Source: Octopus vulgaris
Lineage: Eukaryota
NCBI GenBank assembly: GCA_951406725.2
Contig: OX597831.1
Span: 7,316,001 to 7,380,000 of the forward strand
Length of the DNA stretch: 64,000 bases
Reading direction: 5' to 3'
Within the stretch, counting starts at the first letter, position 1; each line of letters begins with the position of its first letter. The position numbers and the translations under genes are program-made. The notes under the pieces were generated by a model. The model was not told the origin of the DNA and ran no database searches. It was given only the letters and a program-made list of their open reading frames with translations. This document shows, piece by piece, positions 1-64,000 of this stretch.

Positions 1-28
1 ACGCTAAACGATGATGATGATGATGATG

Positions 29-61
<33 letters not shown>

Positions 62-479
62 ATTAATAATATTTGATTTAATTTTATTAATACAGAATAC
101 CTCAGATACGCAGAACCAATGCCAACCACCACCATCACCACCTTTATATGGCTGCACATTACATATGATAAACCAAGCAATTTTATATTCGGTGCTATTA
201 TCAGTGAAAGGATGTACGAATTTTGCTAAGAGATGTACTATCAGCCTTATTTTTCTGTATAAATGTTGATTTATAATTTATTCCAGTGAAGCTTAAATGA
301 GGAAGGAGACACACCAATAAAACATCTTCTTTACCAAGTGTAGTGGTAGAGCACTTATAGACTATGGTTTCCCAAAAGCACTAGTTATTAATTGGACATA
401 TTAATTTATGACAGAAGTTACATAGAGCAAACTCAGTTTGATTCTTGGTGGATATGATGGGCCCATCTCGGGTGTCATT

Positions 480-1180
480 AATTGTCTTATAATTAGAATT
501 AGGTGCATCAATATATTGATCATTGTTCGACTGTGGTCGAGACAATGGAATTTACTATGTTATGCCAGACTTCACGGTCCAACATAGCATTACGGAGGTC
601 CTGTTGCTGGATGTCTGTATCCCTGGAGATTACATCAGGGAAGGAGAGTGTGCACCCTCTGGTATCGCGAGCAGATGGTTTCCAGAGGAGAAGAGTAGAA
701 AGTACCTTGTTTTCAGCTCTACAACAATGTCCAGCAAACTGGACTCTTCTACCTTTCACAAGAGATGATACAGGCGGTAGTTTCCCATATATTTGTACTT
801 TGGTTGGATGACGCTTCCACGAGTGATTTTGAGCTCTCATAAGGAGACGAGGGTAAGTTCCATCCAACCGCCTCTCAAGCTTCTTTGATAACGTCCAGGT
901 TTCTGAGCCATATAGTAGAATTGGTTCAACTGTGGCTTTGAAGATTTTAAGTTTGAAATCTCTACTTAGATTTGATGACCAGATCTTATGCATATCATTA
1001 CAGGCTGACCAGGCCATACCCTTTCTAGTTAGAAAATCTTTTTTAGAGGACCCAAGATATTTGTAATCAGAAACCATATTCAAGAGCATATTGTTGGGAG
1101 TATGGATGATGAAATCACTGTTGGACAGGCACTTATTTACATATTCAGTCTTGGACTCATTGAGGTAAAGACCTTTAATT
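480..1180 (-). mobile_element. RTE-like LINE, RT C-terminal fragment
   Basis: ORF 520-1089 with YKYLGS, PILLYGSETWTL and RRVQFAGHC motifs. Confidence 0.85.
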
Positions 1181-2004
1181 GGATAGGGGTGGTAGCATGA
1201 GATGTGCAGTCAGTCGTTATTAATTTTACAATTTAATTTACCCAGGTTAAATCTTGCTATCTACATGTGTGTGTGTGTGTAGTAAATCGCTTTCTATTTA
1301 TGTATGTATGTATCTATCTATCTGTCTATACAAGTATGCATACATACACACTCATACACACGCACACACACACACAAAGCACCCATGCTGGTGTCACATA
1401 AACAGACAACTGGAGCCTGGGCAGTTCTTTGGCTGGTCAGTTCCTACCAAACCATCCAGTCCAAGTCAGCATGGAAAACGGACATTAAATGATGATGATG
1501 ACACACAAGACATTGGTCAGCCTGGAGTTATAGTAGTCTAGGTGCCACAAAAAAGGTGCCGTGCAGTGGGACTGAACCCAAAACCACATGGTTACAAAGT
1601 GAGCTTCTTCACCACACAGCTATCACTGTGCTATGATAATTTTCCTGTTCTGTGGTGATAGGTCCCTCGTCTGAGATGCCACATGCATGACACTTTCTTC
1701 AACAGCAACCTTGTGTGTTCAGTTTGTAACCCAGGCTCTGCTGCTTGTCTGCTCGAGAAGAGCAAACTGTCAAAATATTGACTACTCTCCGACAGGTCTG
1801 TGGTCAAACCTGTGGCAGTGGAGACCTCCAGCCCCCAGAAGACATCTGTAGTCACTAATATTGGGGTGGATATGACTAGCTGCAAGTGTGGTCCCCGTAA
1901 ACGAGAGGGCTGTTTCAGCGCATGTCCCTTATTATCCTCCGAGGCAACACCTTTCCCATTTTAGATATTACTTGTTACTTTCTGTTAATATATGACATCA
2001 GTGC

Positions 2005-2695
2005 CCTATAAAATTATTAACCATCTTACAAACAATAACTGTGGGCAGCTTTTCAAACTCCACTTGTCTAACACTCGTGGACATGTTTACAAAGTCAGAA
2101 AACAGCACAGCTCCCATGACTTTCAGAAACATTTTTTCATGCTAAGAGTTGCTGAAGCATGGAACAAACTGCCGGCATCAGTTGTTAGTTGTCGGAGCAC
2201 TGCATCCTTCAAAACTTCCATGCTTCCTGAGATTCGCCAACACTACACCTAATTTTCTCCCCTCCATACACACACAAGCATGTATCTGACTCCTACACTG
2301 TTCGCTTTCCAGACATTTGTTTGTTTGTTCCTTCTCGAGCCATGCCTGGCTCATAAGGTTTCTTGGCATATAGGTTCCCCACCTGGATGGGACGCCCATC
2401 CATCGCAGGTGAGCTGCAAGAGGAAAGAGAGAGAGAAAGTTGTGGTGAAAGAGTCACCATTACCTTCTGCCAGAGTCGCGTGGAGCTAAGGTGTTTCGCT
2501 CATAAACACACACATCGCCCGGTCTGAGATTCGAACCCACGATCCCTCGACCGCAAGTCCGCTGCTCTAACCAGTAGGCCATGTGCCTCCACAGACATTT
2601 GTACATTACTGCATATGCTTTATATGCACTTTTGACAAGTTGTCGTGCACCTGAGCACTGTATGCAATAATTTCATTATTATTATTATTATTATT
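2005..2695 (+). mobile_element. CR1-like LINE 3' end, interrupted by a SINE
   Basis: TRGHVYKVRK...FFMLRVAEAWNKLP motif and an (ATT)n tail. Related copies at 14556-14775 (-) and 32882-33085 (+). Confidence 0.8.
2321..2591 (-). mobile_element. tRNA-derived SINE (tail type C) inserted in the CR1 fragment
   Basis: tRNA-like head at the 2591 end; TSD CAGACATTTGT at 2310-2320 and 2592-2602. Confidence 0.85.
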
Positions 2696-2828
2696 TTAAC
2701 TCAGGAGTTGTATAACACAGCATGAAAAATTACTTCCTTCTTCCCTGCCTGCAATGACTTACTCTAATTTCACATTCAAACTTACACCTGTAGACATAAG
2801 GCTTTCCCAGTTGCTGTCTCTGTTCGCA

Positions 2829-3170
2829 ATGTGTGGTAAGTAGCTTGCTTACCAACCACATGGTTCCGGGTTCAATCCCATTGCGTGTGGCCTCTTGGGC
2901 AAGTATATATGTGTGTATATGTTTGTGTGTCTGTGTTTGTCCCCCCCCCGACCACCACCACCACCAACATCGCTTGACAACCGTTGCTGGTGTGTTAACG
3001 TCCCCGTAACTTAGCAGTTCGGTAAGGGAGATCCGATAGAGTAAGTGCTGGGTTTACAAAGAATAAATCCTGGGAGTCGATTTGCTCGACTAAAAAAAAG
3101 GCGGTGCTCCAGCATGGGCCCAGTCACTTGACTGAAACAAGTAAAAGAGAAAAGAGAAAAAGTAAAAGAT
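2829..3170 (+). mobile_element. Second tRNA-derived SINE family with (GAGTAAAA)-type tail
   Basis: A/B box-like head, ACCTTGGGCAAG-like core, shared 3' body. Copies at 46457-46727 (+), 60250-60645 (-), 16860-17095 and 14925-15085. Confidence 0.8.
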
Positions 3171-3280
3171 TAAATAAATAAATAAAATAAATAAATAAAT
3201 ATTTCCTTGGGTAAAACCTCTTCTAACAATCGACGTCTACAAACTTACACTTCATGTTGGAGTTAAGAGTTATCTCCCAT

Positions 3281-3294
3281 GTTACCTGAGTTAC
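3281..3294. promoter_or_regulatory. Possible RFX X-box upstream of the candidate start codon
   Basis: GTTACC-TG-AGTTAC is one mismatch from GTNRCC(N0-3)RGYAAC and lies ~50 bp before the ATG; ciliary genes are typical RFX targets. Caveat: the same 14-mer recurs near 18828, so it may be repeat-derived. Confidence 0.3.
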
Positions 3295-3345
3295 AGTTAT
3301 AAACATTATTTGGGAGATTATAAACATCGTATAAAAACATCCACG

Positions 3346-3354
3346 ATGGAGGAG
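3346..3354 (+). CDS. CFAP58: CFAP58 candidate coding exon 1 (MEE)
   Basis: ccacgATGGAGGAG|gttagc: good Kozak context (A at -3, G at +4) and a phase-0 donor matching the phase-0 acceptor at 6116. Human CFAP58 starts MAE. Confidence 0.55.
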
Positions 3355-3382
3355 GTTAGCTCTCTTTTTTTATATATACTCA

Positions 3383-3417
<35 letters not shown>

Positions 3418-3485
3418 TTATTTGTTTCATATATATTCATTTATTTATGTTGTGTGTGTCATGTTACATATATAACGTATTTTTT

Positions 3486-3530
<45 letters not shown>

Positions 3531-3799
3531 CGTATCTTTTGAGTCTGTTGAGGGTGATCTAAGAACTCTTCAGTCAACGTAATGATCGTAAAGCTCGTTA
3601 TTGTTGTTGTTGCTGTTGTCATTTAACCCCAGGTCGTCCCGAATCGAGCAAAGCTATGATCAAAGGTGTTTCAGCCATCACCGCTCTATCTGTTATTCAT
3701 GCGTTGTGTACCTTAGGTTACCTTATTAAATGCATCCTTTTTTTGGCTGCTATTTCTAGCACGAGTAACCACGTAGAAGCTCCCACATTATTATTGTTG

Positions 3800-4172
3800 T
3801 TGCTGTTGAGCGAACGGTCTTCGTCCCAGAGCTAGCAAGATGGGGGAAGTTCGAAACGTGGCCCTTTGCTAATTCGTAAGACCCGCAGAAGAAAAAGCAG
3901 GTCAACTCCCGACACCGAGAGCATCAACGGATGGATGAATGCGCATCCAGGCTCAGCGGTTGCGTAGGAAGTCGGGGAGGACAAGAAACAGGAAGAAAGA
4001 GTGAGAGAAAGTTTGAGCGAAAGAGTGCAACAGGGGTCGCCCCCCCCCCCTGCCGGAGCCCCGTGGAGCTTTTTCGCTCAATAAACACACACAACGCCCG
4101 GTCTGGGAATCGAAACCGCGATCCTCCGATCGCGAGTCCGCTGCCCTAACCATTGGGCCATTGCGCCTCCAC
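3800..4172 (-). mobile_element. tRNA-Arg-like SINE, full length (tail type A)
   Basis: Head GTGGAGGCGCAATGGCCCAATGGTTAGGGCAGCGGACTCGCGATCGGAGGATCGCGGTTTCGATTCC with A and B boxes; TSD TATTGTTG. Confidence 0.9.
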
Positions 4173-5439
4173 TATTGTTGAATAGGATACATTCTCATAT
4201 CTAGGGTTCGATTCCTAGTTGGCTAATGTTGTCAAGGTTTTTGAGGAAAAGTATGAATATCACATATTTCTCTCTCTCTCTCTCTCTGAATGTGTTTGCC
4301 CCTCACTTTTTCTCTCCCCCGCTCTTCCCCTATCTCTGCCTTTTCTTACCCCGTCTCTCCCCCCCCTCTGTGAGCGAGAGGATTATTATTTGTTTTTTTT
4401 CCTTTGTTACTCTTTGGCTCCGGAGGGAAGAGGCGTTGGCCACGGCTATTGCGATCGTTCCTTTCCTAAATTGGTGAGATTTGACGTTGTTCCTGTTTTT
4501 CTTGACGCTTGATGGCGGAGGTGGGTGGGTGGGGAAGAATTGTAGAGGGAGATGGTTCTGGGAAGGAAAGATTGTGTGTAGGGATTGTTGTGTATCATGA
4601 AGGTGAACTCAGGAGGGGGGTTGTGAGGAGGAGAGGGAAGTGGGTCAAAAATACATGCGGTGGGGGTGGAGGCTGAGGGTAAGTGGCAACCAGGTCTGAG
4701 GAACAGAAGCCATTATTGTATGGGAGAGGGAGAGGAAACAGACAGACAGACTGACTGACTGGCAGGCAGAATGGATCTATAATCAAAGACATTCTGGCCA
4801 TGAACATCTCATCTTTCCCCTTCAGTCTTGACAAGAAATCTTAAGAAAGGAAACTATATATAATAAATGTATGTACACACATACATACATACATACATAT
4901 ATATACATGCATGCATGCATACATACATGCTTCCGTACATACATACATACATATGATAAATGTATGTATGTATGTATGTATGTATGTATGTATGTACGGA
5001 AGCATGTATGTATGTGTGTGTGTGTGTATGTATGTGAGTGTGTGTATGTATGTATGTGTGTATGTATGTATATATGTATGTATGTATGCATGTATGTATG
5101 TATGTGTGTGTTTGTATGTATGGAATCCAGTACAAGCTGATGCATGGTTGGGCTGTTGGCAACAGACCATGTCTCTTGGAAAAGGCACTCTGGACGTCTT
5201 GGGGTCTTTTGTTTGCACTTGAGATCATGGTTGAGCTCATGTTCCTGAGATTCTGACCTATATAGGCACCAGATATCTTATGTTGGGTTGTCCTTGGATC
5301 ATGCCGATAGGGTTCTATGAGGTGTCAGGAAATGTTGCACAAGCATGGCTGACATTTTGCATGGACATTGCTGCTTGAGTGCACAATGTCTTTAATGGTC
5401 AGTGAGGGTGTTCTACTGTCAAAAGTAGAAAGCCATCGT

Positions 5440-5472
<33 letters not shown>

Positions 5473-5473
<1 letters not shown>

Positions 5474-5652
5474 GCGGTATTTCGTCTGCCGTTACGTTCT
5501 GAGTTCAAATTCCGCTGAGGTCGACTTTGCCTTTCATCCTTTCGGGGTCGATAAATAAAGTACCTGTTATGCACTGGGGTCGATATAATCGACTTAATCC
5601 CTTTGTCTGTCCTTGTTTATCCCCTCTGTGTTTAGCCCCTTGTGGGCAATAA

Positions 5653-5655
<3 letters not shown>
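5473..5655 (+). mobile_element. MetaSINE-like element (partial)
   Basis: GAGTTCAAATTCC B box followed by GCCTTTCATCCTTTCGGGGTCGATAAA...AGTACC, resembling the Meta central domain. Copies at 11600-11820 (+), 20487-20840 (-) and 28755-28990 (-). Confidence 0.75.
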
Positions 5656-5698
<43 letters not shown>

Positions 5699-6115
5699 TT
5701 GTGTGAGTACATCTGCATGCAGAACTATATTTCAAATTAATGTTCTTCCTGTTTTTGTTATTTGACTTTCTTTGAGGTTTTACCATTTTTGGTTTGTTTA
5801 ACACTTCACATGATTGTTTAAGATCCGAGGCTCTTCCAACAGAGAAGTCTTGTTAAATGGATATCACTATAAACATATGTTGCTCTGTTCATTCTATTCG
5901 TAATACATTCCTTTTGTAAAGTATTGCAGTTAGTTACAATTCTTCATTTCTCGAAAGAGATCCATCTTCAAATGAGATGAAAAAAAACTTAGATTTGCTC
6001 ATTTGGCAAAGTCTCCTCTCAGGTCACGTTGTTCTGGTTTCCTTTGTTGATGTTGTTTATTCAAAGTGTAAAGACAGATTTCATCCATCTAAAAGTGTTT
6101 TTATATACTTTACAG

Positions 6116-6334
6116 GGAAAAAAAGAGGAGACAGACAGCCAAAAGGAGGAAGAGAAACCGCCCGAGGAAGAGAAGTTACCGGAAGAAGAGGAACCAGAAG
6201 AAAAAAAGAAACCAGCTGATAAAGACAAAGCGGTTGATAAGAGCAAACCGGTTGAGAAAGGCAAAAAAGCTGCCGATGAGAAAACAGTTGAGGAGGAGGT
6301 CATGTTTAAAAGTATGGATGATAATTTATCAGAA
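6116..6334 (+). CDS. CFAP58: CFAP58 exon 2, Glu/Lys-rich N-terminal extension (GKKEETDSQ...DDNLSE)
   Basis: tttacag| acceptor, |gtaagc donor, 219 nt open, phase 0-0. No homology recognised; it is linked to CFAP58 by phase and position only. Confidence 0.65.
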
Positions 6335-6586
6335 GTAAGCATAAATTTTGTGAATTATCGTTTTTAGTCAACTGCTTCTGGTCAAATTCACAATGTTATC
6401 TGACAACCAGTTTACAATGTAGCAGCTTGTGGATTCTCATCAGCACAATACTGGAACCATTCCACTTGGAAGCAAATAATAGCAGAGTGTTAGAGTGTTA
6501 AAGTGATATCTTAATGAATTTCATAAAGTTAATGAATTTCCAATGTTGCCACAATTGTTGCCCTACATACACACAACAAGAAAATG

Positions 6587-7002
6587 GGATCTTTTCGGTT
6601 TGACTGGCAGTTTTTTTTCTAGCAGTATCATATGAAATTGTCACCCATAATTATGACCCTAGTATCGATCTATTGCATTTCAATCTGTTTTAGGGTTAGG
6701 GTTAGGGCTGGGGGGAAGGGTATCTTTTTTCTTCACAAATGTAAATAAACCCAATCTGTTTCTTAAACGAGGGACATATTCATACGGCACAGAATGTTTT
6801 CACCTCAATAGACGTCATTGATTGGTTGAAATTGCAGAAATTGAAGAAAAAAACAACAATATCTTACAAACTATAGAATTTTCTCAATAAAGCCAAGAGA
6901 AAATGATGTTTTATAAACACATTCTACCAGTTTACGGAGTTTAAAATTTTTTAGTTACGTGGAAATTATTTTAAAAAACTGCCGTTCAAACCGAAAAGAT
7001 CC
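6587..7002. mobile_element. MITE with ~30-bp TIRs and 8-bp TSD (Merlin- or hAT-like)
   Basis: GGATCTTTTCGGTTTGA.../...TCAAACCGAAAAGATCC; TSD AGAAAATG at 6579-6586 and 7003-7010. Confidence 0.9.
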
Positions 7003-7690
7003 AGAAAATGAAGTTCACGTTTAGAAGCAGATTTGACTAACAACAAGTGGACTTAGGGTTAGGGTTGCTCCCTTTTAATTCTCAAAGCATTTCTGTTGAT
7101 TCTTTAATGCTCCTTGGTAATGAGTCCCAAATCATCAGTGAATTTGAGATGATTTAGTACGCATCCATTTGCATTTATTCTCTTATCTGACCTTTTCTGA
7201 TGTGAATAATTTGGAAATTATGATGTTTCCTTGTCAGACTCTGTTACTAATTTTGTTTGTTTGTTTGTATGTCTCTTTTATTTTTTAATTATTATAAATC
7301 TTCCACCGAAGAGAGAGAGCTGGTTTCCAACAAAGATACAAGGCTCCATCTTTGGGATGTAGTTAACAGGGAAAAATTCACATTTGGAACCTGAGAAAAG
7401 TCTTGCATATTTTTACTGTTCCACTTACAAATGTGTATGTATGTATGTAGGTAGGTAGGTAGATACACACACACACAAATACATAAGTATATATGCACAA
7501 GTAAGACTGTAAGAGATAGATCCGGTTGGCCTGTTAGAAATAGCAGCCAAAACCCGCCCCTGTTACCATATCCTGTCGTCTTTAAAAATAAAAAAAAAAT
7601 AGTGCCAGAATAAGTGACCGGGTGGCGGTTGCAGCTGGCCCCGACGACGGCGGAGGCGGCGACTACCACCACCAGTAACAGCACCAGTAG

Positions 7691-8077
7691 TGGAGGCGCA
7701 ATGGCCCAGTGGTTAGGGCAGCGGACTCGCGATCGGAGGATCGCGGTTTCGATTCCCAGACCGGGCGTTGTGTGTGTTTATTGAGCGAAAACACCTAAAG
7801 CTCCACGAGGCTCCGGCAGGGGTGGTGGGTGGCGACCCCTGTTGTACTCTTTCGCTCCAACTTTCTCTCACTCTTTCTTCCTGTTTCTTGTCCTCCTCGA
7901 CTTCCTACGCAACCGCTGAGTCTGGATGCGCATTCAATCCATCCGTCGATGCTCTCGGTGTCGGGGGTTGATCTGCTTTCTCTTCTGCGGGTCTTACGAA
8001 TAGCAAAGGACCACGTTTCGGACTTCTCCCACTACGGACTAAGACCGCTTTGCTCAACAAACAAACAAGCAAACAAA
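7691..8077 (+). mobile_element. tRNA-Arg-like SINE, full length (tail type A)
   Basis: Same family as 3800-4172, in the opposite orientation. Confidence 0.9.
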
Positions 8078-9411
8078 GCAACAGCACCACTAACAGCGGC
8101 GGCGGCGGTTATCTCGGCGCTGGAAAGAGCTAAGATTTGCAAAAAACATCGAAGTAGGTCCCTCAAATACACGGCTAGCTCTCAGCTGCCTGTAAGAGAG
8201 TTATAAGCAGCGATTTGAACCACAAAAGTAAAGAAAAGGTTGAGCTTCCATTCCTATTGTTGACATTTAAGATAGCTCCTCTCTGCCAACCATTTATCCA
8301 CCCGGTTCATAATTTGTGGCGTTCCAGCCTTGATCATCCTCAAGCAGTCGACAACATTATGCAGTGTGGGCCCCTTTATGTTTTTAGTTAGAAGGGTGTA
8401 ATTTAAAATAGATTTGGCTGCTATTTTAAGCAAGTCAAATTACGTTACCATGGAGAATTACTGTCATAGATTCGTTTAAGATAAAATGAATTATAAAACT
8501 TCAAAGGGAGTATACACCTTCTAAGAAGCTACAACTTACCCCCCCCTTGTAGCAATAACTTTTTTTTTCGGGAATGTAATTCGTGTTCAAAGATTCTTTT
8601 GGAACGAAAAGAAAATGCACGCGTGCGCACATACACGCACACACACACAAAAATGCACGCACGCACACACACACATAGACACGCACACACACATATACAC
8701 GTACACACACACACATACATACACGCACATGTACAGACAGACACGCACACACACACACACATATACACGTATACACACGCACACGCACACACACACACAT
8801 ACACATACAAACACACACAAAAATGCACGCACACATACACACACACAGACATGCACACACACACACGCACACGTACAGACTGACACGCACACACACACAC
8901 ACACATATACACGTACGCACACGCACACGTACACACACACACACACATACATACAAACACACACAAAAATGCACACACACACACAGACTCAGCTACAAAA
9001 AGCAGAAAAGAAAATAACAGAAGCAAAGATGAATAATGGACCGAGTTGTGGTGGCATTGATGGCCTTTTTGTTAGAAAGATGTCGGCATGTAAGTTTACT
9101 TGTAAGGGTAATCATGAAGTGATGGAGTCATTACCGAGGCAGGATGCAATGTGTGCTTGAGCAAGGAACTTCATTTTACGTGACTCTAATCCACTTAGCG
9201 GTAATGAGTCCCAGGCTAGTATCGGAGGGGGGGGGAGCTCCCTGTTGCCTGTGTCTCTGCCTGCCCCCTCTCTCTTTCTTTCTGTCTGTCTGTCTCTCTC
9301 TCCTCTCTCCCTTCCCCTCTCTCTCTCCTCTCTCTCTCTCTATCCAGCTGTCGTAAACCTGGATGTTCTGCCGATGTAAGGGCGAAGCGACCGAGAAGCT
9401 ATCTTGAACAC

Positions 9412-9462
<51 letters not shown>

Positions 9463-9619
9463 CGGACGGACGGACGCACGCACGCACGCACACACACACA
9501 CACGCGCGCGCGGACGGACGCACGCACGCGCGCTGTTCTGACGTGTTTGCCTTTCCGAAAGGTCCTTGAGTTATTTGGTAGAATAACATTTCTACAACTT
9601 GGAATTGAAACCATATCTA

Positions 9620-9956
9620 GGATCTTTTCGCTTTGACCGGCAGGTTTTTAAAATAATTTCTTTGTAACTAACCACTTTTAAACTTCGTATACTGGTAGAA
9701 TGTGTTTATAAAACATCTTTTTCTCTCGGCTTTCTTGAGAAAATTCTGTAGTTTGTAAGATATTTGTTGCTTATTGGTTGAAATTGCCGAAATGCAAGAA
9801 AATAAACAACAAATAGCTTACAAACTACAGAATTTTCTCAAGAAAGCCAAGAGAAAAAGATGTTTTATAAACACATTCTACCAGTATACGAAGTTTAAAA
9901 GTGTTTAGTTAACTAGAAATTATTTAAAAAATCTGCCGGTCAAGGCAAAAAGATCC
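9620..9956. mobile_element. Fold-back derivative of the 6587 MITE (two copies of one end)
   Basis: ~150-bp inverted arms with GGATCTTTT termini; the arms match 6821-7002. Confidence 0.8.
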
Positions 9957-10319
9957 CTGTTTGCTAACATAGGTGCAGACAGGTGTTCCAATTCCAGGTG
10001 TAAATATAATCCATCATATCGACGCATGAACTCCACTGTTACTTCATTTTATCGACCCCAAGAGGGATGATCAATCTTTGATGTGTTTTTTTTCTTCACA
10101 TCTACAGATTAGAATTTAAACATTGGCGGCATATTTTCATGGCGCATGTTTACTGTCACACAGGAATCCGACATTTTAAAAAAAAACCGTTCCTTGCCGT
10201 ACAATGCACTCTCAACATAACCTTTGGTTTCTTATGGGTGTTTGTGTGCGTGTATACGTGTGTGTGTGTGAGGAGAGAGACGTGAAAGAGAGAGAGAGAG
10301 ACGTATGGGTGAGTGCGTG

Positions 10320-10361
10320 AGATAGATAGATATAAATACAGACAGATAGCTAGATAGCTAT

Positions 10362-10418
<57 letters not shown>

Positions 10419-10462
10419 CAGACAGATAGATCAATAGATAGATAGATAGATAGGCTGATAAG

Positions 10463-10510
<48 letters not shown>

Positions 10511-10553
10511 CAGATAGATAGATAGAGAGAGATAGATAGATAGATAGGCTAAG

Positions 10554-10597
<44 letters not shown>

Positions 10598-10613
10598 TAG
10601 ATAGATAGATAGG

Positions 10614-10651
<38 letters not shown>

Positions 10652-10776
10652 CGGACGGACGGGCAGACAGATAGATAGATAGATAGATAGAGAGATAGAT
10701 AGATAGATAGATAGATAGATTGACAGAGATAGATAGATAAATAGACTGATAGATAAATAGATAGATAGATAGATAG

Positions 10777-10842
<66 letters not shown>

Positions 10843-10865
10843 GTAGATAGATAGGTAGATAGTCA
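10320..10865. repeat. (GATA)n microsatellite
   Basis: Visible tetranucleotide tract. Confidence 0.95.
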
Positions 10866-11959
10866 TAGAATGTATGAGAGAGACTCTTTTAACTGAGTGA
10901 TATAATATTTATGGACCACAGAAAAATAAAGTTGACATCGGCGACACTCGAACACAGAACGTAAAAAGCGGAAACAATGACCACAAAATATTTTATTAGA
11001 CATTTTATTGATGGGTTTTGCTAATCAACCACCCCGTGAACCCAAATAAGTTCTGTTTATCTGAATAATATTTGAAAAAAAAAAGTAATATTAACAGTTT
11101 GTCGTCTGATTTCTTGTAAAGCAAAAGTATGTTGGCCTCTTTAAAAGACTATATTATATTAGAATCGAACCGCGAAGTACAATAAAAATTATTTAGTTAG
11201 AAATTAAATACGACTGGCTTTACACAGTTCCTGTTTATCAAATTCCACTTCAACGGTATTGAGGAACCAAAAGCTAAAATATAAGGAATTTTACCCTAAG
11301 TGCCCTTTAACGATAATGTTGTCGAAGAGAGATGGAAATAAATGTTATATGTAACCATACAGAATGTAACATTTCCAATCCTCTCAGGCTTTGATACATA
11401 TTGATTGTTAAAGCTTTTATTTCAACGACAAACATTTATTTTTATAAATATTTAAAATATTTGGCGAATATTTTTTATTTTCTAGATGAGACTTGAAGAG
11501 TTGCCTCCCATGTATCGTTGGTGCCAAAAATTCACTGAAACTTCGGATTACTTTCTAGAAGTGTGATTTGATAAAGGTTTATTAATATTTGTAGCTGTTT
11601 AAAGCAGTGAGCAGGCAGAATCGTTAGCATGCCGGGCAAAATGCTGAGTGACATTTTGTCCTTCTCTACGTTCTGAGTTCAAATGCCGCCGGGGTCACCT
11701 TCACCTTTCATCCTTTTGGAGTCGATAAAATAAATACTAGTTGAGCTCTAGGATCGATGTAATCTACTGCCACCCTCGCTGCCCCCGATATTGCTGGACT
11801 TGTGCCAAAATTTGAAACCAATATTTGCTGTTTGAAGGGCCTTTTAGATGAGCCATGGATGTGAAAACCCGGAAGATACTGATCAGTACAAGTAATTTTC
11901 CCATCAGTAACGACGTAGAACCGTCGAAACGAAAACAAAAGGGCAGAGGCTTAACATCG

Positions 11960-12610
11960 ACCCAAAGTGCCTTTGCATATGTTAGCAGAAAGTTCCAGGA
12001 TGACAATAATATTGGTCATCATCAAAGCAGTCTTTCATGGACCAAGAACTGGATTGCTAACTTTCGCTTTGAAGGATATGCATTTGCGCTCCAAGAATAA
12101 GAAATACCAATCAAATACCTGATGAACAAAAGGGGCAGAGACGCAGAAAAAGAAACACGAAAATGGGATAGCCATTGCAGACTTTATGGTGTGAACATTG
12201 AAGATATCGCCCACATCATAAGCAGTTGTCCAAAATTTTCATTGCAGTATTATGTACCAAGTGAGAGATGCTGTGGTAGCTAGAACACTGTGAAAGGAGA
12301 TTTGTCAGAAGGATAATCTTGAGGTCAAAGATATAAGAACTCACAGTATGGTAGAGGCCATAGTCACTTATAAAAAGAAGGAGTACTGGTGGAATGTCCG
12401 AATGGTGTCTCAGTAATTGACCAAACATAGTGGTTTGGGATCGAGAAGAAAAACTGTGTAGAATCGTGGAAATCAGTCACCCATAAAGATAAAGATCAGT
12501 GGGAAAAGAAAAACCTGAACTATTGAGAAATTTACAGTTTACTCTACTTGGATAACAAGTTCAGGTTGATACCTGTAATTATTGGGATACTGGGATATGT
12601 AACAAACTGT
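11960..12610 (+). mobile_element. R4/Dong-like non-LTR retrotransposon 3' fragment (zinc knuckle + restriction-like endonuclease)
   Basis: EGYAFALQE..., HCRLYGVNIEDIAHIISSCPK, PNIVVWDREEKLCRIVEIS and IPVIIGILG, with stops and frameshifts. Confidence 0.75.
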
Positions 12611-12873
12611 TTGTGCTTCTGTTTCTGCTGCTTGGAGGGACACTTCAGTCAAGAATTTATTTCATTAACCATTCCATACACCCGACGACCTTCACTTCTT
12701 TATCAAAATTCATGCTATGGCTGAAGCTATTTGAATTATTTCCCTTGGATTATTTGTTTTTAAGACAAGTCTTGGTGTATCAGTACAAGTGTATCTAGGA
12801 GTATTTAGTGTGGTTGCTAGTCATATAGTCTTTGTTGACTGTTCACAGAGTGGGGCAGGGTATGTGTGTCGGC

Positions 12874-13206
12874 CAGGGATTTTCAACCACTTTTTATCTG
12901 TGGACCCCTTTGATTACTGTTTCATTCTGGTGGACCCTACCTAAACATTCTATATTTAAAAACTAGTTTCATAGAAACTTCTTTCAAAATTCCTGTTTTG
13001 TTTCCCCGCACTTTAACTTGTGTTATTTGAACAATGTAAAATGTTGGAGAAAGAAACCAGCTGTTTCTTTCAATACATACCAATACAAACAACTAAAGCA
13101 AACTTTTTTTTCAGGGGCCCTTAAAATATTATTGTGGATCCCCAATTTGCTATTTTGTTGCATGGATCCCCAAAAATCTTATATGGACCTCAGTTGAGAA
13201 CCACTG
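12874..13206. mobile_element. hAT (Charlie-like) MITE
   Basis: TIRs CAGGGATTTTCAAC / GTTGAGAACCACTG with internal TGGACCCC repeats; TSD decayed. Confidence 0.6.
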
Positions 13207-14036
13207 GAGTAGACAGTGACTACAACTAAATTTTGTGCTTTCAATTATTTTATTAACTCTCACCATTTTATAATTCCAATAAATTAATGGAACTATATTC
13301 ATGAACGTAACAATTAGGAATCTTCTGTAACACAACTTGCTTATTAATATTATGAAAGTAGTGCAGGAATTTAAATCAGTGCATATAATTGTGTGTTTCT
13401 ATAAGTCTTGGTGGTACTTTTGTTGAGTCTAACATAAGCATCTTCTTGAAGAAAAGTGAAAGTGTTTGGAGAGAACAATTCACTGAAATAAATCATGGAT
13501 TTTCCTAAATGGTTATGTGGCCCATTATGTGGCCCACTGTCCAGAGGTTGAATTTGCCAGTTTTTATAGCTGTAAGTCATCCTTCTAGAATCTTCAGCAA
13601 GACTGTTTGATGAGAAATTTACCCACTGCCCTTTCGCAGTGTCAGCCACAATTAATCATCCAGAGCTGGCTGGTTGAGCCATACTAATGTAGGGTGTTAA
13701 CACTTTTTATGGCAAGACTTTTCCTTTTAGGGAAACACATTAGGTCACGGTTCTGGATTGGGTAAATCTGGGAGCTTTGGTTCAAAATTTAGTTCGAACT
13801 ATACTAATTATTAGGAGAGAGAGTGAGAGATTTTGCCAATATTTTTCTTTGTTATCAAGGAGACTAGTTGTTTCTGTTCAACTCTAGGTCAACTCCTGAT
13901 TGAGTAAGCCTATAATCAAAGGCACTCCAGCCAGGAGCACCCTGCCTTTTCCTCACACACAGTTGACTCAATGAATTCCATCTGGCCTGTGCAAGTGTGG
14001 AAAAGTAGGCATTACAACAATAATGCCGCTGCTGCT

Positions 14037-14038
14037 GG

Positions 14039-14090
<52 letters not shown>

Positions 14091-14131
14091 GGTGGCGGTG
14101 GTGGTGGTGGCGGCGGTGGTGGTGGTGGTGG

Positions 14132-14213
<82 letters not shown>

Positions 14214-14276
14214 GGTGGTTGTGGTGGTGGTGGCGGCGGCGGCGGTGGTGGTGCTGGTGGTGATGATGATGACGAC
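14037..14276. repeat. Compound (GAT)n/(GGT)n microsatellite just upstream of exon 3
   Basis: Visible tracts. Confidence 0.95.
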
Positions 14277-14315
14277 TATTTCTTATACATTAAATTGTCT
14301 TTATATATTTTGTAG

Positions 14316-14414
14316 AAAGATGAAAATGACGAGGATCTCTTCTGGCAAAGTAAAGTAGACAAAATGGCTTTTGATGACAGCACATTTAATACAATGGAAC
14401 AAGAATTTCAAGCA
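14316..14414 (+). CDS. CFAP58: CFAP58 exon 3 (KDENDEDLFWQSKVDKMAFDDSTFNTMEQEFQA)
   Basis: tttgtag| and |gtaagc, 99 nt. FDDSTFNTMEQEFQA resembles human LEESAFEEMERDFQG. Confidence 0.85.
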
Positions 14415-15089
14415 GTAAGCAATAATTTTTGATTTATCAGATTTATTATTCTAAAAGACAAGTTGCTTCTGTTTAAAACAAACCAGTGGTGGTGGTCGTG
14501 GTGGAGGCTACAGCCAGCCTCATATAATAACAAACAACAACAACAACAACAATAATTGTGTACAGTGCTCAGGTGCACTACAACTCATCTAAAGTGTATA
14601 TATAATCAGGTGTAGTTTCGACGGATTTCGGGAAGCATGAGGGCCTTAAAGGATGCAGTGTCATGGCAGTCAACAACTGATGCAGGCAGTTTATTCCACA
14701 CTTCAGCAACCCTGAGCGTGAAAAAATGTTTCCGAAAGTCATGGGAGCTGTGCTGTTTTCTGACTTTGTAGGCATGTGGAAGTCTGTGGCCTACCCCCTG
14801 TCCAAAGACACTCCAATCAACTGGACCTAGACACAGAGTTATTAGAGTTGCAGCACTTTTTAAAGTTGGTGAATGATTTGGTAATTTCCAATGCGGAATG
14901 AAAATATTTCCAGAAGTGTACAGATGCCAACATGGCTGTGTGGGTAAGAAGTTTGCCTCCCAACCATGTGGTCTTGGGTTCAGTCCCACTGCATGGCATC
15001 TTGGGCAAGTGTCTTCTATTTATAACCTTGTCTGGATTTGGTAGATGGAAACTGAAAGAAGCCTGTCATTTTATATATATATACGTATA

Positions 15090-15995
15090 CGAGGGGGTAC
15101 CCAATAGTAACTGGAAACGTTCTTTGTGAGACAAACCCATTGTAGTTCAGGCTTCTGTCCCTAGAAGCCGCTTGGTGTGACCCTCAGCCATCAGTCTGCC
15201 AACTGGCGTTGTCGATTGAGGGTTGTACTGCCACGTGGTACGACTTTGTTTTGCAGTGCTTCTCACCTGTTCATCGATTTTTGCAATGGCTGAAATGAAG
15301 GAAGCATGCTTCCATGAATTTTTTTTCCTGCTCAGGAAAACAGCAGACAAAACAGTTATCATGCTTCAAAACAACTTACAAGGATGTTGCCATGAGCAAA
15401 ACACAAGTTTCCAAGTGGTTTTTATGCTGTGAGAATGGTCATTTGTTGCTAGAAGACCAATCTCGTTCAGGGCAACCGTCAACCTCCCAAACAAATGAAA
15501 GCATCACGAAAATTCATGAACTGATCTTGGAGGACCATTACTGAACAATTGATGAACTTGATCTGATTGGCGTGTCCTGGAGATCCTTCCAACAAAGTGT
15601 GAGCGAGGAATTGCAAATGAGAAGAGTTGCGGCAAAATGTGTGCCTTAATTGCTCATGGAAGCTCAAAAGCAGTCACAACTGAATGCTTGTCATGAACTG
15701 AAAGAACAGTTGGAAGTTGATCCACCAGATCTGTTTTTGAAGGTCATCACTGGTGACAAAAGCTGGTGCTACAGAATTTGCAGATGTGAAAGAGAAGAAA
15801 AAAAAACGATGGAGGCGTTAAAAGGCATCACTTCGCAAGAGTTCCAGGACTGCTTCAAACAGTGGCAAATGCATCTGGACCAATGTTTTGCTTCAAATGG
15901 AGAATATTTTGAAGGCAATAAAAGTGTAAACATGTAAAACTAAGTGAATAAAATAGCATTGCAATATTCCAGTTTCTTTTTTTGGTAACCCCTTG
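15090..15995 (+). mobile_element. Mariner transposon, internally deleted
   Basis: TA + CGAGGGGGTACCCAA... TIR and ...TTGGTAACCCCTTG. Remnants of HTH (MSKTQVSKWF...LEDQSRSGQPSTS) and VITGDKSWCY. Confidence 0.85.
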
Positions 15996-16148
15996 TGTAT
16001 ATATATATATATAAATATCGTGTACATTAAGAGGCTTCCAAATAGGAAAGCCTTGTGCTAGAAAGAGCAGTAGAAAACTCAAACCACTAATTATGGATAA
16101 ATTCTTGAAAGGATTGAAAATTAAAAACGTTTACCATCTAATTTAGTT

Positions 16149-16215
16149 CCTAGACCATGGTTTCTAACTCATTCCAGTAAAAAAATATTTACTGAGGCTA
16201 GTTTTCATCAGTAGG
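16149..16215 (-). ncRNA. Minimal type I hammerhead ribozyme (C3-G8)
   Basis: Minus strand: CCTA-CTGATGA-stem II (AACT/AGTT, inner CAGTAAA/TTTACTG)-GAAAC-CATG-GTC-TAGG. Stem III is the palindrome ACCATGGT; cleavage triplet GUC. Confidence 0.75.
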
Positions 16216-16434
16216 GAGCCTTTAGATTTCGAATATACACACAACTAGATTCGCATGTAAACTAGTTGCTTGTATATCCTAATTTTTCAAAGCCACTGCG
16301 CAGATGCAGTTTATTTCCGGCGACAGAGAGGATGCCGGTAAAATTTTGAACAAATTTATCAAAAAATATTTAAACATAATAAATAATATTAGGGTAATAA
16401 GAATTACAGAAATTATTATTACCAGTGGCCTAGC

Positions 16435-16487
<53 letters not shown>

Positions 16488-17442
16488 GGAATTGTAGCAG
16501 AGTACAAAATAAAGCTCGTTCACCCTTAGAATTACAAAAAAGCTGGTAGTATTACAATATACTACCAAGCCTAGATTTTGGCATTTGTCGTGTGTGAAAA
16601 TAAAATTGAATAAAACAGAGCCAACAAGAAGGAGCACAGTTGGGCAGTTATTTTTTAGTCACTACACATGTTTCCATGAAATTCATACCAGTCATAGCAG
16701 GCATGTAGAAGCACATTAACAGCAAGCGGAATGAACCTGCCAGCATCTGCTAAATTCAAACAAGGCAGGTGGATGTGATAGCTTTGAAGTTGAAGGTTTT
16801 TTAACTAATGGGGACAGCAACTGAATATCACCTGAAGAAATACAATGGATCCCATTGTGTGTGTGTGCGTGTGTGTGTGTCTCTGTGTCTGTGTTTGTCC
16901 CACACCATTGCTTGACAACCGATGTTGGTGTGTTTATGTTCCTGTAATGTAGTAGTTCAGCAAGAGACCAATAGAATAAATTCCTGGCTTAGAAGGAAAA
17001 AAAAAGTGTCCTAGGATCAATTCATTTGACTAAAAATTCTTCCAGGTAGTGCTCCGGCATGGCCACAGTCTAATGACTGAAGCAAGTAAAAGATAACAGA
17101 TTAAAAAAAGTGCAACACACAACTCTGAACACATTTCAGCCTTATTAGACTTCGTCAAGGGAACAATGATTTCTTTGTATTTGTTGAAGTGGTGGTGAGA
17201 GAATCATTAAGCAGATGCCCAGTATTGTTTAATGAAGTCCACTTGGCATTGGCAGCAAGGTGGTCTCTTGACTCTGGGTTCTGCTACACTTGTACAGCAG
17301 ACAAAATGCAAACAATTCCGTAACTAAAGTATAATCAAGAAGGAAATAATTTCATATTTCTAAGTCAATAACTATGAGATTTTGTATTACAAGAAGTGAG
17401 GCAACTGGTTGTGCTGTTTATTGCTTGAGAATAATAATAATG

Positions 17443-17482
<40 letters not shown>

Positions 17483-17854
17483 GTACCAGTTATGCACTGG
17501 GGTCGATATAATCGACTTAATCTCTTTGTCTGTCCTTAATCCGTTTGACCCAGTTTAACACTAACATCTGGTCCTTGGGCACCTTTAGCAACGTCCCCTC
17601 TGTTACATGTATTTGAACCAGGCTTTCAGTCTAAAGATAACATTATTCCCCTCTTTAGGAGGCCTGGCAAAGGGCCAAGGGTGCAGATTTCTTTATTTCA
17701 TTTAACAGCTTGCGGACAAAAAAGGTCATGCTGCCGCAAAATAGATATATGTCTGGGGTAACATAATCCTTTCTATTATAGGCACAAGGCCTGAAATTTT
17801 TTTGGGGGGGTTAAGTCGATTACATCAGCCCCAGGACTCAACTGGTACTTAATT

Positions 17855-18163
<309 letters not shown>

Positions 18164-18361
18164 TCCAACAAAACTCTTGATAAATTCAGAGGCGAATATG
18201 ATAAATTACATCAAGCCTTGAAGAAATCTCATGAAAACGAGAAAAGGTTAATGTTGAAATGTCGGGAGTTAAATGCTGAGATGATAGCTCAAGGGGCCAA
18301 AGTATCCCATCTGATGATTTTGTCCGAAGAAGACCAAACAAACATTGCTTCCCTTAAGAAG
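18164..18361 (+). CDS. CFAP58: CFAP58 exon 4, 5'-truncated (SNKTLDKFRGEYDKLHQALKKSHENEKRLMLKCRELNAE...IASLKK)
   Basis: Strong match to human GDKSLEKFRIEYERLHAVMKKSYDNEKRLMAKCRELNAE. Donor |gtaacc is present. There is no acceptor: the exon abuts (AAT)n with an in-frame TAA at 18161. Confidence 0.9.
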
Positions 18362-19375
18362 GTAACCCATTTTGCATTTCAAATTTTATTTGTTAATTTA
18401 ACTTACCCCTCTCTCCATGCCACATTTGGGGCAGCCAAATTTTTTTTTTGCGGGGGAAAGAATTTGGAAGACAAAATTCTATCAAAGCCTGTAGGATATA
18501 TATATTCCATTCTTTTATGTTTCAGCCATGTGGCTGCTGCCATACTGGAGCACCACCATGGATGTGTATGCCTATATATGAATATACAAACACATATTTA
18601 TACATGGTGGCTGCCCCCTCGCTATCAAGTATGGCCATTGCACGAAGCTTAATCAATGTTGTTATCATGCAATGCCTGTGCAAGAAGATTTTTTTTTTGA
18701 AGTGAGGAAAGGCTGTGCACTGAGTCAATCCCACTCACTAAGCAACAGCAGCCATAATCCGAAAAGAAGAACAAGTCAACATCATCGGTAACCACTGAGC
18801 CGCAAGTTTTATGTCGGAGTTATCCCAGTTACCTGAGTTACCTTCTCCTAGAAGGATGCCCTAACAAAGGCTAGGAGTCCTTCACTCCCAATGGGTTAAC
18901 CGCGCGATCGGGTATTCAGTCCAATTATTTCTATGTCCCCGCGCATGATACAGCCTTAAGCCTTAAGAAAAAATTACACATTTATTGGATGGCTGTTGAC
19001 TCTCAAGAGTTCCTCTGCCTGTCCTTTGGCGGGTTTTGTTTTTCATCCCACAAGGTGTCCAATAAACACCCTCCTTACCAAGCAAGCTTGGTGGGGTTGC
19101 CGGTTTAGTCGCCGACGACCCGACCATGTAACAGGTTGTACTGGGTTACATGTTACCAATAGCACTCGAAAGTGACCTAACACATACATACATACATACA
19201 TACATACATACATACATACATACATACATACATACATACATACATACATACATACATACATACATACATACATACATACATACATACATACATACATACA
19301 TACATACATACATACATACATACATTCATACATATATAAAAACTATATATTATATATATATATTATACACACACA

Positions 19376-19414
<39 letters not shown>

Positions 19415-19722
19415 GTATGTATATATAAACATATATATGACTGAATAAGACCACTTCCTAAACTCAGTAAACGTTCTGAGAGTCCAAGAATTTCTTGTGC
19501 ACGAATTTATTTTGGGTGGATAAAGTATTGCACAACACTGAACCCTCTTTTCAGAGCTGATCAGCCCTAAAAACCCTGAGGTACAACAGAGCTTGAGACA
19601 ACCAGAAACTACCTGCAAATCAGGCTTTTTGTGGTATGAGTTTATCTTCTCCTAGAAGGAATTTCTAACGAGAATTAGGGGTCGTTCACTGGTAATGATT
19701 CACAAACTAGTTAACCCAAAGC

Positions 19723-19831
19723 TAGGGCCCCCTAACAGGTGTTACTACTCTGGGTCCGAGAAGACCTGAGAACAACAGTGATGAAGAGATGGTTCTATGC
19801 TCCTCAAAACCCTGGAACTCCCATAGCAGGG

Positions 19832-19925
<94 letters not shown>

Positions 19926-20143
19926 ACACACAACTCATTGTAAAATGTAGGGCCCCCTAACAGGTGTTACTACTCTGGGTCCGAGAAGACCTGGGAACAA
20001 CAGTGATGAAGAGATGGTTCTATGCTCCTCAAACCCTGGAACTCCCATACCAGGGCTGCACACGCATACACACACACACACACACAATCACACACACACA
20101 CAATCACAGACACACACACACACACACAGCTCATTGTAAGATG
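19723..20143. repeat. Tandem duplication (~225 + ~196 bp), each unit containing (CA)n
   Basis: TAGGGCCCCCTAACAGG... begins at 19723 and again at 19948. Confidence 0.9.
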
Positions 20144-20172
20144 TGTGTGTACATTCAATGGTTATGTTGTAG

Positions 20173-20321
20173 GAAGTGGAAAAGGCATGGAAACTCGTCG
20201 ATCAAAACCAAGAGAAGGAACTCACCTACAAAGAAACCATTGATGGCCTGAAGAACGAGATTGAGAATATATCTTCGACATTAGATCGAGGATCTGCATT
20301 GGACGTTAACGAAGAACAAAA
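20173..20321 (+). CDS. CFAP58: CFAP58 exon 5 (EVEKAWKLVDQNQEKE...VNEEQ)
   Basis: ttgtag| and |gtaagt, phase 0-2. Matches human EIEKAWKMVDSAYDKE. Confidence 0.93.
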
Positions 20322-21247
20322 GTAAGTCAAAGCAGCGTTTCATAATTGTTAACATGTCGTATCATAACTCCAGGTGAGGGTTTACAAACTTTATGAAGAT
20401 TTCTTTTCTGTTAAATGAAATAAAGAAAGCTGCACCCTTGGCCCTTTCTTTTTTTCACATTTTAGATTAAGGAAACGATGAAATAAAGGATGAAAGGCAA
20501 AGTCGACCTCGGCGGAATTTGAACTCAGAACGTAGCGATGGGCGAAATACCTATTTCTTTACTACCCACAAGGGGCTAAACACAGAGAGGACAAACAAGG
20601 GCAGACAAACGGATTAAGTCGATTACATCGACCCCAGTGCGTAACTGGTACTTATTTAATCGACCCCGAAAGGATGAAAGGCAAAGTCGACCTCGGCGGA
20701 ATTTGAACTCACAACGTAATGACAGACGAAATACCGCCACGCATTTCGCCCAGCATGCTAACGTTTCTGCCAGTTCGCCGCCTATACCTCTAAGCATTTC
20801 GTCCAGCACACTAACGATTCTGCCTGCTCGCCACCCTATTTTTTTTTTTCTAGCACCGAGAGCACTATAACGATCACAATGCACGATATCGTAGATGATG
20901 CCACAAAACATTATGAGCATGCTTTCTCTCTGCACATAGTTTAAGGAAACGATGAAATAAAGGACTGGAGAAATAAAGAATGGGGGAAATAATGTTATCT
21001 TTAGAGTGAAAGCCTGGTTCAAATACATGTAACAGAGGGGACGTTGCTTAAGGTGCCCAAGGACCAGATGTTAGGGTTAAACTGGGTCAGCCCTAACTAA
21101 GCAAAAGACATTCCCGTCATGACCAACACACCTTTTTATTTATCTAGAAATACATTATCCAAAGTGTTCATTAAGTCAGTATAGTGTCATTTGAGGGAGT
21201 TTTGGCTACTGTTTATAGCAGGTTGAATGACCATGTGGAGACTCTCC

Positions 21248-21633
21248 GTGGAGGTGCAATGGCCCAGTGGTTATGGCAGCGGACTCGCGGTCATAGGATC
21301 GCGGTTTCGATTCCCAGACCGGGCGTTGTGAGTGTTTATTGAGCGAAAACACCTAAAGCTCCACGAGGCTCCGGCAGGGGATGGTGGTGATACATGCTGT
21401 ACTCTTTCACCACAACTTTCTCTCACTCTTACTTCCTGTTTCTGTTGTACCTGTATTTCAAGGGGCTGGCCTTGTCACTCTCTGTGTCATGCTGAATATC
21501 TCCGAGAACTACGTTAAGGGTACACGTGTCTGTGGAGTGCTCAGCCACTTACACGTTAATTTCACGAGCAAGCTGTTCCGTTGATTCGGATCAACCGGAA
21601 CCCTCATTGTCGTAACCGACGGAGTGCTTCCCA
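21248..21633 (+). mobile_element. tRNA-Arg-like SINE (tail type B)
   Basis: Same head as type A with a different 3' half; TSD TGGAGACTCTCC at 21236-21247 and 21634-21645. Confidence 0.9.
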
Positions 21634-21869
21634 TGGAGACTCTCCAATTTCGTGGTCTGTCAGTTATGTTATACACAGGTATGGCTTTGGGATTAAGAAA
21701 TTTACCCTGAAACTGCATGGTTCCAGGTTTGATCCCACTGTACAGCACACCAAGAGTAAGAACTCTGAAACTATACAGTTGGGTTGATCAGTATTATCAA
21801 GTTGGGAGTGAAATTTGGTTGATGGAAACTGTGAAGAAGCCTACATGTATGTATGCTTGTATCAAAGCA

Positions 21870-22275
21870 TATTGGGTGCTATCAGAAGGTCCCTGGACTC
21901 TTTATGTTTAATAAAAAACAACTTATTTACCAAAGTTTTAACATCATCTCCATCGAAATAGTCACCTTGCACAGCAATACATCAATCCCAGCATTCTTAC
22001 CACTTTTGGAATCAAACCTTCAGTGATTTGCTCTTGATCTCAACAGTGGCATTAAAACAGTGACCTTTGAGCTGCATTTTCATCTTGGGGAAAAGATGGA
22101 AGTCTGCAGGTGCTAAATCTAGTAAATGGGGCAGGTGTGGAAGCAAAACCATGTTGCTTTTGGCAAGAAAGTCATGGGTGAGGAGATCTTGGTGACAGGG
22201 TGCATTGTTGTCAGGAAGAATCCAGTTCTTCATGCTCCACAGATTCGGTTGCTTTCGGTGAATGTCCTTCTTCAA
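21870..22275 (-). mobile_element. Mariner transposase C-terminal fragment
   Basis: WILPDNNAPCH...LPHLPHLLDLAPADFHLFPKMK, a degenerate HDNAPxH / YSPDLAPxDF. Confidence 0.85.
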
Positions 22276-22591
22276 TCACTGTCTTGTGATTTGATTTGGT
22301 AGGTGGAAACTGAAAGAAGCCCATCATACATGTGTGTGTGTGTGTGTTGAGTGAGCATATGTTTGCGTCTCCTTGTCTTGACATCATGTGGTCGTTGTAG
22401 AATGATTGTCCCTGTCATACAAGCAGTGTCATTTATTTCCAATATGCTGAAAGAATATGTCTGGCCATGGGGAGATATTACCTTGCTTGGAAACAGGTGA
22501 GGGTTGGTGACTGGAAGGGCATCCAGCTGTAGAAAATCTGCCTCAAGAAATTCTGTCTGACCCATGCAAGCATAGAAGAATGAACATTAAA

Positions 22592-22652
<61 letters not shown>

Positions 22653-24688
22653 GGAGGAGGAGGAGGAGGAGGAGGAGGAGGAGGAGGATAGCATTGTATT
22701 ACTCTTCAGCAGTATAGGTTTTGGCATGAAGTTACTTGAGTTATGTAACTTTGAACTGACATCAATTTTTCTGGCGCCTCTTTTTTTTCCCCTCTATATC
22801 TTGTATGTCCATGTTATAAGAGTGTTGTGTGCCTGAAGGGTGTTTTAGTAAAAAGGATTGTTGTTCTGTGTAGTTTGTAGTCTGATGTCTGAGACCAAGG
22901 ACAATGCTTGGTGCCAATACTATTCAAGTTCAGTTATGCCAAAATTCCTGGTTAGACCTAGAAAACATTGACTTTGAGAATGTTTTGTAATATTTTAACT
23001 GAAAATTCAACACTAGAGCGTTTAGCTACATTTCTTACAATCAGGTGTAAGAAATGGTTTAATTGTAAAGGAATTAGAAGAAATTATTCCCTGATTGTTG
23101 TTTAGCGGCAACTGAATGGAAAAATTCAGTGAAAATATTTTTCTTTTATACCTTATGATTAAAGCAAGAAATTAAATTTGGACTTGGTTGAATAAGAAAA
23201 ATTACTAAAATTAAAAATTTGAAATATTATTTTTGATTTCTCAGTAATTAAATCAAATCTTTTGCTATACATGTTGTAATTAAATTGAAAGAAACTTTGA
23301 AAAATACCAAGTTTTAATTTAATTTTTGAAGCTGAACATGAAATTCTTTATGTTAAACAAAAACTCTGAAGACATTGAATAATCATGTTGAGAAAACATA
23401 TTTTGAATTGTTACCAACTGGTAACAATTTAAGGAAAGAAAAATCCTCCTTCTCCTCCTTGTTCAATGTCCTCCTTCCATGTTGGCAAGGGTTGGACAGT
23501 TTGACAAGAAATGGTCAGGTGGGAGCCTGTGCCATAAATAAGGAAAGTAAAATGGTAGAATGCCTTCCACGACTACAGGAGATGTGAGTTTAAGACCCAT
23601 GGCCAGCCTTTGGCTTATTCTATCCAAAGAGATTTTCAACCCCAAATTTATATTCTATTATAGCGTTATATGATGTGCTTTGAGAGCCAATGTTCCAAAA
23701 AACGAATTACTTCATGTTCTTTCAAAAGTTTATTAATTCTTATAACTTTAAGGAAAATTAATCTCATATAAAGTAATAATTGTTTTTGTTTTTTTTTTAC
23801 ATATTTCAAGCCATAAATTTATAAGAAGCAAAGTTAATACATTGACTCCTAGTATATTACTGGTATTTATTTTAATAATCCAAAGGAGATGAAAAACTGT
23901 CAACTCTTGTTGGATTTGAACCCATAATGATAAGGTAACTAAACAATACAAGGTCCTTTGTCAACCCTTAAATTTATCCTTTTCATATTTTATAAAACAA
24001 TAACCCCTTATCATAAGCACAAAGCTATAAATTATAGGGGGGTGGAGATGGTGGTGGTGGTGGTGGTGGTGGGGCTATAGTCAGTTATGTAAACCACAGT
24101 AAATGACTGGTATTTTATTTTGTCAGTCCCAGGAGGGTGAATGACAGAGATAACCTCAGTGAGATTTGAACTCAAGACATCAAAAGATGCAACTAAATAC
24201 TACAGGACATGTTCGTTGTGCTCCTAAATAATAACATTCTGTAAATATTAAACAAATTTGTTTTGAATTATATAAATAAAAAAAGAAAGAGTAAAACTGG
24301 TTTTATATCTTCTTTCTAATCGGTGAGTTGTTTTGTGTCTGCTTTGTATTCAAAAATCTATGAAAGGAACATCGACAAAAGGGCATCGGTGGTTCTTAGT
24401 TACCGTCTCACGGGGAATAACATTAATTTTGATGAAATAGCAGTTAAATCTCTGTCAAACCACACTCTGGTGGGTGGGTGGGGGGAGGAGAAAAGGGAGT
24501 TGAAATGGAGTAATATTAGTAAAAATGAAAAAACACAGGGAGTTTGGGAAAAAAAGTCGTGAAAGAATGAAGAGAAAATCAGAAGATTGCAAAACAGCAT
24601 TACGAGGAGTCCAAGAAAGATTGGGCCTTGAATATGTCAAACTCTTTGTTGTTTTTTTATCCATTCTCTTTTTCATCTTTTGATTTCT

Positions 24689-24805
<117 letters not shown>

Positions 24806-25280
24806 AGATAAGAAAATGGAGAAATACATCTAAATCAAATATCAATTACCAGATAATAGTCAATCACATACTTTATTAAACCACCACATAAGAGACTGTA
24901 GGGTTAAATATAAAAAGCAGAACAAATCAGTGTGCATAAAGGAATGTATATAAATAACTGTACATAAAAGAGTAATGTTGTATAATAAGTAGAATATATA
25001 TAAAAGAGAATATAAATACAAGTAAATATAAATATAAGTATAAATTAGATCTTACAGTTGTTTCGATATATATATATATATATATAACATATATATATAT
25101 ATATAGTACAAAGTAAGATAGGGGTTATGAATGTAACCCACTATGGGATATCAGTTATTCAATATACTGCTGGTGAAGCACCCAAATACTAAATACATAA
25201 ATGTTTTTAATTGCAATGCAATAAATTCATTTATTGTATTAAATGGGTGAAGGTAAAGAAATATTTTTACCGTAAATTTT

Positions 25281-25483
25281 TAATACAAATAAGAAAATGG
25301 AGAAACAGATTCATCTCATTCATCAAGTTACGGATATTACAATTTTAAATTACTTATTAATTATACAAATGGGAACATCAAAATCAAACTCCCATTTGTA
25401 TAATTAATAAATAATTTAAAATTGTAATATCCGTAACTTGATGAATGAGATGAATCTGTTTCTCCATTTTCTTATTTGTATTA
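25281..25483. repeat. Near-perfect fold-back palindrome (94-bp arms, 15-nt loop)
   Basis: Arms 25281-25374 and 25390-25483; one mismatch seen. Confidence 0.95.
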
Positions 25484-25590
<107 letters not shown>

Positions 25591-26099
25591 CGTCTATCTC
25601 TGTAGTAGTAGAATACAGAAAAAGAGAAAGAGAGACATAGAGAGATAGTTAGGTAGATACAGGGAGAGAGATCAGACATTGAACAGGCATTAATGGTTAA
25701 GTGTGAGTTGCCAAAGTGACTTGTTGAGATGAAGGCAGCTGAAGAAATCTTCTGAGAGACAAGCTATGATATTTAATGAGTGTAGGCGTATTTAGTTCCA
25801 GTGCCAACAAGTACTGTCGCCCTAACAGGTTCAATGTCTAGTCAGCTGTGCCAAAGTCCCGACCTCCAAATAGCTGCATCCAATCATTCCATTCTGATTC
25901 CAGAAAGTAATAAGAAGTGGCAGAGTTCAATTATTCCAATGAGAACAAAAACAAAACAAAAAAATTTAGATTTCTCCAGAGAAACTAAAGAAACATTCAT
26001 TAATTATACAGTGTTCCCACTGCTTCTTTACCTGCACATAATATCTACAGCTGAACACTACCAGAACTAGAGAAGAAATTTCAGGTGTGGAAGCAAGGT

Positions 26100-27035
26100 C
26101 CAGAACCAAATGGCCTTAGGGTTAATTTAGCAAATCCCTTCGGGGAGATAGCCCTGCTCGATATATAGAAAAGGGGTTGGTAGAAATTTCATAAGGTGTA
26201 CCCCGTGCAAGCTATGGACACATAAGAGTTGCAACAGTATCAGAGGAAGGTTAACAGAGAAAGCAGCGTTTGTGTGCGGCTGATGTGAAGGTACATTAAC
26301 ACCAGGAAAGTACAAAAATTAAACTTTGTCAAATACCTAGGAGGATACTTAAAAGTAGTAGACAGCTTCTGTTACCTAGGTAAACAAGTTAGCAGTGGAG
26401 AAGGGAGCTATGAAAGCATAGTTGCTAGAATAAAAACAGACTGAGGCTGGACTAAGTTCAGAGAGCTTCTACCTTTGTTGGTAACAAAGAACCTCTCCCT
26501 CAGTGTGAAAAGCAGATTGTATGATGCCTATGCGCAAACAGCCATGCTACATGGCAGTGAAACATGGGCTGTGAATGCAGAGGACATGCGAATGCTTGAA
26601 AGAAATGAAGCTAGAATGCTCTGCTGGATGTGCAGTTGTCAGTGTGCATGTACGACAGAGAGTAAGTGTCTTGAGAGAAAAATTGGGTATAAGAGGCATC
26701 AAATGTAATGTTCAAGAGAGAGAGAGAGAGCTGTGCTAGTTTGGTTGTGTATGGATGAGGACAGCTGTGTAAAAAAGTGCTGATCACTAACTGTGGAGGG
26801 GATGTTTGGAAGGGGTAAATCCAGGAAGACAGGGGATGAGGTGGTGAAATATGGTCTTCAGATGTTGAAGCCTCATGGAGGCAATGACAAGTGAGTGAGA
26901 CTTGAGGTAATTTGCTGTGCTTGAGAAGACATGTCAAGCTAAGTGAATCATGGCCATTGCCAGTTCTGGTCTCCGGCTTGCTAATCCCAGTCAAGCTGGT
27001 TAATCCATGCCAGCATGGAAAACAGACAATAAATG
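26100..27035 (+). mobile_element. RTE LINE 3' fragment
   Basis: DSFCYLG and AMLHGSETWAV...MLERNEARMLCWMC, plus an RTE-type 3' tail. Confidence 0.85.
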
Positions 27036-27094
27036 GTAGTGGTGGTGGTGGTGGCAGCGGCGGTGGCAGCGGCGGTGGCAGCGGCGGTGGCAGT

Positions 27095-27248
27095 GAAGAA
27101 GAAGAAGAAGAAGAAGAAGAAGAAGAAGAAGAAGAAGAAGAAGAAGAAGAAGAAGAAGAAGAAGAAGAAGAAGAAGAAGAAGAAGAAGAAGAAGAAGAAG
27201 AAGAAGAAGAAGAAGAAGAAGAAGAAGAAGAAGAAGAAGAAGAAGAAG
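27095..27248. repeat. (GAA)n microsatellite
   Basis: About 50 pure GAA units. Confidence 0.97.
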
Positions 27249-27716
27249 AGGGGAGGAGGAGGAGGATTGATCAGCAAGTGTTCAGTATCTTATTCATGAG
27301 CCCAGCAAAGGTGTAAGTGTTGCTTGGCTCCTTGGTCAGCCATGATAAAACAGATCTTTGACCAAAGAGTTCCAGTTGTGTCCATCCCACGTTATTGTGT
27401 GTTGGGGGCTACAATGACCGATATTTCTTCTTCTTCATTATTATTATTATTATTATTTAAAATGAAAGGATTTGAGGGAAATTAGACTGCTATTTCTATT
27501 AAGTTGACACCTGCATAGAGGCTCCCCCATTGACTCAACACAGAGTCAATAGTGGAACCAACACTGTGTTAGAATGTGTGAATTGTAAGTCTTTTGGTAA
27601 GGAATCCAACACCCCTACCCCATGCCTGTTCCCTTCTGCTTCCTTAAACAAGTAAATAAATGCTAAAGCTATCAATCACTAATTTCTTCATCTGATTCCT
27701 TTTTTTTTTTTTTTAG

Positions 27717-27873
27717 AATGCAAGAAATATTCAGACTTAAAGAAGCTCATGAAATTGAACGAGAGGAACTGGTTTACCAAATTTCTAACTTGCAGAGTGA
27801 GTTGTCAGATGTTTCTGAAACCAGGAAGATACTCGAAGAGAGAATTGTTGAAACTGAAGAAAAAATTACTGAA
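27717..27873 (+). CDS. CFAP58: CFAP58 exon 6 (MQEIFRLKEAHEIEREE...EEKITE)
   Basis: Poly-T tract + ag|, |gtaagg, phase 2-0, coiled-coil composition. Confidence 0.92.
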
Positions 27874-27884
27874 GTAAGGTTTTT

Positions 27885-27936
<52 letters not shown>

Positions 27937-29932
27937 TATAGCTTTCTTTCTTTCTTCTTTTCACTCTATTCTGCAAGTTTTGTTCCTAAATTCTACCTTG
28001 GTGCTAAGTCGTCAATTAATTATAGAAATTCTTTGAATCATTGAAGCATAGCAGAATGGCCTCATATTGAGTTTAGCAACAGAAATATTGCAGCAGAATG
28101 TAAAGTTACAGAAATGAACTGATGACCCTACAGGTTAAGATTTCAAACATGAGTGCAGCCAGTATACTGTGCCCCCAGCTAAGGACACTGTTCTGAAATT
28201 CTTTAATCTGCCTGGTTGATACAATGTTCTACTTCTACTTCATAAGTCTAAGCAGTCATGATAGAAAAAGGTAGATTTAGTTGTAGAAAATATTAACTGC
28301 TCCAAAATTATTTTAATATTCAAATATGCCAGAAATATTTCTTTTCACACAAGTGCAAAAAAATGGTTCTAAAAAAAGTAAAACATTAAAATGTTTTCCA
28401 TTGATATTTCTAACAAAGGTCTTCATATAAATATTAAAAAATTGTATCATTGAAACTTTACGATAGATTTAGGTCTTGTTTTTTTTATTTTACATGTTTG
28501 AGAAAAACAATATTAAACTGAACATTCAGCTATTTTAAGAACAGAAGTGCTGTCCTTCTAAAAACATTGATCTTTCATGATATAAATTGAGTTGATCTGT
28601 ATTGATCTCTCTTTACACATTCCATTTCTTCAGAGATCAATAAAGATGGAGCTTCATGCTGTTTCCTTCCACTGGTTTATTTTGCTCATCACCTGCTCTC
28701 CGAAGCCTACCCTTGAGATACAGGGCCAGAAAGTAGAGAAACAGGTTCAAATACCTATTTCTTTACTACCCACAAGGGGCTAAACACAGAGAGGACAAAC
28801 AAGGACTGTCAAAGGGATTAAGTCGATTATATCGACCCCAGTGCGTAACTGGTCCTTAATTTATCGACCGCGAAAGGATGAAAGGCAAAGTCGACCGCAG
28901 TGGAATTTGAACTCAGAACGTAGCGGCAGACGAAATACCGCTAAGCATTTTGACCGGCGTGCAAACGTTTCTGCCAGCTCGCCACCTTGAGCCAGCTTGC
29001 CGCCAAGTTCAAATACCATCAGGGGACACACAGCTAGTGCCCAGCCATCTTCAGAGTCCTGTGCACTTTTATCACAGGACATCTGCTATTTGACCCATAA
29101 CTGGGGCCCTTAACAACTTCTACCATTCTATGGCTAGAATGGTTCTGGGAGTAGTGTTGACCTCAGGGTTACTCCATACTTCCCAAAACTCTTGGACTCT
29201 TAAGTTGGGGCTTCATTATCAGATCCAGTTTAATGACAATAAACTATCGAACATTCGGTAGGTTCACAATTCCAGATATTAAGAAATACAAAGGTGAATG
29301 TGTTTGTTTCTGTCAAAAGTTCTTCAATTAATTGCTATTCCATCATTGACCATTCCATTTTTATTGCAAGGAATCCCCTTATTTCTACTTCACATTCTTG
29401 GTTAACAAAAGCCAAAGTGAGGGGACTAAATATCCTTCTAAACTTCTTAGTATTAATCTCTAAGTTACTGTTGTTCCAGAATTAATATTCTTAATAATTC
29501 TTGAGGCATAACAAATGATAAGAATTTACGGGAAGAAAACAAAAAAATTGAAATCTTGGATGAGATTTTAGGATTCTTTAAGTTTAAACAATATTGTTGC
29601 ATGTTGGCAGTTCTAATGTCTGGAAGTTGTTTTAGAATTATAGACATGTGAATAGATATGTATATATATATATCCTTCCCATCCCCCCATCTTATCCCAC
29701 ATACATACCCCACCTCTACCCCCACCCTCTGCCTACCCACATACTCCAACTCTACCCCAACCTTCAGCCGAACCCACACCCTACCCGTATGTGTGTGTGT
29801 ATGTGTGCGTATGTGTCCATTCCTCCCCCCCACCCGTTAATAGCTATTCCTGAATGTTGGTGATTTGGCCTTCTTGAGTTAATCAACGGTTAATGGTATT
29901 TTGTCTTTTTTTTTGTTTTGTTTCCATTTCAG

Positions 29933-30127
29933 CTAACGCATGACATTCAGGTGAAAATCTCTGAATCCCAGCGAGAAACACGTAAGAAGGACAAACTAGA
30001 AAGAGAAATGAAACTAACGAAGGAGGATTTAGAGACGGTAACGAACGAGCTGAAACGTATTCAATACCTGAAAGATAAATACAAAGAAGAAATCACAGAG
30101 AAAGAGAACAGCCTGGAAGAAATGAAA
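29933..30127 (+). CDS. CFAP58: CFAP58 exon 7 (LTHDIQVKISESQRETRKKDKLEREMK...EEMK)
   Basis: tttcag| and |gtaagt, 195 nt. Matches human ASREFRKKEKLEKELK. Confidence 0.93.
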
Positions 30128-31482
30128 GTAAGTGTCCCCTATTTTGGCCCTGAACTGACAAATGTCTTGTGAGGGACTTAGATAGACTGAAACTGGATGG
30201 AAGTAAATCATATGTATATATATATATCCATGTTGGATTACTGTGTGGTCTGATAGCCAGGTCCACTGAAGGAGCTTGCTGTGATAGCCACATGCTTCTA
30301 TGAACCCATATATTGCACTACAAATTTATATAAATATATAAATTGGCGTTAGGAAGGGCATCCTTGGCATTAGGAAGGGCATCCTTGGCGTTAGGAAGGG
30401 CATCCTTGACATTAGGAAGGGCATCCAGCTGTAGAAACACTGCCAGATCAGACTGGAGCCTGGTGCAGCCTCCTGGCTTCACAGACCCCAGTTGAACCGT
30501 CCAACCCATGCTAGCATGGAAAACGGACGTTAAACGATGGTGATGATGATAATGATGATTAATAAAAATATACATATACTCATATTTTGAGTTCTATATT
30601 TCAAAAGTAAAGTTTGCGGCTTTGTTTATCCTCTGTGGTGTCAAAACATAGTTTATAAAAATGTATTCAAATCAAATGATAGAGTCTTTGACAATGATAA
30701 GAAAAAGTTTGAGGTTTTGTGTATCGTTGGTGATGAGTCAAACAATGGTTTACATAAAAATATTCGGATCAGGTAATAAATTTTTTTTTTTATAATGATA
30801 AGAAGATAAAAATTAGTTTACATGAATATGTCCTGATCAAATAATAGAGTTGCAATGGAAGAAGATACCCCAGGGTGAGCCATTTTAACAACGATAGAAG
30901 CTTTCGGCTGCTGAAAATCCTTTTAGACTGGGGTCACCAGTTTATAATGGCAGGAAGGTTTTTTACGATACTTTTGGGGTATCTTCTTCTTCCATTACAA
31001 TTATTCTGTTGATTCAAGAAGCTGGAAATACGAAGAACGAAGTTCCCAGGCGGAGTAAATTCAATCCATTTATTTACACGTGCTTCATACAAGGGGTTTG
31101 CTTTCAATAACCATCTTCACAGCAGTGTGTAGTTGGCCTTCTCTCTTATACACGTGAAGTTCAATAACCTCTGGAGACAATGCATGTGGTATCACGGCAG
31201 GACAAAAGTCCGCTGTGTGCTCCTGGCTTCAAAGTCTTGCTCAGCATCAGTATGAGAAGAATGAGAGGGAAAATGTTTTTGTCTTTTCCTTAAATAATGG
31301 TTGCAGGCGAGATCTTGCTGTTTGAAAATGGTGCTGGCTTCTTTGTGCCTTGCTACAGAGTCTTTGACAAGAAGATAACGCATGTCTGATCAGAAACCAT
31401 AATTGTTTGCAGTATCTTAAATTGAAAATAATATATATATATATTACATATAGTATATCTATTACATGTGTATTATATATAT

Positions 31483-31602
<120 letters not shown>

Positions 31603-31927
31603 CTTACATATGCTATATAACATATAAGTATTATATTTTTTAAATGCCTACAACCTTAGTATGTTGACATCTATAGGCAATGAAAATTAGATTCACTTAA
31701 GACCATAGGCTGAAACAGCTGTAAGAAGTAATTTTTAGGATCTCATTAATTTATACTATGACTTCTAAAATCTGTATTTGTATTATTATTATCTTATCTA
31801 TTGATTTATATAATATTTTTGTATGCTTTTGATGTTCCCATTTGTAAAATGAATAAATAATCTAACATTATAATATCTGTAAGTTGATGAACAAACTAAA
31901 TTTGTTTCTCCATTTTCTTATTTGTAT

Positions 31928-31951
<24 letters not shown>

Positions 31952-31958
<7 letters not shown>

Positions 31959-32205
31959 ATCACGTGACCGACCAATCCATCAGATGTAGTTACACATCGC
32001 TGGTCACAATGCGTTCGCATTGTTTTAGCCTTCGAATGACGCCACCCCGTTGGCTAAGCGAGCAGGCCAACAGAAGAAAGAGTGGGAGAAAGAATGGTGA
32101 AAGAGTACAGCAAGGATCACCACCCCCTGCCGGAGCCTCGTGGAGCTTTTAGGTGTTTTTGCTCAATAAACACTCACAACGCCCGGTCTGGGAATCGAAA
32201 CCGCG
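31952..32205 (-). mobile_element. tRNA-Arg-like SINE (tail type D) within (TA)n
   Basis: Same head; tail ends in (CACGTGAT)2. A tail fragment also occurs at 47983-48075 (+). Confidence 0.8.
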
Positions 32206-32241
32206 ATCCTACGACTGCGAATCTGCTGCCCTAACCACTGG

Positions 32242-32385
<144 letters not shown>

Positions 32386-32432
32386 GTATATATTACACAT
32401 GTATGCATTGTATGTATTATGTATGCTTTCAG

Positions 32433-32570
32433 GTTCACTTGGAAAGAAATGCTCGGGATAACAAAGTGCTTGAAACGAAGCTGCACAAGCTGGATTCTGA
32501 CTTCAAGAATCAACTGGAAGTGGGCGAACAGCTGAACCAAGAACTTGTCTTTAAAAACCAGGAACTGAAG
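32433..32570 (+). CDS. CFAP58: CFAP58 exon 8 (VHLERNARD...[15 protein letters not shown])
   Basis: tttcag| and |gtaaga, 138 nt. Matches human EQLSQENQQKALELK. Confidence 0.92.
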
Positions 32571-32632
32571 GTAAGAATTCACAGACTTTTCAATACGTTT
32601 TGGTTTTTAAACTGGACATGTTTTCCATACAC

Positions 32633-32680
<48 letters not shown>

Positions 32681-33100
32681 GGAGAGGAGAGAGAGAGAGA
32701 GAGAAAAGCAGTGAATCTTGTATCTTCTCTATCTTTGCTTACGTTCAGTTTAACAATGTAAATTTATATCTTTCAAATGACGATTAGCTTAATCCTCACT
32801 TAATTGTTGGGGTTTTTTTTTTTTGTTTAAAATAAAAAAAAAGCTAAGGCCCCATTTTGAGAACAGCTGTCATAACTTTGAGGAGCACTGCATCCTTCAA
32901 AACTTCCATGCTTCCTGAGATTCGCCAACACTACACCTGATTTTCTCCCCTCCATACACACACAAGCATGTATCTGACTCATACACTGTTCGCTTTCCAG
33001 ACATTTGTACATTAATGCATATACTTTATACGCACTTTTGACAAGTTGTGGTGCACCTGAGCACTGTATACAATAATTTCATTATATATTATATATATAT

Positions 33101-33752
33101 AGCAGTTGAGGGAACCCGTGGAAGAGGTAGACCCAGGAAAACCTGGGACGAGGTGGTGAAGCACGACCTTCGAACTTTAGGCCTCACTGAGGAAATGACC
33201 AGCGACAGAGACCTTTGGAAATATGCTGTACGTGAGAAGACCAGGCAGGACAAGTGAGCCCAGCCCACTTATGCATGCCTTTCCTCCCTTGGACACAAAG
33301 ACCTGTTGAGGCAAGCGAAGTCGATATAGAACCTCATCCGACGACAGGCACCTATGCCAACCCCCTTTGCTTGTGAAGACATGTTGGGGCAAGCGAAATC
33401 GAAATCGAAATCGAATTGAACCAGCCAGGATCCCTGGTCTGGTGGTACGTAAAAAGCACTATCTGACTTGTGGCCGATGCCAGCGCCGCCTCGACTGGCT
33501 TCTTTGCCGGTGGCACGTAAAATACACCAATCCGACCGTGGCCGTTGCCAGCCTCACCTGGCACCTGTGCAGGTGGCACGTAAAAAGCACCCACTACACT
33601 CACGGAGTGGTTGGCATTAGGAAGGGCATCCAGCTGTAGAAACCCTGCCAGATAAGACTGGAGCCTGGTGCAGCCTTCTGGCTTCCCAGATCCCGGTCGA
33701 ACCGTCCAACCCATGCTAGCATGGAGAACGGACGTTAAACGATGATGATGAT
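33101..33752 (+). mobile_element. RTE LINE 3' end with (GAT)n tail
   Basis: [22 protein letters not shown]...DRDLWK and a 3' UTR ending GGACGTTAAACGATGATG. Related tails at 1-30, 30340-30560, 36795-36912, 38200-38560, 43600-43860 and 53320-53656. Confidence 0.88.
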
Positions 33753-34299
33753 AAAAAGTAATGATATAATGAACAACATGATTGAGTTGTCTGCTTGTCA
33801 TCCATTAGTTCCAAGTTCTCTCCTAGGTGCGTAGGACAGACAAAGACTACGGAGAAAATGCAGCTAGGATATTCTGTTGGCTGTGCAACGTCAGTGTGCA
33901 TGTATGATGAAGAGCTTGTGCACTGAGAGAAAAATTAGGGAAAAGAGGAATCAGACGGGGTTGTGCCGAGAGAGAAGACTGCATTGGTTTGGTCCTGAAA
34001 GTATATAGAGTACATGATGCTGGCTGAAGAGAGTTGCATAAAGGGCTGGTCACTTGAAGTGGATGAATTTGTGGAAGATGGAGGTGCAGGAAGGCTTTAC
34101 AGAGTGTACTGATGCTTTTTATGTGGAACCCGTGGGGTCACCCTAAGTAGCTCGCATGACAAAAGATATCTCAGCTGAGAGAAGGAATGGAACTGAGGGG
34201 AGGTGGGTGTGTGCCAGGTGAGAGGTTAGAGAATGATGGAGGGACAGAGATTGTCTTACTGTAGAGGAGATACTTGGCTACAACAGGAGAGCAAAGGGA

Positions 34300-34378
34300 G
34301 GGAGAGAGAGAGGAGGAGGAGAGAGTTAGAGAGAGAGTTAGAGTTAGAGAGAGAGAGAGAATTAGAGAGAGAGAGAGT

Positions 34379-34441
<63 letters not shown>

Positions 34442-34765
34442 AGAGTTAGAGAGAGAGTTAGAGTTAGAGAGAGAGAGAGAGAGTTAGAGTTAGAGAGAGA
34501 GAGAGAGAGAGTTAGAGTTAGAGAGAGAGAGAGAGTTAGAGAGAGAGAGAGAGAGTTAGAGAGAGAGAGAGAGAGTTAGAGTTAGAGAGAGAGAGAGTTA
34601 GAGTTAGAGAGAGAGAGAGAGAGTAAGAGTTAGAGAGAGAGAGTAAGAGTTAGAGAGAGTTAGAGAGATAGAGAGAGTTAGAGTTAGAGAGAGAGAGTAA
34701 GAGTTAGAGAGAGAGAGAGTTAGAGTTAGAGAGAGAGTTAGAGAAAGACAAAGAGAGAGAGAGAA
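34300..34765. repeat. (GA)n/(GAGTTA)n compound microsatellite
   Basis: Visible tract. Confidence 0.95.
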
Positions 34766-35360
34766 ATAGTTGGTGTTGGAGATGTACTGGGGCCTATCTA
34801 GAGGGAACTATGGTGGTGATGGGTAAAGTATACAAAGGGGAAAAGAGGGGGATGTTCCATAAAAGTGTGAGGGGAGATGTTTAGAGGGGATGAGAGGAAA
34901 AAAAATCAAGAAAAGTACCAACGTAAAACCATTTTGATCATTGTAATAAATAAATGAGAAACGGATGGAAAATATCTGAGAGAAAAAATTCCAGAAAATA
35001 TTTGAATGAATGGAAAAATAAATAAATGAACTTAAAACATAAAAAAATAGAAACAAATGAAGGAGAAAATAAGATAAAAGATGTAAAAAATCTCATTTAG
35101 AGGAGATGGATAAGACATGGCTGTAATGAATGAGAAAGAAACCGGAATGGCTGGAAGGGTGGGGTTAGGGTTAGAGTGCAGCCAGGCATGTGAGGGAGAG
35201 TGGAGGGGCCTGCAGTGGGTGGTGATCATGGGTAGTGAGATGCGGGGGTATGTACAAAAGATGGGTTGTAGGGGTGTTTAGACAGAGGAGAGATTGTGTG
35301 TGTTAGTGTGGGTCATGGTTGTAAAGGACATGCCTGTATGTATAGCAATGTTTTACTTAG

Positions 35361-35431
<71 letters not shown>

Positions 35432-35636
35432 TATGCCAGGTTTCTTTTAGTTTCCATCTACCAGAGCTACTGACAAGGTTTTGGTCAGCCCAGGGCTATG
35501 GTAGACGACAACTGCCAAAGTGCTACACTGTGGGATTGAACCTGGAACCATGTGGTTGGAAAGTAAACTTCTCAGCCGCACAACCGTGTCTGTGCCTACC
35601 GCCATACTTGTACCTACATTGTTATTATTATCATCA

Positions 35637-35682
<46 letters not shown>

Positions 35683-35693
35683 CATCATCATCA

Positions 35694-35824
<131 letters not shown>

Positions 35825-36215
35825 TTTGTTTGGTATTTAACAATTTCCTGCTGACGAAAGAAGTCATGGTTCTCACTTTAAATTTGCTGGTAACAAAAAA
35901 AAGAAAAGAAAGAAAAAAATGAGAAATCAAAAAACAAACTGGTTTCTATCTTTTATTTTCCTCAAAATCCTTCCTCAGAAGCAAAATTGAAATTTTGTTT
36001 ATTCATTTATGAAATTTTTTACATTTATTTATTTTTCCATTCATTCAAATATTTTTTTCAGAATTTTTTCCACTCAGATATTTTCCATCCATTTTTTTGC
36101 ACTTTTACCCATTTATTTATTTATGATCAAAATTTTCTTGTTTTTTTTTTTTTGTTTTTCGTTTTTCATCCTTTCTCACCCCCCTCCAACTTTTGTTTCT
36201 AATAACTTTGGGTAG

Positions 36216-36375
36216 CAAAAAGAAGATGAAGTAGCAATCTTGAAACGAGAATGCGAACGGCTGAACAAAAACAAAGACACCATCAGCAGGAAATTAAAAG
36301 CTCTGGAAGACACCAAAGTCGAAGGGGAGAAAGAAAAGGAGATGCTGAAGTCCCAGATCAATGTTCTGGAGAAAG
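36216..36375 (+). CDS. CFAP58: CFAP58 exon 9 (QKEDEVAILKRE...LKSQINVLEK)
   Basis: ggtag| and |gtaaaa, phase 0-1. Matches human AKEEEV...KETLKNQIVGLER. Confidence 0.92.
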
Positions 36376-36411
36376 GTAAAAAGGAACCTTTACGAAAATA
36401 TATATATGTGG

Positions 36412-36442
<31 letters not shown>

Positions 36443-36618
36443 GTTTGTGATGTTAGCTGAAAGATGTTAGATGCAATTACAGAACATTTACCATTGCCCT
36501 CTCTCACTAACTAGAACAGAAATCTATGGATTTGTGTGTGTGTGTGTGCGTGCGTGCATGCTTATACATGCATGCATGTGTGTGTTTATACACACACACA
36601 CATATATACATATGTATG

Positions 36619-36722
<104 letters not shown>

Positions 36723-36724
36723 CA

Positions 36725-36789
<65 letters not shown>

Positions 36790-36908
36790 GTATATCATCA
36801 TCATCATCATCGTCGTTTAACGTCCGTTCTCCATGCTAGCATGGGTTGGACGGTTCGACCGGGGTTCTGGGAAGCCAGAAGGCTGCACCAGGCTCCAGTC
36901 TAATCTGG

Positions 36909-37020
<112 letters not shown>

Positions 37021-37105
37021 ATATATATATATGTATATATATATATGTATATATATATATATGTATATATATATATGTATATATGTATGTATGTATATAT
37101 ATATA

Positions 37106-37137
<32 letters not shown>

Positions 37138-37677
37138 AATATATATATATATTATATTCCATAAATCTACTCTATTTTATTTCTCAGCTCATTTCAAGTA
37201 TTTTATTCAATGCTGCAATTTTAACACAACTTCATAACTACATTTGTCATGCTCCACACTCCCCATTATATAGACATAGACACACACACTCCCTTTTAGA
37301 AATCCATTTTTATATATCCCACACTTTCAACCTGTCTACATTTCCAAAACCTCTCAATCACAATTTAGGCATTATTCTTTTGCCTTGATGTACTTTTATA
37401 CAGAGCAAGAGTATAGAGACCTCTCTGCTTCCTCTGCAAATCTCTCCCTCTCTCTTTCTCTCCATTCTCTCCCACTCTTGCTCTTCGGTTAAACCAATTA
37501 CAAATTTTTCAAATATTTATTTTTATCATTTTTAGTTTGTTTTAGAGTTTTATTCTTTTATTCCGTCTATTTTTCATTTTTACGTTATTTTATGTTTTGG
37601 CTTTCTTTCACTATTACTATTCTGTGAATCTAGTCCAGGTTGGAGGAGGGAGTGAGAGATAGATAGATATTTACATG

Positions 37678-37708
<31 letters not shown>

Positions 37709-37924
37709 CTTATATATATAAACACCTTTCAAGTGTTGGGCCTCACAGAGGCAATGACAAATGACTGGGACCTTTGGCAATATGCTGTGCTTGAGAAGAA
37801 GAGCCACCAACCCAAGTGAAATTGTAGTCGTGGCAGATATTGGTGTCACACACACACATATATAGATACACACAGACATGTATATATGTATATATGTATA
37901 TATGTGTGTGTGTATGTGTGTGTG

Positions 37925-37970
<46 letters not shown>

Positions 37971-37975
37971 ATATA

Positions 37976-38060
<85 letters not shown>

Positions 38061-38590
38061 CATATACATATATATATATATAAATTATTTTTTCGTAATG
38101 AGATAAAAAACCAAGGGTGTGTAGATTTTAGAACATTTATAGACAGAAGGTCTTACAGCTGTTTCCAGGATATTTATTATATTCCTTTATCGGTCTCCGA
38201 TGAAGGCACCTGTGGAAGAGGTAGACCTAGGAAGACATGGGACAAGATAGTGAAGCATGATCTTCGAATGTGGGATCTCACAGAGGCGATGACAAGAGAC
38301 CGAAACCTTTGGTGATTTGCTCTGTTTGAGAAGACTCATCAAGCCAAGTGAAAGTGTAGTTGTTGCCGGAGCTGGTGACACATAAAAGGCACTCAGTACA
38401 CTCTTGGTGTGGTTGGTGTTAAGAAGGGCATCCAGCTGTAGAGACCAAACCAAAATCAGACTGGGGCTTGGTGCAGCTCTCCACCCAACCAGTTCCAATC
38501 AAACCATTTAACCCATGCCAACAAGGAAAATGGACGTTAAATGATGATGATGATGATGATATATGGTGTGTGTGTCTGTGTGTCTATCTT

Positions 38591-38654
<64 letters not shown>

Positions 38655-38661
<7 letters not shown>

Positions 38662-39690
38662 GGAGTTTAATGCAGTTATAATTCAAACATTTTACTCCCG
38701 ACACATGTTTCGAAGATCTCACTGATATTATTCCAAAGGAATAAATGGTGTAAAACAATGTAATCTTCTCTTCAGGGAAGTGAAGAAATGAAACTCGTCA
38801 ATAAGACATTTTAACAGAAAATGATGAATATGTATAGTGATTAACTGAACGCTATTAATATTGTTTGAAAAAACGTTATATGATATAACGTCAGAAGTAG
38901 CCTATAGAAAGAGGAGGGATATTTTTTAGTGAATGTTAAATATAAAAAGAAAATTAATGTTCAAATTATATATAATGGTAGAGATTACTTATATGGACTA
39001 AAGGTGTGTTTTTGCCAATGTTTACATTGGTATGCACGCTCTGTAACCATGTTTACTAAGGGATTTTTAGAAAAAATAATGAAAAATAGTTCAGAATTAC
39101 AGAGAAGACAGAATTCCTTGCCTTTGTCATAAGGTATCGGGATTGAGAGAATCAACCATTCTAAATTGAATTGTTGTCGTCTTTTAGATCCCAAATTCAT
39201 TTACTGAGCCCTGTACTGTTACGTTTATTCCTATCACTAAATGTTGGGTAATGGATAGAAATTCTTTTAGATAACTGTAACGATGTGCTTCCAATGTAAA
39301 ATCGTACTTTATTACGAGTACTGATTATACACTGGTATATAGAATTTTTAATTTTAGAGTTACTTGTCATAAACTTGATTCTGTTGTAATTGACTTCAGA
39401 TACAATAACCTTATTATTAATATTTCTAGCGGGATGGATGGTATTAGCTAAATTAATGTTAGTATTAGCAAATGTATTAATATTTAACAGTTTGTTATTA
39501 TGAGAAGAGATAATTTGTAAGAGATTTTTTGTGTTGGAAATACCAATCCTAATCGTATGTGAGTTGATAATAGAGTAATACCTAGAATTCTTTGGAAAAT
39601 TCCTAATAATAGCTTCACGAAGCTGTAATGGGAGATTAGATTTAATTTGCCTCCCGTATGGAAGAATGAATGAACCAAATATCTTCACAA
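38655..39690 (-). mobile_element. Penelope-like element 3' fragment (Naiad-like GIY-YIG endonuclease, disrupted)
   Basis: NSIYQCIISTRNKVRFYIGST...KRISIH...LSK*IWDLK/frameshift/LEWLIL...CLLCNSE...CKH, followed by a hammerhead and ending at (TA)n. Confidence 0.8.
38694..38781 (-). ncRNA. Minimal type I hammerhead ribozyme 3' of the Penelope-like GIY-YIG ORF
   Basis: Minus strand: ACTTCC-CTGAAGA-GAAGAT...ATCTTC-GAAAC-ATGT-GTC-GGGAGT. Intact core, 6-bp stems I and II, ACATGT palindrome. Confidence 0.85.
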
Positions 39691-39828
39691 CTGAGGCTAG
39701 AGCTGGGGATTCATATTAGGCTTCTGTGTTGGCAGGTATACATTAGAGGAAAAGGGACCACAAAAACCAAGCAGGACGAGTATCTCAAGTCATTTATAAT
39801 AATTTAATTAGGGTAAGGCTAGCTTGAA

Positions 39829-39904
39829 GTCTTACAGCTGTTTCTGGGATATCCCAAGTGATAGACTAGTATGTCCGTATACTGGGTTTTCCATCATCAG
39901 AGAC
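39829..39904 (-). ncRNA. Minimal type I hammerhead ribozyme (stem II partly decayed)
   Basis: Minus strand: GTCT-CTGATGA-TGG...CCA-GAAAC-AGCT-GTA-AGAC. Palindrome ACAGCTGT; cleavage triplet GUA. Confidence 0.75.
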
Positions 39905-40582
39905 AAGGTGAGTATGTATGAAAGTTCTAGACAGGGAAATTCACAGTTTATAAGGAATAAAATAGAATAATAAAGAGTTAAAGTAGATAGAAGAGTACAG
40001 ACAGGAGAATAAAGTTTGCAGTTCATCTTTTTCCAGAGGGTATGGAGGTTGGTCCATACTTCCATGAAGGTGTGGGCCCTTAGGTACAATCCCAGGTAAA
40101 TCCAGGCAGTATTTTGAATGATGCGTTCATGTTGATTAAGTGGTTGGTTAGTATGTAAATGGTCCACGTGGTCATATGGAGCGAGAAAGACAGACATCAA
40201 GATAGACAGAAGTGGGTTGTGAGTGAGGGAATAGAAGAGAGAAGAGAAAGAGAGAAAAGAAGGTGAGAAAGAGAAGAGAGAGAGAGAGAAAAAAAGAGAA
40301 AAGACAGGAATGGGATAGGTGTGAGGAAAGAATGAATGGGAGTGAGAGTAAAGGAAAATCCAAAACTCAAAATAAGAAAATCAAAATCAAATAAAAATAA
40401 TAAATAAATAAAAATAAAAAGAATGAAGGTAGAGATAAGATGCCACAGGTGAGAGGTCAGACATTAAGTTTTTTGGTAAAGTGGTGGAGGAAGGTATTTA
40501 TGTCTATTAATTAAATAGATGAAATCTAGGTGTGGTGTGGTCATTGACCACTGACTTGATTATATATATATATATACACATA

Positions 40583-40670
<88 letters not shown>

Positions 40671-42889
40671 TACATACACACATATATACCTGTATGTGTG
40701 TGTGTGTATACACATGGAAATATATATTTCACACAAGCAAAGCATTCATGATTCTGCCAGCTCAATGCTTTCAGCAGCTGTTAAATATAACCAAATGCGC
40801 ACAAGTTCAATCCCAACCTGAAGCTGCTAAGAAGACTTTCATGGGTCAGATTTCACAATGACACCAAACCTTGAACAGATCGGAATTTGTAGAGTTATTT
40901 ACTTATCTATTTATCACAACCCACATCGTATTCCTACTTTAGAAATCACAATAGATTCTAGCAAGTTGTACACAGCACAAAGTCTGCCCACATTTTACCG
41001 TTCGTGGGAGGCACTAAAACTGACATTTGCAAGCTTTTATCCAGAACATACCACAAGGACATTAACAAGTCTTGTTTTGAGATGCGGCCTGTCAAAACTG
41101 TTGTATTTTTAAATCTTAACATTTTTAGCCTGACCTTTTCTTTTAGGAACATTTTAAACTCAGAAAACTCTTTCTCTCACAGCTTTTAATAATTTGGCAA
41201 CTTTTCTCAAATGGTTTCTCTTTTCTTCTCCTTTCTCTCCTTTCTTCTTTCTCTCCTTTCTTCTCCTTTCTCTCCCATTAAAGTGTCTGTCGATAAAGTC
41301 ATTTCAGTTTGTTTTCTCTAAAAACCACAGATGAAGTTGCATTCATCATAATTTTGACTTTGCTTCTTTTCTTCCGTCTGACGCTAATTTAAAAGCACCA
41401 ATTGTCAAAGACTGGAATTATGTCAACTGGCTTTTGTCCATAATGTTAATGAATGAAAGAAATTCAGCCTTAGCCTCAAACTTATAAGTAAAATATCACT
41501 TGTAATATAATATATATGAACAACAATTAGTAAACCATTGAAGGAAAATTTTACCAGATGATGTGGGAACCTTTACATGGTCACTTGGCCTACTAGAAAT
41601 AGCAACCAAAACTTCCCTTCAAAACATAACCTGTACCAGTAGTCTGAGTTAAACTGTGTCTGTAAGGATGGGGTGGTCATGCCTGAAATGTCTTTGATCA
41701 TAGGTCTGCTTGATCAGGGCTGGTTCTAGCAGCAACACCATCATCATCGTCATCATCATCATCGTTGTCGTTAACAACAACAACATTGACAATTCCATCA
41801 TCACCATGACAATGGCTTCTGATGGTGTTCTTGTTCAAGTCATATGAGCAAGGATTTGGGGATTTTTGTTTCAAGCGCAGCATCCAATATATCTAAAGAA
41901 AAGACTAGTGGGTCACATCTGGAACATATTTGAAGATGGGTTTGCTTGATTAAGGCTGAGTAGGGGCAAGTAAAGGGAAGGGGTTTAAACAACAACAATT
42001 TGCCTCATTGAAGGTGAACAAGTCTCATGGCCAAGCAGCCAGTCCTTCTTTTCCAGACACATTCAGCAATGAAGACTGGCTATTTATGGTTGGAACATGT
42101 TTAAACCTAATCATACTCAAATAAGGATCGTCCTGGATCTAAAAGAAACAAGTACCAAGGCTATTTAGTAATTATATTATTCTCCAAATAAAAGGGTGTT
42201 TCCCTGATTTCCTCAGCTGTCTTCACAGCCATCCTGCATCTGGGAATTCCTTTATTTTCTCTAGAATACTGACATACTTGGCACTTCTAACTTTGTTTAC
42301 AAAATCTTCTCACATTCTAAAGCTACTTCTTAGCATTATAGAAAGGTGGAACCTGTTGTCAGGGATCTCTTACCTTAATGGCACACGGTGCTCGACCAGA
42401 ATTTCAGAGGTGCAGGTTTCACTTCCCTGTGTAGCCTTGCCGGCCCCTTTTTCCCTTCTTCCAAATGGTACCCAATTTTCCAAACTCTCTTCACAACCCC
42501 CCTGCATTCTTTGTGAATTCTTTTACTTTCTGGTACTTATTCTCTTGATCTCTTTTGTTGAACTTCCAAGTTATGGGAACGTAAACAAACCAACACTGAC
42601 TGCCAGGTGGTGGTGGTGGTGGGGATGAACACAAATGAAAAGACAAACACACACACATACATACATACATACGTACACACATACATACATACATACATAC
42701 ATATATACATACATACATACATACATACATACATACATACATACATACATACATACATACATACATACATACATACATACCTTGTCAATGTTGTTGACAT
42801 TGCAATGAAGGAGCCTTGGATCTAGGTTAGAAACAGTCTCTTTCTCTATTGGCAAGAAATCTTGAAATAAAACTGAATAATGATATATA

Positions 42890-42990
<101 letters not shown>

Positions 42991-43089
42991 CGGGAAGCTT
43001 TATGAAAATAAACAAAAGACGAAGGCAGGTGAAGTACAAACAAACATATAATGTATTAGTATGGTGCTCAGAAATATAAATAAAACAAG

Positions 43090-43127
43090 TCTTTTACGTT
43101 TCAAGCCTACGCTCTTCAACAGAAAGA
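43090..43127 (-). ncRNA. Degenerate or variant minimal hammerhead (A6U)
   Basis: Minus strand: TCTTT-CTGTTGA-A-GAGC GTAG GCTT-GAAACGTA-AAAGA. Stems intact, core A6 changed. Confidence 0.5.
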
Positions 43128-43818
43128 TACACAGAAAAGAAACACGGAGAGATACAAGGAGAGAAAAAAATGCGTGCAGAAGGCTAGCGATTCAACATGG
43201 CGATATATATATATATGTCACCTTAAACCTCTCCATACTGGCATTCCCCTCAACCTCACCTCCACCCTCGTTCCTCACTCACTATATTCACCTCCATTCT
43301 CATCTCCTGCCATGACCCACTCTCCATATCCTCTCCTATGTTCCCTTTCTTGTACCTTGACTCTTTGCTCTGGCACACCATCACAATCTTCCTTCTATCT
43401 CCTTCTCAACCATTCCCATCCACCTCTCCATATAATTCTCCCTCCTCAATAGCAAAACGCTTCTGCTTCTCCCTTGATTTTCAGCTTTTCAACCTCCGGC
43501 ATCAAGCCACCTTTTCCCCACTCAGATACTCCCCATTCACTTGTGGCTGCCTTTTCCTTTTCCTCTCCCTCTTCTTTTACTGAATTGCAACTTACCTGTG
43601 TGCCACTTACCTGTGCCAATGGCACACAGAGAAAAAAAAAGAAAGAAAGAACAAAAGCACTCGGTGCACACTGTAAAGTGGTTGGATTTAGGAAGAATCT
43701 TCAGCCATAGAGACCAGGCCAAAGCAGACACTGGAGCCTGACACAGCCTTGAGGCTTGCTGGGTCCCCCTCAACACCAGCCAGCATGGAAAGTGGACATT
43801 GAATTATGATGAGGATAC

Positions 43819-43862
<44 letters not shown>

Positions 43863-44035
43863 GTGACGATGACGATGACGACGACGACGACAACGACGAC
43901 AACAACGATGATATATTTACACACACACACACACACACACACTTGTATGTATGTTACGTTCCCTTGCACTTTATCATTTCTTTTCATGATATTCTATGTT
44001 TTTAATGCAACATCAATTATTCTAAAAATTTCCAG

Positions 44036-44118
44036 CCATTGAAACAAGTAAAAAGAATTCCGAGAAAGAAAAGAAGGATCTGGAAGCATTAACAAAAAAC
44101 AGAGATTTAATAAACAAG
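44036..44118 (+). CDS. CFAP58: CFAP58 exon 10 (IETSKKNSEKEKKDLEALTKNRDLINK)
   Basis: ttccag| and |gtaaag, phase 1-0. Matches human VEASKKQAELDRKAMDELLRERDILNK. Confidence 0.9.
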
Positions 44119-44841
44119 GTAAAGAAATCATAATTTTGATTCTAGAAAATATTTAAACAATCATTAAACAATAGGTTGCTGCCTTTTAGAAAGGTTACCA
44201 AAATTTTCTGCAATTAACAACACATTGTTTGAGATGTTTTCTAAGTGAATGAAGAATATAGTTTCATTGTTCTGAAAGTTGACAGGCATTTGTCCCACTT
44301 GTAACCTTAGGTGTAGTAATTAGACTCCACAAATACCATAGAATATATTCCTGTTATTTAATAAATGGTTTTCTCTTTCTCAATATTTCTCATTCAAATT
44401 TGATTCTTGTTGATTGATGCCGTTTTCCTAATTTACATTTATATTTTCTATGGCACAGCATTGATGGAATGATTTTTTTTTACAAATTCAAATATTTGCA
44501 TTTTGTAAGAACACTTTTATTTTTAGCTCAATGTCCTTCTTAAATTTAACAATATGGTGCACGATACAGTTGTTACAATAGTAAGGTTTCAAATTTATAA
44601 TCATTTTAGTTACTAACCCTGAGTCTTAACATTAAAGCCCCACAGCCTGGTAACCATTGGACCTCATATTGTCATTGCATTTAGGTTAATTTATGAAATT
44701 GCTTTCTAAAATTTGTTGATATCATACATTTGTCTAAACTCAAATATGATATAAAATTATTCAAAATTAAATTCATTAGAGAAAAAACAAAATGATAGGC
44801 CTACATCAAATCTGTAGTGACCATCATTATCTACAAGCATA

Positions 44842-45238
44842 TCTTTATATATAAAAGTGAGGTTGTGTGCTGTCTGTCTCCTACGATTTAGATTCCTAAC
44901 TACTCCCACATTTTGCGGTGCAGTTTAACCAAAACCGGGTATCTTATAGTCGTGATTCATATCGAGCCCTTCTGGGTATTAGCGCACGTCTACGATGAGT
45001 CTACAATTTAAAAAAAATTTACCATCAATTTTCCCCATTTTTAATGCATTTTTGGCATATATAAGGGAAGTAACTCTCTAAAAATGTATTATTAAATCTC
45101 AGAATGTAAAAAGCTATGGTAACACCCCCCCTCTTTGTGGTTAGCCATATTGAGATGGCTATTATACTTTACATCTCTAAAAATGCTTATATAGTTATTT
45201 CCCTTACAAACCTGAGCAACGCCGGGCGATACTGCTAG
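44842..45238 (+). mobile_element. Non-autonomous Helitron
   Basis: A|TCTTTATATATAAAA 5' end; subterminal hairpin CCTGAGCAACGCCGGG; CTAG|T 3' end; no TSD. Confidence 0.85.
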
Positions 45239-46185
45239 TTATTACATAGAAAGATATTCCCTCTTGTTGGAACAATGACTGTGTAGAATGGAAACCTATT
45301 TTCATGTTTGATGGATTTGTAGCAGGCTTACACGGTAAATTGAACCCAGGGCTTGTTGTTTCCAATCAAAACAACTGTCTGACTTCCAAGTGATGATGTC
45401 ACTACAAGTTTGTCCAAACAGATATGTTGTGGTCTTATAGAAAGAGGCCATTATAAGAACCACATAGAAATGCAGAAAGAGACAGACAGGAAAATTGATG
45501 CAACCATGCATTTAGTCAGGTGATGTTTAAATTTAGCTGTTGTTAGACAACCAAACTTTGTCAGCATGATGAATCAGGAAGATAAACAACCAGAAATGCT
45601 CTCAACTTCAAAATTATTCTATAGCAGTCACATTTATTCATTTGCTCTCTCACCCTCTCTAAATTTTTATCTCTGGTCTCCATTTATCTATGGAACCTGT
45701 TCAATCAAACCTCTGCATAAAAGGAAATTTCTGTCGTCATTCTTTTGTGCTTCTTTGAATGGTCATGTCCAATATAATCTTTTCACCATAAACATATCAT
45801 GAATCAAAAACCATTTCTCTCCTGGTCATCCAACTTTCTATTCATTTCAGTGATGATGTTAAAAAATAAAGGAAGTTAGTCTGATTTCTTTTAGTAACAT
45901 TTAATTCCAAATAAGGCAGTTGAATGTCCAAATTTGTTGACCATCTGACCAAATGATTTACTGCATTTAATTTTGTTTTTATTTATTTTTTGTTTCCACT
46001 CCTCAAGATGTCAGTCAGACAGGACCCAGTAAAATATTTCAACTCGTATAGATAAGGGGTCAAATATCTTAGGAGATTTAGTTAATGTATAAAAACAAAA
46101 AAGCTAGTTTCAAAAATGCATTTCTAAATGTTTCCCCACAATAAAATATTTCTCTGTGAAACAACGTATTTACTTTGTTATTTAG

Positions 46186-46377
46186 GATCTGCGGAAAGCA
46201 ATCAGTTTGAAAGAAGAGCACGTCAATCAGGTGAAAGCCTTGGAACAGAACAAGAAAAACCTTGAGCAAGAGATAAGCAACCATAAAGACGAGGCTCAGA
46301 AGCAAAGGAAGTTGATTTATCAGCTGGAGAAAGAAAGAGACAGATATATCAATGAAGCGAGTGACCTCACGCATAAG
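46186..46377 (+). CDS. CFAP58: CFAP58 exon 11 (DLRKA...KDEAQKQRKLIYQLEKERDRYINEASDLTHK)
   Basis: tttag| and |gtaaat, 192 nt. Near-identical to human KDEAQKQRKIIFHLEKERDRYINQASDLTQK. Confidence 0.96.
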
Positions 46378-48214
46378 GTAAATTAATGTGTTGATCAGTT
46401 CGTTACAAGTTGAATGTTGTCTGGCTTAATGGTTTGTAAAAAAATTTTTTTGTTGTTTGAAAGAAGCCCCTCGTATATATGTATATATATGTGTGTGTAT
46501 ATGTTTGTGTGTCTGTGTTTGTTCCCCCCACCCCATCGCTTGACAACCGATGCTGGTGTGTTTACGTCCCCGTAACTTAGCGGTTCGGCGAAAGAGACCG
46601 ATAGAATAAGTACTGGGCTTACAAAGAATAAGTCCTGGGGGTCGATTTGCTCGACTAAAGGCAGTGCTCCAGCATGGCCACAGTCAAATGACTGAAACAA
46701 GTAAAAGAGTAAAAGAGTAAAGAGTAAATCCCTATAATTGATAGAATATTGTTTCCCGAGCAGAAGTCTGCAATGCATCCCAGTCACTACGCAAAAATCA
46801 AAATAATATTTCTTCACGTAAAAGATGGTAGTCAAAAATTTGATGTTTCTTGGTGAAGAGATTTGTGTTTTGGAAGATTTTTAATTCCTCATTCTATAAT
46901 TCTACAAGACTGTTCTTTTTTAAGATAAAACCAAAAAAAAAAAAAAAAAAATTCCAAAAAATGGGAAAAAACAAAGAAATATAATTAAATAAAACAAACT
47001 GTTTTATTTAATTACTTTTGTTATTTGTTGATGTGTTAGAATTTGTTCCAAACATAAGCTGAAAAAAAAAAGCAAAAATCCATGTAAAACTCGTTGTTGT
47101 TGTTCTTCTTCTTGTCTCTCTTTTAACAATCTGTTATGTTTGTTCAGCATTTGCCTCATACAACAAACTTCTTGTCACGATAATATCCTAACGCATAACC
47201 CTAGCCATTGTTTTCCACTTTTGTTCCAAGCGAGCAAAACTTTCCATCAGTTCTCTCTTTCTTTTATCTTCCCTAATATTCATTCCATTACTACTTTCTC
47301 CCAATCCACCCCCGACCATCCATCCTTTCACTTTCTTTGCTTCCTTTCTCTACCCCCGCCCCCTGCTCCACACAGTTCTTTCGTTAGGTCTGTGATGAGT
47401 CTTATGACTCATAAAGCTGGAATCTAATCTGTGTATATGTATATGTGTGTATGTGTGTGCGCATGTACACACACATAGTTCTTGCTTGTTATGAGGTATG
47501 TAAACTCCATGAAAACACACCTGTTGTACCTTTTTGTCAAGAAGTGTGTAGAATATAATATCTGTTTCATATATGCAAAAAGTAAATATAATTATGTATC
47601 AGGCCCTAAGTGTTTCATGTAATCTAGAAAATGTCTTCCCCAGGGGGTTGACAGGAATCATGGAAAACATGTGAATGGTTTACACAACATTTCAGAAAGA
47701 TATCTGCTTTCTTTGCCAATGGTAAAACAAAATACAAGAATTACAGGCATTATCTTATACATTCGTTGATTCAGATGGAATTTCAATCTGAAATAATCAG
47801 CTTGATTTTCTATACACCCTCGTCTTATACATTGAAGTTGTTAAGCCTTTTTCCTTCCACAATCCACTGATAGGGACAATCAACCATTTGCTTAATAAGG
47901 GGAACCCTGGAGTCAGGATTTACTGCACACACATGCACATACACACACATATTTATGAATATATATATACATATATATATATGGCGTCATTCGAAGGCTA
48001 AAACAATGCGAACGCATTGTGACCAGCGATGTGTAACAACATCTGATGGTCTGGTCGGTCACGTGATCACATGATATATATATCATCATCGTCTGTTCTC
48101 CATGCTATGGGTTGGACGGTATTCTGGGAAGCCAGAAGGCTGCACCAGGCTCCATCTATCTGGCAATATGGATGCCCTTCCTAACGCCAACCACTAGTAT
48201 GGGTGCTTTTTACG

Positions 48215-48266
<52 letters not shown>

Positions 48267-48416
48267 AAAATTATAAATTAGGTATCTACAAGATACCACC
48301 ATGCTCGTAGATACCCTAATTTATAATTTTAATAATTATTACCTTTGAAGGTTATTTTTTCCATGCTGACCACTTGATAAAATCGTTATTTTATTTTTAA
48401 ATTAACGATCTTATCC

Positions 48417-48473
<57 letters not shown>

Positions 48474-48967
48474 TAGATAGATAGATAGAAAGAGAAAGAT
48501 AGATAGATACACACACATCATCATCAACATCATATTCATTATCATTGTTGTAATGTTTACTTTTTAAAGCGTGAGTCAGACAAGAGGATGTTGGAGCAAA
48601 GGTTTCTACACCCAGGTGCACTTCCTGTTGCCAACACGCATGTTTCCAACTGAGGTGAAAATCTCTCTCTCATATATATATACATATATTTTTTTTAATA
48701 ATATATTATTATTATTATTAATAAAGAAAATCAATATTCAAACTCATCATAACGATATACCTGTGTGAAAGAAATTATTGTATTAAAAATATAAATAGAT
48801 AGATATAAAAATATAAATATAATGTATAAAATAAATTTGATAATGTAAAAATTTTGAATTAATTATTTAAGTATCTTACGATCATTTTAATACAATAGCA
48901 TTTTTAATACAATAATGTCTCTCACACGGGTATATCGTTATGATGAGTTTGGATATTGATTTTCTTT

Positions 48968-49013
<46 letters not shown>

Positions 49014-49146
49014 TTAAAGAATATATCGCTCGTATTAAATATATAAATACTTTAATAGTATTAATATTTTTATACTATGGAGCACTCAATATATAAGATT
49101 CTCATTGAATATATTTACCTAAAGATTTATATATATATGATGATGA

Positions 49147-49182
<36 letters not shown>

Positions 49183-49408
49183 CACACACACACATATATA
49201 TATACATATATATACATATACATATATACATCTCTCTATATATAAACGGCAGTTTGTCTGTGCGTGTTTCTGTGTGTCTGTTTCTCGACCTCATATATAT
49301 GAAACTTGACACACGCATAGCCCAATGTCATATAAAACTAACGCAGCGAAAATTTTGAAAAGTTCCCCCAGTTCATATATAAATTCACATAGAATATAGG
49401 GGACGCAA

Positions 49409-49443
<35 letters not shown>

Positions 49444-49447
49444 TATA

Positions 49448-49494
<47 letters not shown>

Positions 49495-49960
49495 AATATA
49501 TATGTATATTTATATATATATATATACATATACATATATACACATATATAAACATACTTGTCGCTGGGGCAAAGTTTCAGCCTGACTTCAGGTGACATGG
49601 TCATGGAACAGTGAGATTGACAGGAGCATAAAAGTGAAGAGATGGGTTTAGAAAGATTGGTAAAATAGAGACCGCAAAGATGTATATGAGGTAGCAAGGA
49701 GGGAAGCTGGGTGACGGGTCTACCTAGCAAGGGCAGAAGCAGAAAGGAAGAGGTTTTCCAATGTCTTACACTGTGAATGTCAGAGACTCGAGATGTTGTG
49801 GGAGACAAGTGGGTACAGATGGATAAAGGTCTGCCTGCACTCAATGACCCTGAAAAGAAAGAGTACAACAGGGATCGCCACCACCCCCTGCCAGAGCCTC
49901 GTGGAGCTTTAGGTGTTTTCGCTCAATAAACACAACACACACAACGCCCGGTCTGGGAAT

Positions 49961-50400
49961 CGAAACCGCGATCCTCCGACCATGAGTCCGCTGCCCTAAC
50001 CACTGGGCCATTGCGCCTCCTGAATGTGGTGTATCGGTAGGAGTTCATCAGGGCTTGGTTCTCAGTTCATCGAAACCGCGATCCTCCGACCATGAGTCCG
50101 CTGCCCTAACCACTGGGCCATTGCGTCTCCTGAATGTGGTGTATCGGTAGGAGTTCATCAGGGCTTGGTTCTCAGTTCATCGAAACCGCGATCCTCTGAC
50201 CATGAGTCCGCTGCCCTAACCACTGGGCCATTGCGCCTCCTGAATGTGGTGTATCGGTAGGAGTTCATCAGGGCTCGGTTCTCAGTTCATCGAAACCGCG
50301 ATCCTCCGACCATGAGTCCGCTGCCCTAACCACTGGGCCATTGCGCCTCCTGAATGTGGTGTATCGGTAGGAGTTCATCAGGGCTTGGTTCTCAGTTCAT
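49961..50400. repeat. 4 x 110-bp tandem array of a SINE-head/LINE-RT junction
   Basis: Units start at 49961, 50071, 50181 and 50291 and are near-identical. Confidence 0.95.
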
Positions 50401-50499
50401 CATCATCCAGAGTTCTGTTTAAACTTGATGACTTGCATAGGTAGGGTTACTATGAAAGGTTATGAAATGTGATGGATGAGAGGGAGAAAGAGAGTCTTC

Positions 50500-51170
50500 C
50501 CTATGTGAACTGAATGAGAAGAACTTGGCTAAGAATAAGCCATTGTACTTGGTGGCATTCATTGACTTAGAGAAAGCCTTTGATAGAGTAACTCGTTCAA
50601 TAATATGGTGGTCTCTGAGGAAGATAGGGTCAGACGAATGGCTTGTGAAAGCTGTACAGACCATGCACAGGGGTGCTGTTAGTAAGGTAAGGGTTAGCCA
50701 TGGATACAATGTTGAATGTGGTGTTGCTGTTGCTGTTGAGCGAACGGTTTTCGTCCCAGAGCTCGCAAGATGGGAGAAGTCCGAAACATGATCCTTTGCT
50801 ATACGTAAGACCCGCAGAAGAGAAAGCAGGTCAACCCCCGACACCGAGAGCATCGACGGATGGATGAATGCGCATCCAGGCTCAGCGGTTGCATAGGAAG
50901 TCGGGGACAAGAAACAAGAAGAAAGAGTGAGAGAAAGTTGGGGTGAAAGAGTACAACAGGGGTCGCCACCACCCCCTGCTGGAGCCTCGTGGAGCTTTAA
51001 GTGTTTTCGCTCAATAAGCATACACAACGCCCGGCCTGGGAATCGAAACTGCGATCCTCCGACCGCGAGTCCACTGCCCTAACCACTGGGCCATTGCGCC
51101 TCCTGAATGTGGTGTATCGGTAGGAGTTCATCAGGGCTTGGTTCTCAGTTCATCATCATCCAGAGTTCTG
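50500..51170 (+). mobile_element. RTE RT fragment interrupted by a type A SINE (50725-51103, -)
   Basis: LYLVAFIDLEKAFDRV...|SINE|...GVSVGVHQGLVLS; TSD TGAATGTGGTGT at 50713-50724 and 51104-51115. Confidence 0.9.
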
Positions 51171-51728
51171 TTTAAACTTGATCATTGAATCATCTTCACA
51201 ACAATCATGGAATCTACTCTACACATGTAGTTAATGTGCCACACATTCAATAACAACAGTGCTCTACCAGTTCAAAAACTAAGAGTTAAATACCTGTATA
51301 GCCCAATGCTTCTTTTCAATTTAATGCTGAAAGATATTGTATCACCATCTCTTCTTTTTTATTAAATAAACTTAGTTTCTTCATGCAAAACCGTCTTTAT
51401 TATACAAACTCCAAACACACTAAATTATTACTGACTCTAACGCATGGGATTTCAAATCTTTCTGTTTCTTAAGGAGCCTCCACATTGTCTTGTGGTTGAA
51501 ATAATATGTATTTTCTATAAACATGTTATACAAACAGTTGATGTTGTCGACTGATTGTGAAGCTGAGAACATATTAACAGAGAAATCCATGACCTAGATT
51601 TACTGATACGGAATGGAGATGTGACATTTAGAACTTCAAATGGACACCAGTTTGAGGAAATCCATTAGAGAATAGGAGAGAATTGAAATATTAAATATAT
51701 CAACGGTGAATATGGTCATCTATTAAAT

Positions 51729-51759
<31 letters not shown>

Positions 51760-51964
51760 TTACGTGCATTCCCATATACACACACACACTTACGTGCATT
51801 CACATACACACACACATGTGCATATATATATGTGTGTATATATATATCATCATCATCATCATGTGTATGTGTATGTATGTCAGTATGTATGTATGTATTA
51901 TGTATGTATGTATGTATGTGTGTGTGTGTGTATGTATGTACGTATGTATGTGTGTGTGTGTATG

Positions 51965-51997
<33 letters not shown>

Positions 51998-52034
51998 GTG
52001 TATATGTATGTATGTGTGTATATGTATGTATGTA

Positions 52035-52071
<37 letters not shown>

Positions 52072-52311
52072 ATGTATGCGTGTATATATGTGACATATTC
52101 AAAGCTGTTATTTCTGCAGGTAAGAAACAATTATTCTCCCAGACACAAAGCCATCCCCAGTATAGCACATGTTTAAGGAGTGTGTTGTTGCATGGTGGTG
52201 GTGGTGATGATGGCAACAAGGATGATGTCAGCAGTGGCGAAGGTAGTGGTATTGGTATCAACTTGGTATAATTCTTGGTATAATTCTTACCAAATACCTT
52301 TTTTGTTTCAG

Positions 52312-52473
52312 GTTCTTCAATTAATGGAAGAAGTGAAAATGAGGGAAATGCAAATATTCGATTTCAAGAAGAAAATAGCCGAAGCTGAAACAAAGCTGAA
52401 ACAACAACAAAACCTTTACGAAGCCGTGAGAAGTGACCGGAATCTTTATAGTAAACATTTGATTGAATGTCAG
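52312..52473 (+). CDS. CFAP58: CFAP58 exon 12 (VLQLMEEVK...KLKQQQNLYEAVRSDRNLYSKHLIECQ)
   Basis: tttcag| and |gtgagt. Contains the hallmark KLKQQQNLYEAVRSDRNLYSK. Confidence 0.97.
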
Positions 52474-52713
52474 GTGAGTTGGGATATTTGGTCCATTGGT
52501 GCCTCTTGAAGTGTCGAGGAATGGCCATTAGGAAATAATGTATTTTAGTCGTTAGTATTCTCTGATTCAGAATCTTTTGTTTGATAATTCCTTAACGACT
52601 TTAGCCTTTTTTGTAATCAAGTTCTTTAAAATACCTAAAAAATATGAAATTGTTTTCGCTTGATAGTTTTCATTTTGGGTGTATGTGTGTGTAAGAGAGA
52701 GAGAGAGGGGGGG

Positions 52714-52744
<31 letters not shown>

Positions 52745-54099
52745 GAACTGTGTTCAGTAAAGTCAAGGCAGTAATTTGATGCCTGAGTATTAAAACTACT
52801 CCGAATAATTGGCAGGTTTTCGGTAGATTCCATATCTTGATGCTAGTGTGTGATGATTATTCATTTCTCTTGAGCTGGTAATTACTGTATTTCTGTGATA
52901 TCATCATGATAATGTAGAATGAAAGAACTTGCATTAATATGAGAGCAAGAGTCAGGAATTCTGGTAATTTTCCTGTAAATTGAGTTAGTGAGTTACGTCA
53001 AACCACAACTCTGCTGACGAGCTGACCTGTAATTATTAATTATACTATTGGTCCCGGTTGACAAAGTATATTCAGAAGATGATTTGAAAGTGTGAATGTG
53101 AAGATGGTTTAAATTACAGAATGTAAGATTAAGAATTAGTTTATGGTGCTTCCTTCTTGTATAATATACACTTGTAGTCAATAGCATCTTTGCTAATCAT
53201 TGAATCAATGTCTTCCAACTGAGGTCTAATGAGTTTTTTTATGCTTACAGCTTTGAATAAGCACAAGGATCTATTTCTGAATTCATTAATTTTGAGTTCT
53301 GTATTGTTAAGCAGATCAAATGGAAATTGTAGTTGTGATACCTGTGCCGGTGGCACGTAAAAAGCACCATTCGAACGTGGTCGATGCCGGTGCCACCTTG
53401 ACTGGCTTCCGTACTGGTGGCACGTAAAAAGCACCATTCGAACATGGCCGATGCCAGCCTTCCCCTGGCACCTGTGCCGGTGGCACGTAAAAAGCATCCA
53501 CTACACTCATGGAGTGGTTGGCATTAGGAAGGGCATCCAGCTGTAGAAACACTGCCAGATCAGACTGGGCCTGGTGCAGCCTCCTGACCCCAGTCGAACC
53601 GTCCAACCCGTGCTAGCACGGAAAACAGACGTTAAACGATGATGATGATGATGATGAGAGATAAAATTTCTTCTGCACAGAACACTGGGCTCTCATCTTC
53701 AGCTTTTAGAAGAATCCTAGAATCTACCATTCCACTCCCAAAACTGCATCAACTGGCTGTCCAACTGCATGTTGCTAGACTCCATTAGTGAAATAATCTC
53801 TTCTTGTAGCAAATATAATTTGATGAAGCCATTGAAGTCTTTTAGTGTGTGACTGTCTCAGTAGTCAACACTTATGAAGATGTAGATGCTGAAGTCATCA
53901 GCTATTCAATTTATTATACCAGTAATATCAATGGACGAATATCTTGCCATTTAAATATATTTTTTTACTTGCAAGTAAAGTCTGCAAATAATCCATTCGA
54001 ATCATTTTGTGATTTGTAATGTATGAGTGGAATACAATGGTTTCTGCACCAAATTTGTGAGGTTTGTCTTTTAGTGATAGCTAGGAAGGTAAGTTAATT

Positions 54100-54451
54100 A
54101 CGGAGATGTACTTGCGTAGCAAGTGACTTGATCTGAGATCGTGTGCTGGAACGAAAACAGTTGCAGCATGGAAGGTGTTTATAAGCCATTTAAGAAACAC
54201 ACAAAAACCGTTAGATTCACTTCAACATTTAAATTTAATTTGTCAAAATATTTTTGTCGCTTTGAGACAGTGACCTGTTCACTGACAAAACTGTTCACTG
54301 ACAAAAGATGCAGCACAAAGTTTTGTCAGTGAACAGGTCACGGTCTCAAAGCGACGAAAATATTTTGACAAATTAAATTTAAATGTTGAAGTGAATCTAA
54401 CGGTTTTTGTGCGTTTCTTAAATGGCTTATAAACACCTTCCATGCTGCAAT
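54100..54451. mobile_element. Penelope-like inverted insertion with ~130-bp inverted arms and 12-bp TSD
   Basis: Arms ~54162-54291 and ~54320-54450; TSD GGTAAGTTAATT at 54088-54099 and 54452-54463. Each arm carries a hammerhead-like motif. Confidence 0.75.
54322..54372 (+). ncRNA. Minimal hammerhead variant with swapped G3-C8 pair
   Basis: TTTGTCA-GTGAACA-G-GTCAC GGTCTCAAA GCGAC-GAA-AATATT-T-TGACAAA: 7-bp stem I and palindromic stem III AATATT. The inverted copy at 54239-54289 carries G12A. Confidence 0.65.
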
Positions 54452-54949
54452 GGTAAGTTAATTGTTTTTGAGAATAGGGAACCTCTTTGTGCTTGCCAAA
54501 TCTCAGAGGAAGAACTGTTGAAACGCACAATTCCATTCTAACCCTTTTGTCACCATATTTCTATTGAAATACTTTGCCTTTGTTTGAATATATTTTGAAA
54601 AAAATGAAATATTTTGTGAAAAGTCTGCTATTGTTAAACCGGTGCTTGGGACATAATTCCACCCAGAATAGAATTTATTCAGGAGGAAGATTTAAGCTAG
54701 CACCTGGTTTAACACTATTATTACTTGGTGCTTTTGGTTCCTTTGGTAGAAACCATTCCAGCATTTGGGGCCAGGTTTCCAGTTTGCGGATACCTCCCTT
54801 TCACCCTCCTTCCCACCAATCTTGGAGGCCCTATAAAGGGTCATGGCCGCTGCCTTCTCTCTTGACTAAAAGGTCCAAGGAAATAAAACAGTTTCCTGGA
54901 GGCATGCATATTTGTTAATAGGACACATACACACTCCACATTTGTGTGT

Positions 54950-54999
<50 letters not shown>

Positions 55000-55325
55000 T
55001 TGCAAACAAAATGATGTTGCATCAAAGATGTAATTCAGCCACTCAATTAATTATAGATAAAATATAAACTAATTACTTAACTGAAACCAGAGCTGTTGGT
55101 TGAAACTTGCAAAGTCAATGTCTCTGAATGGCACTGGTTAATGGCCACAAAATAAAAGAAGAACAGTTTTTGCATAAATATTTAAAGTTTTGTTAACTTT
55201 TGGATGCAATTTTAAATTCTTAACAAAATTCCATGCAGAAATAATTTTAGACAAGAAAGAAATAAAAATGAAAAATAAAAACAAAACAGTTTACATTTTT
55301 TTTTCTTTTTTTTTTCTTGTTTTAG

Positions 55326-55613
55326 GATGAAATTACAGAAAAGAAACGCAAACTGAAGATTATGAATCATCAAATTGATCAACTTAAAGAGGAAATTCAA
55401 TCAAAGGAAACAGCACTTGTTCAAGAGCAGACAGCTCGAGCCAGAGTGGAGAAAGAAAAAAGCGCTTTGAAAATTGAGCTCCAAAATATGAAGATCAAAG
55501 CAAATGAAACTGAGGCATACATCAACACTCAGGAGTCTGAAAAAATAAAACTAAAGAAGATTATCAGAGATGCAGATGTTGAACGATGCCGTCAGAAGAA
55601 GGAGTTAGATCAG
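55326..55613 (+). CDS. CFAP58: CFAP58 exon 13 (DEITEKKRKLKIMNHQIDQLKEEI...RQKKELDQ)
   Basis: ttttag| and |gtaata, 288 nt. Matches human DEITDMKRKLKIM...RQKKELDQ. Confidence 0.97.
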
Positions 55614-56044
55614 GTAATATGAAATAGATTTTTGATGTTTTTGAGAGGAAAAAAGTTGTATTATTGGTTGCAGACTTCTTTTTGACAAGATTTTGCAAAA
55701 TCAAAGGAATTTGGTATTGCTAACACTTGCAACTTCATTATTTGGTTTTTATTTTAAAAACCAAATAATGAAATATGTTAAATTAAAGTTATATGGAAGC
55801 TAACAATACAAGACTGTTAGAAAATAATTATAACTTAAAGCAGTGATGTTGTAGAGTTATGACCTTCTGCTACTCAGGGGACAATGATGAGGGGGTAAAA
55901 ACCTTAGTCACATCATCGTCTTGTTGTATATGTTTTGGAATTCCTCGAAAAAGAAGGCTCAGTTGAGCTGTTAATTGCATTAAGGGAATCTGGCTGTAAA
56001 AATAACCCTGGATGGAAAGACAAAAGGTAAAGCAAAAATCAAGT

Positions 56045-56968
56045 ATAGAGTGGGTGCAGAGAGGATGGACGTTTTTGAAAAATTCACAAAATCACAAAAT
56101 CATTGATTTTAGCTGCAAACAAATTTTATTGACATCAATGTGTTTGTATTGAATTAGCATTTGTCAATGTCAAGTGTGGAAAACAACATCCATCATGTAG
56201 TGTCTGTTTTCATTGATGCATTTCTGAAGGTGTTCTCCAAAGTTGGCCTCCACCCTCCCCAGCATTGCTCTGTCAATTTGGGCAACTTCTGTGTGAATAG
56301 CTTCTTTCAAATTGTCCAATGCACAGGATTTATGTGCATACACATGTACCTGGAGGTTTCCCCACAAGAAATAATCACACATGGACAAATCAGGGTGGCA
56401 AAGGGGCCAAGGAATGTCAGTAAACCTGGAAATGAGGCAGTCACCGAAGAGAGGGTGCAGAACGTCCTTTGATGCTCTGGCTGTGTGGGGGCCATTGCCC
56501 CACCCTGCTGAAGCCACACATGTCGAATATGCATGCGTTTTCATTGTAATTCAGGCGCAAAGAAGTTGTTTATCATCTCAATGTAACACTCAGAGTTCAC
56601 AGTAACAGCATTTCCATTATTATCTTCAAAAGAGTAAGGACCAATGATGGCAGCTTTTCCAACAGCACACCAGACCATCACTTTGGGGCTGTGCGGTGGG
56701 TCTTTCGTGCAGTTCTCTCAGATTTCCTAGAGCCCAATAATAACAGTTCTGCTGATTCACCATGCCATTGAGATGAAAACAAGCTTCATCACTCATTAAC
56801 AAAATGAGGTTGTCATTTGCCTCAAAAATTGCTTCCCTCTGACCTGTGAAGTTGAACCGCTGTACATAGTCCCATGGTTTCAACTGTTGATCATTGACCA
56901 ATTTGTATGGATGGAAATTTCAGGTCTTCATGCAAAATACGCCTTACTGACCACTTACCAATGCCAAG
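56045..56968 (-). mobile_element. Tc1/mariner-superfamily transposase remnant
   Basis: LMSDEACFHLNGMVNQQNC, WLQQGGA and PDLSMCDYFLWGNL motifs across frameshifts. Confidence 0.88.
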
Positions 56969-56969
56969 T

Positions 56970-57338
56970 TCTCTATATATATAAACAGCAAAATGTCTGC
57001 CTCTGTGTGTGTGTATCCTTTATACAAATCCAATTTTTCAGTTAGAGGGCTTGCACATTCTATGGTTATTCAAAACCATCCAAGGGTGGTCGTGCACATC
57101 TTTACACTTCCCCAGTCACCCCGCAAAGCCATTAAAAATTAATAGAAGTGACTTTTTTGTGAATTTGCTATCCAAAACCCAATCAAAATGCCCGAAACTT
57201 GATACGCCAATTGAATGCCAGCTAGCTATATGTGATTGGTCAGAGATTTGGACAGTACTCGCATGTATGTGCGCACACACGCAGCTGTATATGTATGCAC
57301 TAGCACTATGACCCGGCGTTGCCAGGTCAAAGTGCTAG
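56970..57338 (+). mobile_element. Non-autonomous Helitron
   Basis: TCTCTATATATATAAAC 5' end; hairpin GACCCGGCGTTGCCAGGTC; CTAG|T end. Confidence 0.85.
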
Positions 57339-57640
57339 TATTACCTAAATTAATTTTTATTTACCTTTGTAGAATTTTTCTATTGCATCTGCTTTAATCA
57401 TCGAATGCTTTCTGTACAATTTTCTCTAATTTTACTTATTGCCCCACAATCTTTATTTCTTTCTCTGCATCACTATGTTTTACTTACTGTAAGATATTTT
57501 GGTTTGTTGTTGTACAAGGGGACAACCACACATAAATTAATGTATTACATAACTTGCTACTCTACCCCACAAGGACACTAATCATCATTGGTTTTACTTT
57601 GGAAGACACTAAAATATCAGGTACGTTATAATTTATTCAG

Positions 57641-57864
57641 GTGATAAGTGAACGAGATATTCTTGGAACTCAGCTGGTTCGGCGAAATGATGAATTAGCA
57701 TTGTTGTTTGAGAAAATAAAAATCCAGCAGTCAACGCTGAGCAAAGGTGAGGTTCAATACGATCAACGTCTGGAAGATATACGGGTTTTGAAACTGGAAA
57801 TAAAGAAACTGAGAAGAGAGAAAATCATTCTTGAAAAATCTGTGGCCAATGTCAATGATCTCAG
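57641..57864 (+). CDS. CFAP58: CFAP58 exon 14 (VISERDILGTQLVRRNDELALLFEKIKIQQS...NVNDL); gene continues beyond the window
   Basis: attcag| and AG|gtgtgt, phase 0-2. Contains the hallmark VISERDILGxQLVRRNDELALL. Confidence 0.97.
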
Positions 57865-58383
57865 GTGTGTAATTAAAATATATCTTATGAAAATCGTTTT
57901 ATTATTATCATTATCATTGTCATTCACTGCTGTTAATTTTATATTTCTCATATTTTAACGACTCCTCTTTGAATGAGGATGAAATTACTCAGGCTCTTGT
58001 TCGATTGAAATCTAGAATGGAACTCAGTAACTGGAGCAGCATCAGTGGTAAACCCACTCAGTAACTAAACTGAGAGTTAAGTGTCTCCAGAATGTCAGAA
58101 ACATCTGAGCAAGGTAGAGAGTCTGTTTCGTTTTTGTAGGAAAATAAAAACAGAAAAAGAGGCTTCAGTGTCATAATTGGAAAGGTCCACCTGGTCTGCA
58201 GATTGGCGGAGCAACAGTAGCAGCAGCAGCAGACTCGCGGTCAGAGGATCGCTGTTTCGATTCCCAGACCGGGCAATGTGTGTGTTTATTGAGCGAAAAT
58301 ACCCTAAGAATACAAGAAGACCAAATGTTCATTATTATGATACCTTTGTTGATTTGTCTGTCACTCAGCAGCAGCAGCAGCAA

Positions 58384-58720
58384 GTGGAGGCGCAATGGCC
58401 CAATGGTTAGGGCAATGGACTCGCGGTCGGAGGATCGCGGTTTCGATTCCCAGACCGGGCGTTGTGTGTGTTTATTGAGCGAAAACACCTAAAGCTCCAT
58501 GAGGCTCCGGCAGGGGGTGGTGGCGACCCCTGTTGTACTCTTTTGCTCCAACTTTCTCTCACTCTTTCTGCCTGTTTCTTGTCCCCGACTTCCTATGCAA
58601 CCGTGGAGCCTGGATGCGCATTCATCCATCCGTCGATGCTCTCGGTGTCGGGGTTTGACCTGCTTTCTCTTCTGCGAGTCTTACAAATAGCAAAGGACCA
58701 CATTTCGGACTTCTCCCAAG
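58384..58720 (+). mobile_element. Type A SINE, 3'-truncated
   Basis: Same family head and body. Confidence 0.9.
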
Positions 58721-60455
58721 AGGATGAAGACTGCTTCACTCAAAAACAACATCATCAACAACAACAACAGCAGCAGCAGCAAGAGGAACAGCAGTAGAAC
58801 TGCTGTAACTGTGACAAAAACCACAACCTCTTCAAAGAGAACAAGGCAGTGGAGCACCACTTTGAAAAAGGAAAGTATAACAGGAAGATTGCACTTACCA
58901 CCAATGGTAGCAACCCAGCAGAAATAGCACACACACACACACACACACATGTATCCAGGGGCCTCTACCTTGCTCTCTTCGTTCCTTATCAAATGAAAAA
59001 AGAAGAAAGAGGAGGCTGAGCTATAATCAATCATTGCCATGAGGAAGAAGAGGAAGCCACCACCAATGGTTAAATTCTCATAAAAAAAACATTAGAAAGA
59101 AAACCAACAGTACACCAAAGATCCTGCAAACCCCCAAAAAGCAGCACAACCACAAATGATCTGTTACTTATCTGCTTGACTTGCTAGAATTAGTAACTAA
59201 ACCACCTTCAAATCACATCCTATTGGCTGAAAAAAAAATGGAAATGTTGGATAATATAGTCCTGGGTTCTTTTCATACAGGAATATATCTACATGGTAGT
59301 CATGGTTGGAATGCCTTTAATAATAGGTCTGCCTGGTCACACTGGGCTTGGAGTTAAATAACAACATCAATACTATAATAAAAACAATCAACAACAACAA
59401 CAACAAGATGAACACACCTCACCTCCATCATTCTCCAAAAGAAGGATTTAACTTAATTTCACCATTCGTTACTGTATATGTGGTATGATTAGACCTACCA
59501 CTAATTAGTGACTTAAGTTACAGTAAAAACTTCTTAAATCTTATTTGGACTGAAGAAGACTCATAACAAAATTTTCAAGACACTTGTAAGAATTGATCTC
59601 AAAATCCTCATCTTCTGAAGTTTCGCTTTTCACAGTGCCACCTTTTTGGCATGAGAATGATTACCATTATCATTAGATTCATGTTTTAGCTTCAAACCTT
59701 TTGAGATAATAGCCTCAAAGACAACATCTGCTATTGCTAACAATTCTTTAGGAATTTCATTATTAGCAATTCTAGAGGTAAAAGAATCAGTTTACAGACT
59801 CCAACACCTTTGCATTGACAACCTTTAACTTGATGTTTTAGCTTCTCCACCAAATGTTTTAATGTGTCTCCACCAATTTATCATCTTGTCAGAATAACTA
59901 ACTGCAAATATATTATAAAGTTGTCTAAAGGTATCGACTTAGATGCCAAAAGCTTGATGTCTTTGAATGCAGCTGAAAGTATCAACAGACACATAATTTA
60001 CTAGTATACCAGTGTTGTCAAAAATGATGGCATTTTGAAAGAAATATGCTGAAAATGGTATTTAATAAATCCATCAACACAGCATGACTTCTAAGTACTT
60101 GATAAAGACTCATATAGTAAGATTATGTAAACTTTTAATTGAAAATACTTTTAATTGGATCCAAAGAGAGTTAAATATGAGGGAAAATTATTTCCATCTT
60201 TTACTGAGACTGAAATAATATTAATTTCTTTCTTTGTTTTTTTTTTATTCTTTTATTCTTTTATTGTTTCAGTCATTTGACTGTGGCCATGCTGGAGCAC
60301 CACCTTTTTAGTTTTTTAGTCCAACAAATCAACCGCAGCACTTATTCTTTGTAAGCCTAGTACTTATTCTATTGGTCACTGTTGCTGAACCCCTAAGTTA
60401 CAGGGATGTAAACACACCAACATTGGCTGTCAGCGATGATGGGGGACTAACACAA

Positions 60456-60490
<35 letters not shown>

Positions 60491-60973
60491 CAATGGGCTT
60501 CTTTTAGTTTCTGTCTACCGAATCCACTCACAAGGCTTTGGTCAGCCCGTGGCTATAGTAGAAGACACTTGCTCAAAGTGCCATGCAGTGGACTGAACCC
60601 AGAACCATATAGTTGGTAAGCAAGCTACTTACCATAGCCATTCCTGTTGAAGATTTCTTCCACTATTACTTTATATAGTCATTGGTGAGTCTATTCCATA
60701 CAACAAAAAACACAGTGATTCACATGTATGTTAAAAGTCATTCATACTGATGAGTTATGCAGAGAAGTGCAGAGAAAGTTTCAGAGTTTGCTGTGCATAG
60801 TTGAGTTACTTTGGTCCATAGGTGGATGGCATCACCCATAAACTCCTTTCTAAATTTTCATCCCTAAAATGAATTAAACAAGTGGCCCTTTTTGTTAGTT
60901 CTATCACTGAACCATGTGATAACAAATTTATATTAACAATAAATACCAATGAATAATTTAGTGGAATAAATAT

Positions 60974-61024
<51 letters not shown>

Positions 61025-61253
61025 ATAGAAATATTAAAATTACTAAGTCTCTCTAAAAGAGAACAACGGCAGCGTTTCCGGAAAATAATAGTTATCGCCA
61101 TACTAATATGGCATTCTTATAAAAATAAGAATAAAGCTGTCCACTTATTAGCTCCATGAGGCCATCGCCTTAAGTTAGCTATTTGATACACAAACTGTAT
61201 CCATATAACCTTCGAACAAGGGAGGTCAGTCACTCCACACTACTTGACCGGCA

Positions 61254-61295
61254 GCTACAGACGCGTTTCGGGGTATTGCCCCTTTTCAATGCAGC
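61254..61295 (-). ncRNA. Minimal hammerhead variant with U3-A8 pair
   Basis: Minus strand: GCTGCA-TTGAAAA-GGGG CAATA CCCC-GAA-ACGCGT-C-TGTAGC: 6-bp stem I, 4-bp G-C stem II, ACGCGT palindrome, cleavage triplet GUC. Confidence 0.75.
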
Positions 61296-61499
61296 GTAGC
61301 CAGACCAGTAGGTGTCGCTTCTGACAATCTCTGTTTTTGCCTGTGTTAGAAACTGTTATTATGAAGGCATTGAGTGTCAGAAACAGAGGAGCAACCAATG
61401 AAATGGCTACAAATCTCCTGACTTTTGTATAAGAATCTGTATTTTAATGGCGATGATGGTTGTTGTTGTTGTTGTTGTTGTTGTTGCTGCTGCTGCTGT

Positions 61500-61876
61500 T
61501 GCTGTTGAGCAAATGGTCTTCGTCCCAGAGCTCGCAAGATGGGAGAAGTCCGAAATGTGGTCCTTTGCTATTCGTAAGACCCGCAGAAGAGAAAGCAGGT
61601 CAACCCCCGACACCGAGAGCATCGACGGATGGATGAATGCGCATCCAGACTCAGCGGTTGCGTAGGAAGTCGGGGAGGACAAGAAACAGGAAGAAAGAGT
61701 GAGAGAAATTTGGAGAGAAAGAGTACAACAAGGGTCGCCACCACCCCCAGCCGGAACCTCGTGGAGCTTTAGGTGTTTTCGCTCAATAAACACACACAAC
61801 GCCCAGTCTGGGAATCGAAACCATGATCCTCCGACTGTGAGTCCGCTGCCCTAACCATTGGGCCTTGCGCCTTCAC
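61500..61876 (-). mobile_element. Type A SINE, full length
   Basis: Same family, with a (CAA/CAG)n tail. Confidence 0.9.
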
Positions 61877-61998
61877 TTTCTGCTGCTGCTGAGTGACAGA
61901 TAAATCAACAAAGGTATCATAATCATGAACATTTTGGTCTTCTTGTATTCTTAGGGTATTGTCAAATGTGTCCTTTTTAAAGATGGTAATGGCTCATC

Positions 61999-63570
61999 TG
62001 AAGGAATGGTTTTGCTGGTTTTTGATGAGGATAAGGAAAGAAAAAGGGACAATTGCTAACATAACTACAGATCTTCCCCACCACCCTTCCCTGACTTTTG
62101 TTTCTTTATAATTTTGTATATTTTTTCAAAGAAATTTTCCAGAGAGATATTTTAGATAAAGATTATGTCAGAATTTGTTGGGAAATTGTTTTCAAAGAAA
62201 TGGAGAGGAGTTTCAATAATTCACACACCTTAATTTGTTTCTCATAACTTTCTGAAAAATGGGAAATTTTTGATAAAATTTTCTACAAATACATTTCAGA
62301 TGGATTATGATTTTGTTGGAATTAAACATGTAAAATGAATTGAAACGGAACTGGATCATTCTAACACCTTGATTTTGTTTCCTCATGCATTTGAAGGAAT
62401 GGTTTTGCTGGTTTTTGATGAGGATAAGGAAAGAAAAAGGGACGATTGCTAACATAACTACAGAGCATCCCCACCACCCTTCCCTGACTTTTGTTTCTTT
62501 ATAATTTTGTATATTTTTTCAAAGAAATTTTCCAGAGAGATATTTTAGATAAAGATTATGTCAGAATTTGTTGGGAAATTGTTTTCAAAGAAATGGAGAG
62601 GAGTTTCAATAATTCACACACCTTAATTTGTTTCTCATAACTTTCTGAAAAATGGAAAATTTTTGATAAAATTTTCTACAAATACATTTCAGATGGATTA
62701 TGATTTTGTTGGAATTAAACATGTAAAATGAATTGAAACGGAACTGGATCATTCTAACACCTTGATTTTGTTTCCTCATGCATTTGAAGGAATGGTTTTG
62801 CTGGTTTTTGATGAGGATAAGGAAAGGAAAAGGGACAATTGCTAACATAACTACAGATCTTCCCCACCACCCTTCCCTGACTTTTGTTTCTTTATAATTT
62901 TGTATATTTTTTCAAAGAAATTTTCCAGAGAGATATTTTAGATAAAGATTATGTCAGAATTTGTTGGGAAATTGTTTTCAAAGAAATGGAGAGGAGTTTC
63001 AATAATTCACACACCTTAATTTGTTTCTCATAACTTTCTGAAAAATGGGAAATTTTTGATAAAATTTTCTACAAATACATTTCAGATGGATTATGATTTT
63101 GTTGGAATTAAACATGTAAAATGAATTGAAACGGAACTGGATCATTCTAACACCTTGATTTTGTTTCCTCATGCATTTGAAGGAATGGTTTTGCTGGTTT
63201 TTGATGAGGATAAGGAAAGAAAAAGGGACAATTGCTAACATAACTACAGAGCATCCCCACCACCCTTCCCTGACTTTTGTTTCTTTATAATTTTGTATAT
63301 TTTTTCAAAGAAATTTTCCAGAGAGATATTTTAGATAAAGATTATGTCAGAATTTGTTGGGAAATTGTTTTCAAAGAAATGGAGAGGAGTTTCAATAATT
63401 CACACACCTTAATTTGTTTCTCATAACTTTCTGAAAAATGGAAAATTTTTGATAAAATTTTCTACAAATACATTTCAGATGGATTATGATTTTGTTGGAA
63501 TTAAACATGTAAAATGAATTGAAACGGAACTGGATCATTCTAACACCTTGATTTTGTTTCCTCATGCATT
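61999..63570. repeat. 4 x 393-bp tandem repeat with ABAB higher-order structure
   Basis: Units start at 61999, 62392, 62785 and 63178; diagnostic variants alternate. Confidence 0.95.
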
Positions 63571-63715
63571 TTAATGAGGTGGAGAAATTACACATACATG
63601 CACGCATATACACACACACACACATATACACACACACACCAACACACACACACACACATACACCTATTTTTTACACCCAAATCCAACATAATCATAATTT
63701 ACACCATCTGAAACA

Positions 63716-64000
63716 TCTCTCTATATATAAACGGCAAAATGTCTGTCTGTGTGTGTATCCTTTATACAAATCCACAATTATTCAGTTAGAGGGCTCACAC
63801 TTTCTATGGTCATTCAAAACTGTCCAAGGGTGGTTGTGCACATCTTTACATTTCCCCAGTCACCCCACAAAGCCATTAAAAAATCAATAGAAGTGACGTT
63901 TTGTGAATTTTCTATCCAAAACCCAATCAAAATGCCCAAAACTTGATACGCCAATTGAATGCCAGCTAGCTGTATGTGATTGGTCGGAGATTTGGACAGT
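63716..64000 (+). mobile_element. Helitron, same family as 56970, cut by the window end
   Basis: High similarity to 56970-57260 seen by eye. Confidence 0.85.

What the first reader, a model, noticed from the sequence alone, without database searches (positions are those of the whole stretch)
54088..54463. G3-C8 hammerhead in a fold-back insertion: the only intact sense-strand ribozyme is paired with its own antisense copy
A 352-bp insertion with a 12-bp TSD consists of a ~60-bp head and ~130-bp inverted arms, like the inverted pLTR ends of Penelope elements. The right arm holds a hammerhead with core GUGAACA (swapped 3-8 pair) on the CFAP58 sense strand in intron 12. The left arm is its inverted copy with G12A. 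Inference: in the pre-mRNA the arms form a long duplex that would mask the ribozyme and provide an ADAR substrate.
Basis: partly seen in the sequence, partly recalled or inferred. Interest (0 to 1): 0.72.

Follow-up and report, generated by a model that had tools for sequence, protein, structure and literature searches.

The report
Octopus Penelope stump with swapped hammerhead
This hairpin-shaped insert in an intron of an octopus cilia gene is one of thousands of short stumps of a Penelope-type jumping gene whose whole family carries a predicted self-cutting RNA motif with one core base pair swapped, and nothing marks this copy as special.

Summary
The 12-bp TSD, 132-bp arms, GUGAACA core and G12A are real. 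The insert is one copy of a Neptune-type Penelope-like element (PLE) family in an octopus genome (5,056 exact hits of a 27-mer). It is the element's 5' leader plus its first 30 ORF codons. The left, minus-strand arm carries the tail; the right arm is an untailed inverted copy. G3-C8 is family-wide (G3 in 88 of 90 arms, C3 in none) and covaries with a C3-G8 paralogue. The right arm is not fully intact (stem II A·C), and G12A is likely CpG decay. In 34 of 38 hairpins one arm is tailed and one untailed, and short copies share a 5' start with an extra G (31 of 59), likely from the cap. So each hairpin is likely two cDNAs of capped, uncut leader RNA joined head to head. Masking is predicted, but holds for every such hairpin. 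A-to-G changes appear in family contigs of two guessed-RNA runs, not at this locus. Cleavage is untested. The scan found this family before elsewhere in this genome (e1-9867655). The layout is known; I found no natural G3-C8 in print, but one key paper was unavailable.

The parts
54088..54099 (.). left target-site duplication (12 bp); its last 4 nt (AATT) also match the next templated bases of the element's ORF
54100..54160 (-). PLE 'tail': segment between the two inferred reverse-transcription start sites (about +146 to +205 of the element RNA)
   Evidence: 3' ends of 125 of 129 arms fall at +140-159 or +195-205
54100..54189 (-). first 30 codons of the PLE ORF (MAYKHLP...QVHLR)
   Evidence: open frame; continues into the RT-endonuclease ORF in tandem copies L114, L115, L127; aligns with the N-terminus of a paralogue
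54161..54292 (-). left arm: tailed, element-sense copy of the leader (about +14 to +145)
54239..54289 (-). minus-strand minimal hammerhead motif with G12A (54255) and the stem II change (54271) shared with the other arm
54275..54306 (+). 16-bp tandem duplication at the copy-specific junction
   Evidence: junctions differ among the 30 aligned copies
54306..54451 (+). right arm: untailed inverted copy from the inferred transcription start (+1 = 54306) to the inner start site
54322..54372 (+). predicted type-I minimal hammerhead: stem I 54322-28/54366-72, core G3-C8 54329-35, extra G 54336, stem II 54337-41/54351-55 (A54340·C54352 mismatch), GAAA 54356-59, 2-bp palindromic stem III, predicted cut after 54365
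54452..54463 (.). right target-site duplication (12 bp)
52310..52474 (+). CFAP58 exon upstream of the host intron
55327..55619 (+). CFAP58 exon downstream of the host intron

Best explanation
The insert is a short, decaying copy of a high-copy octopus Penelope-like retrotransposon, likely made when two reverse transcriptions of the element's capped 5' leader RNA were joined head to head at one insertion site. Shown: the unit is the element's leader, hammerhead motif and first 30 ORF codons; one arm ends at about +205 (tailed) and the other at about +146; junctions differ per copy; the G3-C8 core is fixed in the family. Inferred (about 0.6): the element protein nicks both target strands about 12 bp apart (giving the TSD), primes cDNA on each nick from one of two internal start sites, runs to the capped 5' end (adding the extra G), and repair joins the two cDNA ends. 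The hammerhead likely works slowly, as a dimer or with protein help, in the element's own RNA, and most templates are uncut. In CFAP58 pre-mRNA this copy would fold as a long duplex that hides the motif and could be edited by ADAR, as a by-product without a selected host role.
For: Family: 40 of 40 scored hits near full length, of 3,274 candidates; 5,056 exact 27-mer hits. Autonomous partner: 1025-aa open frame with RT motifs (motif names recalled), CxxxCxxC linker and GIY-YIG (PF01541, E 1.8e-5), with the same G3-C8 motif in its terminal repeats and the tail running on into the ORF. Two end sites: 125 of 129 arms; one tailed plus one untailed arm in 34 of 38 hairpins, matching the two start sites and two-strand extension of the anole PLE in vitro (PMC11167929). 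5' ends at -5 to +4 in 49 of 129 arms. Non-template G at -1 in 31 of 59, 6 of 15 and 8 of 12 copies against 10-12.5% background G (the sets partly overlap). Variants shared by both arms: 118 against 26.9 in shuffled pairs (maximum 51 of 200 shuffles); 388 private (69 pairs). Core conservation 97.4% against 96.1% in the rest of the arm: no clear sign of selection after insertion. Four compensatory pairs, including 3-8, against a paralogous family.
Against: The cap reading rests on a base count only; non-templated addition unrelated to a cap could also give the G, and the same place looks like a splice acceptor. 4 of 38 hairpins break the one-long-one-short rule, and 43 of 85 places are single arms. 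PMC3846280 reads such head-to-head junctions as self-priming on an antisense template. No cleavage assay exists. The covariation is one comparison of two families, in 5 hand-picked rows. Clade assignment rests on motifs, with no tree. No empty target site was seen: two DNA runs also carry the insert.
Confidence: 0.8

Rival explanations
1. Same element, but the hairpin arises by self-priming or fold-back of a single template or cDNA (for example on antisense RNA), not from two sense cDNAs.
For: Proposed for rotifer PLE head-to-head junctions (PMC3846280, passages). Both arms share subfamily variants. Some junctions use stem I microhomology (6 of 30 loci).
Against: A fold-back copy should end where its template arm allows, yet either arm can be the more 5'-truncated one and the short arm ends at a fixed site that is also used by single copies. 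The extra G at -1 occurs in single copies as well as in hairpin arms.
Confidence: 0.12
2. One reading: a functional intronic switch in which an antisense arm silences an intact ribozyme in CFAP58 pre-mRNA, with ADAR editing as a regulator.
For: Masking is predicted. The insert is shared with two other DNA runs whose flanks differ by about 3.5%. Family RNA shows editing-like changes.
Against: Same layout at 38 of 85 sampled places. Stem II mismatch and a 2-bp stem III with pair probability 0.003 as a monomer. No second copy in the 64-kb window to dimerise with. Arm differences all lie at CpG sites. The intron is spliced out in one guessed-RNA contig.
Confidence: 0.04
3. A non-autonomous fold-back DNA element (MITE-like) or retrozyme that moves as a fixed hairpin unit.
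For: Similar length of about 340 bp in the 40 scored copies, though that search ranks by similarity to this copy.
Against: Junctions differ per copy. Single arms and long inverted ORF-bearing copies exist. The ends are asymmetric, TSDs vary from 7 to 16 bp, and there is no tandem monomer array here.
Confidence: 0.02

Closest known systems
Insertion units of endonuclease-positive Penelope-like elements: pLTR, inverted 5'-truncated pLTR, one-sided tail, TSD (PMC3846280; PMC8557442)
   Same: Head-to-head inverted repeat, tail on one end only, TSD of similar size, pLTR and tail containing the ORF start, initiator-like start, (TA)n bias, CX2-5CxxC linker named for Neptune elements.
   Different: No ORF body between the repeats here. 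The tail is about 55-60 nt against the 30-40 nt described. A fixed 5' start with an extra G was not in the passages I read.
Minimal type-I hammerheads of metazoan PLEs (PMC4209133)
   Same: Extra nucleotide between 9 and 10.1, G10.1-C11.1, short palindromic stem III, opposite-strand pairs 100-700 bp apart, a core covariation at 3-8 (U3-A8 in Schistosoma).
   Different: The core pair is G3-C8. In the texts I could read this appears only as an engineered double mutant with partial activity (PMC11167929; PMC3884650).
Poseidon element of Anolis (PAc) studied in vitro (PMC11167929)
   Same: Two reverse-transcription start sites inside the ORF start defining the tail, both target strands extended, ATT cut preference, uncut RNA as main template.
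   Different: Here the hammerhead lies 92 nt upstream of the ATG rather than overlapping it, and the target end often matches the next RNA bases (ATT before the head in 17 of 30), whereas PAc was reported to start without homology.
Animal non-LTR retrozymes (bioRxiv 10.64898/2026.07.22.740005, part 1 read)
   Same: Short non-coding PLE-related units with type-I hammerheads.
   Different: Retrozymes are tandem monomer arrays; these are dispersed single or inverted cDNA stumps.

Membership tests
EN+ Penelope-like element | Single ORF with RT and C-terminal GIY-YIG endonuclease linked to the repeat | tested here: met
   1025-aa frame in L108, PF01541 E 1.8e-5; tail continues into the ORF start in L114, L115, L127. 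Pfam gave no RT hit; RT motifs were recognised from recall.
EN+ Penelope-like element | pLTR with adjacent inverted 5'-truncated copy and one-sided tail | tested here: met
   34 of 38 hairpins have one tailed and one untailed arm
EN+ Penelope-like element | Variable TSD, AT-rich or microsatellite targets | tested here: met
   Of 30 copies: 11 with 7-16 bp TSDs, 10 in (TA)n-type repeats, 9 with none found
Neptune clade | CX2-5CxxC linker before the endonuclease | tested here: met
   CQSNCAVC in L108; feature named in PMC8557442
Neptune clade | RT phylogeny groups with Neptune | not tested
   no named PLE references were fetched
Minimal type-I hammerhead | Core nucleotides with a 3-8 pair, extra nt after A9, G10.1-C11.1, GAAA, UH site | tested here: met
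   All present in the right arm with G3-C8 in place of C3-G8; 57 of 83 family arms keep all core nucleotides
Minimal type-I hammerhead | Stems I-III supported by covariation | tested here: met
   4 compensatory pairs against the paralogous family, 93% of cells paired against 18-50% for slid controls; only two lineages; none seen within the family
Minimal type-I hammerhead | Match to an Rfam hammerhead model | tested here: not met
   no hammerhead hit at E 1 (whole window) or E 10 (54300-54400)
Minimal type-I hammerhead | Self-cleavage | not testable with these tools
   Indirect test inconclusive: about 2-fold more copies begin at the predicted cut (+61) than at two control sites
Non-LTR retrozyme | Tandem monomers each with a hammerhead | tested here: not met
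   no tandem array at this locus or in most sampled places; one array-like locus, L128
MITE / fold-back DNA transposon | Symmetric terminal inverted repeats, fixed internal sequence, fixed TSD | tested here: not met
ADAR-edited inverted repeat | A-to-G changes in RNA from this locus | tested here: inconclusive
   family-level signal only; locus-specific data lacking

The most novel reading that the evidence does not exclude
Thousands of octopus PLE stumps record the insertion reaction itself: two sense-strand cDNAs, each started at one of two fixed sites on opposite target strands, run to the mRNA cap and are joined head to head. That would settle how PLE inverted ends arise, against antisense self-priming. 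The same family would be the first natural lineage running on an active G3-C8 hammerhead, next to a paralogue with an A9C core.
Probability: 0.45. Interest if true: 0.58.

Novelty: new variant of a known kind. Interest (0 to 1): 0.34.

Why it matters
The locus itself is ordinary. The family matters in three modest ways. A natural G3-C8 core means standard hammerhead descriptors and Rfam miss whole high-copy families. The fixed 5' start with an extra G, and the one-tailed-one-untailed rule, give genome-scale and testable evidence on how Penelope elements build their inverted ends. Such self-folding stumps may be a large source of edited dsRNA in octopus, an animal with very high hyper-editing (PMC5625713, passages).

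Tried and rejected
Rfam scans found no hammerhead; the miRNA hits are generic hairpin matches below gathering score. Pile-up of 5' ends at the predicted cut: 48 pattern hits at +61 against 23 at +59 and 25 at +83. By eye, 18 of 30 (+61) were true ends, 6 were stem I microhomology joins and 6 were mutations or internal deletions; about 10 of 20 (+59) and 13 of 25 (+83) were true ends. Scaled counts of 28 against 12-13 give p 0.017-0.028. This is crude, with two controls only, so it is kept as a weak hint. No RNA holder was listed on record and no raw reads were offered. The unique intron flanks had no cover in the guessed-RNA run X1, so locus-specific editing could not be tested. No empty site was found. 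Run X9, guessed as RNA, showed no editing-like changes and resembled the DNA run. A spliced first exon as the source of the 5' end was rejected because copies share no sequence upstream of the single G. My first idea that the 22-codon frame over the hammerhead was the ORF's C-terminus was rejected (the ORF ends about 1 kb upstream). One search used a mis-indexed structure and is void; one search replaces it. The cut position printed was mis-computed; +61 was recounted by hand and agrees. Paper searches for a natural G3-C8 core and for a cap G in PLE copies found none. Lünse et al. (PMC5785218), the paper most likely to list such variants, is not held, and no supplements were read.

Full report
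Observation. The insert runs 54100-54451 between two exact copies of GGTAAGTTAATT. The arms are 132 nt with 3 mismatches, each at a CpG, and a 16-bp tandem duplication sits at the junction. The fold is -233.8 kcal/mol; 0 of 100 shuffles fold as well. The right arm reads as a type-I minimal hammerhead with G3-C8, an extra G after A9, a 5-bp stem II and a 2-bp palindromic stem III. It is not fully intact: G>A at 54340 puts an A·C mismatch in stem II. Mean pair probability of stem II is 0.29 in the 75-nt motif and 0.02 in the whole arm, against 0.99 for the family majority. The left arm has G12A and the same stem II change. Rfam does not detect the motif.

Host. Flanking exons match CFAP58 on the + strand. 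One exon is 100% identical to Octopus CFAP58 proteins, so the host is an octopus. A guessed-RNA contig joins 52474 to 55327. Eleven exon blocks map upstream and a twelfth is implied, so 'intron 12' is plausible but not shown. Two DNA runs with flanks about 3.5% different also carry the insert; no empty site was seen.

Family. All 40 scored hits of 3,274 candidates cover nearly the whole unit, the 39 other than this copy at 89-93%. A 27-mer has 5,056 exact hits. In 30 aligned copies the head and arms are conserved while the junction differs copy by copy. Longer copies carry a 1025-aa open frame with RT motifs (names recalled), a CxxxCxxC linker and a GIY-YIG domain, with the same G3-C8 motif in their end repeats. 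In tandem copies the head continues into the ORF. So the unit is the element's 5' leader plus 30 codons; the tailed copy reads on the window's minus strand. The linker is the feature named for Neptune elements in PMC8557442 (passages); no tree was built.

Architecture. I sampled the first 100 listed places, all on one contig: 89 loci, 4 dropped as duplicates, 85 places. They gave 38 short hairpins, 43 single arms and 4 others. Hairpins have two chances to match the pattern, so their share is overstated, and two 'singles' are the ends of one long inverted copy. The 3' ends of 125 of 129 arms fall at +140-159 or +195-205, and 34 of 38 hairpins have one of each. This fits the anole element, which extends both target strands from two start sites that define the tail (PMC11167929, parts 1-2 of 4). 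The 5' ends of 49 of 129 arms lie at -5 to +4. Where a copy does not continue into genomic template, the base before +1 is G in 31 of 59, 6 of 15 and 8 of 12 cases (partly overlapping sets), against 10-12.5% G nearby; the template has C, and nothing further upstream is shared. I read this as reverse transcription of the cap (a known signature, recalled). Arms of one insertion share 118 variants against 26.9 in shuffled pairs, and have 388 private ones (69 pairs): same source type, then independent decay.

The hammerhead. G3 is present in 88 of 90 arms and C8 in 82 of 91; no arm has C3. 57 of 83 arms keep every core nucleotide and 5 of 83 have G12 changed. Core positions are barely better conserved than the rest of the arm (97.4% against 96.1%), so there is no clear sign of selection on inserted copies. 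A paralogous family has a hammerhead motif at the same place before its ATG, with compensatory changes in stems I, II, III and the 3-8 pair. This is one comparison of two lineages in 5 hand-picked rows, but it supports the fold. The architecture is that of metazoan PLE minimal hammerheads, which cleave weakly and as dimers (PMC4209133, parts 1-2 of 4; PMC6765202, passages). Natural U3-A8 is published (PMC4209133; PMC3088659, passages). G3-C8 I found only as an engineered variant (PMC11167929; PMC3884650, passages) in searches; PMC6155905 (passages) did not mention it. Lünse et al. (PMC5785218) was not available, and no supplements were read, so novelty is provisional. Copies starting at the predicted cut are about twice as frequent as at two control sites, a weak hint only. 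Far more copies run through the cut site, so most templates were uncut.

Masking and editing. Forcing stems I and II in the whole insert costs 69 kcal/mol, and their pair probability is 0. The antisense arm is transcribed first in CFAP58, so masking is predicted. It holds for any such hairpin in either orientation. In one search (40 of 58 difference rows shown), seven A>G or T>C rows reach 3-64% of contig depth in guessed-RNA runs X3 and X4 but under 0.1% in DNA run X20 (for example 54398: 51% and 42% against 0.08%). One G>A row (54141) was also much higher in X3 and X4, probably a species or subfamily difference. X9 showed next to none of these changes. These are contigs of any family copy, from other individuals, with RNA status guessed, so this is family-level support only. 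Editing of repeats, including lizard Penelope copies, is known (PMC5625713, passages).

Comparison and novelty. Inverted pLTR, one-sided tail, TSD, an ORF start inside the pLTR and an initiator-like start are described for PLEs (PMC3846280, passages; PMC2377424, passages). Octopus Penelope families are catalogued (PMC13282606, passages). It is not a retrozyme array (bioRxiv 2026.07.22.740005, part 1 of 5) or a MITE. Earlier AI notes of this scan describe the same family and layout; they agree but are not independent support, and none was found on the cap G.

Verdict. A real but ordinary copy of a known kind of insertion. The family-level points (natural G3-C8 core, extra 5' G, paired start sites) are worth a follow-up; the locus-specific regulatory reading is not supported. 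Interest 0.34; new variant of a known kind.

Noticed in passing
L112:8383-8448 and 3942-7877; G000, 3,203 exact pattern hits: A paralogous PLE family (1312-aa ORF with Asn-rich insert, 51% identity) has a C3-G8 hammerhead motif with C at position 9 in 97 of the first 100 listed hits and A in 3; it also forms short hairpins.
   Followed up: partly
L061-L090, just upstream of +1 (473 exact hits): The inferred transcription start coincides with a branch-point, pyrimidine tract and CAG sequence that looks like a splice acceptor, downstream of a (TACA)n tract; unexplained.
   Followed up: partly
window 54096-54099 and L001-L030 ends: Target ends often match the next templated RNA bases (ATT before the head in 17 of 30), hinting at microhomology-assisted priming.
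   Followed up: partly
window 18140-18165: The CFAP58 exon at 18164 is preceded directly by an (AAT)n run with no acceptor; about five codons seen in an octopus homologue are missing (assembly gap or repeat insertion).
   Followed up: no
window 53250-53640: Another very high-copy repeat with internal 63-67 bp direct repeats lies in the same intron.
   Followed up: no
window 523-1209, minus strand: 229-aa open frame resembling the RT end of an RTE-type LINE (resemblance recalled, not tested).
   Followed up: no
L128: A locus with at least six tandem untailed leader copies separated by short (TA)n, next to a tailed copy and an ORF start; retrozyme-like array.
   Followed up: no
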